A stretch of 64,000 nt of DNA from a virus: IMG/VR virus record IMGVR_UViG_3300008262_003578; one strand, 5' to 3'. Position 1 is the stretch's first letter, and each line of letters begins with the position of its first letter. Under the pieces are notes generated by a model, which worked only from the letters and a program-made list of their open reading frames with translations, was not told where the DNA came from and ran no database searches. The position numbers and the translations under genes are program-made. Positions 1 through 64,000 of this stretch are shown here, in pieces.

Positions 1-1
1 T

Positions 2-229
2 TGGGCGACTGATACTGTTAATTTATATGAAAAAAAACCAATACTTCATATGGCTGGAGTGACTCAAGATTTAAGAAATACAAAATTCTATAAAGGGGAT
101 TATATTAATCAGGACCCACTTCAAAAACTTGAAGAAAATCCTAACTATTTTAATTATATAGATAAACATAGCTCAACCATTAAATATATTGAAGTTATGA
201 AGTCATTAATTAATAAAAAAACCAAATAA
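2..229 (+). CDS. 3' end of a gene entering the window; possible glycosyltransferase-like protein
   Basis: Open frame 2 to TAA at 227-229: WATDTVNLYEKKPILHMAGV...FYKGDYINQDP...; the WATD/ILHxAGV/FYKG pattern resembles C-termini of putative glycosyltransferase-like proteins (recognition from memory only). Confidence 0.45.
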   Translation, partial: WATDTVNLYEKKPILHMAGVTQDLRNTKFYKGDYINQDPLQKLEENPNYFNYIDKHSSTIKYIEVMKSLINKKTK

Positions 230-256
230 CACATTATTTATATAAAAAAAACTGTA

Positions 257-1114
257 ATGTCAGAAAACGTTAATGAATGTTCACCTATAACCATTTTCCC
301 TATGGGTGTGGTATGTGTTGTGACTAATCCTAGTAAACCTAGAGCATCTAACGGTACCGCAACTTTAATTATAACAGGAGGGACACCACCATATAATATT
401 GTGTGGGAAAATGGGAATAATACAGTTTCAATAGATAATCTGTCGGAAGGGTCTTATTCGGCAACAATAACTGATTATTATGGTGATTTTATTATTAATA
501 CAACTTGTGTTCTAACAACTCAGGGGACAACTACTACCACAACAACATCAACAACAACATCTCAACCAACTTATGATTTTTGTATGGTTATTTCATATTA
601 CGATTATGTTGGTAAACAAGTTACTGAAGTTAACTTGCTAATTCACTTTAACCCTAATGGATTATATGACGGATACCCAACTTGGATTTCAGATGATATG
701 TTATATTCTATAATATGGGATACAGTTGACAACAGATGGGAATTGGTTGACACATTAACTAATTTAGTTGTTATAAATAATAACCCAGCATACCCACCAT
801 TAAGTGGTTGGAACATATTAGGTGTTGATGGAAGTGTAACTGTTTACGAAGGTGAATGTCAAAATAATGATAATTTAACCATAAGTGCAAGTGTTAATTA
901 TAAAGGTTGTGATTACAGTTGTTTAAATTCTATCACAATTACTGGTGGCGGAGGGGTACCACCTTATCAATACTCCATAGATGGGGGGGTTACTTGGGTG
1001 AGTAGCCCAATATTCCAAGGAATATGTAATGGGTTATATTCACCACAAATAAAGGATTCATTGGGTACTATCGTCGCTAGCAATAATATAACAGTTATAG
1101 GAATACCTTGCTAA
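257..1114 (+). CDS. SprB-repeat-containing putative virion/structural protein
   Basis: NGTATLIITGGTPPYNIVWENG...DNLSEGSYSATITDYYG and ITITGGGGVPPYQYSIDGG...GLYSPQIKDSLG match the SprB repeat pattern; poly-Thr linker; TATTTAT at 235-241. Confidence 0.65.
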   Translation: MSENVNECSPITIFPMGVVCVVTNPSKPRASNGTATLIITGGTPPYNIVWENGNNTVSIDNLSEGSYSATITDYYGDFIINTTCVLTTQGTTTTTTTSTTTSQPTYDFCMVISYYDYVGKQVTEVNLLIHFNPNGLYDGYPTWISDDMLYSIIWDTVDNRWELVDTLTNLVVINNNPAYPPLSGWNILGVDGSVTVYEGECQNNDNLTISASVNYKGCDYSCLNSITITGGGGVPPYQYSIDGGVTWVSSPIFQGICNGLYSPQIKDSLGTIVASNNITVIGIPC

Positions 1115-1144
1115 TTTTTAAAATAAGATATTTATAAATAAAAT

Positions 1145-3580
1145 ATGAGTTATATAATAAAAAATACATCAGCGTTAATTAATAGTAGGTTAACTGATAC
1201 GGGAAGACAAAGGTTATCCGAAGGTAATTTTAATATTTCATATTTCCAAATTGGGGATAGTGAGGTGTCATATGATGTATTACCAAGTTCGTATAACCAA
1301 TATAATACGATGATATTGGAACCAGCATTTAATGCTCAAAATTCAAGTGGAGTTCCTCAATCAAACAAACAAAATGTTAAATATCCTTACTACGTTGATG
1401 GTTTTACGGGTAATACTTATGGGATTCCTTATATGGATTCAGTAGTAAGTCCTGTATATAATAGGGCGGAGCCTAGAGGTTTTTTTACGGGAATTACGGT
1501 TAATGATTTTACATCTTGGAGTGCTTATACTGATAATAGTCATACTATTAACTCTAATTATATAGTTGATATGACTACATTAAATGGGTCAAATATCATT
1601 GAAATTATTTATTCTGGTTGTAACCTAAATATAGGTAGATTACCTCAAGTTGGTGATTTTATTACAATATATTATGATGGTATGGCTAAACAAGATTGTG
1701 GGTGTGGCACTGAAACTACCACAACAACCACAACCACCACTATACCACCAACCACAACGACAACGACAACAATACCTTGTGAAACAACTACTACTACAAC
1801 AACAGTGTTCCCAACACCGACCCCTGTAGAAGTACCTAATTGTGCGATGTCAATGTATAGCTGTTATCCAATATTAACATATAGGATTATTGATGTATGT
1901 CATAACCAAATCACATTAGATAGACCTACACCTGACTTTACTTATTTGTTGGGGAATTGTTATTCCCGAACTTTAATATACCCACCAGCAATGGTACCTT
2001 TTTATGATAGTGAAACTCCCTTACAACATTTTGGAATTGATGTGATTGATTTTGAATCAGTTTGTAATACTGACCAATTAGATGTTAAGATATGGAATAT
2101 GAATATTCCTTGGTCAGAAACTTTAGCTGGTATTAATAATTCGGTATATAAAGGATTTAGTGACTTTGGTTCGGTTGATTATATTGGAACTAAAGAATAT
2201 TTGGGGTATCAATCAAGTTCAGGTCAGACCGATACTGATTCGGTATATTTTTATAATTCATTTGATGAAAAGGTTGTGGTAACACCTGAAGAACAAAAGG
2301 CTATTGCTATTATTCATTACACTAATCAAACTATTGATTTTGTTTATGGTGAAAAATTCGCATTAGAACCATTAGACCCGAATGTACCTGAAGATACTTT
2401 AGGACAAGCAAGAAATTTTAAAATGTGTTTACCTTGGTTAATGTGGCATAAAAACCCTGATTGTTGTCAAGGGCAATGTTTTTATGTGGACCCTCCAGGA
2501 TTTGAGGAGTTTGATTTATTTCAAGTAGAATATATTGAGTCTAAGAAAAACATTGATATGAATTTACCTGGTATTCGTTACTATCATCTTTGGGATACTA
2601 ACCCTAATAGTAACGGATTACCTAATAGAATTGGGAAAGTATTTCCTGACCACAAAATTGTGGTTATAGACGATGAGGAGATTATAGCTGCAATGTCGTA
2701 TAAATCAAATAGAAACTGGACATTACCAGCACCTAAAACATCTTTAGTTACACCTAATACTTGTGGAAGTGAAAGTCAATCAACCCAAGGAGTTTTAACG
2801 GGTAATACTGAATATATGTATGTTACTTATAGATTAAGTAATGATATGTCATTTACCAATTCATTACATTGCAATTATTACATTAAACAACAGGGTCCTA
2901 ATCTAAATTGTAATGATATTTCATCACAAAATGTTGCGGTGAGATTCGGAGGTGAATTTGGGTGTTTAAATTACCAACCGTACAATCCATCTACAACAAC
3001 TACCACAACAAGTGTCTATACAACAACTACAACAACCATTTGTCCGACGAATTGTGATATTACAACAGGATATTTAGGAACCAAATTTGAAATAATTTGT
3101 CAAAAAGTAACTGGTGATGGAAGACCTGACCCTACGGATTGGAAAATTATTGATTTCACCGATTTATTATCTGCAACCACAATTAATGGTCACATTACTC
3201 AAGATGGATTGACAGGTACAACATTTGTGATTACTGATGATTTATATAACAATGCCCCCACTTATGATTTAAGTGATTATCTTGATTTAACAACACTTGG
3301 TGATACTGGTACCCAACTTAATTTTGGTGATGAGTTTTATTTTTATGGAACACTTGAAACGGATATTCAAGCAACTATATATGAGATGAGGTACAAAATT
3401 AATTTAAGTCAAGCCGAATTCCAAGCAAGTTCAAACCCTGGATGGGTCAATGGTACAACATCTTACATAACTGAAGTTGGACTTTATAATTCTAAAAAAG
3501 AGCTTATGATTATATCAAAATTGCAATCACCAACACCAAGACAAGGGATTCAGCAATTTGTTATAAAATTTGATTTTTAA
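1145..3580 (+). CDS. Large structural (baseplate/tail-associated) protein with Thr-rich inserts
   Basis: N-terminal LTDTGRQRL..G.F.ISYFQIGDSE and C-terminal ITEVGLYN..KELMIISKL motifs typical of jumbo-phage tail/baseplate proteins; poly-Thr/Cys inserts; TATTTAT at 1129-1135. Confidence 0.55.
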   Translation: MSYIIKNTSALINSRLTDTGRQRLSEGNFNISYFQIGDSEVSYDVLPSSYNQYNTMILEPAFNAQNSSGVPQSNKQNVKYPYYVDGFTGNTYGIPYMDSVVSPVYNRAEPRGFFTGITVNDFTSWSAYTDNSHTINSNYIVDMTTLNGSNIIEIIYSGCNLNIGRLPQVGDFITIYYDGMAKQDCGCGTETTTTTTTTTIPPTTTTTTTIPCETTTTTTTVFPTPTPVEVPNCAMSMYSCYPILTYRIIDVCHNQITLDRPTPDFTYLLGNCYSRTLIYPPAMVPFYDSETPLQHFGIDVIDFESVCNTDQLDVKIWNMNIPWSETLAGINNSVYKGFSDFGSVDYIGTKEYLGYQSSSGQTDTDSVYFYNSFDEKVVVTPEEQKAIAIIHYTNQTIDFVYGEKFALEPLDPNVPEDTLGQARNFKMCLPWLMWHKNPDCCQGQCFYVDPPGFEEFDLFQVEYIESKKNIDMNLPGIRYYHLWDTNPNSNGLPNRIGKVFPDHKIVVIDDEEIIAAMSYKSNRNWTLPAPKTSLVTPNTCGSESQSTQGVLTGNTEYMYVTYRLSNDMSFTNSLHCNYYIKQQGPNLNCNDISSQNVAVRFGGEFGCLNYQPYNPSTTTTTTSVYTTTTTTICPTNCDITTGYLGTKFEIICQKVTGDGRPDPTDWKIIDFTDLLSATTINGHITQDGLTGTTFVITDDLYNNAPTYDLSDYLDLTTLGDTGTQLNFGDEFYFYGTLETDIQATIYEMRYKINLSQAEFQASSNPGWVNGTTSYITEVGLYNSKKELMIISKLQSPTPRQGIQQFVIKFDF

Positions 3581-3584
3581 AATT

Positions 3585-4193
3585 ATGAGTAAAACCTTAA
3601 AAGAAAGCCCAAAAGTTTTGGGTTTAGATATCTCAACTCGTACCATAGGGTGGGCGTTATTTGATATAAAAAATCAAGAATTATTAGAATTGACTCACAT
3701 ATCGCCAAGACCAAAATCAAAAGATAATGGTGAGAATAGTAAAATAAAAGAACTATTATTAAAGGCCGAGATATTTAGAACCAAATTACTTGAATATAAA
3801 AATTTAGGTATCGTTAAAGTCATTATAGAAGAACCATTATTGAATTCAAACAATATTAATACGGTCCAAACCCTATTAAGATTTAATAGTTTTCTTTGTA
3901 AAGAAATATATGATATGTTAGGGATTGTACCTGAGTTTATTTCTACGTATAATTCAAGAAAGTTTGCATTTCCTGAACTAGTCCAACAAAATGATAAAGG
4001 GAAATATGTTTTATTTGGTGGTTTACCAAAAGATATTGATAAGAAAATGATTATATGGGAAAAAGTTGCAAAACTTGAACCACAAATTCAATGGTTGTAT
4101 ACTAAGAACAATACCCTTAAAAAAGAAAATTTTGACCAAACAGATGCCTATTGTTGTGTCCTTGGTTATATGAAACAACTTGAAGTTTGGTAA
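3585..4193 (+). CDS. RuvC-like Holliday junction resolvase
   Basis: VLGLDISTRTIGW (catalytic D), VIIEEP (E), FDQTDAYC (DxxD) RNase H-fold pattern; start moved to ATG 3585. Confidence 0.75.
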   Translation: MSKTLKESPKVLGLDISTRTIGWALFDIKNQELLELTHISPRPKSKDNGENSKIKELLLKAEIFRTKLLEYKNLGIVKVIIEEPLLNSNNINTVQTLLRFNSFLCKEIYDMLGIVPEFISTYNSRKFAFPELVQQNDKGKYVLFGGLPKDIDKKMIIWEKVAKLEPQIQWLYTKNNTLKKENFDQTDAYCCVLGYMKQLEVW

Positions 4194-4433
4194 TTATACA
4201 CTTTCAGTAAACCATTCTGGACCTGATAAAATAGTAATCATTTCTGAGTTATTATACGGACCTTCCATATAACTTAAATCAATAAGAAATGTAGGGTCAG
4301 TTTCCGATTGCCATCTTATAAAAGTTTTAGTACCGTCAATACTAAATCCCAATTCAGAAATACTTCTTTCTAAAATTTGATTAAAATCAACTTTGCTAAG
4401 TTCTGATGTTAAAATAATTAAATACTTTCTCAT
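4194..4433 (-). CDS. Small conserved phage protein accompanying tail/LamG genes
   Basis: 79 aa; VDFNQILE.S...S.DGTKTFIRW...P....EGPY...E....L..PEW pattern; overlaps stop of the upstream gene. Confidence 0.6.
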   Translation of the reverse strand: MRKYLIILTSELSKVDFNQILERSISELGFSIDGTKTFIRWQSETDPTFLIDLSYMEGPYNNSEMITILSGPEWFTESV

Positions 4434-7400
4434 AAACCAAATCTATCTTTTTCTGAATTAAAATTATTGGTGACCTCAGTAGAGCTTAATTCTCTGTTAT
4501 ATATTCTAATAATAGCGATATAACCTTGGAAATATTCTTGAGGCGAACCTGCTTGGAACCTACCAACCCGTAAACTAGAAACGTTTGTAACTGTCCCAAA
4601 AGGGTCCCCATTACTACCAACTGAAGTACCGTTAAGATATAAATTACCACCACTTGGGCCGTGTGTTGCAACAACGTGAGCCCATGTATTTGCGGTTAAT
4701 ACTGTTGGTGATGATGTATAATTAATTGCCGAACCATCAGCAATAAAATTAATATTTCCCGATGTATTAATTCTCAATCTATAACCGTTATTACTATCTT
4801 TTGAAATTATATTAGGGCTATTAGTAAACCCTGTTGGTCTAATAAACGCCTCAACAGTACAACCCGTTGATAATTGTATTGATGCGTTATTACCATCTAA
4901 CCCATCATCACCAGCACCATCAAAAAGTAAACTACCATAAACTTGAGGTATATTTGGAAAATACGTAACACCCGAACTTAAGACGGTATCGTTATTATTT
5001 GTTGTTAAATCAAGTAAATTGGTACTCCCTGAATAAGAATTTTCATTACCCGCATCATACCATAAAACTAATCCTGACTGAGTTAGATTACAACTTGGAC
5101 AACACCCCACGGCTGTTACAGACCCAGCACCTGAACGGGATGGGGTAGTACTGGAACATACATATACAGGACTCTGAAAATTATTTATAATAATTGGTGA
5201 TGTTGCGGCCTCATCACAACAAGGGGTAAATGTAAATGTTGTATTCGCAGGAAATGAGTTTGACACCAATTCATACTGAAGACAACTACAAGTTGGTGTT
5301 GGTGTTGGTGTTCTTGTTGGAGTAACGGTTCTTGTAGGTGTATTTGTTGGTGTTCTTGTTGGAGTAAGAGTTCTTGTTGGTGTATTAGTAGGTGTTCTTG
5401 TTGGAGTAACGGTTCTTGTAGGTGTATTGGATGGTGTTCTTGTTGGAGTAACGGTTCTTGTAGGTGTGTTGGTAGGTGTGTTGGTAGGTGTATTTGTTGG
5501 TGTTACAGTATTAGTTGGGGTATTAGTTGAAGTTCTTGTAGGTGTATTTGTTGGTGTTCTTGTTGGAGTAACGGTTCTTGTAGGTGTATTTGTTGAGGTA
5601 TTGGTTGGTGTAACGGTTCTTGTAGGTGTATTTGTTGGTGTATTTGTTGAGGTATTGGTTGGTGTGTTAGTAGGTGTCCTTGTAGGTGTTACAGTATTAG
5701 TTGGGGTATTAGTTGAAGTTCTTGTAGGTGTGTTGGTTGGAGTATTTGTTGGAGTAACGGTTCTTGTAGGTGTATTTGTTGAGGTATTGGTTGGTGTAAC
5801 GGTTCTTGTAGGTGTATTTGTTGAGGTATTGGTTGGTGTGTTAGTAGGTGTCCTTGTAGGTGTTACAGTATTAGTAGGTGTCCTTGTAGGTGTTGCAGTA
5901 TTAGTAGGTGTTTGAGTGTTACTTGGTGTTGGTGTAGGAGTTACATCATCAGTACAGATTATTAAAGTTGCGCTTGATAACGTACCAGCATCTACTACCG
6001 CAAAATCTTGGATATATAATGACCAAGTACCATTTGAATTTGGTGGTTGTATTCCGTCAAATACAGTAAACTCAGGTGAGTTACCAGGAGCCACCAAAGG
6101 AGGTACTGGACAAGGGGCACTAAACGTCATTGAGTTTTGTATTGTAGAGTTATTACCAAATGTACCTGAACTAAATCCATTCCAATCAGGCGTTGAGAAA
6201 GACGTTAATGTAACTGTTACATTAGTTGCGGTTGTAACACCACCTATTCTACCCGCAATTAATGAATAAGTTGAATTATCAGGTGCAACTAAAACCATCC
6301 CAACGTCCCCAACCGCATTGTGAGAATAACCACTAAGTACAAATTTAACATCTGTAATTGGTGTAACTAAACCTGATACTGTAAAAGTTATAGGGTATAC
6401 TGATGCGGTTGTATTATCGTTAATTATAATATTTGTCTGATTTGAAGGGAATGAAAAACAGAATTGTGAAGGGGTTTCAGTTAATGTAGGTGTGTTTGTA
6501 GGTGTTGATGTTCTTGTAGGTGTATTTGTAGGTGTTGATGTCCTTGTAGGTGTGTTTGTTGATGTCCTTGTAGGTGTTGATGTCCTTGTAGGTGTGTTTG
6601 TTATAGTGTTAGTAGGTGTTTGGGTAGGTGTTTGGGTAGGAGTTGGTGTATTAGTTGGTGTTCTTGTTGGCGTCACCGTATTGGTCGGGGTGTTAGTTGA
6701 GGTTCTTGTCGGAGTGTTAGTTGGTGTAGATGTTCTTGTAGGTGTATTAGTCGGAGTATTTGTATTAGTCGGAGTATTAGTCGGAGTATTAGTTGGTGTT
6801 GGTGTTGGAGTTGGTGTTGGACATATACCTCCAGAACAAAATCCACCTATAGTGAATTCTAATTTAGGACTACTAACAATAGGATTACTACCACAAACTC
6901 TAAATGAATCATTACCTGGATTTGTAACACCTGTAACGGTAACATTTGAACAATCAACATAACTATATGTGATAAAACCCTCTATTGTTGTATCTAAAAA
7001 GTCAATACAATTACATGGGTATTGAGTTGGTGTTGGTGTTACAGTATTAGTTGAAGTGTTAGTTGGTGTCTGAGTATTTGTTTGAGTTGGTGTCTGAGTA
7101 CTTGTTTGAGTTGGTGTTACAGTATTTGTAGGGGTATTAGTTGGTGTATTCGTTGCGGTTCTTGTAGGGGTATTAGTTGGTGTGGATGTTCTTGTAGGGG
7201 TATTCGTTGAGGTATTCGTAGGAGTGTTAGTAGGAGTGTTAGTAGGAGTGTTAGTAGGAGTAACGGTATTTGTTGGTGTATTCGTTGCGGTATTTGTTGG
7301 TGTATTTGTTGAGGTGTTAGTAGGTGTAACAGTATTTGTTATCGTGTTTGTTGGCGTATTAGTTGGTGTATTTGTCGGTGTTATAGTGTTAGTAGGAGTA

Positions 7401-9682
7401 TTAGTTGAGGTATTCGTTGGAGTATTAGTAGGTGTAACAGTTCTTGTTGGTGTGTTAGTCGGAGTTTGAGTTGAAGTAATAGTTGGAGTTACGGTATTTG
7501 TAGGAGTGTTTGTTGGTGTCTGAGTTAATGTGTTCGTTGGTGTTAAAGTATTAGTCGGTGTATTGGTTGGAGTTTGTGTTATTGTACCTGTAGGTGTAAT
7601 TGTGTTTGTAGGTGTGTTCGTAGGGGTTTGAGTAATAGTGTTGGTTGGTGTTAAAGTATTTGTAGGTGTATTTGTAGGGGTGATAGTAGATGTTACAGTA
7701 TTTGTAGGTGTATTGGTTGGTGTTTGAGTTGATGTATTAGTAGGTGTTATAGTGTTAGTAGGTGTAACAGTTCTTGTTGGAGTATTAGTAGGTGTGTTAG
7801 TCGGAGTTTGAGTGGAAGTATTAGTTGGCGTTACAGTATTCGTTGGAGTATTTGTAGGTGTGTTGGTCGGAGTTTGGGTTGAAGTGTTTGTTGGGGTTAC
7901 AGTATTAGTTGGAGTATTCGTTGGTGTGTTAGTTGCAGTTCTTGTTGGTGTAACGGTATTCGTTGGAGTATTTGTTGATGTGTTCGTAGGTGTTTGAGTT
8001 GATGTGTTTGTTGGGGTAATAGTATTTGTCGGCGTATTAGTTGGTGTATTTGTTGATGTGTTTGTAGGTGTATTTGTTGGAGTACCTGTGTTAGTGGACG
8101 TATTAGTCGGAGTTTGTGTTGAAGTTATTGTCGGTGTAACAGTATTTGTAGGTGTATTTGTTGGAGTTTGAGTTGAAGTATTAGTTGGTGTGACAGTATT
8201 CGTAGGTGTATTAGTTGGTGTTTGAGTGGGGGTCTCAGTATTAGTTGGGGTTATCGTGTTAGTTGGCGTTTGAGTAGGTGTTTCAGTATTAGTTGGGGTT
8301 ATGGTATTAGTTGGCGTTTGAGTAGGTGTCTCTGTGTTTGTTGGTGTGATTGTGTTTGTCGGTGTGACTGTGTTAGTTGGTGTTTGAGTAGGTGTTTCAG
8401 TGTTAGTTGGAGTAATAGTGTTAGTTGGGGTAATAGTGTTAGTTGGTGTTATTGTGTTCGTAGGGGTGTTCGTGGGAGTTTCAGTGTTAGTTGGTGTTAT
8501 TGTGTTCGTAGGGGTGTTCGTAGGGGTCTCAGTATTGGTTGGTGTTATTGTGTTCGTAGGGGTGTTCGTAGGGGTCTCAGTATTGGTTGGTGTTATTGTG
8601 TTAGTCGGCGTTTGAGTAGGGGTCTCAGTATTGGTTGGGGTTATCGTGTTAGTTGGGGTAGGTGTAGGAGTTTCAGTGTTAGTTGGTGTTATTGTATTTG
8701 TTGGGGTGTTCGTAGGGGTCTCAGTATTGGTTGGTGTTAATGTGTTCGTTGGAGTGTTCGTTGGAGTTTCAGTATTAGTTGGGGTAATGGTATTAGTTGG
8801 GGTATTAGTAGGTGTTTCAGTCGGAGTTGGGGTAATGGTATTAGTTGGCGTTTGAGTAGGTGTTTCAGTATTAGTTGGAGTTATTGTATTAGTTGGTGTA
8901 ATTGTGTTAGTCGGTGTTTGAGTAGGAGTCTCAGTATTAGTAGGTGTTAATGTATTCGTAGGTGTGTTCGTAGGGGTCTCAGTATTGGTTGGTGTTATTG
9001 TGTTAGTCGGTGTTTGAGTAGGAGTTTCAGTAGGTGTATTCGTCGGAGTTTCAGTAGGTGTGTTCGTTGGTGTTTCAGTAGGTGTATTTGTTGCAGTTTT
9101 TGTTGGTGTGTTCGTCGGAGTTTCAGTTGGTGTGTTAGTTGGTGTTTCAGTTGGAGTGTTAGTTGGCGTCTCAGTTGGAGTGTTAGTAGGGGTCTCAGTT
9201 GGTGTATTTGTTGCAGTTTTTGTTGGGGTGTTAGTAGGTGTTTCAGTTGGGGTGTTAGTAGGTGTTTCAGTTGGGGTGTTAGTAGGTGTTTCAGTTGGGG
9301 TGTTAGTAGGTGTTTCAGTTGGGGTGTTAGTTGGAGTTTCAGTTGGGGTGTTAGTTGGAGTTTCAGTTGGGGTGTTAGTTGGTGTTGGAGTTGAAGTTGG
9401 AGTCGGTGTTGGAGTCGGTGTTGGAGTTGGGGTTGGGGTTGGGGTCGTAATTAGTGATATACAATAAACAATTTCAAATCGTTCACAACCATCATTTGTT
9501 ATAATTTTAATACCAACTGCAGGTGCGCTATCAAATTGACTGGGTAATAAAAATGTTGTACTTGGAGGTACTAAAGTATTAATTGTTGCAATTAGAACAC
9601 ATTGATTACCAAATACGTCACAAACGTAAATCTGATATGGGTTTGGTAAACCTGATATGTTACTTATTTCAATTGAAGTCAT
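4430..9682 (-). CDS. 1750-aa mucin-like Thr/Pro-repeat virion surface protein with Cys-rich modules, P-domain-like domain and C-terminal LamG/ConA-like domain
   Basis: Uninterrupted ORF; three [11 protein letters not shown] repeat blocks; [10 protein letters not shown]...[10 protein letters not shown] (proprotein convertase P-domain-like); C-terminal TVEAFIRP...WAHVVAT...LYLNG...[20 protein letters not shown] (Laminin_G_3-like). Confidence 0.8.
5295..5940 (-). repeat. Coding tandem repeat block C ([10 protein letters not shown]; Arg-containing)
   Basis: GT-rich 12-24 nt periodicity on + strand within the 1750-aa gene. Confidence 0.9.
6470..6820 (-). repeat. Coding tandem repeat block B (TPTN/TRTS)
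   Basis: Same periodic pattern between the Cys module and the P-domain-like region. Confidence 0.85.
7025..9450 (-). repeat. Coding tandem repeat block A ([14 protein letters not shown]), ~800 codons
   Basis: Includes near-exact 24-nt units, e.g. gttagtaggtgtttcagttggggt x4 around 9230-9325. Confidence 0.9.
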
Positions 9683-9733
9683 TATATTACATAAATATTT
9701 AATTCACTTTTTTATATCTGAATAAAACTAAGT

Positions 9734-11821
9734 TTATGCGAGACACTTTTCACAGGATGCTGTAACGGATATAATCGGTGAACCTAAAATTATGTTAGGG
9801 TATGTAATTGAACAAAAACTAATTGAACCTTCATCAAAAGTATATGGTGACGGTAATGATTCACCACAACATGGAGTATATTCAAATGTGATAGAATTGC
9901 CTTTTGTTGTATTAACAGTATAAGTATAACACTCAGAAAAAGTTGTACAAACAGCACAACCACCTAAATTAGATAATCCTAAAGGACCAACATTTAAAAT
10001 TATATTATTAACCCCGATTACTTGAGTTGTAATCCCAACATATGAAATACATTTAGTTAATCCGTCAACAGTTGAATAGAATACTTGATATTGTTCTAAA
10101 GTCCCTCCTGATGGGATAGTTACGTTATTAGTGGTATAATACATTGTTCCATTGTAACAATCTTGAAATTGTTTACTCACAGGACAATTAATCATTTCAT
10201 TAACCGTATTAAATGTTACATCACCAGAGTATTGACACGGCCTTTCAACAATACCCGAAGGTGTTGGTGTTATTGTAGGAGTCGGGCTTGGTGTTGGCGT
10301 AAACGATAAAATAGTTGCACCAACATTTACACCTCCACAAACATTTGTTGGACTTGGTGTTGGGGTAGGTGTGGGTGTTGTTGTTTGAGTTGGGGTGGGG
10401 GTAGGGGTTGGCTCAAACTCGCAATTAAATAACGATTCAAAATCAAAAGTATCACAAGGTGACGTTGTTGTAGTTGTGGTTGAACAAGTTCCTTCAGAAA
10501 AATATTCTGAAAGTAAATCAGGACAAACACTAACACAAGGTGATTTACCTGAAAGAAAGCAAGGACCGTCTAAAGACATCGCTAAACACCATTGAGTGTT
10601 ACCTGTTGAATAATAAATAAATAAACCATTAGATTCCCCAACCCAATAAGGTTTACCGTTATGTAAACCACTCTCAATGTAGTTATCATCATATGATATA
10701 TTTTCCGTATTTGAAACACAATAACCTGATGTGTTACATATATCACCACAACAATCACTTTCTTCAGAACAATTTTCTTCTTGTAAAACAAATTCACTTA
10801 AAACACTTTCACCTGAAACTATTATATCATCTTGATAATAATAAAGTGTTGGTGACATTGGTGTTTCGCAGAATTCATATGAAACACAAGTTCCACTACA
10901 TTCAGAATAAACATATCCTGAAGGACAAGTATAACCTGATGAATCGTAATTACCTAATGTGTCTTGAACTATAGTAAATTCTGTTTGGCCTGATGTTGTG
11001 AATATTATATAAGGTTCTAATGCCGCATAAGTCGTTAAACCAGTTAATGTTGCTAAATCACCATCATAAATCTCACATCCAAAACCACCTTGACTACCAG
11101 CATTTAATCCGTAAACCTCCAAAGTATGGTCACCTGCACCAATCTCAACGGGGTATACGTTCCATCTTTTAAAGGATTGACCGTTACTCGTTGTGAAAGG
11201 ATTAGGAGGTAAAGAAGTATCTACAATAAGATTACCATCTAAGACAAGTCTAAAATCATCATCAGCCCCAATTCCAACCCAGTATGTTTTTGTTTCAGTA
11301 ATCCCTGATAAACAAGATGAAAATCCTAACCATTTGTTGAATGGTGGTGCACTTCCACCTGTTGTTGGCCAAATGGCACATCTATTTAAAGGGCCTTCAG
11401 AAATAGTGTCACCAACATTTTCCCACGAATCAACACCTGTAACTATAGTATATGTTGCACCTGAACCACATTGACAAAATCCTGGTTGGTAAAAATAACT
11501 ACCAAATTGTGAATACACAAAAAATGATGTGGCAACCGCCGATAATGGTGATACAGGAGGTGTTGCGGCTGTTGTAATTTCTCTGTAGCAAGATGTTTCG
11601 TCATAAACGACCCATCCGTCACCCGCACAAATACTACAATCTGCGGAAGTTGTCATACAATAACAGTAATACCCTCTATCTGTAAATTCATTTACAACAG
11701 GGGTTGACTCACAATCTAAAAAACCATCAATAAAGACGGTATTATCGGTGTATAGGGTATTACCTGTTGATGAACTAATATCATTAGGGTCAATTCTGAC
11801 TAATAAACAATTACAACTCAT
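9734..11821 (-). CDS. Cys-rich putative virion surface protein with PA14-like domain and TP linkers
   Basis: YWVGIGADDDFRLVLDGNLIVD...GDHTLEVYGLN resembles a PA14-type carbohydrate-binding fold; very many Cys; (TP)n linkers. Confidence 0.55.
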   Translation of the reverse strand: MSCNCLLVRIDPNDISSSTGNTLYTDNTVFIDGFLDCESTPVVNEFTDRGYYCYCMTTSADCSICAGDGWVVYDETSCYREITTAATPPVSPLSAVATSFFVYSQFGSYFYQPGFCQCGSGATYTIVTGVDSWENVGDTISEGPLNRCAIWPTTGGSAPPFNKWLGFSSCLSGITETKTYWVGIGADDDFRLVLDGNLIVDTSLPPNPFTTSNGQSFKRWNVYPVEIGAGDHTLEVYGLNAGSQGGFGCEIYDGDLATLTGLTTYAALEPYIIFTTSGQTEFTIVQDTLGNYDSSGYTCPSGYVYSECSGTCVSYEFCETPMSPTLYYYQDDIIVSGESVLSEFVLQEENCSEESDCCGDICNTSGYCVSNTENISYDDNYIESGLHNGKPYWVGESNGLFIYYSTGNTQWCLAMSLDGPCFLSGKSPCVSVCPDLLSEYFSEGTCSTTTTTTSPCDTFDFESLFNCEFEPTPTPTPTQTTTPTPTPTPSPTNVCGGVNVGATILSFTPTPSPTPTITPTPSGIVERPCQYSGDVTFNTVNEMINCPVSKQFQDCYNGTMYYTTNNVTIPSGGTLEQYQVFYSTVDGLTKCISYVGITTQVIGVNNIILNVGPLGLSNLGGCAVCTTFSECYTYTVNTTKGNSITFEYTPCCGESLPSPYTFDEGSISFCSITYPNIILGSPIISVTASCEKCLA

Positions 11822-12036
11822 TATGGTATTAAATTTTCTTCAACCGAGCAACCGTTATTATCCACAATTTTTAAATTATATGATGATTGACCATCCAATA
11901 ATGTAGGTACGTTAAATACATAAGGAACAGTTGAAATTGTACTTATATATATGCAAGTTGTGATTGGGTCATCACATATGTATATATCGTATGGTTGAAC
12001 TCCCGAAATTGTGTTTATGGTTATTTGCGTCGGCAT
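11821..12036 (-). CDS. 71-aa protein paralogous to the N-terminal domain of the 1750-aa protein
   Basis: I..ISG..PY.IY.CD....C..I.TI.T.VP..F..P...D.....KI..N.GC shared by both; TATTTAT on minus at 12053-12059. Confidence 0.75.
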   Translation of the reverse strand: MPTQITINTISGVQPYDIYICDDPITTCIYISTISTVPYVFNVPTLLDGQSSYNLKIVDNNGCSVEENLIP

Positions 12037-12121
12037 TTATTTTGTTTTTAAAATAAATATAAAGGAGGTCAAAAACTTGTGAAGGTTGATTCATATATTA
12101 TTTATTCTTATTTTAGGTGTA

Positions 12122-13021
12122 ATGTCAGACGATAAAGAAATATTGGTTGAATTGCTCAAAGAAATTTTGGGTGATGAGAAACTTCACTACGAACATAGGG
12201 GTCAAATCTCATTTGATTGTCCTGTTTGTGATGAGGATAGACACAAGGGTAATCTTGAGGTTAATTATTTCTCACATGTTTATAAATGTTGGTCTTGCGG
12301 CGATAGCGAGGGGACTCACGGACCTTTGGGTAAGTTGTTTGATAAATATGGTAATCGTAAACAAAAAAAGGTTTATAAAATCCTCCAACCAGAGGAAAAT
12401 AAACCCAAAGAAAAGAAAGTTAAAAAATTAACATTACCACCAAATTTCACCCTCTTCAAGGATTCAAACCCAAGATACCCTATATATCAACAGGCATATA
12501 ACTATCTTAAAAGTAGAGGTATTACTAATGATATAATTGAAAAGTATGGGATTGGGTTTTGTGATAAGGGTAGTCATTCAGGTAGAATAGTTGTTCCGTC
12601 ATATGATAAGAAAGGTGAATTGAACTATTATATTGCGAGAAGTTGGGACCCCCACACCAAAGCTAAATACAAGAACCCAGAGGCTGAAAAAGATAAGATA
12701 ATCTTTAACGAAAACCTAATTGATTGGAACAAAGATATCTATTTGGTTGAAGGCGCGTTTGATTCGGTGTTCTTACCCAATAGTATTGCAATGCTTGGTA
12801 AACATATGTCGGATTTACTATTTGAAACGATATATAATAAAGCCAAAGGTAACATCATAATATGTTTGGATAGTGACGCTTGGAGTGATGCCACCAAGTT
12901 ATACCACAATTTAAATGGTGGTGATTTATATGGTAGAGTTAAGATTATAAAATTAACGGGAGATTCGGATGTTGCCGATTTAAGAGGGGAAATAAATGAA
13001 TATTATTATAATATGCGATGA
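12122..13021 (+). CDS. dnaG: DnaG-like DNA primase (Zn finger + TOPRIM)
   Basis: CPVC...CWSCG zinc finger; LVEGAFD and LDSDA TOPRIM motifs; start moved to ATG 12122. Confidence 0.8.
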   Translation: MSDDKEILVELLKEILGDEKLHYEHRGQISFDCPVCDEDRHKGNLEVNYFSHVYKCWSCGDSEGTHGPLGKLFDKYGNRKQKKVYKILQPEENKPKEKKVKKLTLPPNFTLFKDSNPRYPIYQQAYNYLKSRGITNDIIEKYGIGFCDKGSHSGRIVVPSYDKKGELNYYIARSWDPHTKAKYKNPEAEKDKIIFNENLIDWNKDIYLVEGAFDSVFLPNSIAMLGKHMSDLLFETIYNKAKGNIIICLDSDAWSDATKLYHNLNGGDLYGRVKIIKLTGDSDVADLRGEINEYYYNMR

Positions 13022-13875
13022 ATTTATACGAGATTAGAGATGAGATTAATGAAATAATCAAAAAGAAACAAGAAGAACTACAATTAACATTCGTTGAGGA
13101 CACACACACTTATACGATGTTAGATAAGAAAGGTGAGTTAAGGTCTGATTGGCCATCTGTATCAAAAGTTATGAAACTTTTTTATACTGAGTTTGACTCT
13201 GATGGAATTGCTGATAAGAAAGCCGCTGGAGACCCTGTTGAGAAAGAGAGGTTATTGAAGGAATGGTCCCAAGCTGGTACATATTCCACAAATATGGGTT
13301 CCAGAGTCCACTATTTTTTGGAGAAGAAGTCAGTTGAGATGTTTGGTTTGGACAAAGAAGTGAGGGAACCAATATTTGAGGTTGATTTTACTCAGATATT
13401 AAAAGGGGATTCTATGATATCTGCGGGTAGTAGATATTTGGAATTGATGTTAGAAAGAGAAGGTGTTCTATTGGATACTGAAATTGTGTTAGGAAGTAAT
13501 GAACTTGGATATGTTGGACAACCTGATAAGAAGTGGTTGTTCTTTAATAAAGACAAAACAGAGGTAGGTATTGTGGTAACAGATTGGAAGACAAATAAGA
13601 AGAAGAACTTTGAAGCGAATCACTTTACCAAAAAGATGAAATACCCCTTCAATAACTTGGATGATACCGCACTTGGACACTACTTCACTCAATTACCATT
13701 TTATGGTAAATTACTTTTAGATATGTTGAAAGGTAGTAAATACGAGAACATTAAGATATATGGATGTATTGTTGTTCACTTAAGTGATGAGGGTGAATAT
13801 GAGGAATATAGAGTCCCCAAACAAGTTTTAAACACAATACTTGATATGGATATGTCAAAGTATTTGACAAAATAA
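13018..13875 (+). CDS. PD-(D/E)XK (RecB/Cas4-like) nuclease
   Basis: PSVS..., MGSRVH, GQPDK, TDWKT, QLPFY motifs. Confidence 0.75.
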   Translation: MNLYEIRDEINEIIKKKQEELQLTFVEDTHTYTMLDKKGELRSDWPSVSKVMKLFYTEFDSDGIADKKAAGDPVEKERLLKEWSQAGTYSTNMGSRVHYFLEKKSVEMFGLDKEVREPIFEVDFTQILKGDSMISAGSRYLELMLEREGVLLDTEIVLGSNELGYVGQPDKKWLFFNKDKTEVGIVVTDWKTNKKKNFEANHFTKKMKYPFNNLDDTALGHYFTQLPFYGKLLLDMLKGSKYENIKIYGCIVVHLSDEGEYEEYRVPKQVLNTILDMDMSKYLTK

Positions 13876-13892
13876 AACAAATTTAATATTAT
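13864..13892 (+). promoter_or_regulatory. Canonical -35/-10 promoter TTGACA-17-TATTAT
   Basis: Exact 17-nt spacer; 6 nt before ATG 13899. Confidence 0.6.
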
Positions 13893-13898
13893 TAGACT

Positions 13899-13988
13899 AT
13901 GGAATCTACAATTACAATTGCATGGTGGTATAACACATCGTGGGATAAAGAAGTTGGAAAAATAAACATCAAATATATAATAAAATGA
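13899..13988 (+). CDS. 29-aa small ORF (not in ORF track)
   Basis: MESTITIAWWYNTSWDKEVGKINIKYIIK; follows promoter, ATGA overlap with next gene. Confidence 0.5.
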   Translation: MESTITIAWWYNTSWDKEVGKINIKYIIK

Positions 13989-14233
13989 AACTTTACATGA
14001 CCAAAACCTATGAGGTTTACGAATCTTATGGACCAATTGAAATTAACTTAGAAGATTATCCTGAACTTGAAGGGAAAACTGAAGAAGAAATTGTTGAACA
14101 TTTTAACGAAATTATGTACGAAGAAAACATTAAAGGGGGTTCTGAAAGTACATTATCGGACGAGTTTCAGTTTAATACTGAAATGATTAAACAAAAATAC
14201 ACAAATGAGGAAGAAGAAATAGTAAATTACTAA
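13985..14233 (+). CDS. Hypothetical acidic protein
   Basis: 82-aa ORF in tightly packed operon. Confidence 0.7.
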   Translation: MKLYMTKTYEVYESYGPIEINLEDYPELEGKTEEEIVEHFNEIMYEENIKGGSESTLSDEFQFNTEMIKQKYTNEEEEIVNY

Positions 14234-14235
14234 TT

Positions 14236-14451
14236 ATGGAAGATTTAATACAACCTAGAATTGACTTAAAGAAACAACCTACGGTAGTTTGTGAGGAATG
14301 TGGTAGTACCTATTTTAAAGAAGTGGTTTTAATTAAAAAAGTTGCGGCGTTATTAACTGGTAGTTCTGAAGACACTATAGTACCATTCCCAACATACAGA
14401 TGTGATGATTGTGGTCATGTTAATGAAGAATTTAAATTATTTGATAATTAA
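14236..14451 (+). CDS. Small zinc-ribbon protein
   Basis: CEECG...CDDCGH. Confidence 0.75.
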   Translation: MEDLIQPRIDLKKQPTVVCEECGSTYFKEVVLIKKVAALLTGSSEDTIVPFPTYRCDDCGHVNEEFKLFDN

Positions 14452-14594
14452 TGGAAATTGGTAAAATGAAATATAGTGATGTCAAACCATATTTAGTTGT
14501 GATTGCACACACTTATGGTCTAAAATTAAATAGGGTTAAAGAATTTAAAATGGCTCGGTTGATATTAGCTAATTTATATAATATGGGGGTATGA
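14451..14594 (+). CDS. 47-aa small protein (not in ORF track)
   Basis: MEIGKMKYSDVKPYLVVIAHTYGLKLNRVKEFKMARLILANLYNMGV; TAATG and ATGA overlaps on both sides. Confidence 0.65.
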   Translation: MEIGKMKYSDVKPYLVVIAHTYGLKLNRVKEFKMARLILANLYNMGV

Positions 14595-14821
14595 CACATA
14601 AGGAATTTTATATTTGGTTGGAAGGATATCTATATGGGAAGTTGGAGAACAAACATATAGATATAGCGCCAATTATTGAGAAGATGAGTCAGGTTAAAGA
14701 TGAGATTGACCTTGATACATTTAAACATTTAGGTAGAAAAACCGCACCTATATTTGAACCTATCACTATTAAACCCGACGAATATGATGACTTGGGTAAA
14801 CCACCAAAAATTGTAATGTAA
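14591..14821 (+). CDS. Hypothetical protein
   Basis: 76 aa; MTHKEFYIWLEGYL N-terminus; coupled to neighbours. Confidence 0.7.
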   Translation: MTHKEFYIWLEGYLYGKLENKHIDIAPIIEKMSQVKDEIDLDTFKHLGRKTAPIFEPITIKPDEYDDLGKPPKIVM

Positions 14822-15600
14822 TGATACAGAAATTAGTACACTTTTCAGACTTACATATCCGACTTTTCAGGGACCACGATTTATATCGTGGGATATTGGT
14901 GGATATGTTTGAACAATTTAAGGAAATCAAACCTGATAGAATTGTTTTTACTGGTGATTTGGTTCATTCTAAAAATCAAATGACACCTGAACTTATTGAG
15001 TTTGTTGCTTGGACTTTAACTGAATGCTCAAAGATTGCAAAAACAATTCTCATTATTGGTAACCACGACTTTTTGGAAAACAACATGTCAAGATTGGATG
15101 CTCTAACACCTATTATTGATTCATTACAAGATGAGAACATTGTTTACTTAAAAAGTAGAGGTGTATATGAAGACCAAAATATTGATTGGTGTGTTTATTC
15201 TTTGATGGACCACAACATTCCACCCGACATTCAAAAGTCAGACCAAGTTAAGATTGGTTTGTTCCACGGACCAGTACAAGGATTAACGACCGATATTGGG
15301 TATAAATTTGACACAGGATTTGAAACTGATAAGTTTGCAGGTTGTGATATTGTACTTTGTGGGGATATTCATAAAAGACAAGTATTCAACATACCAGGAG
15401 GTAAGAAAGCATACATGGTAGGGTCAACCATTCAACAAAACTATGGTGAAACAATAAAGAACCATGGATATGGAATTTACGATGTTGAAAAGGATAAATA
15501 TGAATTTGTTGATTTGGAAAATCCTAAACCTTTCTTATCATTTAAGATAAAATCATTTGAGGATATCATTAATGGTGATGAGGTTTTAAGTAATGTATAA
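14821..15600 (+). CDS. sbcD: SbcD/Mre11/gp47-like metallophosphoesterase nuclease
   Basis: SDLHI, TGDLVH, GNHD, FHG, GDIH motifs; near SbcC. Confidence 0.85.
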   Translation: MIQKLVHFSDLHIRLFRDHDLYRGILVDMFEQFKEIKPDRIVFTGDLVHSKNQMTPELIEFVAWTLTECSKIAKTILIIGNHDFLENNMSRLDALTPIIDSLQDENIVYLKSRGVYEDQNIDWCVYSLMDHNIPPDIQKSDQVKIGLFHGPVQGLTTDIGYKFDTGFETDKFAGCDIVLCGDIHKRQVFNIPGGKKAYMVGSTIQQNYGETIKNHGYGIYDVEKDKYEFVDLENPKPFLSFKIKSFEDIINGDEVLSNV

Positions 15601-16282
15601 TGTTAATCCAAAATATAATTCAGACATACTTGACTATTGTAAATTAAATAATATTGATGATGTTGAGTTATTCGTGTCCCAGTGTTTCAAACAAGGGTTT
15701 GACATAAAAAAGTATGGACTTTTGGGAAAAACACTTAATGAAGGTGAAAAAGACTTAATAAAAGAAGTTATTGTTGAAAAACTAGTGGAAGTCCCTGTTG
15801 ATAGGATTGTTGAGGTACCTGTTGAAGTTATTGTTGAAAAAGAAAAGATTGTTGAGGTACCTGTTGAAGTTGTGATTGAGAAGGAAATTATTAAAGAAAT
15901 ACCCGTTGAAAAAGTTGTCACAAAAGTTGAGTATATTAGTGACAAAACAACTGAAGATGAACTTGGCGGAGTTATTGCCGAGTTAAAAAATGAAATGTCT
16001 AAAAAGGATGAAAAATTAGACGAACTTAGACGAAGTTTAGACATTGCTTTAGACAAACCACCTGTTGAAATTATCAAAGAGGTGGAAGTAATTAAGGAAG
16101 TTGAAAAACCAAATGATAAGGTTATTATGCTTCAGGATACATTACAAAAGTTAAGAAGTGAAATGAAAGATAAGAACACCGAAATAGATGGTTTGAAGGG
16201 TCTTATTAAACAATTAGAATCAAGATTAAATCCGACAGGTGCGGTATATATGAAAGGTTCAAACATAAACGAAAATTTATAA
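15593..16282 (+). CDS. Coiled-coil protein with VEVPV/EKI repeats
   Basis: IVEVPVEVIVEKEKIVEVPVEVVIEKEIIKEIPVEKVV repeats; C-terminal coiled coil. Confidence 0.7.
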   Translation: MYNVNPKYNSDILDYCKLNNIDDVELFVSQCFKQGFDIKKYGLLGKTLNEGEKDLIKEVIVEKLVEVPVDRIVEVPVEVIVEKEKIVEVPVEVVIEKEIIKEIPVEKVVTKVEYISDKTTEDELGGVIAELKNEMSKKDEKLDELRRSLDIALDKPPVEIIKEVEVIKEVEKPNDKVIMLQDTLQKLRSEMKDKNTEIDGLKGLIKQLESRLNPTGAVYMKGSNINENL

Positions 16283-16286
16283 AGTT

Positions 16287-16694
16287 ATGGTACAATTATT
16301 AGCGTGGTTCATTTTAAGTTATGGTTTAATGAACATTATGGTTTACGGCTCAATATTCCAAGGATTGAGGGATGGGTTAAGAAAATGGGGTGAGAATGAA
16401 CTAACACCATTTAGTGAGTTAGGTACATTTTTACATGGTATTATATCTTGTCCAATGTGTTTCTCAACATGGGGTGGATTCTTTTTGGGATTTTGTGTAT
16501 ATTCACCAGTAAGTTCTTTATTTGGTATTGCTGATGAAATTTCTTGGTTTTTTGATGGTATACTTTCATCAGGAGCTGTATGGGCAATCAATGCAATTGT
16601 AGAATGGTTTGAGGAAAATAGAATGTCAAATCAAAAACAAGAGTTAACATATATTGTTAAAGATGAGAATGGTGAAGAAATTATTAATGGTTAA
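16287..16694 (+). CDS. DUF1360-like membrane protein
   Basis: Hydrophobic helices flanking CPMCFSTW. Confidence 0.6.
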   Translation: MVQLLAWFILSYGLMNIMVYGSIFQGLRDGLRKWGENELTPFSELGTFLHGIISCPMCFSTWGGFFLGFCVYSPVSSLFGIADEISWFFDGILSSGAVWAINAIVEWFEENRMSNQKQELTYIVKDENGEEIING

Positions 16695-16706
16695 TTTAAA
16701 ATAAAA

Positions 16707-16964
16707 ATGGGAAAGAAAGCTAAAGAACACAGAAAAAAAGTTGTTAAAAGAAATCAACGAATTGCTATTGAAAAAAAACAATTTCAGAAAACTTATAACG
16801 AGTTAATGAAAATGAAGTTTGATGAGTTGGCGAAAAACTTTAATGAAATTGAAGGTGCGGAAGTTGTTGACATGATTGAGAATGGTGTTTCTGTTATGGA
16901 AAAATCTGAAGAAGTTGAAGATGCAACAATCGTTGATGAAACATTACCAGACCAAGAAGGATAA
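16707..16964 (+). CDS. Hypothetical protein, basic N-terminus and acidic C-terminus
   Basis: 85-aa ORF, MGKKAKEHRKKV... Confidence 0.7.
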   Translation: MGKKAKEHRKKVVKRNQRIAIEKKQFQKTYNELMKMKFDELAKNFNEIEGAEVVDMIENGVSVMEKSEEVEDATIVDETLPDQEG

Positions 16965-16970
16965 TAAACT

Positions 16971-19343
16971 ATGGATTTATTTAATCCACCACCAAAATTT
17001 AATTATACAAAAATGACAGAAGAAGTAACATTAACAACTTTAGATAACCCATATGTCCAAGTGGTATGGGAGGACTACGCTGAAAACTTTACACAAGAGA
17101 AGATTAAAAGTGTTAGACACTATTTCCAAAAGAAATATGAAACAACTAATGTTAATGTAATTACTAAAACCAAAGTTGATAAGGAAACAACCCATAATGT
17201 TGACATCTCATTCAATATCTTGGATAAAAATTATCAACAAGAATTAGCTAAACAATATCTAGAAAACAAGAATTTAGATGATTATTTAGATAAAGTTTTA
17301 GATATTGATTCCGCAGTTGACAACAAAATGTCATTGAACGATGATGAGGCTCAACCATTTAAAAGATGGTTCATTAAGAATATTGAGTTTTCAAACTTCC
17401 TTTCTTATGGTGAGAATCAAAAGATTGATTTTGATAAGTGTAGTGGGATATCGGTGGTGGAATCAAATCCACCTAACTTTGGAGGTAAGACGGTCCTTAC
17501 CGTGGATTTATTATTATTCTTATTCTTTAACGAAACAACGAAGACAACTAAAGCAGAAGAAATCTTTAATAGATTTACAGATAAGAACAAGGTTGCGGTT
17601 AAAGGTGAGGTATTAATAGATGGTGAGGAATATATCATCCTAAGAAACATTGAGCGTAAAAAATCTAAGAGTGGTGATTGGAATGTTAAAACTGAGTTGG
17701 ATTTCTACAAAAGATTATCTGATGGTAGCTTACAAAATTTCACTGGTGAACAGAGAAGGGAAACTGAAAAATTTATTAAGACATCTATTGGTACAAAAGA
17801 AGATTTCTTAATGACGATTCTTACCACCGCAACAAACTTGGAGGACCTGATTGACTCAAAACCAACGGCTAGAGGTCAGGTCCTATCAAGATTTATGGGT
17901 CTTGAGTTCTTAAAAAGAAAAGAAGAGATTGGTAAAGAAATCTATGGAGAGTTCTCCAAGTCCATGATATCAAATGTCTATAGTAGTGAAAAACTTAAAA
18001 GTGATAATGAGGAAAAACAGAAATCAATTGATGAGTTAAAAGTTGAGATTGAAACTGCTAATACAACATTGATTGATATCCAAAACAGGATTATCAAAGG
18101 ACAAGAATATCGTGATGATTTATTGAAACAAAAACATACTGATATTGATACTGAAATAAGTTCATTAATACCAACAACCGTAACAACTGAGATTGAGACA
18201 CTTGAAAAGACAAAAGAGGGTATTATCAAACAAATTGAAGAACTTAATGTTGTTGAACCAAGTGAGTTTTATAAAGAGGACAAGCATGATGAGGTTAAGG
18301 AAGAATATGCTAAACTTAATAAAGAGTTAATTCAACTTGAAACCAAAATAGAAGAAGTTGAGAAGTTAAAAACTTCAGTTGAGGGTGGAATTAAATGCGA
18401 ACATTGTGGTATTGAGTTAATGAATGCGGCAATTACCAATGCAAAAATTGCGGAACTTGACGGATTTATCGGGCAAAAAGATACTATTTGGACCACAATG
18501 CAGGTTTTATCAAGCATGGAACAAACTTTTGTAAGGTTAAAAAAAGAATTTGATGAGTATGAAAAGAACAAACTTATCAAAGAAAAATATGAACTTAATA
18601 TTGAAAGTTGTGACCTAAAAATTAATAACCTGAGAGATAAGATTAAAAAATATAACGAGATTCAGGATAAGATTAAGGATAACGAGAGAATTGATGGTTT
18701 ATTGGTGAAATCAAGTTTGAGAATGGATGAACTTAGTACATTAAAAAGTGCAACAGAAAAGACCATTTCAACAGGAAATTACAAAATAGAAACTCTAACT
18801 CAAGAGATTAATAATAACCTTGATAAGATTAAAAAAATTGAAGAGGAGAGTGAAAAAGAAAAGGTATACAAAATATATTTAGAAATTTATGGTAAGAATG
18901 GTATAACCAAAATGATTATGAGAACCATGATGCCATTGATTAATTCTGAATTACAAAGATTACTTGAGGATAGTTCTCACTTCAGATTGGAGATTAGAAT
19001 TAACGATAAAAATGAAGTGGATTTTGTTATGATTGATAACAATACTCAGGTTGAAAAGAATATGGTTTCAGGTTCTGGTTATGAACGAACTATTGCGTCA
19101 TTATCATTAAGAGCTGTTTTAAGTAAGATTTGTTCGTTACCAAAACCAAACATTATCGTCTTTGATGAGGTGTTTGGTAAAATATCAAATGAGAATATGG
19201 ACATGGTTTCTGAGTTTTTTACAAAAATTAAGGAATATTTTGAAAAAATATTTGTAATTACACACAATCCACTAGTAACAAATTGGGCTGACAATGTAAT
19301 TAAAATTAGGAAGGAAGAAAATGTTAGTTTTGTGACCCAATAG
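16971..19343 (+). CDS. sbcC: SbcC/Rad50/gp46-like SMC ATPase
   Basis: Walker A NFGGKT, long coiled coil with CEHC zinc hook, SGYE signature, IVFDE Walker B, ITHN. Confidence 0.9.
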   Translation: MDLFNPPPKFNYTKMTEEVTLTTLDNPYVQVVWEDYAENFTQEKIKSVRHYFQKKYETTNVNVITKTKVDKETTHNVDISFNILDKNYQQELAKQYLENKNLDDYLDKVLDIDSAVDNKMSLNDDEAQPFKRWFIKNIEFSNFLSYGENQKIDFDKCSGISVVESNPPNFGGKTVLTVDLLLFLFFNETTKTTKAEEIFNRFTDKNKVAVKGEVLIDGEEYIILRNIERKKSKSGDWNVKTELDFYKRLSDGSLQNFTGEQRRETEKFIKTSIGTKEDFLMTILTTATNLEDLIDSKPTARGQVLSRFMGLEFLKRKEEIGKEIYGEFSKSMISNVYSSEKLKSDNEEKQKSIDELKVEIETANTTLIDIQNRIIKGQEYRDDLLKQKHTDIDTEISSLIPTTVTTEIETLEKTKEGIIKQIEELNVVEPSEFYKEDKHDEVKEEYAKLNKELIQLETKIEEVEKLKTSVEGGIKCEHCGIELMNAAITNAKIAELDGFIGQKDTIWTTMQVLSSMEQTFVRLKKEFDEYEKNKLIKEKYELNIESCDLKINNLRDKIKKYNEIQDKIKDNERIDGLLVKSSLRMDELSTLKSATEKTISTGNYKIETLTQEINNNLDKIKKIEEESEKEKVYKIYLEIYGKNGITKMIMRTMMPLINSELQRLLEDSSHFRLEIRINDKNEVDFVMIDNNTQVEKNMVSGSGYERTIASLSLRAVLSKICSLPKPNIIVFDEVFGKISNENMDMVSEFFTKIKEYFEKIFVITHNPLVTNWADNVIKIRKEENVSFVTQ

Positions 19344-19367
19344 TTTGGGGGATTGGATAAAAGTTTA

Positions 19368-19375
19368 TATATTTG
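19368..19375 (+). promoter_or_regulatory. Bacteroidetes-type -7 promoter element (TAnnTTTG)
   Basis: TATATTTG with TTTG 20 nt upstream (19344-19347). Confidence 0.6.
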
Positions 19376-19390
19376 TTAAAAATAAAGACT

Positions 19391-19924
19391 ATGAAAACAA
19401 AAAACACATACATCTTATTCGTTTTTGCTGTTGATGAAGACCAAGATAAGTTTGTTACAACGTTAGGTGAAGAAATATCAATGTTAGCGTTGTCAACTGA
19501 TGTGAGATATTATTACGGACCACAATCGGCGGTATATGTATTCACATCAGATGAAAAATTTAAAAATTTATCTGAATTCATTAAAATTATGTTTGAGGTG
19601 GAAAATATTCCATTTATGTTACTACCTTTGGATAAAGAAAATATGGCTTCAGGTTTTGGAAAAGAGGTTGACAAGCATTTATTTGGGAATACTCCTTTAG
19701 TAATTAAACCTACAAATATTTCTAAAATAAATAGGATTAATGAGATGTTTGAAGATTTAATACATGAAGATTTTGATGAAGAAGATGATGAAATTGAGAA
19801 ATTAAGGTCAAAATCTTATGAACCTTCAGTTAATGATATTCTTGATAAAATTAGAGATGTCGGTATTAAGTCATTAACCAAACAAGAGAAAACTATTTTA
19901 GATAATTACGCAAAACAACTATAA
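19391..19924 (+). CDS. Hypothetical protein
   Basis: Start moved to ATG 19391 downstream of the -7 element; C-terminal ILDKI...GIKSLTKQEK.IL motif. Confidence 0.7.
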   Translation: MKTKNTYILFVFAVDEDQDKFVTTLGEEISMLALSTDVRYYYGPQSAVYVFTSDEKFKNLSEFIKIMFEVENIPFMLLPLDKENMASGFGKEVDKHLFGNTPLVIKPTNISKINRINEMFEDLIHEDFDEEDDEIEKLRSKSYEPSVNDILDKIRDVGIKSLTKQEKTILDNYAKQL

Positions 19925-19928
19925 TAAT

Positions 19929-20729
19929 ATGAAAGAGAAAAACTTATCAATTCCGATTAATCAAGAAGAAATCCAACTTTATCTTAAAGATATTCGTAAG
20001 ATAAAAGTTATGACACCTGAAAGAGAAAGAGAGCTTTCCAATCTAATGAAGACAGGAAATCTTTCCGATACTCAAAAAGAAAGGGTGTATAAAGAATTAT
20101 TAGAGGGTAATTTACGTTTTGTTATCACGGTTGCTAAACAATATCAAAATCAAGGTTTAGATTTCCCTGACTTAGTTGCTGAAGGTAATTTAGGTTTAAT
20201 GAAAGCGATTAAAAATTTTGATTGGGGTAAAGACCTTAGATTTATTTCTTATGCGGTTTGGTGGGTTAAACAATCAATTTTACAATCTTTAAATGATAAT
20301 GCGAGAACAATAAGACTCCCAGTTAACGTTGTACAAGATTTACATAAGGCAAAAAAAGAGATTGAATCCAATGGGGGTAAATTAGATGATAAATTTCAAA
20401 ACTTACCAAGCATGATTGATTTAGATATGAATATCAATGAAGATGGTGATACATTGGTTGATATTATAAAAAACGATGATGCTGAAATGCCTGATGAGGT
20501 ATTCAATAGTAAGGACATGTTGAAACAAAAAATGTTTGAAATTTTAAACATTCTTGATGAACGTGAGAAAGTTATCATTGGTGATTATTTCGGGTTAACT
20601 GGTACTCCAAGAACGTTAGAAGACATTGGGTCTGATTTTGATTTGACTAAAGAAAGAGTTAGACAGATTAAAGAAAAGGCTCTTAGAAAATTAAGGAATG
20701 AAAGTTCGGTTTTGTTTGACTACCTATAA
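19929..20729 (+). CDS. rpoD: RNA polymerase sigma70 (RpoD-like, Bacteroidetes type, no region 1.1)
   Basis: NLRFV..VAKQYQNQGL...DL..EGNLGLMKA, FISYAVWW..QSI, RTIRLP, LE.IG..F.LTKERVRQIKEKALRKL. Confidence 0.9.
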   Translation: MKEKNLSIPINQEEIQLYLKDIRKIKVMTPERERELSNLMKTGNLSDTQKERVYKELLEGNLRFVITVAKQYQNQGLDFPDLVAEGNLGLMKAIKNFDWGKDLRFISYAVWWVKQSILQSLNDNARTIRLPVNVVQDLHKAKKEIESNGGKLDDKFQNLPSMIDLDMNINEDGDTLVDIIKNDDAEMPDEVFNSKDMLKQKMFEILNILDEREKVIIGDYFGLTGTPRTLEDIGSDFDLTKERVRQIKEKALRKLRNESSVLFDYL

Positions 20730-20736
20730 AAAAAGT

Positions 20737-20771
20737 AAAACCTTCTATTTATTATGGTAGAAGGTTTTTTT
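20737..20771 (+). terminator. Intrinsic terminator with TATTTAT in its loop
   Basis: aaaaccttcta / tagaaggtttt stem followed by T-run. Confidence 0.7.
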
Positions 20772-20792
20772 ATTTTAATAAAAATTATTGTT

Positions 20793-21122
20793 ATGAAAAA
20801 AGTTATTGATTTTGTTAAAAAGTTTAAAATTCATATTTTGGCTACGCTTTTATTTATTTTCCTTATGCGTTCTTGTATCAAGTCAGGTGAAGTTAGGAAA
20901 TTAGATAAAGTTAAAACCGCTAATGAAAATGTTATTGATAGTTTAACACGACTTGTTAATGGTCAAAAAGATACAATTAATAATATATCTGAAGTTATTA
21001 GACAAGAAAAAATAAAAGTCCATAGAGATTACGATGACTACATTTCCTCAAAAGATAGAGGACCGCAACTTATGGAATTACATGCGGTTGTTAAGAAAAA
21101 TATTCAAGAACTTGAAAAATGA
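20793..21122 (+). CDS. Membrane-anchored coiled-coil protein (spanin-like?)
   Basis: N-terminal hydrophobic segment ending MRSC, then coiled coil; start moved to 20793. Confidence 0.5.
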   Translation: MKKVIDFVKKFKIHILATLLFIFLMRSCIKSGEVRKLDKVKTANENVIDSLTRLVNGQKDTINNISEVIRQEKIKVHRDYDDYISSKDRGPQLMELHAVVKKNIQELEK

Positions 21123-21949
21123 AAAAAATATTTAATTGGGTAAAAGATAATCCAAATAGAAGTATGTTTCTGTTACCAATTATTTTGGTTGCGGGTATTT
21201 CTATTTCACACGTTGTAAGTTGGTATGATATTGCAAACCCTTTTAGTTGGGCGATATATCTATCAATAGCAATTGAAGTTGGGGCGATGACCGCACTTGT
21301 TGCTGCGACCAATAAAATCAAAGGAGGGGTATGGTTTATGTTTGGTTTAATAACATTAATCCAAATGATTGGTAATATCTTTTTCTCATATAAAGAAATT
21401 GATGGTAATGGAACTTTATTTAAATCTTGGGTTGAGTTAACAGGTCCATTATGGGAAATGATGGGGTCAGACCCGACAGATGTAATATCAATGAAACGAT
21501 GGTTGGCCTTCCTAGAAGGTGGTTTATTACCCGTTATCTCATTAACATCATTACATTTCTTTGTTAAATATGAAAGTAATAATACCGTAAAGGAGACTGT
21601 AAACGAGATTGTAAATGAGGAAATAACTGAGGATAATGATAATGAATATCCAGAACCAAATGAAAAAATAATAAACGCTAAAAAAGTTTGGGAAAAAGTT
21701 AATGAATTAAGACAAGAAGGTAAATTACCTGAACCCCCTACTGAGGAAGAACTTGCAGAAGAACCGACAGCATTAGCATTTACCCCTTATGATACTCAAG
21801 AAATGGAAGAGGAGATTGAGGAGGAAGTTGAATTAACAGAAAATACAAAATTTCCGATAGATAGAATGTTAGAGTTTGATGATATTATGACAACTACAAC
21901 AACTACCGATGATGGAATTAGAAGATTGAGTTATGTTAAAAATACATAA
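21119..21949 (+). CDS. Multi-TM membrane protein with acidic tail (holin-like candidate)
   Basis: 3-4 hydrophobic helices; directly upstream of the amidase. Confidence 0.55.
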   Translation: MKKIFNWVKDNPNRSMFLLPIILVAGISISHVVSWYDIANPFSWAIYLSIAIEVGAMTALVAATNKIKGGVWFMFGLITLIQMIGNIFFSYKEIDGNGTLFKSWVELTGPLWEMMGSDPTDVISMKRWLAFLEGGLLPVISLTSLHFFVKYESNNTVKETVNEIVNEEITEDNDNEYPEPNEKIINAKKVWEKVNELRQEGKLPEPPTEEELAEEPTALAFTPYDTQEMEEEIEEEVELTENTKFPIDRMLEFDDIMTTTTTTDDGIRRLSYVKNT

Positions 21950-21972
21950 TGATAAAATTTTTATAAATCATT

Positions 21973-22575
21973 ATGGAAATTATAAAACACGGAGATTTTA
22001 AACCAACAGGTAAACAAAAGAAAAAACATCAAATAATTTTAACCCACACATCAAGAAATGTGAATGAGTATCTTCAGGGGTTAAAATATCGTTATAATGG
22101 GGATTTTAAAAGAATCCCCAATTATATTATAACTAGAGAAGGTAAGATACTTAAGTTATTGGATAATAACGAACACACAAATTACTTCAAAGAACCCAAT
22201 ATCAATAGAAATTCAGTTATTATATGTTTAGAAAATTTGGGTTGGTTACAAAAAGAACCCCTATCAGACTATTACGTTAACTGGATTGGTGATATTTATA
22301 AAGGTAAAGTGTACGAAAAAAAATGGAGAGACTATTATTTTTGGCAACCTTACACCGAAAAACAAGTTGATTCAACAGTTAATCTGTGTAAAGAAATATT
22401 CAAAAATATGTCAATAACTCCAAGTATTATCGGACATAATACAAAAATAAATGGGGCTCATAAGTTTGAAGGTGTGGTAACAAGAAGTAATTTCTATACA
22501 GATAAAACTGATTTAAGTCCAGCATTCAATTATGAAGAGTTTTTAAAAAAAATAGAACATGAAGAACAAGCATGA
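21973..22575 (+). CDS. N-acetylmuramoyl-L-alanine amidase (Amidase_2-like endolysin)
   Basis: IILTHT, NYII..EGKI, NRNSVIICLE, YT.KQ, IIGHN pattern. Confidence 0.7.
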   Translation: MEIIKHGDFKPTGKQKKKHQIILTHTSRNVNEYLQGLKYRYNGDFKRIPNYIITREGKILKLLDNNEHTNYFKEPNINRNSVIICLENLGWLQKEPLSDYYVNWIGDIYKGKVYEKKWRDYYFWQPYTEKQVDSTVNLCKEIFKNMSITPSIIGHNTKINGAHKFEGVVTRSNFYTDKTDLSPAFNYEEFLKKIEHEEQA

Positions 22576-23188
22576 TGAAATAAAAGATTTGTTAAAGGCG
22601 ACTAGAAATATGTTGTCAAATTCTTTAGTTAAAGAAGAAACCGAAAGAATTAAAAAAACTTATGGTATGTTAACCGAAGAAGACGTTTTGAAAAAATATA
22701 ATGTCGGTAAAGCAATTGAAGATTCAATTGAAGATGATGAAGACGAGGAAAAAGATGAGTACGAAGTAAGTGATGATAATAAAGAAAAAGAAACTGCGGA
22801 CGATAAGAAACAAGGTTACAGAATATCTGGTGGAATATTAGTTTTACACGGTAAAGATAATACTGACTTAGAATTAACTACGGATGAAAAAATCGCCTTC
22901 CAAGAAACTATGGACGAGTTCGTTAGTGAGGTTTCAGATTTAGTTGATTTCAATAAGTTAAACGTCTATTCAAAGAACGTTGAATGGTCAGGTAAAATTA
23001 TTGATTTTGATATTGAATTTTTCTACTCAATAGGTGAAGAAAATGGTGTTTATATTCAAGGGGATATGATTAAGACTGATGAAAAGTTTTTAGATATGGT
23101 GAATAAATTAAAAGTTTATTACGATAAGTTTAAATCTAAGTGGGCTAAAGTTTTAGCATCAAGAAAGAAAACTTCACCAAATGAGTAA
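22559..23188 (+). CDS. Acidic hypothetical protein (head-associated?)
   Basis: 209 aa; LVKEE / LTEE motifs near N-terminus. Confidence 0.65.
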   Translation: MKNKHDEIKDLLKATRNMLSNSLVKEETERIKKTYGMLTEEDVLKKYNVGKAIEDSIEDDEDEEKDEYEVSDDNKEKETADDKKQGYRISGGILVLHGKDNTDLELTTDEKIAFQETMDEFVSEVSDLVDFNKLNVYSKNVEWSGKIIDFDIEFFYSIGEENGVYIQGDMIKTDEKFLDMVNKLKVYYDKFKSKWAKVLASRKKTSPNE

Positions 23189-23810
23189 ATTCTTTGAAAA
23201 AATTGACACAAAAACAATAATAATTTTCGGATTAATTATTGTCATTTTTTTATTGAATATGTGCTCAACGGATATCAGTGATGATAAGAAAAAAGTAAAA
23301 ATTGCGGGAAAAACTTATACTATAATTAAACACGAAATTGATACTGTATTAGTACCTGTAAAACAAGTTATATATAAAGATGGTAAAGAAATATATCGTG
23401 AAAATACGATTTATGTTGATGTACCGTCAAATGTTGATACAAACGGTATTATCAGAAATTATTACAGTCAGGTTGTTTATAAAGATACATTAAAACTTGG
23501 TGATAGTTTAGGGTATATCTCTGTTGTTGATACTATTTTTAATAATTCCATTTTAAATAGGAAGTGGGAGTCTTATGTGAATAAAATTACCGTTAAAGAG
23601 GTTCTTTATCTGAAACAAGACCCACGACTACAATTTTTTGTTGGAGGATTTGGTGGGTACAATTCAGGATTAAATAGTGTGTACCTTGGACCTACTATAA
23701 TGTTAAAAAATAAAAAAGAAAATACGTTTAATCTTGGAATCGGGGTTGGAACTGGAAAAGAAGTTTTACTTCAAGGAGGTATTTATAGATTAATTAGATT
23801 AAAGAAATAA
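23181..23810 (+). CDS. Membrane-anchored/lipoprotein-like protein (spanin-like?)
   Basis: IIIFGLIIVIFLLNMC signal/TM; DTV, KDTL, DSL, DTI repeats; beta-rich C-terminus. Confidence 0.55.
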   Translation: MSKFFEKIDTKTIIIFGLIIVIFLLNMCSTDISDDKKKVKIAGKTYTIIKHEIDTVLVPVKQVIYKDGKEIYRENTIYVDVPSNVDTNGIIRNYYSQVVYKDTLKLGDSLGYISVVDTIFNNSILNRKWESYVNKITVKEVLYLKQDPRLQFFVGGFGGYNSGLNSVYLGPTIMLKNKKENTFNLGIGVGTGKEVLLQGGIYRLIRLKK

Positions 23811-23811
23811 T

Positions 23812-24057
23812 ATGGCACTTACTACAACTGAAAAAAGAGAGATTGAAACAATGATTCGTAAAGAAATTAAAGATTTCATTGGTAGTAATACTATGAAACA
23901 ATACGAAGATAAGTTATTAACTATCTTGGCTAAAGAAATTAGTAGAGGTAAAGTTCAGGGTGATGTTAAAGATGTTGTTATAAAAGTTTTCAGAGAATTC
24001 TACAATTTTATGTGGACTCAACGAGGTTATTGGGAACCTAGATTAAAAAATGCTTGA
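23812..24057 (+). CDS. Hypothetical protein
   Basis: 81-aa ORF in operon. Confidence 0.7.
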   Translation: MALTTTEKREIETMIRKEIKDFIGSNTMKQYEDKLLTILAKEISRGKVQGDVKDVVIKVFREFYNFMWTQRGYWEPRLKNA

Positions 24058-24060
24058 TAG

Positions 24061-24624
24061 ATGAATTTAAGTGAAGATTTTATGTCAAATTTAAAAAGTG
24101 CTATACCTAAACAAATGAGTTCTGCGGGAGTTTTTAATTCAGGTGTTGAAGGTGGTAATATTGAAGCTATGAAAAGTATTAATACGTATAACCGTGAATT
24201 AAGTGAAGAACCCAACAATGGTGAAACTGATGAGGGAATGGGCGCGGCTTCTGCTGGTGGGTACTCAACACAACTGTTTAGTGCTACAAAGAAAGATATT
24301 GAGGACATCACTAAAGTTGAGGCGACTGAAGCAACTGGCTCTGTATCATCAGGGTCTTACTTAACCACCGCCGCTTGGGCTAAGTCAACAAAAAAGAAAG
24401 ATTGGAGGGGTAAATCTAAAACTCAAATACCTGGAGGTAAGTTCGTTCAAGTTAAGAAAAAATGTAAAAAATTTCCTTATTGTAATCAAGGGGATATAAA
24501 TGCTCTTAAATTAACTAATGAGGGTATTGTTGACAATGTGATTAAAAAACTTAGTGAGAAATATAATTTAAGTGAGTCGGTGATTAGAACTATTTTAAAA
24601 AATCATTTGAATCAAAATAAATAA
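24061..24624 (+). CDS. Hypothetical head-associated protein
   Basis: 187 aa with KKCKKFPYCNQG motif and LSESVIRTILK helix. Confidence 0.65.
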   Translation: MNLSEDFMSNLKSAIPKQMSSAGVFNSGVEGGNIEAMKSINTYNRELSEEPNNGETDEGMGAASAGGYSTQLFSATKKDIEDITKVEATEATGSVSSGSYLTTAAWAKSTKKKDWRGKSKTQIPGGKFVQVKKKCKKFPYCNQGDINALKLTNEGIVDNVIKKLSEKYNLSESVIRTILKNHLNQNK

Positions 24625-24662
24625 ACCTGATTTTATAGGTATTTATAAAAAAAAACAAAACA

Positions 24663-26429
24663 ATGAAAAGAAGACTAAATGAAAGTTATATTAATTCTAT
24701 CGTTAGTAAATTTTTAAATGAGAATTTAGAAGAAAGGGCTGACGAACTTATGTCAAAAATAAAGACTAATGTTAACGAACTTGGAGGTATGGAAGACGAC
24801 CATCCAAAGTTTGGTAAATTAAATTTTTCAAAAATGTCACGAGAAGAAATTGACGCATTAATGAATGATTATGTTGACTCTGATGAAGAAGAAGATGGAA
24901 CAATGAGAGGTCGTTTCTTTGATGATGAAGATTCGGGTGACAACGAATGGACTGAACTTGATATTGATTCCGATACAGAGTTGGATGAGGGATTTGATGA
25001 CCCGTATATTCAAAAAGCAAGAGGTGGTAAAGATTATTCTTCAAGAGAGTTTAAAAAAATACCTAAAGGTAGAGATATTGATATGAGAAATTTAAGAGAC
25101 GACTCAATAACACCTAGTAAATATTTGGGTAATAAAATGGATGATATTTCTGACTTATTTAAAAGAAATTTCCGTGATGATGACGATGATGACTATGATT
25201 ACAATTTTGACGATGAAGATGGTGGTGATTTAGTGTCAGAAATGGAAAAATCACTTTGTGAATGTGGTGGAAATATGTATGAAGGTGAATGTATGGAATG
25301 CGGTAAATCATATGGTATGATGGATGAAGACATTTATGATGTTGATGATTTAGACGATTCTAATGAATTTGACTACGTAGAAGAAGGTGTATTTGATGAA
25401 GAAGGTGATGAAGAATTTGATTACACTAGTGATGAGCCAAATGTTGGTGGATGTAAAGCAGTTAACGATGTAATTCGTAATCAAGGAGGTAAAGTCACTG
25501 ATTTAGATAAGGAACTTATGAAAAGATATGATTGTAAGTCAGAAATGACCGAGAGACTTCATGGTAGACAAAGAGTTTTGGACAAAAACAAAAATAATAA
25601 AATTGATGATGAGGACTTTAAAATGTTACAAGGTAAAAAATCTGAAACTAAAGAAGGTAAAAAGTTTCCTGATTTAAGTGGTGACGGTAAAGTAACTCGT
25701 AAAGATATTCTTTTAGGTCGTGGAGTTAAACTAGGTAAGAATGGTAAGAAAAGTAAGATTAAAGAATCTGTAAAACTTACTGAAGATGAAATGATTGAGT
25801 TAATTGAGAATATTATCAAAGAAGAAGAGAAGTTAAAAGTTATTGGTGGAAAACCTAAAGGTCTTACTAAGTATGAAGAAGTTCATAGAAAAGACGGTAA
25901 GGAAAATGATGAATATTTAAAATCGGTTGCTGCTAAAATGAAAGAATATTTGAAAGACGGTTCAAAAGGTGAGTATACTGAAAGTCCAAAACATTTCCCA
26001 AAAGGTAATGGACAGTTAGCCAAAATGGCCGCAAAGAAATATACAATGTCAGATGACGGTAAAGATTTTTTAAATAATTATATGAAACCAGGGATGGAAG
26101 ATTTAGTACCTGAAGAAATTGAATATGATGAAGATTGGGTGTCCGATACAATTGAAGGGTCCTCAAGAACAGGTAATTCGGATGAATATGCTAATGCTGA
26201 ACAAACCGAGGTGAATAAAAATGTTAATAAGAAAAGAAAGGCTAAGAAATTTCACAAGGCGAAAGAAACGGCATATAGAAAATCTAGAGTCCCTGTTACT
26301 GACGGTACTGGTGAGAATTCAGGTTCAGGAATTCATATTAAAGAATCTGATACTAAAGAAAGTAAAGTATTAAACGAAGAGTTCAACAAGATTCAACACC
26401 TGATGAATTACGACAGAAAGACTCAATAA
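24663..26429 (+). CDS. Highly acidic scaffold/core-like protein with EF-hand-like loops and Zn knuckle
   Basis: D/E-rich; CECGG...CMECG; DKNKNNKIDDEDF and DLSGDGKVTRKDI loops; KLTEDEMIELIENIIKEE helix; TATTTAT at 24640-24646. Confidence 0.65.
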   Translation: MKRRLNESYINSIVSKFLNENLEERADELMSKIKTNVNELGGMEDDHPKFGKLNFSKMSREEIDALMNDYVDSDEEEDGTMRGRFFDDEDSGDNEWTELDIDSDTELDEGFDDPYIQKARGGKDYSSREFKKIPKGRDIDMRNLRDDSITPSKYLGNKMDDISDLFKRNFRDDDDDDYDYNFDDEDGGDLVSEMEKSLCECGGNMYEGECMECGKSYGMMDEDIYDVDDLDDSNEFDYVEEGVFDEEGDEEFDYTSDEPNVGGCKAVNDVIRNQGGKVTDLDKELMKRYDCKSEMTERLHGRQRVLDKNKNNKIDDEDFKMLQGKKSETKEGKKFPDLSGDGKVTRKDILLGRGVKLGKNGKKSKIKESVKLTEDEMIELIENIIKEEEKLKVIGGKPKGLTKYEEVHRKDGKENDEYLKSVAAKMKEYLKDGSKGEYTESPKHFPKGNGQLAKMAAKKYTMSDDGKDFLNNYMKPGMEDLVPEEIEYDEDWVSDTIEGSSRTGNSDEYANAEQTEVNKNVNKKRKAKKFHKAKETAYRKSRVPVTDGTGENSGSGIHIKESDTKESKVLNEEFNKIQHLMNYDRKTQ

Positions 26430-26476
26430 TTTACATTAACACATATTTAATTATTATTTCTCCATAGACGAACTCT

Positions 26477-26947
26477 ATGGAGAATTTTTTTAATTACCTA
26501 ACAAAACCAATTGCCCACGAAGATGTTTTAGTGTGGTTTGAGGCTAATAATATTATATATGAAAAATTAGAACTCTTTTCTGATTTTTCATTATCACTTT
26601 ATGAACTTATAAGAAAAACTTATTTGGGTGAAAGTGATGTTCCTGTTGACACCAAAATAACTTTAAGTGATGAAGATAATCAAAAACATTTTGAATGGTG
26701 TTGGAAAAGAACATTGGATAACTTTGAAAAGGAAGGAATAAAATTCTCAAGTAGAGGTGAACATTATGATTATTTTAAATCATTCTTCTTTGAAGTTTTT
26801 TATAATCAAAAAGAAGAATATCTTAAAAATTCGGTGGGAGAATTTTTTGATGACCTATTTAATATGGAAAAAGGGTTTACCAAGTCAGATTTAGATATGG
26901 TCTCAACAATGTATAAATTTTTAGACAAGAGTATTAAAAAATCTTGA
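26477..26947 (+). CDS. Hypothetical protein
   Basis: 156-aa ORF. Confidence 0.7.
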   Translation: MENFFNYLTKPIAHEDVLVWFEANNIIYEKLELFSDFSLSLYELIRKTYLGESDVPVDTKITLSDEDNQKHFEWCWKRTLDNFEKEGIKFSSRGEHYDYFKSFFFEVFYNQKEEYLKNSVGEFFDDLFNMEKGFTKSDLDMVSTMYKFLDKSIKKS

Positions 26948-27015
26948 TTCTATTTACAATGAGTCAAATAAAATTACATTTTACTTAAACAATAAAATTC
27001 ATTAAATTATTTTAA

Positions 27016-27195
27016 ATGGAAACATTAGAACAAATTAAAACATTGACAGAAGAATTGTCAGTTAATGGTACTAAGTTTTTTAAAGGTGGTAACAAAAGTG
27101 CGGGAACTAGAACTCGTAAAATTGCTCAAGAGTTAAAAGATTTGTTACAAACCCTTAGAAAAGAGGTATTAGAAGAAAGAAAAGGGACTGAGTAA
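27016..27195 (+). CDS. Histone H1-like (Hc1-type) nucleoid-associated protein (not in ORF track)
   Basis: METLEQIKTLTEELSVNGTKFFKGGNKSAGTRTRKIAQELKDLLQTLRKEVLEERKGTE; GNK(S/A)AGTR.RK signature of Bacteroidetes Hc1-like proteins. Confidence 0.75.
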   Translation: METLEQIKTLTEELSVNGTKFFKGGNKSAGTRTRKIAQELKDLLQTLRKEVLEERKGTE

Positions 27196-27383
27196 TGTAC
27201 AATATTGAAAGTATATTTTTATTCGTATTTATATTTTCAGTCTTAACTGTGTTAAGGACAGTTTTTAGGTTTATAAGTACCCTATTACAAAATCAGCCCG
27301 AAAGGATTGCATTGAGTAATAGGGTTCTAATTTACCTAGGGTTATCAATGTCATACATTATAACATATTTAATTAAATCATAA
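27195..27383 (+). CDS. Small 2-TM membrane protein
   Basis: 62 aa, two hydrophobic helices. Confidence 0.65.
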   Translation: MYNIESIFLFVFIFSVLTVLRTVFRFISTLLQNQPERIALSNRVLIYLGLSMSYIITYLIKS

Positions 27384-27384
27384 T

Positions 27385-27828
27385 ATGAGTTTATATAAAG
27401 AATTTTCAAGTCTTTTACCACATCTACAATCTGTAAGAAAATTAAAAGATTATTTTAGTTTTGACGTATCATTTCCATTATCTTGGAAATTACCAAAAAA
27501 ATATGTTGACGAAGATAGAGTAGTTGAACAGGAAAGTAAAACCGCAACACATAGGTTTTTTTCTTTTGTATCTGAAATAAATGAACAAGATGTGGACAGA
27601 ATTACCTCAAACATTAAAAATATTATTAAATATAACTTAGAGAGAGAAGAAAAAGAACGATTGTTTGAAAATAAGGTTAATGAGTTAAAAGGTATTTTTG
27701 AAAAACAAAATTTAAATAGTCTTAAAAATTTAAAGTTTCAGTTGAATTTAAATAAAATTGAATTAGATGACGATGAAGAAGAAATCAAACCATCTGAAGT
27801 GGTTAGAGACACAGATGACAAAGGATAA
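27385..27828 (+). CDS. Hypothetical coiled-coil protein
   Basis: 147-aa ORF. Confidence 0.7.
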   Translation: MSLYKEFSSLLPHLQSVRKLKDYFSFDVSFPLSWKLPKKYVDEDRVVEQESKTATHRFFSFVSEINEQDVDRITSNIKNIIKYNLEREEKERLFENKVNELKGIFEKQNLNSLKNLKFQLNLNKIELDDDEEEIKPSEVVRDTDDKG

Positions 27829-27967
27829 GAAAGAGTTAGAGATTGATAAAAATCAAATTATACAAAACATTAAAAAATTAAAAAAAGAGGATATTCTACC
27901 CAAAGTAGTTGTACCTAAAAAATTGACATTATGGCAGAAAATCAAGAGAGTATTGATGGGATTATAG
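27767..27967 (+). CDS. Small basic protein
   Basis: 66 aa ending LTLWQKIKRVLMGL; overlaps both neighbours. Confidence 0.6.
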   Translation: MTMKKKSNHLKWLETQMTKDKKELEIDKNQIIQNIKKLKKEDILPKVVVPKKLTLWQKIKRVLMGL

Positions 27968-28182
27968 AAAAATTAGCCATTATTGCCGATGCTTCAGATA
28001 CTCTATTCCCAAATGGGAGGAAGGCGATTATCTTTGAACTTAAAATAGACGACTTTAAGAAAGTACAGAAAAATTTTAGGGAGGTGGACCAATCCTTCAA
28101 GCAGTTTAAAATTGAAATATCTGGAACAGAATTCATCTTTTTGTTGGATGAGTTGTTGACTGACGAAAAAGATAAGATTTAG
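27931..28182 (+). CDS. Hypothetical protein
   Basis: 83 aa; 3' end overlaps the convergent minus-strand gene by 50 nt. Confidence 0.6.
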   Translation: MAENQESIDGIIEKLAIIADASDTLFPNGRKAIIFELKIDDFKKVQKNFREVDQSFKQFKIEISGTEFIFLLDELLTDEKDKI

Positions 28183-28771
28183 GGAATCCCTTCTCAGTCA
28201 GGATGTTATAGAGGTATTTCCTCTGATTAGTATCGTAATCTTTAATAAACATACAATCCATTCTTTTTAATTCCAAAAAATAAGATAACATTGAGTCAAT
28301 AAATCTTGATGAATCATCATCATTTTTGAAGGTGAATAATTTAAATACATCATCATTTTGAACAATAATTTTGTTATTTAACTTGGAAACCATTTTAAGA
28401 CCTGGCGAGTCTAAATATTTTTTAATAAATGTAGTGGTGTTTATTTTTTTCTTAGTGTTATAATCAAGGAAAAATTCATCAATATTATATGGGTTTATTT
28501 TAGTTATAATGTGTTCATTTTCATCTAACTCAACTTTTATTTGCCTACCAATATTGTCTTTTATAAATAAAGAATTGATGTTATTAGATTTTGGCTCTAA
28601 AAGACCTAATTCATAATTGGATTCAAATCCGTTATCGTATTGTTTAGAAAATATAATATTCTCACTTTTATCTATTAGTGTTTTATAAAAATTTTCGGCA
28701 CGTTTAAATGTTTTAAATTTCTTTATTATTTTCTTTTTTACTTTATTTTTAAACAGAACAATCATGTACAT
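28133..28771 (-). CDS. Hypothetical protein
   Basis: 212-aa ORF. Confidence 0.7.
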   Translation of the reverse strand: MYMIVLFKNKVKKKIIKKFKTFKRAENFYKTLIDKSENIIFSKQYDNGFESNYELGLLEPKSNNINSLFIKDNIGRQIKVELDENEHIITKINPYNIDEFFLDYNTKKKINTTTFIKKYLDSPGLKMVSKLNNKIIVQNDDVFKLFTFKNDDDSSRFIDSMLSYFLELKRMDCMFIKDYDTNQRKYLYNILTEKGFPKSYLFRQSTTHPTKR

Positions 28772-28805
28772 ACATAAAAAATTAATATAATAGAAAAAAA
28801 AGGAA

Positions 28806-29714
28806 ATGGAGAATTTTTACGAGACATTAGGAGTTAAAGAAAGTGCAACTCAAGATGAAATTAAAAAAGCTTATAGAAAATTGGCCGTTAAACATCATCC
28901 TGATAAAGGTGGGTCTGAAGATACCTTTAAGAAAATATCTGAAGCTTATGACACATTGGGTGATGAGAATAAAAGAAAACAATACGATAATCAAAAAAAC
29001 AATCCATTTGGGGATATGGGTGGAGGATTTAACCCATTCTCAGATATGTTTAATATGTTTAATCAAGGATTTAGAAGAGGGGCTCCCGATAAAATATTAC
29101 ATGTTAATGTTGGAGTAATTGAATCGTTCCTTGGGAAGGATAAAGAAATTACATATTCAAGAGAAGTAATGTGTAATACTTGTGAAGGGCGTGGAGGTGA
29201 AAAAACAAATTGTCCATCTTGTCAAGGGCAAGGTTTTTTTGATGTTAAAGTTGGTGGTAGTATGTTTAGTCAGGTTGTTAGACAAACTTGTAATAATTGT
29301 AAAGGGTCTGGTCAAGTTTATACCAGTGTTTGTCACGGTTGTAATGGTAAGACAACAAAAACTAAAATGGAAAATATTAAAATTAAATTGCCACACGGAA
29401 TTGATGAGTCACAGTTTTTAAAAATGCAAGGTAACGGGGATTACAGTAATGGTAGTTACGGTAATTTAGTTATGAAAATTAATATTATCCCTGAAGATAA
29501 TTGGGAAAAATTAGGTAATGACCTTATATATAATAAATTTTATAATTACGATGAATTAAACTCCGATTCAATTGAGATACCACATCCTAGCGGTCCTATA
29601 TCATTAAATTTACCTAATGAGTTTAATACATCAATACCGTTGAGAGTTAAAGGTAAAGGATTTCACGGTGGAGATTTGTTTATAAAACAACACGTTAAGT
29701 TTGTTAAGAATTAG
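28806..29714 (+). CDS. dnaJ: DnaJ chaperone
   Basis: J-domain with HPD, G/F region, four CxxCxG(xG) zinc repeats, C-terminal domain. Confidence 0.92.
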
Positions 29715-29870
29715 TTATTTTAAATACCCGATAATATCTGAGATAATCCTAACAATACCGTAAATCGCCATTATTGAAATAAAAGATGAAAATATAATTA
29801 TTTTATAGTTTGAATTAACGTTAAGAGGTCCTTTCTGACATTCTTTACATTCTTTACTTGATGTGTTCAT
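29715..29870 (-). CDS. 51-aa membrane peptide with CxxC (not in ORF track)
   Basis: MNTSSKECKECQKGPLNVNSNYKIIIFSSFISIMAIYGIVRIISDIIGYLK. Confidence 0.55.
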   Translation of the reverse strand: MNTSSKECKECQKGPLNVNSNYKIIIFSSFISIMAIYGIVRIISDIIGYLK

Positions 29871-29919
29871 AATTAGATTAATTTGTAATAAACAATTATA
29901 TTACCAATTCTTTTATAAG

Positions 29920-30100
29920 TAAATAAATTAACCCCACTGAACCAATGGGGTTTAACTAATTGTTTCACTTATTAAGTTGGGGTAATCAACCCGTATCACC
30001 TCACCCGATACTTGATGGTCAGATTGTAAGTTAGGAGTTCTGACATCCTGTTGTGTGTCCTCAATCACATCAACAATACAAATTTAAGCCTTTGTTTGAT
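29920..30100 (-). ncRNA. Candidate multi-hairpin small RNA ending in an intrinsic terminator
   Basis: ORF-free; consecutive hairpins tgttg/tgtg..caca/caaca, gtcaga/tctgac, gtatc/gatac, gttg/caac, then aaccccatt/agtggggtt + T-rich tail (G-U pairing favours minus strand). Confidence 0.45.
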
Positions 30101-30145
30101 ATATACAATAGGTATAATGATTTTTTTAAAAGTTTTTTTTGGTTA

Positions 30146-30174
30146 TTGACTTTTTAACGCACTTTACTTATATT
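30146..30174 (+). promoter_or_regulatory. Canonical promoter TTGACT-17-TATATT, overlapping TATTTAT (30171-30177)
   Basis: Directly upstream of the RHH gene. Confidence 0.55.
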
Positions 30175-30192
30175 TATAATAAAGAGATGAGT

Positions 30193-30354
30193 ATGGAAAC
30201 TAAAATGGGGAGACCTAAAAAAGAAGATAAAGATAAAAAAGTTAAGTATGGAATTAGTATTGACCGATATCTTTTTGATAAAATGAAGAACGAGGGGGTA
30301 AGTATCTCCAAATTTATCCAGAATTTAGTTAAAGAACATTATGAAAAAATATAA
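30193..30354 (+). CDS. Ribbon-helix-helix-like DNA-binding protein
   Basis: MGRPKK...KVKYGISIDRYLFDKMKNEGVSISKFIQNLVKEHY: beta strand + two helices. Confidence 0.65.
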   Translation: METKMGRPKKEDKDKKVKYGISIDRYLFDKMKNEGVSISKFIQNLVKEHYEKI

Positions 30355-30952
30355 TTTTAATGAATATTTTTTTCACGAGGTGAATGAAAAATCCGCTTAT
30401 TGGTTAGGGTTTTTATATGCCGATGGATATACTAGAATGAAAAATGGTAAAAGTGGTGAAGTGAAACTAAAATTAAAAGATACTGATAGAAACCATATTG
30501 AATTATTTCTTAAAGATTTAGGGTGTGATAAACCTATAAAATGTGGGGTAGATAAGAAGTCTAAATTTTGTTCCGTAACAGTTTACTCAAACATAATGGT
30601 TAAACAATTATTTGAATTGGGGTGTGTTAATAATAAAACTCAAAAAATACGTTTACCTAAGTTAGATGAGGTATTCATGCCTCACTTTATAAGAGGTTAT
30701 TTTGATGGTGACGGTAGTATTTCAAAAGTGAAAAATAGACCAAATTCTTTTGTTGTAAGTTTGTGTTCTAATAAAGAATTTAACAATGAACTTGTAAAAT
30801 TCTTAGGTTATGGAAAACCATACATATATGAAAACTATTCGGTTATTAAAATTAATAAAATAATGGATATTACTAATTTTAGGGATTATATTTACCCAAA
30901 GGCGATAACGTTCTTAGAAAGAAAATTACTAAAATTTAAACAAATTAAATAA
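30341..30952 (+). CDS. Free-standing double-motif LAGLIDADG homing endonuclease
   Basis: YWLGFLYADG and FIRGYFDGDG motifs. Confidence 0.88.
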   Translation: MKKYNFNEYFFHEVNEKSAYWLGFLYADGYTRMKNGKSGEVKLKLKDTDRNHIELFLKDLGCDKPIKCGVDKKSKFCSVTVYSNIMVKQLFELGCVNNKTQKIRLPKLDEVFMPHFIRGYFDGDGSISKVKNRPNSFVVSLCSNKEFNNELVKFLGYGKPYIYENYSVIKINKIMDITNFRDYIYPKAITFLERKLLKFKQIK

Positions 30953-30972
30953 ATTAAATAAAATAATATAAT

Positions 30973-31830
30973 ATGTGTGTATCTTATGTCGGTGGTAAAT
31001 CTAAAATTGCCCCACAATTAATAATTCCAAATATACCTAAAGACATTGAGACATTTGTTGAAGCGTTTAGTGGACAATTTTGGACATTTTTTAAAATGAA
31101 TTTAGATGACTATCCGAATCTTAAAACGGTAGTGTATAATGATTTTAATCCATTGAACTATAATATGTATCAATGTTTACAGAAGAACCATCAAAGATTA
31201 CTTGAAGAATGTGAAAAATTAGTGGTTCAGGAAAAAGAAGTTTTCCCGACTAATCCGATTTGTAGTGAACAATTTATCAGGTTTCAGGCTGAAATATTTG
31301 ATGAGAATTTCAGCGTAGAAGCTTACGATTATGTTGTTGCTGCAAAATATATTTACGTTTTAACTCAAGTGTTTTCGGGTTCGAATCCTTCTAAATCAAA
31401 GTTTATTGACTTAAAAGGTAAGTATCATTCAAAGTTTACTTCATTTAAAAATAAATTAAAAAAACCTGAGTGGCAAAAAATGTTTGAAAGAATTACTTTC
31501 GTTGAAAATATGGATTTTCAAGAAGTTATTGAGAAATATGACTCTCCGACAACTTATTTTTATGTTGACCCACCGTATTATATTGTTGGTGAAGGGAGTT
31601 ATTATTCTAACCACGATTTTGGAAGACAAGACCACGAAAGATTAGCAAATTGTTTAAAAGACATTAAAGGTAAATTTTCATTGTCCTATTATGATTTCCC
31701 CTTATTATCTGAATGGTTCCCAAAAGACATTTATACTTGGGAGATGAAAGAGTTTGCAAAAGCCGCTGCCGCTAAGAAAGGAACCAAACAAAATATGGGT
31801 GAAGAGTTACTCATTATGAATTATAAATAA
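30973..31830 (+). CDS. dam: D12-class N6-adenine DNA methyltransferase (Dam-like)
   Basis: YVGGKS, FVEAFSG, YNDFN, FYVDPPY, SYY motifs. Confidence 0.88.
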   Translation: MCVSYVGGKSKIAPQLIIPNIPKDIETFVEAFSGQFWTFFKMNLDDYPNLKTVVYNDFNPLNYNMYQCLQKNHQRLLEECEKLVVQEKEVFPTNPICSEQFIRFQAEIFDENFSVEAYDYVVAAKYIYVLTQVFSGSNPSKSKFIDLKGKYHSKFTSFKNKLKKPEWQKMFERITFVENMDFQEVIEKYDSPTTYFYVDPPYYIVGEGSYYSNHDFGRQDHERLANCLKDIKGKFSLSYYDFPLLSEWFPKDIYTWEMKEFAKAAAAKKGTKQNMGEELLIMNYK

Positions 31831-31879
31831 AAATGACTATTTTTGAAAACTGAAATATTTATTAATAAAAAATGAAACT

Positions 31880-33259
31880 ATGAGATTCAATTCAATCATT
31901 AGACACTTAATTAAAGAAGAACAATCAAGATTCCAAGTATTATACGACAAATTAGTTGTACCTAATAAAAAAGACCCTAAAGGAAGAGGTTTAATGGATT
32001 TTGATAGTCTGAAACAAATCATATTTGCGGACCCCACTACTAAGGCACCTCAGAACTTTGATGTTGACGGTGCATCAATCCAAGATATGGATAAAGTTAA
32101 AGTGGGTAAGTTCACACAGTGGATGTTAAAGAACTTTGTTAAACCATCAAGTCAAGATTTAGATGATATCGGAACATCTGATGTTAATTCACCAGAATAC
32201 AAAAACACAATTAAAGAGTTTAAAAGACGATTCATTGAAGATTTATTCAAGTTTACTGATATGTTGAGTAAGTTTGAAAAGATTAAACAATACATCCCTC
32301 AAGAACAAAGAGACATTAATAAATTAACTCCTAATTCATTGTTGAATATTATCATGAATCTTCCTGAAGATGTCAAACAGAAAATCAACAAAAAAGATGT
32401 TAAGTCTCAAGCTAGACAAGAAAGGAAGGAAAACAGATTTGCACATCCAGGTGGTGAGATTCTGAAAGAAGGTGAAAACTATACTTTAATTAAGATAGAA
32501 GGTACAGGACCACAACAACAAGAAGCCGCTCAATGGTATGGTGGATTCTATGATTATCAAAATGGTGAATCACATTGGTGCACATCACCTCCAGGGTCTA
32601 ACTACTTTATGACTTATGCTAAACAAGGTCCTTTGTATGTTATTATGGCAAACGATGATAAAGGTTTAGTTGGTGCTAGAACAGGATTACCTCAAGAAAG
32701 ATATCAGTTCCATTTCCCATCTAGTCAGTTTATGGATAGAATGGACCGTTCAGTTAACTTGGTTGAAATGTTAAACGGACCAATGGTTGAATTAAAAGAG
32801 TATTTCAAACCTGAGTTTGCAAAAGGATTGGTTACTGGTAACGGTGAAAAGGTTGAGATTAACTACCCTCAAAGTTCGGCAGGTAAATTCATTGTTCTTT
32901 ACGGATTTGAAGAATTGTTTGAGTCATTACCGACTAATATCAAATATTTATTGATTAATAATACTTCTAACGAGAAAGTTGCTTGGGATATTCCTGAAAG
33001 TCTTGGTAAATTTACAAATGTTGAGGCGTTGATGTTAGTAAAACTTGTTAAGAGTCTACCCGATTCTATCGGTAACATGAAGAATCTTCAGTTCTTAACA
33101 CTATCGGATAATGAAAATTTAAAAGAATTACCTGAGACATTGGCTGATTTACCTAACTTATCATTTGTAACAATTAGAAATGTCCCTAACTTAGTTATTC
33201 CACCAAGATTGGCTGAAAAAATGGTTGAAGAAGGTCAAGGGTTTTACTACGTTCAATAG
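31880..33259 (+). CDS. Protein with WCT-motif domain and C-terminal leucine-rich repeats
   Basis: HWCTS...YAKQGPLYVI...YQFHF; IPESLGKFTNVEAL, LPDSIGNMKNLQFLTLSDN, LPETLADLPNL; N-terminal IIRHLIKE tag; TATTTAT at 31856-31862. Confidence 0.75.
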   Translation: MRFNSIIRHLIKEEQSRFQVLYDKLVVPNKKDPKGRGLMDFDSLKQIIFADPTTKAPQNFDVDGASIQDMDKVKVGKFTQWMLKNFVKPSSQDLDDIGTSDVNSPEYKNTIKEFKRRFIEDLFKFTDMLSKFEKIKQYIPQEQRDINKLTPNSLLNIIMNLPEDVKQKINKKDVKSQARQERKENRFAHPGGEILKEGENYTLIKIEGTGPQQQEAAQWYGGFYDYQNGESHWCTSPPGSNYFMTYAKQGPLYVIMANDDKGLVGARTGLPQERYQFHFPSSQFMDRMDRSVNLVEMLNGPMVELKEYFKPEFAKGLVTGNGEKVEINYPQSSAGKFIVLYGFEELFESLPTNIKYLLINNTSNEKVAWDIPESLGKFTNVEALMLVKLVKSLPDSIGNMKNLQFLTLSDNENLKELPETLADLPNLSFVTIRNVPNLVIPPRLAEKMVEEGQGFYYVQ

Positions 33260-33277
33260 AATTAAAAAAAATAAATT

Positions 33278-33562
33278 ATGAAAAATGTTGATATTGAGAT
33301 TTACATGAATCAATTCATCAACTTTTTTGAAAGTAACCCAAACGATTTAATTGATTTAATTGGGGACACTTTAAAAGAAACATTCTACGATAAGGTTAGA
33401 ATGAGATGTTTTGAAAATTACGAGAAAGGTGAAGACATTTCTTTAACTAATAGACAAATGATGGAAATTGTTTTAGAGATTAGAAATGAAGAAACACCCG
33501 ATATTGTTAGAATATCTAAGATATTTGAGTCAACGAAATACGGAACTATTTGTTTAAATTAA
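33278..33562 (+). CDS. Hypothetical protein
   Basis: 94-aa ORF. Confidence 0.7.
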   Translation: MKNVDIEIYMNQFINFFESNPNDLIDLIGDTLKETFYDKVRMRCFENYEKGEDISLTNRQMMEIVLEIRNEETPDIVRISKIFESTKYGTICLN

Positions 33563-33611
33563 AAAAAAATCCTCCAGAGTGTTGGAGGATTTGTTTTTTT
33601 GTCTATCTTTG
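33561..33611 (+). terminator. Terminator followed by Bacteroidetes -7 promoter (33604-33611)
   Basis: aatcctcca/tggaggatt stem + T-run, then TATCTTTG. Confidence 0.7.
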
Positions 33612-33635
33612 TAAGACAAATTTAAACAGAGATAT

Positions 33636-34397
33636 ATGAAAGCAGAATTTACCGTACAAAAAATCAAAGAACTAGCACCATCAGTATTCGCAACAGGACC
33701 ATCACCAAAGGTATCTGATAAGTACGTATTTGTACCTACAGACGAAATCCTTGAAAACTTCCAAAGAGAAGGGTGGGAACTATCTAGCGTGTCTCAAACA
33801 GGTAGAGGTATTCATGCTCTACACCAATTGAAATTCCGTAATGGTGAATTACCTAAAGTTGGTGATACTTTGGTTGAGGCTATTATCCGAAACTCTCATA
33901 ATGGGACTGCAACATTCCAAGTAAGTGCGGGTCTACACCGACTTGTATGTTCTAATGGTCTTACGGTTCCTACCGCAATCTCTGACTCCCTTAAAGTTCG
34001 TCACCAAAAGTTTGACTTGGATGAGGTTAAACGATTAACTGAGACTTTCGCAAAGCGTCTTCCTAAAATTGAGACATCTGTTGGTCGTATGATGGAAAAA
34101 ATAATGACTACCGACGAAAAGATTGATTTCGTTAGAAAATCGGCTGAGTTCCGATGGAAGACAGGTAAAGTTCTTTCCGCAATGGAGGTTGAGGGTCTAT
34201 TGGTTCCTAATCGTGTGGACGATGAAGGTGACGACCTTTGGAGAGTAATGAATGTGGTTCAAGAGAAGTATGTTCGTGGAGGACTATCTTACGAGACACC
34301 AAATGGTAGAAAGACCGCTCTTAAAGGACTTAAAGGTATCTCAGCGGTGAATCAAATCAATACCCAACTTTGGGAACTTGCTGAAACAATGATTTAA
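33636..34397 (+). CDS. DUF932/DUF945 family phage/plasmid protein
   Basis: S.KY.FVPT..I, IIRNSHNGTATFQVSAGL.RLVCSNGL, LWRV.NVVQE, N..LWELAE. Confidence 0.8.
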   Translation: MKAEFTVQKIKELAPSVFATGPSPKVSDKYVFVPTDEILENFQREGWELSSVSQTGRGIHALHQLKFRNGELPKVGDTLVEAIIRNSHNGTATFQVSAGLHRLVCSNGLTVPTAISDSLKVRHQKFDLDEVKRLTETFAKRLPKIETSVGRMMEKIMTTDEKIDFVRKSAEFRWKTGKVLSAMEVEGLLVPNRVDDEGDDLWRVMNVVQEKYVRGGLSYETPNGRKTALKGLKGISAVNQINTQLWELAETMI

Positions 34398-34398
34398 T

Positions 34399-34435
34399 AA
34401 GGTGGGGATTAATTCCCCATCTTTTCTTATATTTG
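34399..34435 (+). terminator. Terminator followed by -7 promoter (34428-34435)
   Basis: aaggtgggga/tccccatctt stem, then TATATTTG. Confidence 0.65.
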
Positions 34436-34439
34436 TGAT

Positions 34440-36101
34440 ATGGAGAAACTTTTTGAAGATATTAAGGTTACATACGATGTGTGGTTGTACGATAATAACA
34501 ACTCATTAGATGAGTATATAGATACTCCCCAAGATGACTTATACCCCGAACTTTTTGGGGTTAGATTGCGTCAATCTAGACGGTATATGTTAACTAATGG
34601 GTTTTTTAAAAATAAAACAATTAGTAATAACGAAGAAGCATTTATGGAGAATTATGGTAATCCTTTCGCTAAAGTTTCTATGTCAAGAAGAATTGCCACG
34701 GTTACAAAAAACGAGGATAAGATTAGTATTAAAATATTTAGATACAGTAGGGGTAGAAATGTTGGTAAAAAGTATTTCAGAGTAAGAACTAACCTTGAAT
34801 ATATATCATATAACATAAAGACAAATGCCCTGTATTATGGTAAAATAATAAATTACCACTTAAAGAGAAAGGCGATTAAAAAATGCAACAGGGTTTTATT
34901 AACTAGTGATTGGCTTGAGTCAATCAATTGTTATATTAATGGTAGTTTGGGACACTCAGATAGTCAATCAAATATGCTTGAATCATTTGTTAATGGTATT
35001 CCTGGCACTGAAAAGTATTTAGGAAACCCCAAATTAAGATTCTATAAATACTTCTTGGAGAAAAGCGGGGCTAAACTACCAAACAATTGGGATGCGTTCA
35101 TTTGTGTTTATCCACAACCTACTAAAAAGTTACTAAAGAAAGTTAACTACAAGTTTATAGATTCTTATATGGATTTACATAAACTAAAAGGTGATAAAAT
35201 TAAAAGATGTTTACATTTGGTTAAAGTTATTAATCTTGAATATCTACACTTTGCATATCAAGTATTTGGTGAAAAATATATCCTATCAAAACCTGACGAA
35301 GACATTGTTAAAATACTACAGTTTAGTAATTATTATGGTGGTACATATTATAATTTGAACGATTATACTAAAGCTGAAAAAAATAATGCTTATGAAATTT
35401 TTAAATTGATATTGGATGAAAAGATTGACCTTTCCACATTTACAGACCACATAAGGTTTAAACTTAGATTATCGGATATTAATCCTGTGAAATGGAAATC
35501 TAAAACTCTTGATGATTTTAATGACGAGCATTACGAATGGAGTGAGAAAGTTGCGGACCTTAGTAAATGTAGATATGATAGATTTTACGGGAACGATTTC
35601 AAGGGATGGGTTGAACAAAATATTGCGGTGAATGAAATTGATTATTACCCTGTCTTATTAACCAACAGTTCTGATTATAACTTTGAGTCAATGACACAAA
35701 ATAACTGTGTTAGAACTTATATTAATAAACCTTCAGCGATGATAATCTCATTGAGGGAGGGTTCAAACACAGGTAAAAATAAATTGACTATTGAATATAA
35801 TTTGGTATGTACTGATTGGGAAACTAAAGAGATAACCTTAAAAAGAGTTCAAACTAAAAGAAAGTCAAACATGATACCAGAACCTGAGTGGGATGAACCT
35901 CTAAGAATTTTGGATTTGAGGATAAAGGAGTTATGTAAACAGAAATTATTTACCTTACCCAAAATACAAGTTACATTTAAGAATATGTCAAAAATTGAAA
36001 GTGGTTTGAATATTGGTGACGATGGTTTTATTCAGTGGGATAACCGAGCCGTTCAAGCGGGACATAGTTTAAATTTTTATGAATTTGATGATTTACCATG
36101 A
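34440..36101 (+). CDS. PcfJ-domain-containing protein
   Basis: L..ES..QNNCVRTY, IISLR, LTIEY, RVQ motifs in the C-terminal third. Confidence 0.75.
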   Translation: MEKLFEDIKVTYDVWLYDNNNSLDEYIDTPQDDLYPELFGVRLRQSRRYMLTNGFFKNKTISNNEEAFMENYGNPFAKVSMSRRIATVTKNEDKISIKIFRYSRGRNVGKKYFRVRTNLEYISYNIKTNALYYGKIINYHLKRKAIKKCNRVLLTSDWLESINCYINGSLGHSDSQSNMLESFVNGIPGTEKYLGNPKLRFYKYFLEKSGAKLPNNWDAFICVYPQPTKKLLKKVNYKFIDSYMDLHKLKGDKIKRCLHLVKVINLEYLHFAYQVFGEKYILSKPDEDIVKILQFSNYYGGTYYNLNDYTKAEKNNAYEIFKLILDEKIDLSTFTDHIRFKLRLSDINPVKWKSKTLDDFNDEHYEWSEKVADLSKCRYDRFYGNDFKGWVEQNIAVNEIDYYPVLLTNSSDYNFESMTQNNCVRTYINKPSAMIISLREGSNTGKNKLTIEYNLVCTDWETKEITLKRVQTKRKSNMIPEPEWDEPLRILDLRIKELCKQKLFTLPKIQVTFKNMSKIESGLNIGDDGFIQWDNRAVQAGHSLNFYEFDDLP

Positions 36102-36457
36102 TTAAGGTTCCTGAACATATTATTGATTTATATAGGTTTGATGTTGAATCATACCCGTGCATATCTTATATAAAAATAGGTGAATGGGAAATCTTAAAAT
36201 CATTATTAAACAAGTCAATCACTATATGGTATTTTGCGGATGATAATCAGGATAAATCGCTTATTATTGAAGAGTTTTTACAATACGATAAAACAGGTAT
36301 CTACATCTACTATAGACTAAATGAAAACAACGAATACGAGGTATTTATATTATCTAAAATTGACAAAAGAGATATTGTTAATTTTACATTACACATAATA
36401 AAAAAACAAATTAAAAATTATGGAAATAACAGCGAAAGAATTACTGGAAAAGATTGA
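36098..36457 (+). CDS. Hypothetical protein
   Basis: 119-aa ORF. Confidence 0.65.
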   Translation: MIKVPEHIIDLYRFDVESYPCISYIKIGEWEILKSLLNKSITIWYFADDNQDKSLIIEEFLQYDKTGIYIYYRLNENNEYEVFILSKIDKRDIVNFTLHIIKKQIKNYGNNSERITGKD

Positions 36458-36734
36458 GAATGGTGAAAAAGTTATGGTTGATTTTTGGGCGACTTGGTGT
36501 GGTCCTTGTAGAATGTTAAAACCTATCTTTGAGAAAGTTACTACCGAAAATGAAACTGATGTCCAAATGTATACTATGGATGTTGATTTAAATAGAGATT
36601 TGGCCGTTTCATTGGGTATTAGAAGTGTACCAACAATTAAAGTGTTTGATAAAGGTCAAGTTGTTGAAACTAAAGTTGGGGTTGTCCAAGAATCGGAACT
36701 TAAACAGATTGCTAAAAACTTGGTAAATGGATAA
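36420..36734 (+). CDS. trxA: Thioredoxin
   Basis: VDFWATWCGPC, IRSVPT. Confidence 0.93.
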   Translation: MEITAKELLEKIENGEKVMVDFWATWCGPCRMLKPIFEKVTTENETDVQMYTMDVDLNRDLAVSLGIRSVPTIKVFDKGQVVETKVGVVQESELKQIAKNLVNG

Positions 36735-37011
36735 AATATTAATAGTGTTCACAATGAAAGGTTGTCCTTTCTGTGATGTATTTAAAGGTCAGCTTAAAGA
36801 ACAAAATTTGGAATTCTATGAGAGGGATATTGATGAACATAAAGACGAGTATGATTTATTTGTTGAAATAACAGAAAACGATTATGTACCTGCATTTATG
36901 ATTGTAGAATCCCCAAACGAGGAACCTAATTCTCTATTGTTTGCACCTGGTAGAGATTTTGAAGAGATTGAAGATGGTGTGGAAATAATTAAAGAACACT
37001 TTACAAAATAA
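36727..37011 (+). CDS. Glutaredoxin/thioredoxin-fold protein
   Basis: FTMKGCPFC, YVPAF. Confidence 0.8.
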   Translation: MDKILIVFTMKGCPFCDVFKGQLKEQNLEFYERDIDEHKDEYDLFVEITENDYVPAFMIVESPNEEPNSLLFAPGRDFEEIEDGVEIIKEHFTK

Positions 37012-37012
37012 T

Positions 37013-37044
37013 AAAAACCCCACTTAAAAGGTGGGGTTTATTTT
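37013..37044. terminator. Bidirectional terminator
   Basis: aaaccccac/gtggggttt between convergent genes, A-run before and T-rich run after. Confidence 0.75.
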
Positions 37045-37858
37045 ACATAATAACTAACTCTTCTAACTTATCTCTTATAAGCCAAGGTTTAGGGGAAAAC
37101 GGATTATCCAAGTCCTCAACTAAATCATAGGTTGACAGTAAAAATTTAAAGTCGCTTAATTTAAAATCAAATACATCCAAAACTAATGACTTAACAACCT
37201 TGTCAGGATAATGTTTTGTCTCAGAAAATAATTCAATATCAAAATCTTCTTCTTCATTTAGTTTAGTTGAAATCTTAAAGTCTATTTTATTTGATTTTAT
37301 TACATTAAATAGATGATTACAGATGTATTCGGAGTAGTAGTAATGTAATCTACCCATATTTAAACTATGACCGTATGGGAACTCAGATGTTACTGATAGA
37401 GGTGAGTAATTAAAATTAACTAAAGAAGGGGTTTTTGCTTCTGAATAGTCAACCTCAACTTGTAACCCATAGTTATCAGACGCTGACCATACATTAAGGT
37501 CGTTTGATTTTATAAACTCAATTAATCTTTTGGAGAATGACGGTCTTTCAGTATTGTAAAAAGTGAATGAATAGTCAGTCTTACTTTCAAGTTCTACATC
37601 ATACATAATTAAGTCAATTACATTAATGTTTTCATAACCGAATTTTGAAAGTAACTCTTTGTTTTGTTCGGTGAACTCCTCTTGGATTTTTGACATTTCT
37701 AAAATATCTTTACGATTTGTCATCCCATTAATAACAAAAAACTTTCCACAGTCAGTTACTTCAATAACCGAATCGTAATCAAGGGTTAATTTTTTTAAAA
37801 TGTAATCGGCCATTTTATTAACAAGACCTCTGTTTGAATTTGGATTGATATATCTCAT
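37043..37858 (-). CDS. Degenerate S-adenosylmethionine synthetase (MetK)-fold-like protein
   Basis: GLVNKMADYILKKL..DSVIEVT...FFVING.T...I..M..I...FGY..INVIDLI parallels the MetK N-terminal pattern but lacks GHPDK; start moved to 37858. Confidence 0.4.
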   Translation of the reverse strand: MRYINPNSNRGLVNKMADYILKKLTLDYDSVIEVTDCGKFFVINGMTNRKDILEMSKIQEEFTEQNKELLSKFGYENINVIDLIMYDVELESKTDYSFTFYNTERPSFSKRLIEFIKSNDLNVWSASDNYGLQVEVDYSEAKTPSLVNFNYSPLSVTSEFPYGHSLNMGRLHYYYSEYICNHLFNVIKSNKIDFKISTKLNEEEDFDIELFSETKHYPDKVVKSLVLDVFDFKLSDFKFLLSTYDLVEDLDNPFSPKPWLIRDKLEELVIM

Positions 37859-37920
37859 AATGTTAAATTTATACCAATTAATAACTAAAATTATTAATAC
37901 CTTAAATAGTAAAATGAAAA

Positions 37921-37943
37921 AGGAGGACATACAATATCCTCCT
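37921..37943 (-). terminator. Terminator of the 47-aa minus-strand gene
   Basis: aggagga/tcctcct stem with T-run on minus strand. Confidence 0.6.
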
Positions 37944-37965
37944 ATCCTTTCTAGAAAACCAAGAA

Positions 37966-38109
37966 TTACTTCTTCTTAGTGTAGTATTTCTCTACAACCT
38001 TCTTAATTGACTCCTGAATAGAAGTGTTATTAGTTGGTTGTGCTTGAGGTGCCGCACTTTGTTGATTTGTTTGTGCTTGGTTACCTTTGTTCTTGCATCC
38101 ACAACTCAT
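37966..38109 (-). CDS. 47-aa small protein (not in ORF track)
   Basis: MSCGCKNKGNQAQTNQQSAAPQAQPTNNTSIQESIKKVVEKYYTKKK; own TATTTAT (38149-38155) and terminator. Confidence 0.65.
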   Translation of the reverse strand: MSCGCKNKGNQAQTNQQSAAPQAQPTNNTSIQESIKKVVEKYYTKKK

Positions 38110-38218
38110 TGTTAATTTTTTTTAAACGTTTATTGTTTGTATACATTTATAAATATCTAAATGAGATGTAATATGTAAATAAAACCTTGTTTTAATTTAT
38201 TTTAAAATATTTATGGAT

Positions 38219-39637
38219 ATGAAACCAAATATTAACCACAACAAATTGCGTAAGTTTATTAATTTATTAGTTGAGCAGGATGGCTCTGATGATGTATATC
38301 GTATATCACCTGAAGAATACTTAGAACTATTAAAACTTTCTGACAATAGTCCTGGTGTTACTAGAATTAAAAAGTTCGGAGGTAAACCACTTTATATCAC
38401 AGGTGACTTAGATGTTAGAGGATTACCAATAAAAACACTAGGTAATGTTGCTTATGTGGATGGTAGATTGGATATAAGTAACACAAAGATTTCTGAACTA
38501 CCTGATGGTATTGCCAAAGGATACATTTGGGATAGTGGAACGCCAAGAGAATCCAAACGACTTATTAAACAAGACCAAAAATGGTTGGAAGAAAACCAAG
38601 AAAGGAAAGAAAGTGGTGAATGGGAAATAGGTGAAAGTGATGAAGCAAATAAAGTTAACGCTCTATTTAAATGGTTAGTTGGTTCTGGAGAAATTGAAAC
38701 ATTAGATGATAATGAAAGGGAAGAATTGGTTGAGTTAAAAAAGAAATACGAAAGAATTGAGAAGGAATATAATGAGACCGAGGATGATGAAGAAGAGAGT
38801 GAATTATACGATAAATTAAACGAATTGGAGGGAGACATTGAGGGACTTGAAGAAAGAAATAATGATTTATATAATACAATTGTTCCTTATGGGAAACATT
38901 ATGGTTTAGATGACTTCAATATAATACCATTAAGAACTAGAAGTAATTATGTTGAATATACCGTGGCAACAGAAGATGAAATGGATGAAGCTCTTGAAGA
39001 ATATTATAAGGGTCGTTTAGAAGATGATGGTGTGGGTTCGTTTAATAAATGGGTTATTGAAGATTGTCTTGATGAGGATTATATTGTTGAAATGGCTGAG
39101 GAAGATTATAATCGTGATGTATGGGATAATCCCGAATCTTATTTTGATGGTGATGATTATGAATTAAGTGATGAGCAAGAAAAGAGAATTAATGAACTTA
39201 ATGATTACATCAAAAGTTTGGAAGAATATATTGAAAGAATGGAAAACAGACAATCTGAGTTAGATTCTGAAATTGAGGAACCCGATGAATACTCTAAAGC
39301 CTATGATGAGGTTCAAGGTATGATTGATGACGCTGAGGAAAAGAAATCTAACGCTGAAGATGAGATTGAAAGTATTAATGACTCGGCTAAAGAAGTTACC
39401 CAAGATATGGTTGATAATAAAGTTGACGAATTAGTTAACAGAGTTAGACGAGACCCATTAGATTATCTTAAAGAATTAGGATATAGTGATAAAGATATAA
39501 TAAGATTTGTTGATAATGATTGTATACTTAAAACACTTATAAAAGACGGTGACTATGGTGATATTAATGGATATGATGGTCAATATGACACCTATCGTAT
39601 TGATGGTCAAGAATATTATATTATGAGAATTAGTTAA
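38219..39637 (+). CDS. Acidic coiled-coil protein with short LRR-like segment
   Basis: GDLDVRGLPIKTLGNVAYVDGRLDISNTKISEL; N-terminal KLRKFINLLVE tag; start moved to 38219. Confidence 0.7.
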   Translation: MKPNINHNKLRKFINLLVEQDGSDDVYRISPEEYLELLKLSDNSPGVTRIKKFGGKPLYITGDLDVRGLPIKTLGNVAYVDGRLDISNTKISELPDGIAKGYIWDSGTPRESKRLIKQDQKWLEENQERKESGEWEIGESDEANKVNALFKWLVGSGEIETLDDNEREELVELKKKYERIEKEYNETEDDEEESELYDKLNELEGDIEGLEERNNDLYNTIVPYGKHYGLDDFNIIPLRTRSNYVEYTVATEDEMDEALEEYYKGRLEDDGVGSFNKWVIEDCLDEDYIVEMAEEDYNRDVWDNPESYFDGDDYELSDEQEKRINELNDYIKSLEEYIERMENRQSELDSEIEEPDEYSKAYDEVQGMIDDAEEKKSNAEDEIESINDSAKEVTQDMVDNKVDELVNRVRRDPLDYLKELGYSDKDIIRFVDNDCILKTLIKDGDYGDINGYDGQYDTYRIDGQEYYIMRIS

Positions 39638-39674
39638 TCTACCAATTTATGATAATTTTACTTATACTTATGTT

Positions 39675-40454
39675 ATGTCAACAAAAAAACCAAAAAAGAA
39701 ATTTGATTTTATCATGGATACCGACTGGTTATTCCATGGAGTGTTAGATGCGGAGCAGAAACAATACGTCCTTTTAAATTATTTCCAAAAGTTAAATAAG
39801 TATTTTGAAGAGATGAAGATTTACCCAATGTTTATTGAGTTGTCTTTGCATTTAGGTAATATTCAGACATTAATAAATTCCAATAAAATCCTTTATACTG
39901 AAAAGAAATTCTCAACTAATGATGATGAATTGTTATTATCGGACTTAAAAGTTAAAGACATACCAGTGTTAGCCACTGAAGAAGTTGATGAATATAAAAA
40001 GATTTTAAAAAATTCACAGCCACAACTTTACGACTACTTCAATTTTGCGAAGTCATTATGGACTGTGGTTTATGATTCAATTGATATTAAAGTCAAGAAA
40101 AATAGGAATAGTATAAAATCTAAATCAGGGTTTTTTTATTATAAAAATAATGAAGGGGTTTTATATGTGTGGCAATATACAACAAAAAAAGTTTATAAAA
40201 CTGAAAATCAAACTAAAACTCATTTAAAACAAATCTATAAAAGTGAAGAAAACGACTTGACAGTTGATAAAATTATTTCTATGTTTTCTAAAACATATGA
40301 AAAAAATGATGAGAAGACGTATCCAATAATTGAAGTTAGTTGTAGTAGTATTTTTCCTTTAAAAGAAACTTTACTACCTATCTTTAAAAGGAAGATATTA
40401 TCTCACATTAATCAATATAAAGTTGCAAAAGTAGAAACTAAAACTTTGTCCTAA
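39675..40454 (+). CDS. Hypothetical protein
   Basis: 259-aa ORF. Confidence 0.7.
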   Translation: MSTKKPKKKFDFIMDTDWLFHGVLDAEQKQYVLLNYFQKLNKYFEEMKIYPMFIELSLHLGNIQTLINSNKILYTEKKFSTNDDELLLSDLKVKDIPVLATEEVDEYKKILKNSQPQLYDYFNFAKSLWTVVYDSIDIKVKKNRNSIKSKSGFFYYKNNEGVLYVWQYTTKKVYKTENQTKTHLKQIYKSEENDLTVDKIISMFSKTYEKNDEKTYPIIEVSCSSIFPLKETLLPIFKRKILSHINQYKVAKVETKTLS

Positions 40455-40645
40455 TGGGTTTTAATAAGAGAATTTTAAGTAAAGAAAACATCATAAGTAA
40501 CATTGACAATCTTACCAATTATTTGGGTAATCCTGATGCGGTATTTATGACGGATGATTTTTCAAAGGAAGTATATCATATGTTTACCGAAGGTAAATCT
40601 GAAGAAGAAATAATAAACTACATTAATAATAATCATGAAAGTTAA
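40454..40645 (+). CDS. Small hypothetical protein
   Basis: 63 aa, MGFNKRIL...; coupled to neighbours. Confidence 0.65.
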   Translation: MGFNKRILSKENIISNIDNLTNYLGNPDAVFMTDDFSKEVYHMFTEGKSEEEIINYINNNHES

Positions 40646-42008
40646 ATTAGAATATGTGTGGCTTGATGGGTACACACCAGAACCAAATCTAAGAAGTAAA
40701 GTTAAAATTGTTAGTCATGACGATATAAGTGAGGCGTTTTTAACAGGTAAATTTCCTGAATGGAATTTTGATGGTTCATCAACTAATCAAGCTGAAACAG
40801 GTGATTCTGATTGTATTTTAAAACCTGTAAGACATTATACGACTGATAGGTTATCTACGGTATATGTTTTGTGTGAAGTAATGAATTCTGACGGAACTCC
40901 ACATCAATCTAATACAAGAGCTAAAATAACAGAAGATGATAATGGAATGTGGTTTGGGTTTGAACAAGAATATTTTATTCGTGAAGGTAAAAACATGCCA
41001 GTGTTGGGTCATAGTGGAAGACATAGTAATCAACAAGGTGAGTTTTATTGTGGTGTTGGTGCAAATGTTGTTGGTAGAGAATTTGTGGAGAAACATACCA
41101 ACATGTGTTTAAATTATGGTATTAATATTACGGGAACAAATGCTGAGGTTGCATTAGGACAGTGGGAATATCAAGTCTTTTCAAAAGGTAAGATGAAAGG
41201 TGGTGATGACCTTTGGATGACAAGATATTTCTTACATAAAATTTCTGAAGAATATGGATATGAGATTGAACTACACCCAAAACCTATCCAACACGGAGAA
41301 TGGAATGGGTCGGGATTACATACCAATTTCTCAACAGAATATATGAGAGAAGTTGGGGGTGAAGAATATTTTCAATCTTTATTTTCAAGTTTTGAGGCAA
41401 GACACTATGAACACATCAAAAATTATGGGTCGTCTAATGAACTTAGATTAACTGGTAAGTTTGAAACACAATCAATTGATAAGTTTAGTTGGGGTGTATC
41501 AGACAGAGGAGCATCAATTAGAATTCCACAATCAACCGCAAAAGAATGGAAAGGTTATATTGAAGATAGACGACCAGCTTCAAATGCTGACCCATACAAA
41601 ATTATTCATCAGATAGATTTATCCATTAATAATGCTGAAACTATATTTGATATGAAGCATAAAATGAATTATGTCGTAAAAGATTATGAGGTCTTAAAAC
41701 AACATTTAAATGGGGTATTGAGTAATGATGAGTTATTGAAAGAATATAGAGATGATGAGGAGTATGAAATTGACTCTGAAACTATGGATGGGTCCAATAT
41801 AGACACAGAAAAAATTAATTTTAACGCTACGTTTGGAAAAGAAGGTCCCACAAAAATACCAAAAGAGATTTTAGAAAAAATGATGAACGCGGACAGAATT
41901 AAAGATATGGTTACCAAAAATAAAATTGTTGAAGATAGAATATCCAAAAAAGAAGAATACGAGGACAAATTAAACCAAATGATTAAAAATTATAAGGAAA
42001 ATAAATAA
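40635..42008 (+). CDS. glnA: Glutamine synthetase (type II-like) with ~120-aa C-terminal extension
   Basis: LEYVWLDG, NLRSK, WNFDGSST, FGFEQEY, NAEV..GQWEYQ, HPKP..G.WNGSGLH.NFS, RLTGKFET, RGASIRIP, EDRRPASN.DPY. Confidence 0.92.
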   Translation: MKVKLEYVWLDGYTPEPNLRSKVKIVSHDDISEAFLTGKFPEWNFDGSSTNQAETGDSDCILKPVRHYTTDRLSTVYVLCEVMNSDGTPHQSNTRAKITEDDNGMWFGFEQEYFIREGKNMPVLGHSGRHSNQQGEFYCGVGANVVGREFVEKHTNMCLNYGINITGTNAEVALGQWEYQVFSKGKMKGGDDLWMTRYFLHKISEEYGYEIELHPKPIQHGEWNGSGLHTNFSTEYMREVGGEEYFQSLFSSFEARHYEHIKNYGSSNELRLTGKFETQSIDKFSWGVSDRGASIRIPQSTAKEWKGYIEDRRPASNADPYKIIHQIDLSINNAETIFDMKHKMNYVVKDYEVLKQHLNGVLSNDELLKEYRDDEEYEIDSETMDGSNIDTEKINFNATFGKEGPTKIPKEILEKMMNADRIKDMVTKNKIVEDRISKKEEYEDKLNQMIKNYKENK

Positions 42009-42009
42009 A

Positions 42010-42522
42010 ATGAGATTTTTTTTAATTGTTTTTTGTTTCATTAACACCTTGATTGGGTTTTCTCAAATTAATAATAATATTGATGGGGTTAATGAATTCA
42101 TCGGAAAACAAAAAAACATAAAATTGTTTGACGGACCATATCAAATAGATTCAGTCAATTATTTCCTTATCGGTACAATATCTAAAGATACTTTTTATTT
42201 TTTCTACAAATATAAAAACGGTGCGTTCAGATTAAATGACACATATGAATATCAAGGTGTTGATGATTTAAATAAAAAGTTATCATTTTACCATATCAAT
42301 AATGAAGTTGAGGTAAATAATACCATTTTTGAGAAAGTTGATGAATGGGCTTATAGAGACCAACTAATATTAATTGAACATAAAGAAAATCCTGATAAAT
42401 TTGTTAAAGAAAAAGTAATTAAAGTACCTTACGCAAAAAGGGTTGGTGGTAAATGGATATATTTAAATTCACCAAGAATAATATGGTTAGATAAAAACGG
42501 AAAAGAAATAAAACGAGCATAA
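42010..42522 (+). CDS. Secreted/periplasmic hypothetical protein
   Basis: MRFFLIVFCFINTLIGFSQ signal peptide of Bacteroidetes style. Confidence 0.6.
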   Translation: MRFFLIVFCFINTLIGFSQINNNIDGVNEFIGKQKNIKLFDGPYQIDSVNYFLIGTISKDTFYFFYKYKNGAFRLNDTYEYQGVDDLNKKLSFYHINNEVEVNNTIFEKVDEWAYRDQLILIEHKENPDKFVKEKVIKVPYAKRVGGKWIYLNSPRIIWLDKNGKEIKRA

Positions 42523-42523
42523 A

Positions 42524-42754
42524 ATGGAACAAAAAGAACAAGTTAACCACCCAGAACATTACGGAGGAAAAAATAATGAATATGAGGCCATCAAGGTGAT
42601 AGATGCTTGGGACTTAGGTTTTAGTTTGGGTAATACTGTAAAGTATATCTCAAGGGCTGGTAAGAAAGAGTCTGATAAAGAATTACAGGACCTTAAGAAA
42701 GCTTTATGGTATTTACAACACCACATTGAACAATTGGAGAAGAAATCAAATTAA
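42524..42754 (+). CDS. DUF3310 family protein
   Basis: VNHPEHY, F.LGNTVKYI.RAGKK, DLKKALWYL. Confidence 0.88.
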   Translation: MEQKEQVNHPEHYGGKNNEYEAIKVIDAWDLGFSLGNTVKYISRAGKKESDKELQDLKKALWYLQHHIEQLEKKSN

Positions 42755-43284
42755 ATATATTCGGCTCTTAATTGAGGTAAAATTGTGTTAATAATGTTAT
42801 CATAAACACCTGGTAGATAAACATCCTCGTACCACTGAAGTAAATCTTCAATATCTCTAAATTTACTTGGTATCTCTCTACTAAGATAAAAGTCGGGTTG
42901 TTCTTCATTAGCCGCATGTAATCCATTAATATTTAATACATAGTATTCAACATTATATGGTAATATTGCCCTACCATCCCAATATGGTGTTGCGAGTATC
43001 ATAATACCTTCAGTAAATTGTCTTCCATTATATTCAGTTCTAATTGATGTTAAAGGGGTCCAACTAACGGTGCCCTCATAACTATCTGCGGATATAATAA
43101 ATTCTTTATAACTGGTGGGAATCTCTTGATGACTTATAAGGTCAAGTAACACCTCGTATGATTCCGTAGGGTATAATGGGTATTTTGTGATAGTTAATAT
43201 TTCGGTAATACTTAGACCAACCATTTTAGCGGCGTCCCAAATACCAACTTTCTCAACCAACCTGAGCAAAGATTCTTTATTCAT
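42751..43284 (-). CDS. Hypothetical protein
   Basis: 177 aa; TATTTAT on minus at 43289-43295. Confidence 0.7.
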   Translation of the reverse strand: MNKESLLRLVEKVGIWDAAKMVGLSITEILTITKYPLYPTESYEVLLDLISHQEIPTSYKEFIISADSYEGTVSWTPLTSIRTEYNGRQFTEGIMILATPYWDGRAILPYNVEYYVLNINGLHAANEEQPDFYLSREIPSKFRDIEDLLQWYEDVYLPGVYDNIINTILPQLRAEYI

Positions 43285-43381
43285 ATTGATAAATATGTAT
43301 AATATATATAACTGATATGGAAAATTACATCAATCGTTATATTTATGATTAAAGATAAATAAAACAATATCTCAATTATAG

Positions 43382-46303
43382 ATGGCTAACGAAAAATTAA
43401 CTCAATTACCTTCATTATCCGCCGCGTCAGGTAATACCTTATTTTATGTGGTTGATGTCAGTGACCCAACGGATGACCCAACGGGTAGTTCCAAACAGAT
43501 AACAAGAGATAATATATTAAAAAATATAACAGGATTAACCATTGATGGGGATGTCCAAATTACGGGTAATACCTATGTGACAGGTAAAACTGAAACTAAC
43601 GGTATAACATCAACAGGTGGTGTTACATTCAAACAGGTTACGATTAATAGTACATATTCTGCAACTACTCAGGATTATATGATTGACGTTACGGGTGGAA
43701 CATTTACTGTTTATTTACCATCGGCAGTCGGAATACAAGGTAGGTTATTAGTTGTTAAAAACAATGGTGGTGGTGCGGTAACGGTACAACCAATTTCAGG
43801 TCAAGATATTGATGGTAAATCATTTGTGATTTTAGGTGAAACTAATACAATACAATTGGCAAGTAATGGGTCTAATTGGGTTGCGATTTCGTATAATATA
43901 TCAACAGTTAACTCATCAACAGGTGTGTTCGAATTTACAGGTTTAACTATCGCGTCACCAACAACATTTACAGTTGCCCCTGTTAAGGGTTGGATTGTTG
44001 ATGATACGACAAATCCATTAAGTCCCCAACTATATTATATTTATTATAGTGGTGGAACTCATACCGCAACATATGTAACTACCGCAACTGAAACTTGGGT
44101 TTACTTAACAAGTGGTGGGACTATTAGTCAATCAAATATAGAGTTAACTGAAGAACAGAGAAGACAAAATATATTTTTAGGTAAATTAGGTCATGCTAAT
44201 AAAACAAATATTATTAACGCTTTTAGTCAACCTGATTTTGTGTTATCACCATTATCCCAACTTAGGGATATGTTTACACCTATAAATCTTATAAATGGGG
44301 GGATATACGCATCACCTAATGGTGTTAATTTAAGTTTTAATACAAGTGCTGGTTATCTATATGGTTTAGGTATTAATTTCGCAAATGACACATTAAGTCC
44401 TAACTCTATTTATGTATCAGGAACTAATCCTTGTACTTTCCAATATAGAACACAAACAGGTGGTACTGCATCAAATACTACATTTATTGACCCAACAAAT
44501 TATGATGTTGGTGGTGCTGTTACACCAATTTCGGGTACAAAGGCAACCAACCAAAGAATTTATTTGGTTCAGAACGGTATATTTAGGGTTCAATATGGTC
44601 AAACAGAATATCAACAGTTAACTGCAGCAATTGAAGGTATTGCAACAGAACAATTTAACACATTTAGTAATTTTACAAATAATGGAATTTTAATAGGTAT
44701 ATTATCTGTTTTAAGCACTGCGACTGATTTAAGTGATACGTCTAAAGCCCGATTCTTTTTCGCCTCAAAATTTGGTGAGACAGTTGGGTCCGCTGGTGGT
44801 GTGTCAACAACCAATTTACAACAAGCTTATAATAATTCAGTAACACCTGAGATAACAACTAACTCAACGTTAGGACCTGTATCAATCAAGAATGGTTCGG
44901 GAACTGCCGATAACGTTACAAGTTTATTTGAGACGTTAAATTCAGGTGGAACTGTAACAATGTTTGTTAGGGCTGATGGTTCTATCAGTGCAAATACTAT
45001 TACTGCAACCACGGTATCAGCAACAACGTACCAAAATTTACCTATTGACCCTGACACATATGTTACAGGTTTTACTTACAATGATAATGAATTTGTGATA
45101 AAACAGAATAATGGCCAACCTGATTTAACTGTGGTAATTAATTCTGTTACAGGTTGGACTGTTAATGGTGATTTGAATGTTACAGGTAACACAACTTTAG
45201 ATGGATTAACCGCAACCACGGTATCAGCAACAACGTACCAAAATTTACCTATTGACCCCGATACTTATGTAACCGCATTTACTTATAATGACAATGTTTT
45301 CACAATTAGTCAAAATAATGGTCAACCTGATTTAACCGCACTTATTAATACAGTGACAGGATGGACTGTTAATGGTGAATTAACCGTAACGGGAAATACA
45401 AGTTTACAAGCATTTACTGGAACATCAGGAACCATTAATGGTGATTTAACGGTTACAGGAAACACAACAGTTAGAGGAAATTTAGTCGTTAGTGGTAATA
45501 CTGGTGTCAATTGGTTTAGCTCCAACACATCCTCAGACTTAGTTAGGATTACACAAACAGGTTCAGGTAATGCCTTTGTTGTTGAAGATTTGACAAATCC
45601 AGATTCTACGCCATTTGTAATTGACAGTTCAGGTAATGTTGCGATTGGTAAAACAAGTGTAACTAGTGGAACTTTGGTGGATTTAGAAGTTGCTGGAAAA
45701 ACAATAGGAATAAATATCGGTAATTCAAATACCAGTTTTATGGCGGGAACAGGTATTTTTTCTTATGGTAATGGAATTGGAATTAATGGTGTAGGTAGAG
45801 ATGATTTTGGAACTGTTGTTGGTATTAAAGGTGAATCCGTATTTGATATTTCCGCTGACCCATCAGCCACATATTATGGTGGTGAATTTATATCATCAGG
45901 TCAAGGAGGTAGAGATTATGCTGTTAGATTGTCAGATGGGACAGAGGGTGTTGGTAAGTTTTTATATTCTGTTGATGCTAATGGTTCGGCGAATTGGACA
46001 AGTCAATTAAGCGGGACATCGGCAACAATAAATGGTCCTTTAACCGTAACAGGAAATACTACATTACGAGCAACAACTGCTAGCACATTAAATGTTACGG
46101 GTAATACAATCGTTGATGGTACGATAAGTGGTGGAACTATGGTAATCACGACAACACCAACAAATGAAAATACTAACACTCAAATTTTATCTAGAAACCC
46201 AACAACAGGAGCCATTGAATATGTTGATGCTTCAAGCACACCAATAGGTACTTATAATTATGGGATATCATATACTATGTTCACAGGTAATTATATGGTA
46301 TAA
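43382..46303 (+). CDS. Tail fibre / receptor-binding-like protein
   Basis: MANEKLTQLP N-terminus, YVVD, G.L.VTGNT shaft repeats, internal 69-aa duplication, T/G/S-rich. Confidence 0.7.
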   Translation: MANEKLTQLPSLSAASGNTLFYVVDVSDPTDDPTGSSKQITRDNILKNITGLTIDGDVQITGNTYVTGKTETNGITSTGGVTFKQVTINSTYSATTQDYMIDVTGGTFTVYLPSAVGIQGRLLVVKNNGGGAVTVQPISGQDIDGKSFVILGETNTIQLASNGSNWVAISYNISTVNSSTGVFEFTGLTIASPTTFTVAPVKGWIVDDTTNPLSPQLYYIYYSGGTHTATYVTTATETWVYLTSGGTISQSNIELTEEQRRQNIFLGKLGHANKTNIINAFSQPDFVLSPLSQLRDMFTPINLINGGIYASPNGVNLSFNTSAGYLYGLGINFANDTLSPNSIYVSGTNPCTFQYRTQTGGTASNTTFIDPTNYDVGGAVTPISGTKATNQRIYLVQNGIFRVQYGQTEYQQLTAAIEGIATEQFNTFSNFTNNGILIGILSVLSTATDLSDTSKARFFFASKFGETVGSAGGVSTTNLQQAYNNSVTPEITTNSTLGPVSIKNGSGTADNVTSLFETLNSGGTVTMFVRADGSISANTITATTVSATTYQNLPIDPDTYVTGFTYNDNEFVIKQNNGQPDLTVVINSVTGWTVNGDLNVTGNTTLDGLTATTVSATTYQNLPIDPDTYVTAFTYNDNVFTISQNNGQPDLTALINTVTGWTVNGELTVTGNTSLQAFTGTSGTINGDLTVTGNTTVRGNLVVSGNTGVNWFSSNTSSDLVRITQTGSGNAFVVEDLTNPDSTPFVIDSSGNVAIGKTSVTSGTLVDLEVAGKTIGINIGNSNTSFMAGTGIFSYGNGIGINGVGRDDFGTVVGIKGESVFDISADPSATYYGGEFISSGQGGRDYAVRLSDGTEGVGKFLYSVDANGSANWTSQLSGTSATINGPLTVTGNTTLRATTASTLNVTGNTIVDGTISGGTMVITTTPTNENTNTQILSRNPTTGAIEYVDASSTPIGTYNYGISYTMFTGNYMV
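45005..45418 (+). repeat. 207-nt (69-aa) tandem duplication inside the tail fibre gene
   Basis: 47 identical nt at 45005-45051 and 45212-45258; TATTVSATTYQNLPIDPDTYVT.FTYNDN.F...QNNGQPDLT..IN.VTGWTVNG.L.VTGNT x2. Confidence 0.9.
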
Positions 46304-46330
46304 ATAATAAATAAAAATTAAAAATTAAAT

Positions 46331-46750
46331 ATGGGAACATCATTAAATACACAACCAATTTTTACCGCATCAGCGGATACCCAATGGTCGGTTTCTGCGG
46401 TTACGGCAAATACAACTAAAGATTTAACATCAGGGACGATATCATTAGTTTTTACCGCAGGGTCTAATGGGGGGTATGTTCAAAGACTGAGATTTAGGGC
46501 TTTAGGTACAAATGTAGCAACAGTTGCAAGAGTTTTTATAAATAATGGCGCAACAACCGCAACTGCATCAAATAATGCATTGTGGGATGAAATTTCATTA
46601 GCCGCAACAACATTGTCTGAAACATCTGCACTCTCAACATACGAAATACCGTTGAACTTTGCATTACCTGCGGGATATAGACTGTATGTAACACTTGGAA
46701 CTGCGGTGGCAGCTGGTTACACGATAACTTGTATTGGTGGTAAATATTAA
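46331..46750 (+). CDS. Tail-fibre-associated small structural protein
   Basis: NTQPIFT...LVFTAG.NG...R...LG...VARVFIN...L..G..LYV pattern. Confidence 0.6.
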   Translation: MGTSLNTQPIFTASADTQWSVSAVTANTTKDLTSGTISLVFTAGSNGGYVQRLRFRALGTNVATVARVFINNGATTATASNNALWDEISLAATTLSETSALSTYEIPLNFALPAGYRLYVTLGTAVAAGYTITCIGGKY

Positions 46751-46755
46751 AAAAT

Positions 46756-46929
46756 ATGGAGTATTATTTATGTGAATTTGAATATGGTTATGAGGGTCAA
46801 TTCTATCAAGTTGTTGACAATGGTAACGTTATAGATTATGTTGATTTAAATAATAATCAATTAATACTTGAAGGTTCTTATGGGTATAATATAATTAATA
46901 CCGAGACTGTAATTCCTTCTTGGGTTTAA
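46756..46929 (+). CDS. 57-aa small protein (not in ORF track; fibre chaperone-like position)
   Basis: MEYYLCEFEYGYEGQFYQVVDNGNVIDYVDLNNNQLILEGSYGYNIINTETVIPSWV. Confidence 0.6.
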   Translation: MEYYLCEFEYGYEGQFYQVVDNGNVIDYVDLNNNQLILEGSYGYNIINTETVIPSWV

Positions 46930-46941
46930 AATTAAATAAAA

Positions 46942-47862
46942 ATGATTGATACGTTTCATTTATCAAATAGTGATTTAAATAATCAAGTCTTCTACACCAA
47001 TGGAGGAAGTAATTCTTGGCAAATTTGGCAGAAACCAAGTAATGCTAAAATGGTTAGTTTTTTAGTTATTGGTGGTGGTGGAGGAGGTGGTTCAGGCCAA
47101 TCAGGAACTGGTTCTACAACACGTAGAAGTGGTGGTGGTGGTGGTTCATCTTCAGTTACTTTAGGTATGTTTTCGGCATCACAGATACCTGATACTTTAT
47201 TTATTCAGGTTGGTCCTGGAGGTATTCCAGGTTCAGGAACTACAGGGAGTAATGGTGGTTCTGGCGGTCTTTCATATGTGTCAGTACAACCAAATACTAC
47301 CGCAATAAATATATTATTACAAAGTGGGGCGGCCGCTGCTGGTGGTGGAAACTCAGGAACAAATGCGGGAACTGCTGGCTCAGCGGGAACATCTTGGGCT
47401 GGAAGTGTTTTGAGTGATTTAGGTTTAGTCACATCAATTGGTGGCCAATCAGGAGGTGCAGGAACAACGACTACGGCCCCAACAAATATTTCTATAGCGG
47501 GTATAACTACGGGTGGGGCTGCTGGTGGAGGAACAAACTTAGGTTCAGTCTTTAACGGTGCAGATATTAATGGCTCAGGATTTTGTCCAACAATCTCAGG
47601 TGGCACAGGAAACGTCAATTTAAATGGAACTGATGGGTCAGGTGGTTTTATATCGTTAAATCCATCAATAAACGGAATAACATCATTACCATTATTTTTT
47701 ACAGGAGGTGCAGGCGGTGGTGCATCAAACAATAACACAGGAGGGTCAGGTGGTGCTGGTGGATACGGCTCAGGTGGCGGAGGTGGTGGTGTTGGTGTAA
47801 CCAATAACTCAGGCCCTGGAGGTCGTGGTGGTGATGGTATTGTGATAGTAACTTGTTATTAA
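46942..47862 (+). CDS. Glycine-rich tail-associated protein (paralogue 1)
   Basis: WQIWQKPSNAKMV.FLVIGGGGGGGSG...GGRGGDGIVIVTCY. Confidence 0.75.
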   Translation: MIDTFHLSNSDLNNQVFYTNGGSNSWQIWQKPSNAKMVSFLVIGGGGGGGSGQSGTGSTTRRSGGGGGSSSVTLGMFSASQIPDTLFIQVGPGGIPGSGTTGSNGGSGGLSYVSVQPNTTAINILLQSGAAAAGGGNSGTNAGTAGSAGTSWAGSVLSDLGLVTSIGGQSGGAGTTTTAPTNISIAGITTGGAAGGGTNLGSVFNGADINGSGFCPTISGGTGNVNLNGTDGSGGFISLNPSINGITSLPLFFTGGAGGGASNNNTGGSGGAGGYGSGGGGGGVGVTNNSGPGGRGGDGIVIVTCY

Positions 47863-47866
47863 TTAT

Positions 47867-48811
47867 ATGGATATATTAAATTTACCAAATAAATCACTTT
47901 ACCACAAAGTGTTTTACGCAACTACAAGTACTAATTGGCAAACTTGGACAAAACCATCTAACATTAATTTTGTTTATATGTATGTTATTGGTGCTGGCGG
48001 TGCTGGTGGTGGAGGTAGAACAGGTGGTAACAACTCAGGAGGAGGAGGTGGTGGTGGTGCATCATCATCTATTACCGTGGCTTTATACCCCGCATTTTTA
48101 TTACCCGATACATTATATATTAGTGTTGGGATAGGTTCTAATGGGGCCGCAGCGGGTACTGGGGCGGCATCGGGTGTATTATCTTATGTATCAATCAGGT
48201 CTAGTACATCACCAATATTTATTGTTGCTCAAAGTGGAGACGCCGCTGCGGGTGGTGGTGGTGGAGGTACCAACTCAGTTTCAGGTTCAGGAGTTGGTGG
48301 AACTGCTGGAACTAGATGGACATACACTAATTACCCTTTGGCGAATATGGGTATGATTACCTCTGTAAATGGACAAGGAGGTGGTGCTGGTGGTGCTAAT
48401 ACACCAACAGATGGAACGAGCATTACACCATCATTACCTGTTACAGGTGGTGCTGGTGGAGGTGGTGTTAGTATATCAGGTGCCAACACAAGAGCAGGTG
48501 GTGACATTATAGGTAGTGGTTTTTTACCTAGTATTTTAGGTGGTAATGCTGATGGGTCAACAGCTGCACTTATTGGAGGTAAGAGTGGGTTTAATGGGAT
48601 TAACCCAACAACAGAATCTTACTTAAACTTACCTATGGTATATACGGGTGGTTCAGGTGGTGGTTCTAAAGGTGTTAGTGCAGCGGTCGGAGGTATTGGT
48701 GGACGAGGTTCTTATGGTTCAGGTGGTGGTGGAGGTGGTGCTTCATATGCATCAACAGGAGGAAGTGGTGGACGAGGTGGTGACGGTCTTGTTCTGATTT
48801 CTTGTTGGTAA
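47867..48811 (+). CDS. Glycine-rich tail-associated protein (paralogue 2)
   Basis: WQTWTKPSNINFVYMYVIGAGGAGGGG...GGRGGDGLVLISCW. Confidence 0.75.
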   Translation: MDILNLPNKSLYHKVFYATTSTNWQTWTKPSNINFVYMYVIGAGGAGGGGRTGGNNSGGGGGGGASSSITVALYPAFLLPDTLYISVGIGSNGAAAGTGAASGVLSYVSIRSSTSPIFIVAQSGDAAAGGGGGGTNSVSGSGVGGTAGTRWTYTNYPLANMGMITSVNGQGGGAGGANTPTDGTSITPSLPVTGGAGGGGVSISGANTRAGGDIIGSGFLPSILGGNADGSTAALIGGKSGFNGINPTTESYLNLPMVYTGGSGGGSKGVSAAVGGIGGRGSYGSGGGGGGASYASTGGSGGRGGDGLVLISCW

Positions 48812-48818
48812 AATCTAT

Positions 48819-48847
48819 TTGATTTATTGGTTTATAATTATTATTCT
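48819..48847 (+). promoter_or_regulatory. Canonical-like promoter TTGATT-17-TATTCT
   Basis: 17-nt spacer; upstream of ATG 48863. Confidence 0.45.
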
Positions 48848-48862
48848 TTAAAAAAAAGAGTA

Positions 48863-49060
48863 ATGAAATTAAAAGAACTTAAAGAATGGTTAAATTCTCT
48901 ACCCGAAGAATTTGATGATTATTCTTGCGTCAATGGGGAAGAGGGTATTATTAACGAAGAATATAGATATAGGGTTGATAAAGCGATAGTTGCTGGCTTT
49001 GTTGATGAGGAAAACAAAGAAGTAGTATTGTGTCATCAAGAAGAAATCAATTTAAATTAA
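48863..49060 (+). CDS. Small hypothetical protein
   Basis: MKLKELKEWLNSLPEEFD; start moved to 48863. Confidence 0.7.
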   Translation: MKLKELKEWLNSLPEEFDDYSCVNGEEGIINEEYRYRVDKAIVAGFVDEENKEVVLCHQEEINLN

Positions 49061-49061
49061 A

Positions 49062-49583
49062 ATGAAATATTATAAAATTATAATTGGAGGCAGAGGGTCC
49101 GAAATATACCCCTTCAAAATCAACGAAGAACAGTTTGATACTTTCTATAACGAAGATGTTGAAGGTGATAATATGGAATATGACGATATATGTCAAATAC
49201 TTGAAGTTGAATCTTTTTTTGATAGTCCTGAAGAAACAATTATGGGTGTTTATCCTGACGCATTATATTTTAGAGTGGAGAATGAAGATGGTGAAATAAT
49301 CTATGAAACAGAAAAGGTTGACTATGATAACATAGAATTCCAAGACAAATATTGTGATGAAGGTTTGTATTTGTTTATTGAGGATTATTGTAAGGGTGAA
49401 CATGTAATTTATGATATACCATTAGAGGGCGAATTTAATCCTGAACTACTTAAATTATCTCTAACAAACATTGGCGATATGATTGAATTAGTCACGGGAA
49501 TTACTTATAATGGTGATGACCATAACATTTATAAAGGTTATGGTGATACATCAAGTAAAGGTTATCATTACCATTTAAAATAA
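49062..49583 (+). CDS. Acidic hypothetical protein
   Basis: 173-aa ORF. Confidence 0.7.
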   Translation: MKYYKIIIGGRGSEIYPFKINEEQFDTFYNEDVEGDNMEYDDICQILEVESFFDSPEETIMGVYPDALYFRVENEDGEIIYETEKVDYDNIEFQDKYCDEGLYLFIEDYCKGEHVIYDIPLEGEFNPELLKLSLTNIGDMIELVTGITYNGDDHNIYKGYGDTSSKGYHYHLK

Positions 49584-49590
49584 AGTTAAT

Positions 49591-50457
49591 ATGATAGAAA
49601 ATTATTTAGGAAAAATCACCAATGGTGATTGTGTTAAAGTGATGTCGGAAATGCCGATTGATTCGGTTGATTTAATTGTTACATCACCACCTTATGGAGT
49701 CGGGATTGCCTATGACGTACACGACGATGATGTATATTTTGATGAGTATCTTAAATTTACCAAAGAGTGGTTGACTGAAGCTTACCAAATATTAAAAGAT
49801 GATGGTAGGATTGCGTTAAACATTCCTTATGAAATTAATAGACAAGACAAAGGAGGTAGAATATTTTTTGTATCCGAAGTATACCAAGTAATGAAACGAA
49901 TTGGTTTTAAGTTCTTTGGTATTGTTGACCTTGAAGAAGATTCACCTCATCGTAGTAAAACAACTGCTTGGGGTTCATGGATGAGTCCGAGTTCGCCGTA
50001 CATATATAACCCGAAGGAATGTGTGATTTTAGCGTACAAAAACAAACACATTAAGAAAGTTAAGGGTGAACCACAATGGAAGGGTGAAACCGTAGAGATT
50101 GAACAAGAAGACGGAACATTCAAAAAGAAAGTGGTATACGATGAAATGGATAAGAAAGAGTTTATGGAATTGGTGTTCGGTCAGTGGAAGTATTTTGCGG
50201 ACACTAAATCATTAACTAAAGCAACATTCTCAATGGATATCCCAACGAAAGCCATAAAAATATTATCATATAAGAATGATGTAATATTAGACCCATTCGC
50301 GGGTTCAGGAACAAGTTTGGTTGCTGCTGAGATATTAGATAGAAGATGGATAGGTATTGAATTATCACCTAACTATCAACAAATTGCAACAGAACGAGTC
50401 CAAGCATTTGTTGAACAAAAAAGACAACAACAATTAGAATTTGAGAATCCCCAATAA
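49591..50457 (+). CDS. Site-specific DNA methyltransferase (beta class, N4-C/N6-A)
   Basis: DLIVTSPPY catalytic motif before ILDPFAGSGTS SAM-binding motif. Confidence 0.9.
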   Translation: MIENYLGKITNGDCVKVMSEMPIDSVDLIVTSPPYGVGIAYDVHDDDVYFDEYLKFTKEWLTEAYQILKDDGRIALNIPYEINRQDKGGRIFFVSEVYQVMKRIGFKFFGIVDLEEDSPHRSKTTAWGSWMSPSSPYIYNPKECVILAYKNKHIKKVKGEPQWKGETVEIEQEDGTFKKKVVYDEMDKKEFMELVFGQWKYFADTKSLTKATFSMDIPTKAIKILSYKNDVILDPFAGSGTSLVAAEILDRRWIGIELSPNYQQIATERVQAFVEQKRQQQLEFENPQ

Positions 50458-50490
50458 AAGTTGGGGTTTTTTGTTTATTCTAATATTTAT
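50449..50490 (+). terminator. Terminator followed by TATTTAT (50484-50490)
   Basis: ccccaa/ttgggg stem + T-run. Confidence 0.65.
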
Positions 50491-50502
50491 AGAATAAATA
50501 AA

Positions 50503-51618
50503 ATGTCAATGAATGGTATAGTATTAACAGAGTCAGAACTTAAATCAAAGATGACTCAAATATATAAGGAAGAGTTTTTCAACATCTTAGAAGAAAAGTG
50601 GTCAAAACTTAGTATTGATGATAAAACTTTTGTTGTTGAATTCCTAAAAGCAACTTACCCTGAAAAAGCTAAATTAATTAATGAATCTAAATGGTATAAT
50701 ACTATTGGGGATATTGTTGGTATATTTGACCCAACAGGTGTTGTAGATTTAATTAACGGTATTAGTTATTGGAGACAAGGTGATAAATTATTCGCTTTAT
50801 TGTCATTTATATCTGTTTTACCTTATTTAGGTGATGTTTTAGCCAAACCTGTTGTAGGGGCGATTAAGATAGGTGGTGATAGTATGAAAGCGTTTAAAGC
50901 GGCAACTGTTGCTGGTGATGCGGTTAAGATGGCGTCTACCGCTGAAAAAATTGGTGGACCTGTTGCTAAGTTAGTAGAAACAGCTCCAAAATGGGCAACC
51001 AAGTTAATTGAAATATTAAGAGCGTCAGTGGGTAAAGTTCCTTATTTAGGTCCAAGATTAGTTAATTTGATTGAGGAGTTTATTAGATTATTCACAAAAG
51101 GTAGTAGATATATGAAGGCTGAGGGTGAAATACTTAAGTCAGGATTAAAAGGTGAAAAAGCATTATCTGCTGCTGAGAAAGAAGAGTTCGCCAAATTAAT
51201 GGGACAACAAACAGGGTTCAGAGGTTTTAGAGATTACGGTCAAGGAAAAAATTATTTAAAATATATTACATCAGATGCCTCTTTATGGCAAAAATTTACG
51301 GCAGGTGCCCCTAGATTGTTTGGCAATGCTGCAACAAGGTCATTAATGAGACGAACTAAATGGTATTTAGGTTTACTTGATAGTTTGGGTATTGGAAACT
51401 TTGTAGGACCTAATGAATTAATAAAACAAGTACCAAATCTTGATGATGAAATTGAGGATTACAATAAAACCGCTAAAGCTAAAAAATACTGGAATGAAGA
51501 TTTTGGAGGTGATAGTGAAGTTGAAGACTCATCAATGAAAACTGACGATTCATTAAAAGATAATAAATTTAAATTAGACCCAATAGGTAGTCTATTGTCA
51601 TCAATTTTTGCTAAGTAA
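50503..51618 (+). CDS. Protein with N-terminal LTESEL tag and pre-toxin (PT-TG-like) segment
   Basis: DIVGIFDPTGVVDLINGISYWRQGDKLFALLSFISVLPYLGDVLAK; start moved to 50503. Confidence 0.55.
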   Translation: MSMNGIVLTESELKSKMTQIYKEEFFNILEEKWSKLSIDDKTFVVEFLKATYPEKAKLINESKWYNTIGDIVGIFDPTGVVDLINGISYWRQGDKLFALLSFISVLPYLGDVLAKPVVGAIKIGGDSMKAFKAATVAGDAVKMASTAEKIGGPVAKLVETAPKWATKLIEILRASVGKVPYLGPRLVNLIEEFIRLFTKGSRYMKAEGEILKSGLKGEKALSAAEKEEFAKLMGQQTGFRGFRDYGQGKNYLKYITSDASLWQKFTAGAPRLFGNAATRSLMRRTKWYLGLLDSLGIGNFVGPNELIKQVPNLDDEIEDYNKTAKAKKYWNEDFGGDSEVEDSSMKTDDSLKDNKFKLDPIGSLLSSIFAK

Positions 51619-51619
51619 T

Positions 51620-53182
51620 ATGAAAAAAAAGGTAAGATTAACAGAATCAGAATTAAAAACTGTCATCAAAAAAATTATTACTGAATCAGGTATTAGAGAT
51701 ATTACTAAATTTTTAGGTTCTGACAGTGATGATGAAATGGGTAATATTCATGAAAGATACAAGAAAGCAAAAATTTATTTTCATCAAGATTTGGATGGGG
51801 TAACAACGGCAATTGCAATGAAAAAGTATCTTGAGAATCAAGGTTTTGAAGTTGTTGATTGTGAAGTTATACAATATGGTGAAAAAGAATGGGCGATAAA
51901 GAAACCTGACGCTAAAGGTGAGGTTATGCCTGTGTTAGTGGACTTTGCTCACGGAAAACCAATGTTTAAAATACATACAGACCACCACGATAGCCAAGCG
52001 GGTGTTGAAAAAGGTACATCAACAAGTTTCAAACATTCAAGGTCAAATGTTGAGACGATATCACAAACGGTCTCTCCAAAAGAATTATTTTCAGATGTTG
52101 ATTTATTTATAATCTCAACAGTAGACTCGGCTAATTACGCTATGAATAATATTACTCCCAAGATGGTTATGAATTTCATATTTAGTTTTGATGAAAATAA
52201 AACTAGTAGAGAGAATATGGTTATGTTGGGACTTGTTACCAACAAACTATTATTGGCTTATAAGAATTATCCTAAATTTATGGAGGATTTGGTTATGCGT
52301 TCTGAACCATCTATTAAAGGTATCTATAATCTTATTAAACAATTTGCAATAGAAAGGAATTATGCAGATATTGATACAATGATAAAAAACCAAGAAAAAT
52401 ATATTAAAGATAGAAAAGAAGGTACTGCGACTAATGCTGGTGTTCAGGTTATCGGTAATATTTTAACACAATTTGATTTAGGTCATATGAAGAAAGGTTC
52501 ATATGATAGATATATCCCATTTGAATTATATCCTGATGCTGACTTTTTAGTTACTGGTATGGCATCAGTCGGTATGGTCCAAGCATCTTGTAATCCATTT
52601 AAAAAAGAACGAGCTCTTAAAGGGATTGATTTAGGTAAAATCAAAGATGAAGTATTAGAATTTTTTAAACCTGAGTTAGAACAACAAATATTACCATATT
52701 CGCTTATTAAAAAGATATCTGAAAGAAGTGCAACTGAAGATTCTGTTGGTTTCACTAAAAGAGATATGGAAGCAATATATGGTGAAATGCCGTCTTATAA
52801 CGGAAACTCAATTAATGGGTATGATTTTTTAGATGCTAATTCAGGTGGTCATAAATGTATAACAAATATTTCGGGTATTAATTTCATATATAGTAATTAT
52901 GCTAAACCATATACTAAAGATTTACCTGAAGAATTATTACCAATTGCTAATTACAAAGGTGATAATGATTTTGTTAAAGACATAAAAGGTAAACTTCTAA
53001 AATATAGAAAATTGTCACCTAAACAAGTTGAAGCGGCCATGAGACAAATTAATAAAGAAAATGAAGGTTCTGAAGATGTGAAGGAAAGAACAACTAGAGA
53101 TTTGATTATGGATATGAGAAATAAGTTTATTGAGATATTACAAAGAAAAATTGACGAAGAGGGTGGTTTAGATGTGGACTAA
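51620..53182 (+). CDS. DHH-family phosphoesterase with N-terminal tag and inserted 46-aa module
   Basis: FHQDLDG, VDFA, TDHH motifs; MKKKVRLTESELKTVIKKIITE; start moved to 51620. Confidence 0.75.
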   Translation: MKKKVRLTESELKTVIKKIITESGIRDITKFLGSDSDDEMGNIHERYKKAKIYFHQDLDGVTTAIAMKKYLENQGFEVVDCEVIQYGEKEWAIKKPDAKGEVMPVLVDFAHGKPMFKIHTDHHDSQAGVEKGTSTSFKHSRSNVETISQTVSPKELFSDVDLFIISTVDSANYAMNNITPKMVMNFIFSFDENKTSRENMVMLGLVTNKLLLAYKNYPKFMEDLVMRSEPSIKGIYNLIKQFAIERNYADIDTMIKNQEKYIKDRKEGTATNAGVQVIGNILTQFDLGHMKKGSYDRYIPFELYPDADFLVTGMASVGMVQASCNPFKKERALKGIDLGKIKDEVLEFFKPELEQQILPYSLIKKISERSATEDSVGFTKRDMEAIYGEMPSYNGNSINGYDFLDANSGGHKCITNISGINFIYSNYAKPYTKDLPEELLPIANYKGDNDFVKDIKGKLLKYRKLSPKQVEAAMRQINKENEGSEDVKERTTRDLIMDMRNKFIEILQRKIDEEGGLDVD

Positions 53183-53509
53183 ATCACCCACTTTAATTCC
53201 ATTCTTTTTACAAGTACCACCTTTAACTTCCAATATAAAATCTCCTTCACCACAGTAGTTAGTACAATCATCTGACTTACACGGAGGACAATCATGATGA
53301 ATCTCGGTAATCCTACCATCTTCAATGTAAATAATGTCTAATGGGATTATACAATTCTTCATCCAAAAACAATGTTCACCTTCGTCCATAATGAATAACA
53401 TTCCGTTGAATTCTGTATTGAACTTTTTGTTCATCATACCATTGATGGTATCTTTTTTAGAAACTACAGTTTTTACTTTGAATTTCTTTTTGTTTATACT
53501 TATAATCAT
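53168..53509 (-). CDS. DUF192 family protein
   Basis: GMLF, FWMKNC.IPLDIIYI, ILEVKGG...GIKVGD. Confidence 0.88.
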   Translation of the reverse strand: MIISINKKKFKVKTVVSKKDTINGMMNKKFNTEFNGMLFIMDEGEHCFWMKNCIIPLDIIYIEDGRITEIHHDCPPCKSDDCTNYCGEGDFILEVKGGTCKKNGIKVGDLVHI

Positions 53510-53523
53510 ATACTGATAAATAT

Positions 53524-53934
53524 ATGAATACTGATAAAATGAAAGTTGTTTCTGGTACGATTATCCAATACGGTGATAAGGTATTAATGTGTAAAAGAGC
53601 TGAAAAACAAGCGTATGGTGGTGAGTGGTCTATTCCTTTAGGTAAGGTTAATACTAATGAAAGTCCGATTAACGGAGCAAAACGGGAGTTTTTTGAAGAA
53701 ACTAATATCAAGTTAACTGGTGATATTAAATTAATTGATATTATTACAAGAGATAACGGAACCATAATATATGTTTATTATAAAAATAGTGGTAAAGAAT
53801 TAATACCTGACCTTGAGAATGCTAAGGATGGTAAAGAACACACTCAGTGTGGTTACTATGGTAAAGATGATTTACCTTTCGGTGAAAAATATGATGAAAT
53901 TTATGAAATTATTAAAAGAGTATTAGGAAAATAA
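53524..53934 (+). CDS. NUDIX hydrolase
   Basis: WSIPLGKVNTNESPINGAKREFFEETNI Nudix box. Confidence 0.85.
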   Translation: MNTDKMKVVSGTIIQYGDKVLMCKRAEKQAYGGEWSIPLGKVNTNESPINGAKREFFEETNIKLTGDIKLIDIITRDNGTIIYVYYKNSGKELIPDLENAKDGKEHTQCGYYGKDDLPFGEKYDEIYEIIKRVLGK

Positions 53935-53946
53935 TAATACTTTACA

Positions 53947-53954
53947 TATATTTG
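53947..53954 (+). promoter_or_regulatory. Bacteroidetes-type -7 element
   Basis: TATATTTG upstream of ATG 53980. Confidence 0.55.
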
Positions 53955-53979
53955 TATTCATCAAACAATCACCACCACA

Positions 53980-54720
53980 ATGACAACAGAAACAAAACAA
54001 TCCTTAAAAGAGAAAGTATTAGCCCAAAGAAATTCTGTTATTAAACAGATGAAACAACATATTGCCGATATAGGTAAGATTGAATCTGAGTACGAAAAAT
54101 ACTTCGCAGAAATCAAAAAACACTCTCCTGACTTCGCATTAACCAAAACCGCAAAACGATATGCTAAAGATGTATATTTTCGTCAAGGGGTAAACAATGA
54201 GGCGGTCCTTGTTGATACTATTGAAATGTCATATAATGAGTGTCGTATTAGTTATGTTGGTAAATTACCTGAAAAATATATTAATACTATTGATATTGTA
54301 GTAGAAGAGCATAAAACTTCAGGTAGACGCTCTTGGAATATAACCAATCACGGATTCAAATTAAGATTGAGAATGGATTGGGGTAAAGAAGTGTATTACA
54401 AATCAGTAAAGACCTTTGTCAATAAAATCACTGATTTCGTTAATCTAAAGTGGGCGGCCTATGACCACCAAATTCTCTTAGAGAAAAAGAGAGAGATGGC
54501 TCTTAATTACGCAAGAGTTCAGTTTAACACTAATAGTATCAGTATGATGGATGCGACAACTATCAGAGTTGTCTACGATAATGGAGCTGAGGTTAGAGTT
54601 CAATACAATGTTAATATTGAGACTGGTGAGGTTAAACTTATCTTGGGTGCGGTAAGACCACCAAAAAATAATAGTAATGAGGTAATGATTAATTTCGCTA
54701 ACTCACTTGGTAGTTTATAA
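53980..54720 (+). CDS. Hypothetical (early) protein
   Basis: 246 aa; host-type promoter; higher C/G third-position usage. Confidence 0.75.
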   Translation: MTTETKQSLKEKVLAQRNSVIKQMKQHIADIGKIESEYEKYFAEIKKHSPDFALTKTAKRYAKDVYFRQGVNNEAVLVDTIEMSYNECRISYVGKLPEKYINTIDIVVEEHKTSGRRSWNITNHGFKLRLRMDWGKEVYYKSVKTFVNKITDFVNLKWAAYDHQILLEKKREMALNYARVQFNTNSISMMDATTIRVVYDNGAEVRVQYNVNIETGEVKLILGAVRPPKNNSNEVMINFANSLGSL

Positions 54721-54729
54721 TTTAAATTG

Positions 54730-54737
54730 TATATTTG
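54730..54737 (+). promoter_or_regulatory. Bacteroidetes-type -7 element
   Basis: TATATTTG upstream of ATG 54752. Confidence 0.55.
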
Positions 54738-54751
54738 TAAAAAATAAGGAT

Positions 54752-55027
54752 ATGAACATGACAAAACACAACATCAGAATCGTTCACGAGAAGTTTGGTA
54801 ATTTGGTAGATGAGTCCTTTGTTGACTCAACACAATTCAAATTGTTCCTTAAAATGGTTCATGGTTGTATTGAACTAAAGAACGACCTATCGTTCTTCAA
54901 CGGGACTGACTTCTTGATTCATATCCCATCTAAACACTTGGTTGATTGTATCATCATCACATCAATGGATGAGGTGAGTGTTGTAGACCAAGTTAGAAGT
55001 AAAGTTGAAGCATTGGTTACAAGATAA
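54752..55027 (+). CDS. Hypothetical (early) protein
   Basis: 91 aa; start moved to 54752. Confidence 0.7.
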   Translation: MNMTKHNIRIVHEKFGNLVDESFVDSTQFKLFLKMVHGCIELKNDLSFFNGTDFLIHIPSKHLVDCIIITSMDEVSVVDQVRSKVEALVTR

Positions 55028-55030
55028 TAT

Positions 55031-55112
55031 GTCGTTTCTCTGTATCGTATAACGGAGTGGTGGAAAATGCCGATTTCGGCCCCAAAGGGAGATGTAATGT
55101 CTCCCTTTTTTT
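55031..55112 (+). ncRNA. GC-enriched structured 3' element: two hairpins plus intrinsic terminator
   Basis: ctctgt/acggag (one G-U), gccg-attt-cggc, aagggagat/gtctccctt + T-run. Confidence 0.4.
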
Positions 55113-55113
55113 A

Positions 55114-55779
55114 TTATATTATTTTTGAACCTTTACTTAAATTATCTTTCGCCCATAAAGGTTGTAAATTATCTAACGAATTAACCACTGACATTTTTTC
55201 ATTTTTATCAAAACTTGATACTGGTTTAATATGGTCAATATGCCATTCACCCCTATTACTCCAAGACATACCCTCAAGGAATTTAGATTCAATATGTTCT
55301 TTTAAATCCTGAGCCGAATACCCTAACATCTCAATTGTTTTACTTTCTTTTTTTGTATTAAATCTTTTTAGTGAATTGTTTAATAAAGTCCTCCAAGAGA
55401 TGATATGTGCATTTTTTTCTTTATTTTTTTCTTTATTTTTTTGTTTTGATTTTCGTTGCAATAGTTTTAATTTTTCTTGATTATTTTCCCTGTATAATAA
55501 TTGTCTTTCTTTTATTTTATCTAAATTTTCATAATAGTATTTTCTAAATCGTTCTTTTTCTTTTTCATTATTTTTATCACGATATACTTTATTATATTTT
55601 GATTTATTTTTTTTGTTTTTTTCTAATATTATATTTTTATTATTTTTATAATACGCATTACTACGATTAATTGCGCATATATTACAATCAGACGATAAAC
55701 CATCTTTTCTGTTTTTGTTTTTATGGTATTCTGAAATACTTTTTTCTATTTTACAAATATTACAAATCTTTGTTTCCAT
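55114..55779 (-). CDS. HNH homing endonuclease with N-terminal Cys4 Zn module
   Basis: KICNICK...CNIC; WHIDHIKP...NLQPLW..DNLSK. Confidence 0.85.
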   Translation of the reverse strand: METKICNICKIEKSISEYHKNKNRKDGLSSDCNICAINRSNAYYKNNKNIILEKNKKNKSKYNKVYRDKNNEKEKERFRKYYYENLDKIKERQLLYRENNQEKLKLLQRKSKQKNKEKNKEKNAHIISWRTLLNNSLKRFNTKKESKTIEMLGYSAQDLKEHIESKFLEGMSWSNRGEWHIDHIKPVSSFDKNEKMSVVNSLDNLQPLWAKDNLSKGSKII

Positions 55780-55912
55780 AATATTCTTTTAATAACTTCT
55801 CAATTAACCTTGATTTATTTGTTAAATCATTTTCCATTTTTTTATTTAAATATGGACTCAAAGTTATTGATATTTTAACTTTTTTTTCTTGGAGTGTTTT
55901 TTTCTTTTCCAT
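55760..55912 (-). CDS. Ribbon-helix-helix-like protein (not in ORF track)
   Basis: MEKKKTLQEKKVKISITLSPYLNKKMENDLTNKSRLIEKLLKEYYGNKDL; TATTTAT at 55917-55923; overlaps HNH start by 20 nt. Confidence 0.7.
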   Translation of the reverse strand: MEKKKTLQEKKVKISITLSPYLNKKMENDLTNKSRLIEKLLKEYYGNKDL

Positions 55913-56000
55913 ATCAATAAATATCTGTAAAATCCGTAAAATCCTACTTTTGTTAGTGAATTTATTTAGAATTATGTAATATTTATAAAATAAAAGAAAT

Positions 56001-56315
56001 ATGAAACGAATTATAATATCTGAGAAGCAACTTGAAAGTTTGGTCGGAGCGTTAAGAAAGGTAAATGAGGAACATAAAGAAGGGTCTTATATGTCTAAGT
56101 CGCAATTGTATGTGATAGCGACATTAGCAATGACGATGTGGGAGAATATGGAAGATGGGGAACAATTAGAAGATTGGATGGAAAGTAAAATCGCTCAGTG
56201 TGAACAAAGTATTGTCTCCGTAGTTAAAACATTTATGTATGATGAATTTACGGATGAAAATGATATAGGAGGAATGAATAAGTTGGATTTCAAAGACATC
56301 GTAATAGGAAAATAA
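56001..56315 (+). CDS. Small tagged protein with LEDWMESKI motif
   Basis: MKRIIISEKQLESLV...; YMSKSQL...LEDWMESKI; TATTTAT at 55980-55986. Confidence 0.7.
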   Translation: MKRIIISEKQLESLVGALRKVNEEHKEGSYMSKSQLYVIATLAMTMWENMEDGEQLEDWMESKIAQCEQSIVSVVKTFMYDEFTDENDIGGMNKLDFKDIVIGK

Positions 56316-56326
56316 CAACAAACCAT

Positions 56327-56374
56327 TTGATAATTTGAAACCTTTAGTGTATAATTTACATTAAAGGTTTTTTA
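56327..56374 (+). terminator. 14-bp terminator hairpin overlapping TTGATA-17-TATAAT promoter
   Basis: aaacctttagtgta/tacattaaaggttt; -35 at 56327, -10 at 56350. Confidence 0.65.
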
Positions 56375-56386
56375 ATTTTATAACAT

Positions 56387-57016
56387 ATGGAACAGCCAAA
56401 ATTGATTAAGAGTGAAATGTATGATGACCACAGAGGTAGATTCGCACCATTACAATTACATTATACAAACAGAGGTGAATTAGATAAGGATTGGTTACAA
56501 AGTAATATCAGTATCTCAGATAAAAAATGGACGATTAGAGGACTTCATTTTCAAAATGGGTTATTTGCCCAATCAAAACTAATAAAAGTGATTCAAGGGT
56601 CAATTCTTGATTTTGTGGTTGATTTAAGATATGATTCGGAAAATTATTTGGAAGTTAAATTTTATGATTTAAAAGATAGTAATTCCCTTGATTTATATGT
56701 CCCAAAAGGATTTGCTCACGGATTCATTACAAGAACTGATAATACAATTGTTCAATATTTGGTTGACGCACCATATTCACCTGAAAGTGAAGGATGTTTA
56801 TATTGGAAAGAGTTACCAATAATTAAACAAAGAATTGGTGAATATATACCTGACTTTGATGAGGATAATGTTATCATATCGGATAAAGATAAATCAACTT
56901 ATAACATGCCAGAGTTATCACCATTGATTGAAGACTTGATTGGTGATTTAATTAAAAAATATCCAAACGATTTAGAGTTGGGTAAACAAATTAGACATCA
57001 TTTTAATCCATTCTAA
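56387..57016 (+). CDS. rmlC: dTDP-4-dehydrorhamnose 3,5-epimerase (RmlC) with C-terminal YPNDLELG extension
   Basis: DHRGRF, QSNISIS, IRGLHFQ, Q.KLIKVIQG.I.D.VVDLR, LYVPKGFAHGF, Y.VD.PY.PE.E, IISDKD. Confidence 0.88.
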   Translation: MEQPKLIKSEMYDDHRGRFAPLQLHYTNRGELDKDWLQSNISISDKKWTIRGLHFQNGLFAQSKLIKVIQGSILDFVVDLRYDSENYLEVKFYDLKDSNSLDLYVPKGFAHGFITRTDNTIVQYLVDAPYSPESEGCLYWKELPIIKQRIGEYIPDFDEDNVIISDKDKSTYNMPELSPLIEDLIGDLIKKYPNDLELGKQIRHHFNPF

Positions 57017-57038
57017 AACCTAATCACTAAAATAAATG

Positions 57039-57077
57039 AAGTCCATCGGAGTAATTTCTGATGGACTTTATATTTAT
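57039..57077 (+). terminator. Terminator followed by TATTTAT (57071-57077)
   Basis: aagtccatcgga/tctgatggactt stem. Confidence 0.65.
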
Positions 57078-57094
57078 ATATAAATTATAATATT

Positions 57095-57550
57095 ATGGGA
57101 CTAATTGATGACGAGAACTTCAAACGAGTTTTAAAAAGAAGCCTTAAAGAGGAGGAAGAAGAAAAACAAGAAAAATCTGAAGGTTCAGGTGGTTTCAAAA
57201 AGATGATGGAAAAAATTCTTCATTCAAGAACACAAATACATATATTTCATTTGCAAACTAAATCATATGCAGAACATATTGCATTAAACGAGTTTTACGA
57301 TGGAGTTATTGGGTTATTTGATGGATTAGTTGAATCTTATCAAGGTAAGTATGGTATTATAACAAATTACGAATGTGACGGATTTGAAGATTATTCAAGC
57401 GGGGAACAAGTGATTAAGTATTTAAAAGATTTAGAATCTAGTATTGAGGACCTAAGAAAATCAGTTAAAGAATCTTATTTACAGAATCAGATTGATACCG
57501 TAGAAGAATTAATTAACTCAACATTATATAAGTTAAGATTTTTAAAATGA
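57095..57550 (+). CDS. DUF5856-like ferritin-fold protein with N-terminal tag
   Basis: HIFHLQTKSYAEH.AL.EFYD...D.LVESYQGKYG...LQN.ID...LI..T.YKL.FL. Confidence 0.8.
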   Translation: MGLIDDENFKRVLKRSLKEEEEEKQEKSEGSGGFKKMMEKILHSRTQIHIFHLQTKSYAEHIALNEFYDGVIGLFDGLVESYQGKYGIITNYECDGFEDYSSGEQVIKYLKDLESSIEDLRKSVKESYLQNQIDTVEELINSTLYKLRFLK

Positions 57551-58485
57551 TTTCAGATATTAAAAGAATACTAAAAGAAACTCTTGAAGGAGGGACTGAA
57601 GGTAGAGTTTTATCTAATAAAGAAATTAAACTCTTCAAAACAATTAATGCGAAAAAGAAAGATTTAGGTAGTAAGGCTAAATTAATTGAGTTTATCCAAA
57701 TGATGTTAAACTTAATGGGTAAGAATACTTCTGAAGCCAGATTTTACTATGAAGTGTACACTCAAAACTACAGACCTGAAGGTGATTATGAGAATTTAAC
57801 TCAAGACAATTTTAAGGACCTTAGAGGGTTCAAACAAAGAAAGACTCCTAACAATACCGCTTGGGAATTTACAACAGCTAGAATACCTTTTAAAGGGAGT
57901 AATTTAGAGGGTGAGTGGGATGATGATAGTAAAGGTGTGTGGTATTATGTTGTTAAATCATATGGTTGGTATCCAGTATACATTTATAAAAACGGACAAT
58001 GGTATGGTGTAAGTAATACTTATTCATCATCAACATCAAAACAAATGTCAAATGCAAGACCAAGAATTTGGAATGATAATTTAAAAAGTGAGATTGTTTA
58101 TTTATCACCTGAAGAAATGAAGGGTGTTATGTATACAGGTAAAAATTTAGAGGATATTGAAAGTGAAAGATATCAAGGTTTTGTAGGGGCTAAAGATGGA
58201 CATGGTATGGACATTAATAGAACCAAAACTTTTGGATGGGGTAATGATAAGATTAAAGCGTCGTTTAAAATTGATAAAGTTGATATAGAAGGCGATGATG
58301 TAATTTTTAATATTCAAATTAAAAAGGCGGGTAATGTGGAAGGGACAAATAGAATGGTTCAGTTTACTGATGGATACCCTGAAGATTTTAAAAAGAAACT
58401 TGATGAATATCTAACCCAATATATTAATCAACTTTTTGGTCAGGAACTAAGAAGAAAGAACATTGTTGTTAGTGTTAAATATTAA
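57547..58485 (+). CDS. Tagged hypothetical protein
   Basis: MISDIKRILKE; YVVKSYGWYP.YIYK..QWY...YSSSTSKQ motif. Confidence 0.7.
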   Translation: MISDIKRILKETLEGGTEGRVLSNKEIKLFKTINAKKKDLGSKAKLIEFIQMMLNLMGKNTSEARFYYEVYTQNYRPEGDYENLTQDNFKDLRGFKQRKTPNNTAWEFTTARIPFKGSNLEGEWDDDSKGVWYYVVKSYGWYPVYIYKNGQWYGVSNTYSSSTSKQMSNARPRIWNDNLKSEIVYLSPEEMKGVMYTGKNLEDIESERYQGFVGAKDGHGMDINRTKTFGWGNDKIKASFKIDKVDIEGDDVIFNIQIKKAGNVEGTNRMVQFTDGYPEDFKKKLDEYLTQYINQLFGQELRRKNIVVSVKY

Positions 58486-59189
58486 TGAGAACATTTGAGT
58501 GGTGTGGTTATGAATGGATAACCCAAGAAAGATGGGGTCAAATACACCCTGAAAAATCACACTGGTGGTATGATGAATCTTGTGTTTCAGTTGATAAACA
58601 AAATCATTTACACCTTAAAACTAAATATAATCCTAAACGATTTGAGGAATTGAATTTGACATCACCCATAGGTGTTGGGTTGGTTTCTTGTACTAATAAG
58701 TTTAAATATGGCGTCTTTAGTATTGAAGCCAAATTACCACATGGTAAGAATTTGTGGCCGGCATTTTGGATGTGGAGTTGGGATAGTTGGCCGCCAGAAA
58801 TTGATGTCTTTGAGGGGTATAGTGATAATCACCCAAATTACTTAAAATTAAGGTTAAATAAACCTTTTGGTTTTTGGAATCTACAGACAAATTTACATTA
58901 TAAAAATGGGGATGACTCAAAAATGGTTGGAGGTAAAACTCACTATTTCGGATTTAAAGACCCTACCAAATATTTTATGAATTATAGTGTGGAGTGGGCT
59001 AAAGATTACGTTAAGTTCTATTATGACGACATCTTGGTTAGGACTATCAAAGATGAAGAAATCCTTAAACAACTTGATAATACAACTATGAATGTGATTA
59101 TTAATAATGGGGTTATTGAGAGTGTTGATAGACAATACCCACCTGAATCAGATTTTGTTATTAGGAATTTTAAATACTCTTTCGGTTAA
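58485..59189 (+). CDS. Glycoside hydrolase family 16
   Basis: FKYG..SIEAKLP.G..LWPAFW, EIDVFE catalytic motif, YSVEW. Confidence 0.85.
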   Translation: MRTFEWCGYEWITQERWGQIHPEKSHWWYDESCVSVDKQNHLHLKTKYNPKRFEELNLTSPIGVGLVSCTNKFKYGVFSIEAKLPHGKNLWPAFWMWSWDSWPPEIDVFEGYSDNHPNYLKLRLNKPFGFWNLQTNLHYKNGDDSKMVGGKTHYFGFKDPTKYFMNYSVEWAKDYVKFYYDDILVRTIKDEEILKQLDNTTMNVIINNGVIESVDRQYPPESDFVIRNFKYSFG

Positions 59190-59667
59190 CTTTATATATA
59201 TCATTTTTTAGCCATCTCGTTTCAATATGACTACCATCAACTACTTGAGGTTCTCTAACTGGTTCACTATCAAATTCATTTATATCTCCAACCATGTCCA
59301 TAAAGTCCTTCAGTTCTACAATATCTTTTTTATCGGATGAATAAGATTCTAATTCTAATTCATAATCGGTTCTAGTTGTTTGTTCCTCATATATTGAATA
59401 TGGAAATCTGTACTTGTTAAGAGTAGGTCTTTGTAATGGTTGAGTCATTTCACCACCCTCAAAATCTTCCCTATTAAGTTTAATTAATTCCATAACATAA
59501 GTGACATCAACATAATCAATCATTGAAATACCCATAACTTTAAGATAATTTTGACATGCTTCGTCAATCTCTTCCATACTACTATGATTACTAACTGAAT
59601 CGTAAACTTTTTTAACTAATGCGAATAACATTCTATCGGGAACTTGTTCTAATAAGGATTTGTTCAT
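59170..59667 (-). CDS. Hypothetical protein
   Basis: Start moved to 59667 (MNKSLLEQ) behind TATTTAT at 59683-59689. Confidence 0.7.
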   Translation of the reverse strand: MNKSLLEQVPDRMLFALVKKVYDSVSNHSSMEEIDEACQNYLKVMGISMIDYVDVTYVMELIKLNREDFEGGEMTQPLQRPTLNKYRFPYSIYEEQTTRTDYELELESYSSDKKDIVELKDFMDMVGDINEFDSEPVREPQVVDGSHIETRWLKNDIYKVNRKSI

Positions 59668-59711
59668 ATATTTGACTTTACAATAAATATTAATAAAAAT
59701 GATAATCGTGT

Positions 59712-59740
59712 TTGACTTAATAATAAACATTACATATACT
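59712..59740 (+). promoter_or_regulatory. Canonical promoter TTGACT-17-TATACT
   Basis: Drives the DIP1984-like gene and downstream RNA. Confidence 0.6.
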
Positions 59741-59757
59741 TTCTAAAACAACAAATC

Positions 59758-60192
59758 ATGACAGTAAAACAGGCATTAAAACAGAAGAATTTATTGGTTA
59801 AAAAAATCAATGAAGATATTAGAAAAGTTCACACATATAACTCAGTTGATGAGGGAAATACCAGACCATACTCAACAAAAGAGTTACTTAATAAAATTAT
59901 GGAGACCACTAAAGAATTGGTTGACCTAAAGACAAAAATCCATTTGGCAAACGCACCCGTGTACCATAAAATTTTTGAATTATCAGAACTTAAAAATACT
60001 GTGACGTTTTTGAAAGGTTTAGACTGTTCAGAAGGTAAAGTGGTTGATAGATATACTCGCTCACAGGAGCCAACTATCAAAGTTGCAGAGTTATCAGTAA
60101 TAGAAAGAGATAACTTGGTTGAGGGGTTTGAAAACAGAATTGAGTTACTCCAAGAAGAATTGGATACCCACAATGCAACAACCCACATTTAA
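59758..60192 (+). CDS. DIP1984-family-like alpha-helical hairpin protein
   Basis: M...AL..K..L.KKI...N....G....Y...ELL......ELVDLK.KI..AN...I.EL.ELK...L...DRY.RS......L....D.....E..I..LQ.ELD..N.TT.I matches the remembered DIP1984 pattern. Confidence 0.65.
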   Translation: MTVKQALKQKNLLVKKINEDIRKVHTYNSVDEGNTRPYSTKELLNKIMETTKELVDLKTKIHLANAPVYHKIFELSELKNTVTFLKGLDCSEGKVVDRYTRSQEPTIKVAELSVIERDNLVEGFENRIELLQEELDTHNATTHI

Positions 60193-60201
60193 TTGTGGGT
60201 T

Positions 60202-60384
60202 AGCCTGAGATGTAGATAGAGTTATATTAATAAAGTTACAATTGTTTCTAGAAGAGTCGCCGATGATATGATTTGGATTACATAGGTCTCAAAAGTCAAG
60301 TGTCAAGTTTTCAGAAATTTAATAATGTCATTACTTAAAACTCACTATAAACCTTAATATAATTCACTACTCTCAGGTTTTTTT
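60202..60384 (+). ncRNA. ~180-nt structured RNA closed by a ~23-bp long-range stem and U-tract
   Basis: cctgaga(60204-10)/tctcagg(60371-77), gtag/ctac, gagttatattaa(60219-30)/ttaatataattc(60354-65); T7 at 60378-84; ORF-free. Confidence 0.65.
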
Positions 60385-60426
60385 AAAAAAATTCATCCTA
60401 CCTATTGTGGGAATGGATTTATTACC

Positions 60427-60434
60427 TATCTTTG
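60427..60434 (+). promoter_or_regulatory. Bacteroidetes-type -7 element
   Basis: TATCTTTG with TTG 19 nt upstream. Confidence 0.6.
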
Positions 60435-60455
60435 TTAAACCAAAACGATAGAGAT

Positions 60456-61196
60456 ATGACAACTACAAACACCACATCAAAAGTAAGAAACTACCAAGGC
60501 ACTAACTCATTCATCAACAAGATGAAAGATGCCCTCAACAAGTACGGCAAACTAACTCAGAAACAAGCTGAGGCGGCTGAGAAAATCCTTAACAGCGTAA
60601 CTAAAGTAAATGTGGAGACCCTTCCTGAAGAAATGAAGGCTATCGCTAACTACGAGGGTGAGAACTCATTCGTGAAAGAAATCAAATCTAAATTGATGAC
60701 CTACGGGACATTAACACCAAACCAAGTGTCGGCAGCGAACGCTCAAATCCAAAAAGAGAAGAACAAGGCTAACACCCTTAAAGTAAGAATCCCTGTGTTG
60801 GGTGAGACAATCCAACTTCGTCGCAAAACTGCGGAAGGTCTTAAAGAGAAATACGGATTGGAGTTCAATCCACTCTTGATTGATGTGACTAAAATCTTGT
60901 CTATCTCCCCAAAAGCAATCCAAGTGGCGGGTAAACTTACAGTTAAGAGAGGTAAAATCTGTAACTGTTGCGCAAGAACTCTAACTGACGAGTTCTCAAT
61001 GTTGACAGGTCTTGGTAAGACATGTGCAGGTCACTTGGGAGTTCCTTACATCACAGATGCAAGTCAAGCTGAGAAGTTCCGTATGGACTACTTGAAACGA
61101 GTAGAAGAAATTGGTGAAATGGAGGTTTGGATTCCTTTTTCTCAAATCAAAGTCCTAAGTGACAAACTTGAAGTGGTTCTTAAAATGGTAAAATAA
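60456..61196 (+). CDS. Early protein: two helical repeat modules + C-terminal DUF6011-like Zn finger
   Basis: CNCCARTLTDEFSMLTGLGKTC matches C..C.R.LTD..S...G.G..C; start moved to 60456. Confidence 0.7.
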   Translation: MTTTNTTSKVRNYQGTNSFINKMKDALNKYGKLTQKQAEAAEKILNSVTKVNVETLPEEMKAIANYEGENSFVKEIKSKLMTYGTLTPNQVSAANAQIQKEKNKANTLKVRIPVLGETIQLRRKTAEGLKEKYGLEFNPLLIDVTKILSISPKAIQVAGKLTVKRGKICNCCARTLTDEFSMLTGLGKTCAGHLGVPYITDASQAEKFRMDYLKRVEEIGEMEVWIPFSQIKVLSDKLEVVLKMVK

Positions 61197-61200
61197 GAAC

Positions 61201-61257
61201 AAACCCCCTCAAAAAGGGGGTTTTATTTTTTGTATTCGGATATTTATTATATATTTG
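61201..61257 (+). terminator. Terminator followed by TATTTAT (61241) and -7 element (61250-61257)
   Basis: aaaccccct/agggggttt stem + T-run. Confidence 0.7.
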
Positions 61258-61276
61258 TAGAACAAATAATAAAAAG

Positions 61277-61462
61277 ATGAAAAGTAAATTACCATTCGCA
61301 GTTAACTACACCAAAGAGATGTCTGAAAAGTTCAACAAAGAACTTAAAGAGTCTGGCAAATGTTCTGTTCAAAATCCTGATTTCTACGGCAATTGGAATC
61401 TTGTTGAGGTTGGAACGCCTGAGTATGAATTTGCTTTCAGTAAGAAACGAGTTAAAAAGTAA
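61277..61462 (+). CDS. Small hypothetical protein
   Basis: 61-aa ORF after promoter. Confidence 0.65.
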   Translation: MKSKLPFAVNYTKEMSEKFNKELKESGKCSVQNPDFYGNWNLVEVGTPEYEFAFSKKRVKK

Positions 61463-62079
61463 TGCGTGAGTTAATAAGGACATTATTAAAAGAGATTAGG
61501 TTTTCACAAGAAAGGGCTGATGAACTAAAAAAGAAATTTGGTTGGAGATTCGTTCAGAGTGATAGACCAAAGTCAGGTAAATTATATAACAAGAATCATA
61601 TTTATACCTTTAGGACTCCTAAATACAAGTACAATGTTTACATTGAGGAATATGATTATGATTTTTTCATTATTTCATTTTTTCCTAAGTTAAATAAAGA
61701 TTTCTATGTAAGACAAGCCAGGATGGCCTCAGCAGGACAAAAGTACTATGATGAATATAGTTACTTAACAAAGGAAAATATGCCACTCCAAATACTATCA
61801 CTAATGATGGGTCAAATGAAAGAGATTTTAAAAGATAAACCTTATGCATCGTTTGGTTATTTTGGTGCTCCTGACATTAAAACTGGTGAAGATGATGACT
61901 TATTTAACACCAAAAGAGTAAGGGTTTACAATCAAATGATTTACGACACCTTTTCTGAAACACACAAAATTATATCTGACCCTACATTTAGTGGGTCCGT
62001 AATTATTAATAAAGAAGTTCTTGAGGAATACCCGTATTTCAAAAAGTATTGCTTGGATATATTGGAAACACATTTGTAA
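61462..62079 (+). CDS. Tagged hypothetical protein
   Basis: MRELIRTLLKE N-terminus. Confidence 0.7.
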   Translation: MRELIRTLLKEIRFSQERADELKKKFGWRFVQSDRPKSGKLYNKNHIYTFRTPKYKYNVYIEEYDYDFFIISFFPKLNKDFYVRQARMASAGQKYYDEYSYLTKENMPLQILSLMMGQMKEILKDKPYASFGYFGAPDIKTGEDDDLFNTKRVRVYNQMIYDTFSETHKIISDPTFSGSVIINKEVLEEYPYFKKYCLDILETHL

Positions 62080-62082
62080 GTA

Positions 62083-62769
62083 ATGAATATTGAGAGTATA
62101 TACAAAGCATTCCTTAAATTCAGTAAAGGCTCAATTAAAAAAGATGGGTTTAACTTACACATTACCAATATAGGTAAGGATAATAAGGATAAGATAACTT
62201 TTTATTTTGATTTTGAACCATTGGGTGATATGTCTTATCAAAAATCAGGTCTTGAGGAGGTTGCTTGGGATGAGATTGTTTTGTTCATTAAAATACTTGG
62301 AAATCTTAATTTTGATTGGGAAAGATTGGATGTTGTAGTTAACATGGGAAAATACCCAAACCCATACCTTTCAAAAAAATTTGAGAAAAAAATAGATAAC
62401 ATACTAAACGATATTAAAGTCGTTGAATTATGTGAGGGTGTTTGTGTTAAGATTGAAGTTGAACACATTAATACAAACATAACCATTCAAGATGACAAGT
62501 CATCATCTTCAGGTACAATGCTCTTTTTTGAGAATTTTGTTAGACCCATAAAAGGTTATGTTAAAATGTCCAAAAATGGGGGATATGAAGAAGTTAGTGT
62601 GGAAGATGCGGTAACTACCTATAAAGAGATTCAAAGATTTAATAGGTTTTTAGATAGTGATACAAACTATTTATCAATAGATGATGTGGTAGGTGAGGAG
62701 ATTGGATTCAATGACACCAACCAAGTTATATATGTTTTAACAAGATTTGTAAATGAAGGTAATAATTAA
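62083..62769 (+). CDS. Hypothetical protein
   Basis: 228-aa ORF. Confidence 0.7.
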   Translation: MNIESIYKAFLKFSKGSIKKDGFNLHITNIGKDNKDKITFYFDFEPLGDMSYQKSGLEEVAWDEIVLFIKILGNLNFDWERLDVVVNMGKYPNPYLSKKFEKKIDNILNDIKVVELCEGVCVKIEVEHINTNITIQDDKSSSSGTMLFFENFVRPIKGYVKMSKNGGYEEVSVEDAVTTYKEIQRFNRFLDSDTNYLSIDDVVGEEIGFNDTNQVIYVLTRFVNEGNN

Positions 62770-63274
62770 CGAAAGTTCTGTAGTAAAGGTCTTGGAGAGA
62801 GTTTGGTCTCAGGACCCATACTTTGATGGGGATAAACTTAAAATGTTTGGTATAAGTCCCAAAAATCCTTCCGCACAAATGTTATTCCAAAAGTTTATTG
62901 GGTTAGAAGAAATGACCAAAAGAGCTGAGAATATAATGAAAGACCTCAATAACAAAGATTTCAATGTAGATAATTGTGGAACATACGATATAGATTTTAA
63001 AATTGTACATACATTTATTGATGAAGGGCATGCGGGACTTCAATATTTTTATATAAATTGTGATGTTGACTATGGGACCTCATCAGCGGTGATACCTTTT
63101 TATGACCCAAATGCCGAGCGTAAATCATTATCTAATGTTATGGATGATGAAGAAACTGCTTGGGAAATTAGAAGTGAGATTATTGAATGTATTGAGGACT
63201 ATTTTGATGAAGACCTTGAGTTCAGAAAGAAAACTGGTATGAGTGTTATTGCTAAGTTAATTACGATAAGTTAA
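62753..63274 (+). CDS. Tagged hypothetical protein
   Basis: MKVIINE N-terminus. Confidence 0.7.
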   Translation: MKVIINESSVVKVLERVWSQDPYFDGDKLKMFGISPKNPSAQMLFQKFIGLEEMTKRAENIMKDLNNKDFNVDNCGTYDIDFKIVHTFIDEGHAGLQYFYINCDVDYGTSSAVIPFYDPNAERKSLSNVMDDEETAWEIRSEIIECIEDYFDEDLEFRKKTGMSVIAKLITIS

Positions 63275-63284
63275 TTACAGAATA

Positions 63285-63312
63285 AAAAACCCCACCTGTG
63301 AGATGGGGATTT
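63285..63312. terminator. Bidirectional terminator
   Basis: cccca/tgggg stem between convergent genes. Confidence 0.6.
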
Positions 63313-63315
63313 AAA

Positions 63316-63924
63316 TTACTTAATATCTGTAGACTCTAATAGTGTGTAACTAAATTTGTTTCCGTGAATCTTTGATGCTTTTTTACAGATTGATAAAAAT
63401 ACATCAAAGTCCATAACTCGTTTGAACACCTGACATCCGTGCGACCAATCGTCAACCCAAGTGGAATCTCTACCTGATTTGTGAATATTGATACCAAACA
63501 TACCAGTATCGGTAGTTTTCTCGTCGTAAACCAAATCTTTATTAGCATCTCTCCACACCGTAACATTACCATTTCTTTGACAAAGAGCGTCGTATTTACC
63601 TTGATGTTTATCTATGGACCATACACTTCTGTATTGATTTGGAACCAATCTAGCAACGCCCTTACCATTGGTAAACCCTTGAACACCCTTTTTACCTGGG
63701 TCGCAAGTACCACCCCAACAGTAAAATTGCCATTCACCCTTTTCATCTTTAAATGAAATTGTTAAATGGTCATCAAATACATTGGTCACTTTCTTTGCAA
63801 CGGATGGAGAATTGTTTCTAACACCTACGATATTAACATCGTAACTTTTGTTTGATTTATCTTCAAACCAAACATAACCTTTAGCTTTTACAGCCGATTC
63901 AATTTGTTCTCTTGTATAACTCAT
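63316..63924 (-). CDS. L,D-transpeptidase (YkuD)-like cell-wall enzyme / second endolysin candidate
   Basis: GINIHKSG...WSHGCQVF His...SxGC motif; TATTTAT at 63938-63944. Confidence 0.65.
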   Translation of the reverse strand: MSYTREQIESAVKAKGYVWFEDKSNKSYDVNIVGVRNNSPSVAKKVTNVFDDHLTISFKDEKGEWQFYCWGGTCDPGKKGVQGFTNGKGVARLVPNQYRSVWSIDKHQGKYDALCQRNGNVTVWRDANKDLVYDEKTTDTGMFGINIHKSGRDSTWVDDWSHGCQVFKRVMDFDVFLSICKKASKIHGNKFSYTLLESTDIK

Positions 63925-64000
63925 AATCTTTTTTGTAATAAATATATTTAATTATATAAATTATTTGTAAGATGGAGGAATATGATGACTATGGTTTCGG

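What the first reader, a model, noticed from the sequence alone, without database searches (positions are those of the whole stretch)
59712..60384. DIP1984-like protein co-transcribed with a ~180-nt closed-stem RNA: candidate ribonucleoprotein system
Seen: a self-contained unit made of a TTGACT-17-TATACT promoter, a 144-aa helical ORF, a hairpin over its stop codon (aacccaca/tgtgggtt, 60180-60201), then an ORF-free 180 nt whose ends pair across ~150 nt (7+4+12 bp, one G-U, one bulge) and finish in U7. Inside are two adjacent 8-mer palindromes (acaattgt 60238-45, ttctagaa 60246-53), a GC-rich gagtcgccga loop region, an inner agtttt/aaaact stem, and TCA(A/G) recurring every 7-8 nt (ctcaaaa gtcaagt gtcaagt tttcag). 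Other terminators in this window are 6-14 bp local hairpins, so this is not a plain terminator. Knowledge: DIP1984-family proteins are uncharacterised. Inference: the RNA is a discrete partner or scaffold, with the periodic motif bound by an oligomeric coiled-coil protein; a long closing stem plus U-tail is the architecture of 6S/Y/SRP-type RNAs.
Basis: partly seen in the sequence, partly recalled or inferred. Interest (0 to 1): 0.85.

Follow-up and report, generated by a model that had tools for sequence, protein, structure and literature searches.

The report
Phage protein gene with partner RNA
Right behind a small helical-protein gene of unknown function, this freshwater phage encodes a conserved, folded RNA of about 180 bases carrying short units spaced seven bases apart; the same gene-plus-RNA pair recurs in over a hundred related phage and bacterial sequences and matches no catalogued RNA family, so it is probably an undescribed protein-RNA particle.

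Summary
At 59712-60384 there is a conserved promoter-like site, a 144-aa gene, a hairpin over its stop codon, and an ORF-free ~180 nt. The ends of that stretch pair over 27 bp and run into U7.

The protein has the DIP1984/DUF6847 fold (3KDQ, Z 13.2) but scores below both curated HMM cut-offs.

The RNA is real and conserved. A profile and a covariance model, both built without the window, find it as the window's best hit (E 1e-9 and 1e-6). About 100 homologous loci carry it directly after the gene, on the same strand, once per record. These loci are lake metagenomes, IMG/VR contigs, Bacteroidota genomes and two huge phages.

The closing stem differs in sequence between groups but is kept, and all 13 modelled pairs covary. 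TCA(A/G) units recur at 7-8 nt far above chance. Rfam 15 has no match and no paper turned up.

Canonical DIP1984 genes in four other bacterial records also carry a ~250-nt covarying RNA that starts at their stop codon.

Protein-RNA binding is inferred, not shown.

The scan has already found this gene-RNA pairing on other DNA (at least 8 notes).

The parts
59671..59692 (+). Upstream copy of a 22-nt promoter-like direct repeat (TTTGACTTTACAATAAATATTA)
   Evidence: The direct repeat is 86% identical to 59711-59732. This copy is kept in only some close relatives.
59712..59740 (+). Promoter-like site TTGACT-17-TATACT, 18 nt before the start codon
   Evidence: Consensus scan. TTTGACTT...ATATA(C/A)TTTCT is invariant in five relatives whose upstream genes differ. 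Function as a promoter is inferred.
59758..60192 (+). 144-aa gene for a DIP1984-fold helical protein (three helices plus a beta hairpin)
   Evidence: ORF. 403 homologues at E<=0.001 and 1618 cluster representatives. AF2 model with pLDDT 89.7. 3KDQ is the top structural match: Foldseek prob 1.00, TM 0.65-0.74, and VIA-align Z 13.2, rmsd 3.6 over 140 residues. NF038048 scores 25 bits against a cut-off of 70; PF20935 scores 18.4 against 27.
60180..60201 (+). Hairpin (8 bp) with the TAA stop codon in its loop
   Evidence: MFE fold. It is kept in 6 close relatives, with one pair changed on both sides (CG to AU) and others changed to G-U.
60202..60230 (+). 5' arm of closing stem P1
   Evidence: MFE fold. 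The duplex is -31.5 kcal/mol, z = -4.7 against shuffled 3' arms. There are compensatory changes within the window's subgroup and across the family.
60250..60349 (+). Conserved core of the RNA: a GAU-rich strand (60262-60278), four TCA(A/G) units and the CUUAAAACUC box
   Evidence: An nhmmer profile built without the window gives E 1.3e-9, the only significant hit in 64 kb. Covariance model R2, also built without the window, gives 41 bits, E 1.1e-6, as the top hit.
60288..60317 (+). Row of TCA(A/G) units at 60289, 60296, 60303 and 60311 (spacing 7, 7, 8)
   Evidence: the family mean is 4.7 units per core against 1.35 in shuffles. Spacing 7 accounts for 25% and spacing 8 for 12% of intervals, against about 2% each in shuffles.
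60334..60343 (+). CUUAAAACUC box, the most conserved motif of the family
   Evidence: Alignments A6 and A8. It is also present in huge phage LR756511.
60354..60379 (+). 3' arm of closing stem P1
   Evidence: Same evidence as for the 5' arm.
60378..60391 (+). U7 run, followed by A7: probable transcript end
   Evidence: Sequence. The T8/A7 is kept in all six close relatives. Termination here is inferred.

Best explanation
This is a two-part module: one promoter, one small gene, and one structured RNA made from the tail of the same transcript.

Shown:
- The RNA's closing stem begins at or within a few bases of the gene's stop codon, so the RNA cannot have a promoter of its own behind the gene.
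- The stem is long (about 27 bp here). It is kept by compensatory changes while its sequence drifts completely between groups.
- The stem encloses a sequence-conserved core: a GAU-rich strand, a row of UCA(A/G) units every 7-8 nt, and a CUUAAAACUC box.
- The transcript then ends, here at the U-run that follows the stem directly.
- Gene and RNA stay together in phages and bacteria with otherwise unrelated neighbours.

Inferred:
- The RNA is the dedicated partner of the DIP1984-fold protein.
- Several protein copies bind the row of 7-nt units. The protein is made next to its RNA and loads onto it in cis.
- The long stem protects the ends. It may also be the site where a double-strand-specific RNase cuts the RNA out of the messenger.

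What the particle does is not known. Its presence in large phages and beside a type I restriction gene in Arcicella would fit a role in host-phage conflict or RNA metabolism.
For: - Fold of the window's RNA: z = -4.2.
- Membership of the family, tested without the window in the model: E 1.3e-9 and E 1.1e-6.
- Presence in relatives: 84 of 111 sources have the core at E<=0.01, all on the gene's strand and one copy each, with a median start 56 nt after the stop. Six of the misses are truncated records.
- P1 in 85 distinct elements: median z = -3.3, with 70 of 85 below -2.
- P1 covariation: 13 of 13 modelled pairs change on both sides, and 89% of cells pair against 32-45% when the partner is slid.
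- Sequence-only (MAFFT) alignments give the same stem with compensatory pairs: 4 in group B and 3 in the window's subgroup.
- The sense strand folds better than its reverse complement in 62 of 85 elements, p = 7e-7.
- The 7-8 nt periodicity is far above shuffles.
- P1 overlaps the stop codon or starts no more than 3 nt after it in 69 of 85 elements.
- Neighbours differ between phages and bacteria.
- Three viral contigs of 48-74 kb each hold one RNA copy, at the gene.
- Huge phages with only 32-34% identical proteins still carry the RNA.
- Canonical DIP1984 genes in four other bacterial records have their own ~250-nt RNA at the stop codon, with 26 of 51 predicted pairs compensatory.
Against: - No transcript data, so neither a discrete RNA nor a processing site is shown.
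- No binding data.
- The protein is not basic (pI 6.5), and only a monomer was modelled.
- The inner helices are weakly supported. P2 is 73-81% paired with little covariation, and P3 is 55% paired. The way the units are displayed is therefore unknown.
- A conserved 3' UTR that acts only on its own messenger would give the same co-inheritance.
- The loci are related to one another, so the counts are not independent events.
- The CM-fitted alignment leans towards the stem.
Confidence: 0.6

Rival explanations
1. The element is a purely cis-acting 3' UTR. The long stem and U-run terminate transcription and shield the messenger from 3' exonucleases, and the core tunes the stability or translation of this one gene. 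There is no free RNA and no particle.
For: The RNA is fused to the stop codon. In the window's subgroup the stem is followed directly by U7-8. A hairpin holds the stop codon in its loop.
Against: Most relatives have a separate GC hairpin terminator after the element, so the element is not needed for termination. A stabiliser would not need a sequence-conserved core with periodic units kept from 98% down to about 32% protein identity. The other terminator-like sites in 44-64 kb of the window are short local hairpins.
Confidence: 0.2
2. The RNA works without the encoded protein. It acts either as a base-pairing small RNA or as a decoy whose repeated UCAA units soak up a host RNA-binding factor or an RNA. 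The gene is then only its carrier transcript.
For: Repeated short motifs are the mark of sponge RNAs such as CsrB/RsmZ (established knowledge). The module sits in phages.
Against: The motif changes with the protein clade: UCAA-type units here, CAC-type units behind at least two of four canonical DIP1984 genes. That fits co-evolution with the encoded protein better than binding to a fixed host factor. Gene and RNA were never seen apart in about 520 kb of loci.
Confidence: 0.12
3. The element acts at the DNA level, as a replication origin with iterons, a recombination site or a cruciform. It is not an RNA.
For: It has inverted repeats flanking short direct repeats.
Against: The stem uses G-U pairs, and the sense strand folds better than the antisense strand in 62 of 85 elements. 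The orientation relative to the gene is fixed. A spacing of 7-8 nt is out of phase with the DNA helix. A terminator follows the element.
Confidence: 0.03

Closest known systems
DIP1984 family / Pfam DUF6847 (NCBIfam NF038048; crystal structure 3KDQ of Corynebacterium diphtheriae; often labelled 'septicolysin')
   Same: Same fold over the whole length (Z 13.2, rmsd 3.6, 140 of 144 residues; TM 0.65-0.74) and about the same size. The N-terminal 67 profile columns align in register. In the four canonical loci read here, the gene is likewise followed by a covarying structured RNA that starts at the stop codon and, in at least two of them, contains 7-nt units.
   Different: The sequence scores are below both curated cut-offs (25 against 70 bits; 18.4 against 27). 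The profile-profile comparison is only E 0.005. The canonical RNA is GC-rich, about 250 nt, has several hairpins including one like a tRNA T-arm, and shares no alignable sequence with the window's RNA.
Ro60 (Rsr) with bacterial Y RNAs (Yrn1, YrlA)
   Same: A protein gene sits next to the gene of its partner RNA. The 5' and 3' ends of that RNA form a long closing stem. The pair is found in bacteria and phages (established knowledge).
   Different: No TROVE-domain protein is among the neighbours read, and no Y RNA or YrlA model matches. Y RNAs are separate transcripts and have no 7-nt unit row.
Type III toxin-antitoxin pairs (ToxIN, CptIN, TenpIN)
   Same: A protein and a repetitive RNA are encoded in one transcription unit on phages and mobile elements, and the protein binds the RNA made from its own transcript (established knowledge).
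   Different: In those pairs the RNA lies upstream of the protein gene, consists of 34-45-nt tandem repeats and has no closing stem. The protein is an endoribonuclease of a different fold. No such repeats are present here, and PADLOC gives no real hit.
RNAs read by protein oligomers through periodic short motifs (TRAP with the trp leader; CsrA with CsrB/RsmZ)
   Same: A short motif is repeated at a regular spacing within one RNA.
   Different: Those cases use other motifs (GAG/UAG at 5-6 nt; GGA in hairpin loops) and other proteins, and the RNA is not fused to the protein's own gene.

Membership tests
DIP1984 family (NCBIfam NF038048) | HMM score at or above the curated cut-off of 70 bits | tested here: not met
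   25 bits, E 1.7e-5, residues 5-70 only. The Arcicella homologue is also not found by this model.
Pfam DUF6847 (PF20935) | HMM score at or above the gathering score of 27 bits | tested here: not met
   18.4 bits, E 0.0022. A few homologues at 65% identity do carry a precomputed PF20935 hit.
DIP1984 fold (PDB 3KDQ) | Three long helices plus a beta hairpin, superposable over the whole chain | tested here: met
   Foldseek prob 1.00, TM 0.65-0.74. VIA-align Z 13.2, rmsd 3.6, 140 residues. The next match has Z 9.1 with rmsd 10.4.
   Window. Canonical loci L110, L111, L114 and L116. The exact 7-nt rows are seen in two of those four.
Rfam 15 families (6S, SRP, Y RNA/YrlA and all others) | A covariance-model match | tested here: not met
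   No match on the element at E<=10 in the window and none at gathering score. There is also none at E<=1 in 20 related loci and none in four canonical loci.
Intrinsic terminator | A GC-containing stem with a short loop, directly followed by a U-run | tested here: inconclusive
   The stem base GCCUGAG/CUCAGG is followed directly by U7. However, the stem encloses 123 nt, so the scan tool does not call it. The U-run is conserved in the subgroup.
Type III toxin-antitoxin | Tandem RNA repeats of about 34-45 nt upstream of an endoribonuclease gene | tested here: not met
   No such repeats were found. The RNA lies downstream of the gene. PADLOC gives only a 15-bit chance hit.
Ro60-Y RNA module | A TROVE-domain (Ro60/Rsr) gene next to the RNA | tested here: not met
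   The neighbours are GH16, DUF5856, DUF6011 and unknowns. The whole window was not scanned for TROVE.

The most novel reading that the evidence does not exclude
All DIP1984-fold proteins would form one large, so far unrecognised class of ribonucleoprotein. That class would span the canonical DUF6847 family across bacteria, this Bacteroidota and large-phage branch and, according to unchecked earlier notes of the scan, archaeal members. Each gene would carry its own partner RNA in its 3' tail, cut out at a long closing stem, with a row of 7-nt units read by repeated protein subunits.
Probability: 0.5. Interest if true: 0.9.

Novelty: categorically new. Interest (0 to 1): 0.82.

Why it matters
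DIP1984/DUF6847 ('septicolysin') proteins are widespread. Their structure has been solved since 2009, but no function is known. The full-text library searched here holds no paper on the family's function or on an RNA beside its genes.

A dedicated, covarying RNA fused to the gene gives the family its first concrete functional handle and makes the question testable. Express the gene with its tail, pull down the protein, and see which RNA comes with it.

It would also add a new structured RNA family to the short list of protein-partnered bacterial and phage RNAs. Large lake phages carry it, which hints at a role during infection. Arcicella aurantiaca DSM 22214, a cultured type strain, carries the module and could serve as a test organism.

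Tried and rejected
Searches that found nothing:
- DNA search of the region against 50,697 phage records: no match.
- The window has no whole genome on hold.
- Sequence search of the protein profile against PDB chains: nothing below E 0.19.
- PADLOC: nothing real.
- PHROGs: no family.
- Canonical DIP1984 proteins in IMG/VR viral contigs: none.

Alignment and model problems:
- MAFFT misaligns the closing stems of different groups, and RNAalifold on such alignments returns almost no structure.
- mafft-qinsi could not run because MXSCARNA is missing.
The family-wide stem counts therefore rest on model R1, which was built from one group.
- R1 itself did not reach the window at E<=1. The core model R2 and the nhmmer profile did.

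Structural ideas rejected or left open:
- The inner stem agtttt/aaaact is 55% paired across the family and is rejected.
- The two 8-mer palindromes are not kept as palindromes in relatives with 83% identical proteins.
- The GAU-strand/UCAA-strand hairpin (P2) is plausible but weakly supported. Its register differs between groups.
- attC site, retron RNA and tRNA-like readings were considered. They lack the defining boxes or a neighbouring reverse transcriptase or integrase.

Probable chance hit:
- A second weak R2 hit at 35200-35297 (minus strand, 24 bits) lies inside a 553-aa ORF with no DIP1984-like gene beside it. I take it for chance.

Full report
**What is in the window**

The sequence shows, in order:
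- a promoter-like TTGACT-17-TATACT at 59712-59740;
- a 144-aa ORF at 59758-60192;
- an 8-bp hairpin at 60180-60201 with the TAA stop codon in its loop;
- about 180 nt without any ORF of 40 aa or more.

Folded as RNA, 60170-60400 gives a closing stem in which 60202-60230 pairs with 60354-60379, followed directly by U7 at 60378-60384. The energy is -51.5 kcal/mol against -36.1 +/- 3.6 for shuffles, z = -4.2, and no shuffle does as well. TCA(A/G) starts at 60289, 60296, 60303 and 60311. The other terminator-like sites in 44-64 kb are local hairpins of 5-16 pairs.

Sigma-70-type hexamer matches are not enriched in this AT-rich DNA. The promoter call rests instead on the fact that TTTGACTT...ATATA(C/A)TTTCT is invariant in five relatives whose upstream genes differ.

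**The protein**

Pfam and NCBIfam give only sub-threshold hits. DUF6847 scores 18.4 bits against 27, and DIP1984_fam scores 25 bits against 70. PHROGs, PADLOC and a sequence search of the PDB give nothing useful.

An AlphaFold2 model from 18 homologues has pLDDT 89.7. It shows helices 3-27, 40-86 and 114-141 with a beta hairpin at 93-108. Its best structural match by far is 3KDQ, the unknown-function protein of Corynebacterium diphtheriae. Foldseek gives prob 1.00 and TM 0.65-0.74. VIA-align gives Z 13.2, rmsd 3.6 over 140 residues, and the next match has Z 9.1 at rmsd 10.4.

A profile-profile comparison with canonical DIP1984 proteins is weak (E 0.005) but aligns columns 1-67 in register. I therefore call the protein a remote DIP1984-fold relative and do not count it as a member by the curated models. 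Its own branch is large, with 1618 cluster representatives at E<=0.001.

**The RNA is conserved**

I collected 14 IMG/VR loci, 80 metagenome loci (mostly lake water) and 14 loci from species genomes. The genome loci are mostly Bacteroidota MAGs, plus Arcicella aurantiaca DSM 22214.

Nearly every locus with enough downstream sequence shows the same layout, down to about 41% protein identity:
- a closing stem at the stop codon;
- a GAU-rich stretch;
- a row of TCAA-type units;
- a CTTAAAACTC-like box;
- the returning arm of the stem;
- usually a separate GC hairpin terminator.

An nhmmer profile of the core, built from 27 loci without the window, finds the window at 60258-60344 with E 1.3e-9, the only significant hit in 64 kb. 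It finds 84 of 111 sources at E<=0.01, always on the gene's strand and one copy each. Six of the misses are truncated records, and the rest are the most divergent members.

A covariance model of the core, again built without the window, gives 41 bits, E 1.1e-6, at 60250-60349. In three viral contigs of 48-74 kb there is one copy each, at the gene. Two huge phages, LR756500 and LR756511, have proteins only 32-34% identical, and both carry a comparable element. LR756511 keeps GTTAAAA units and the TTAAAACTC box.

Rfam 15 has no match in the window, in 20 related loci or in four canonical loci.

**Structure**

The closing stem P1 is the solid part. In 85 distinct elements the two arms form a duplex with median z = -3.3 against shuffled 3' arms, and 70 of 85 fall below -2. 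The arm sequences are unrelated between groups.

On a covariance-model alignment of 29 elements, all 13 modelled P1 pairs change on both sides. 89% of cells pair, against 32-45% when the partner is slid by 1-3 columns. That alignment is fitted to the stem, so I also used plain MAFFT alignments of closely related groups:
- Group B keeps a 25-bp P1 with 4 compensatory pairs.
- The window's own subgroup has proteins 83-98% identical. It keeps P1, the stop-codon hairpin and the U-run, with 3 compensatory pairs and several G-U changes.

The sense strand forms the stem better than its reverse complement in 62 of 85 elements (Wilcoxon p = 7e-7). This fits an RNA made in the gene's direction.

The inner structure is unsettled. 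A hairpin in which the GAU-rich strand pairs with the first UCAA units is predicted in several groups, but in different registers and with little covariation.

**Periodicity**

TCA[AG] occurs 4.7 times per core against 1.35 in shuffles. Of the intervals between successive units, 25% are 7 nt, 12% are 8 nt and 13% are 14 nt, against about 2% each in shuffles. Runs of three or more units at 7-8 nt occur in 40 of 85 elements and in none of 1700 shuffles.

**Linkage and context**

The 5' arm of P1 overlaps the stop codon or starts within 3 nt of it in 69 of 85 elements, and within 15 nt in 84 of 85. The RNA therefore has no room for a promoter of its own behind the gene and must be part of the gene's transcript. 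A ribosome finishing the ORF would sit on the base of the stem.

Neighbours vary:
- In the window's subgroup they are GH16 and DUF6011 genes.
- In Arcicella there is a type I restriction R subunit two genes downstream.
- In other Bacteroidota they are an M48 peptidase, a GNAT and an aminotransferase.

In two loci the RNA lies 255 and 503 nt behind the gene. In LR756511 a small lysine-rich ORF lies between the gene and the RNA.

**Canonical DIP1984 genes**

The curated model finds one canonical gene in 301 Bacteroidota genomes, and its relatives number at least 1595. I read that locus and three others: an Acidithiobacillus assembly, an Advenella locus and a further NCBI assembly.

All four have a GC-rich conserved element of about 250 nt right after the stop codon. 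RNAalifold predicts 51 pairs, of which 26 have compensatory changes. The structure includes a closing stem at the stop codon and a hairpin resembling a tRNA T-arm. In two of the four there are four exact 7-nt units of the type xxCACxx. Three of the four loci have a tRNA gene shortly upstream.

The pairing of a DIP1984-fold gene with a stem-closed RNA therefore looks like a property of the whole superfamily. The two RNA classes share no alignable sequence.

**How it most likely works**

Shown: one conserved unit, with the RNA fused to the stop codon, a covarying long stem, a conserved periodic core, a transcript end behind it, and co-inheritance across phages and bacteria.

Inferred: the RNA is the protein's partner, several protein copies read the row of units, assembly happens in cis on the fresh transcript, and the long stem protects the ends and may be cut by a double-strand-specific RNase to release the RNA. 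I put this at 0.6.

The rivals are a purely cis-acting 3' UTR (0.2), an RNA that acts without the protein as a decoy or base-pairing RNA (0.12), and a DNA-level element (0.03). No transcript or binding data exist. The protein is not basic (pI 6.5).

**Known relatives and novelty**

The module resembles Ro60-Y RNA in having an adjacent partner RNA with a closing stem. It resembles type III toxin-antitoxin pairs in placing a protein and a repetitive RNA in one unit. It resembles TRAP or CsrA targets in having periodic short motifs. It meets the defining features of none of them.

Full-text searches for DIP1984, DUF6847, 3KDQ, PF20935, NF038048 and septicolysin found no paper on the family's function or on an RNA beside its genes.

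The scan's own notes show the same gene-RNA pairing reported at least 8 times on other DNA: bacteria, megaplasmids, giant phages and Asgard archaea. Those are unchecked AI notes. What I cite as evidence I tested here.

**Limits**

- The loci are phylogenetically related, so the counts are not independent.
- E-values from the short calibration are rough.
- The family-wide stem statistics use an alignment fitted to the stem.
- CheckV puts three related viral contigs of 48-74 kb at 17-25% complete, so those phages are probably about 300 kb.

Noticed in passing
window 59671-59692 and 59711-59732: Two copies of a 22-nt promoter-like sequence lie 40 nt apart on the + strand before the gene. The second is invariant in relatives, and the first is kept in only some of them.
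   Followed up: partly
window 60378-60391: T7 is followed directly by A7 (T8/A7 in relatives). This could serve as a terminator tail in both directions.
   Followed up: no
window 35200-35297 (minus strand): A weak second hit of the core RNA model (24 bits, rough E 0.007) lies inside a 553-aa ORF, with no DIP1984-like gene beside it. It is probably chance.
   Followed up: partly
L110 1211-1420; L114 1013-1094; L116 1292-1364; L018 26-431: tRNA genes lie 80-400 nt upstream, on the same strand, of three of four canonical DIP1984 genes and of one phage-type homologue. The canonical RNA itself contains a T-arm-like hairpin (GGGTTCGATCCCC).
   Followed up: partly
L099 5684-8059 (Arcicella aurantiaca DSM 22214): A type I restriction enzyme R subunit (ResIII, EcoEI_R_C, HSDR_N domains) lies two small genes downstream of the module.
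   Followed up: no
L022, L048, L095, L060, L081 and others (longer class of the RNA): In the longer variants the closing stem carries a conserved internal-loop pair. The 5' arm reads TTGGGT..GGGGA and the 3' arm reads TTTGAACTT..ACCCAA. This suggests a specific tertiary or protein-binding motif that the window's shorter version lacks.
   Followed up: no
L044, L073, L125: The RNA is separated from the gene by 255, 503 and about 130 nt. In L125 (huge phage LR756511) a small lysine-rich ORF fills the gap.
   Followed up: no
window 61201-61223: A strong two-way terminator hairpin (AAACCCCC...GGGGGTTT) lies after the DUF6011-like gene. Several weak Rfam leader-type hits there are just this hairpin.
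   Followed up: no
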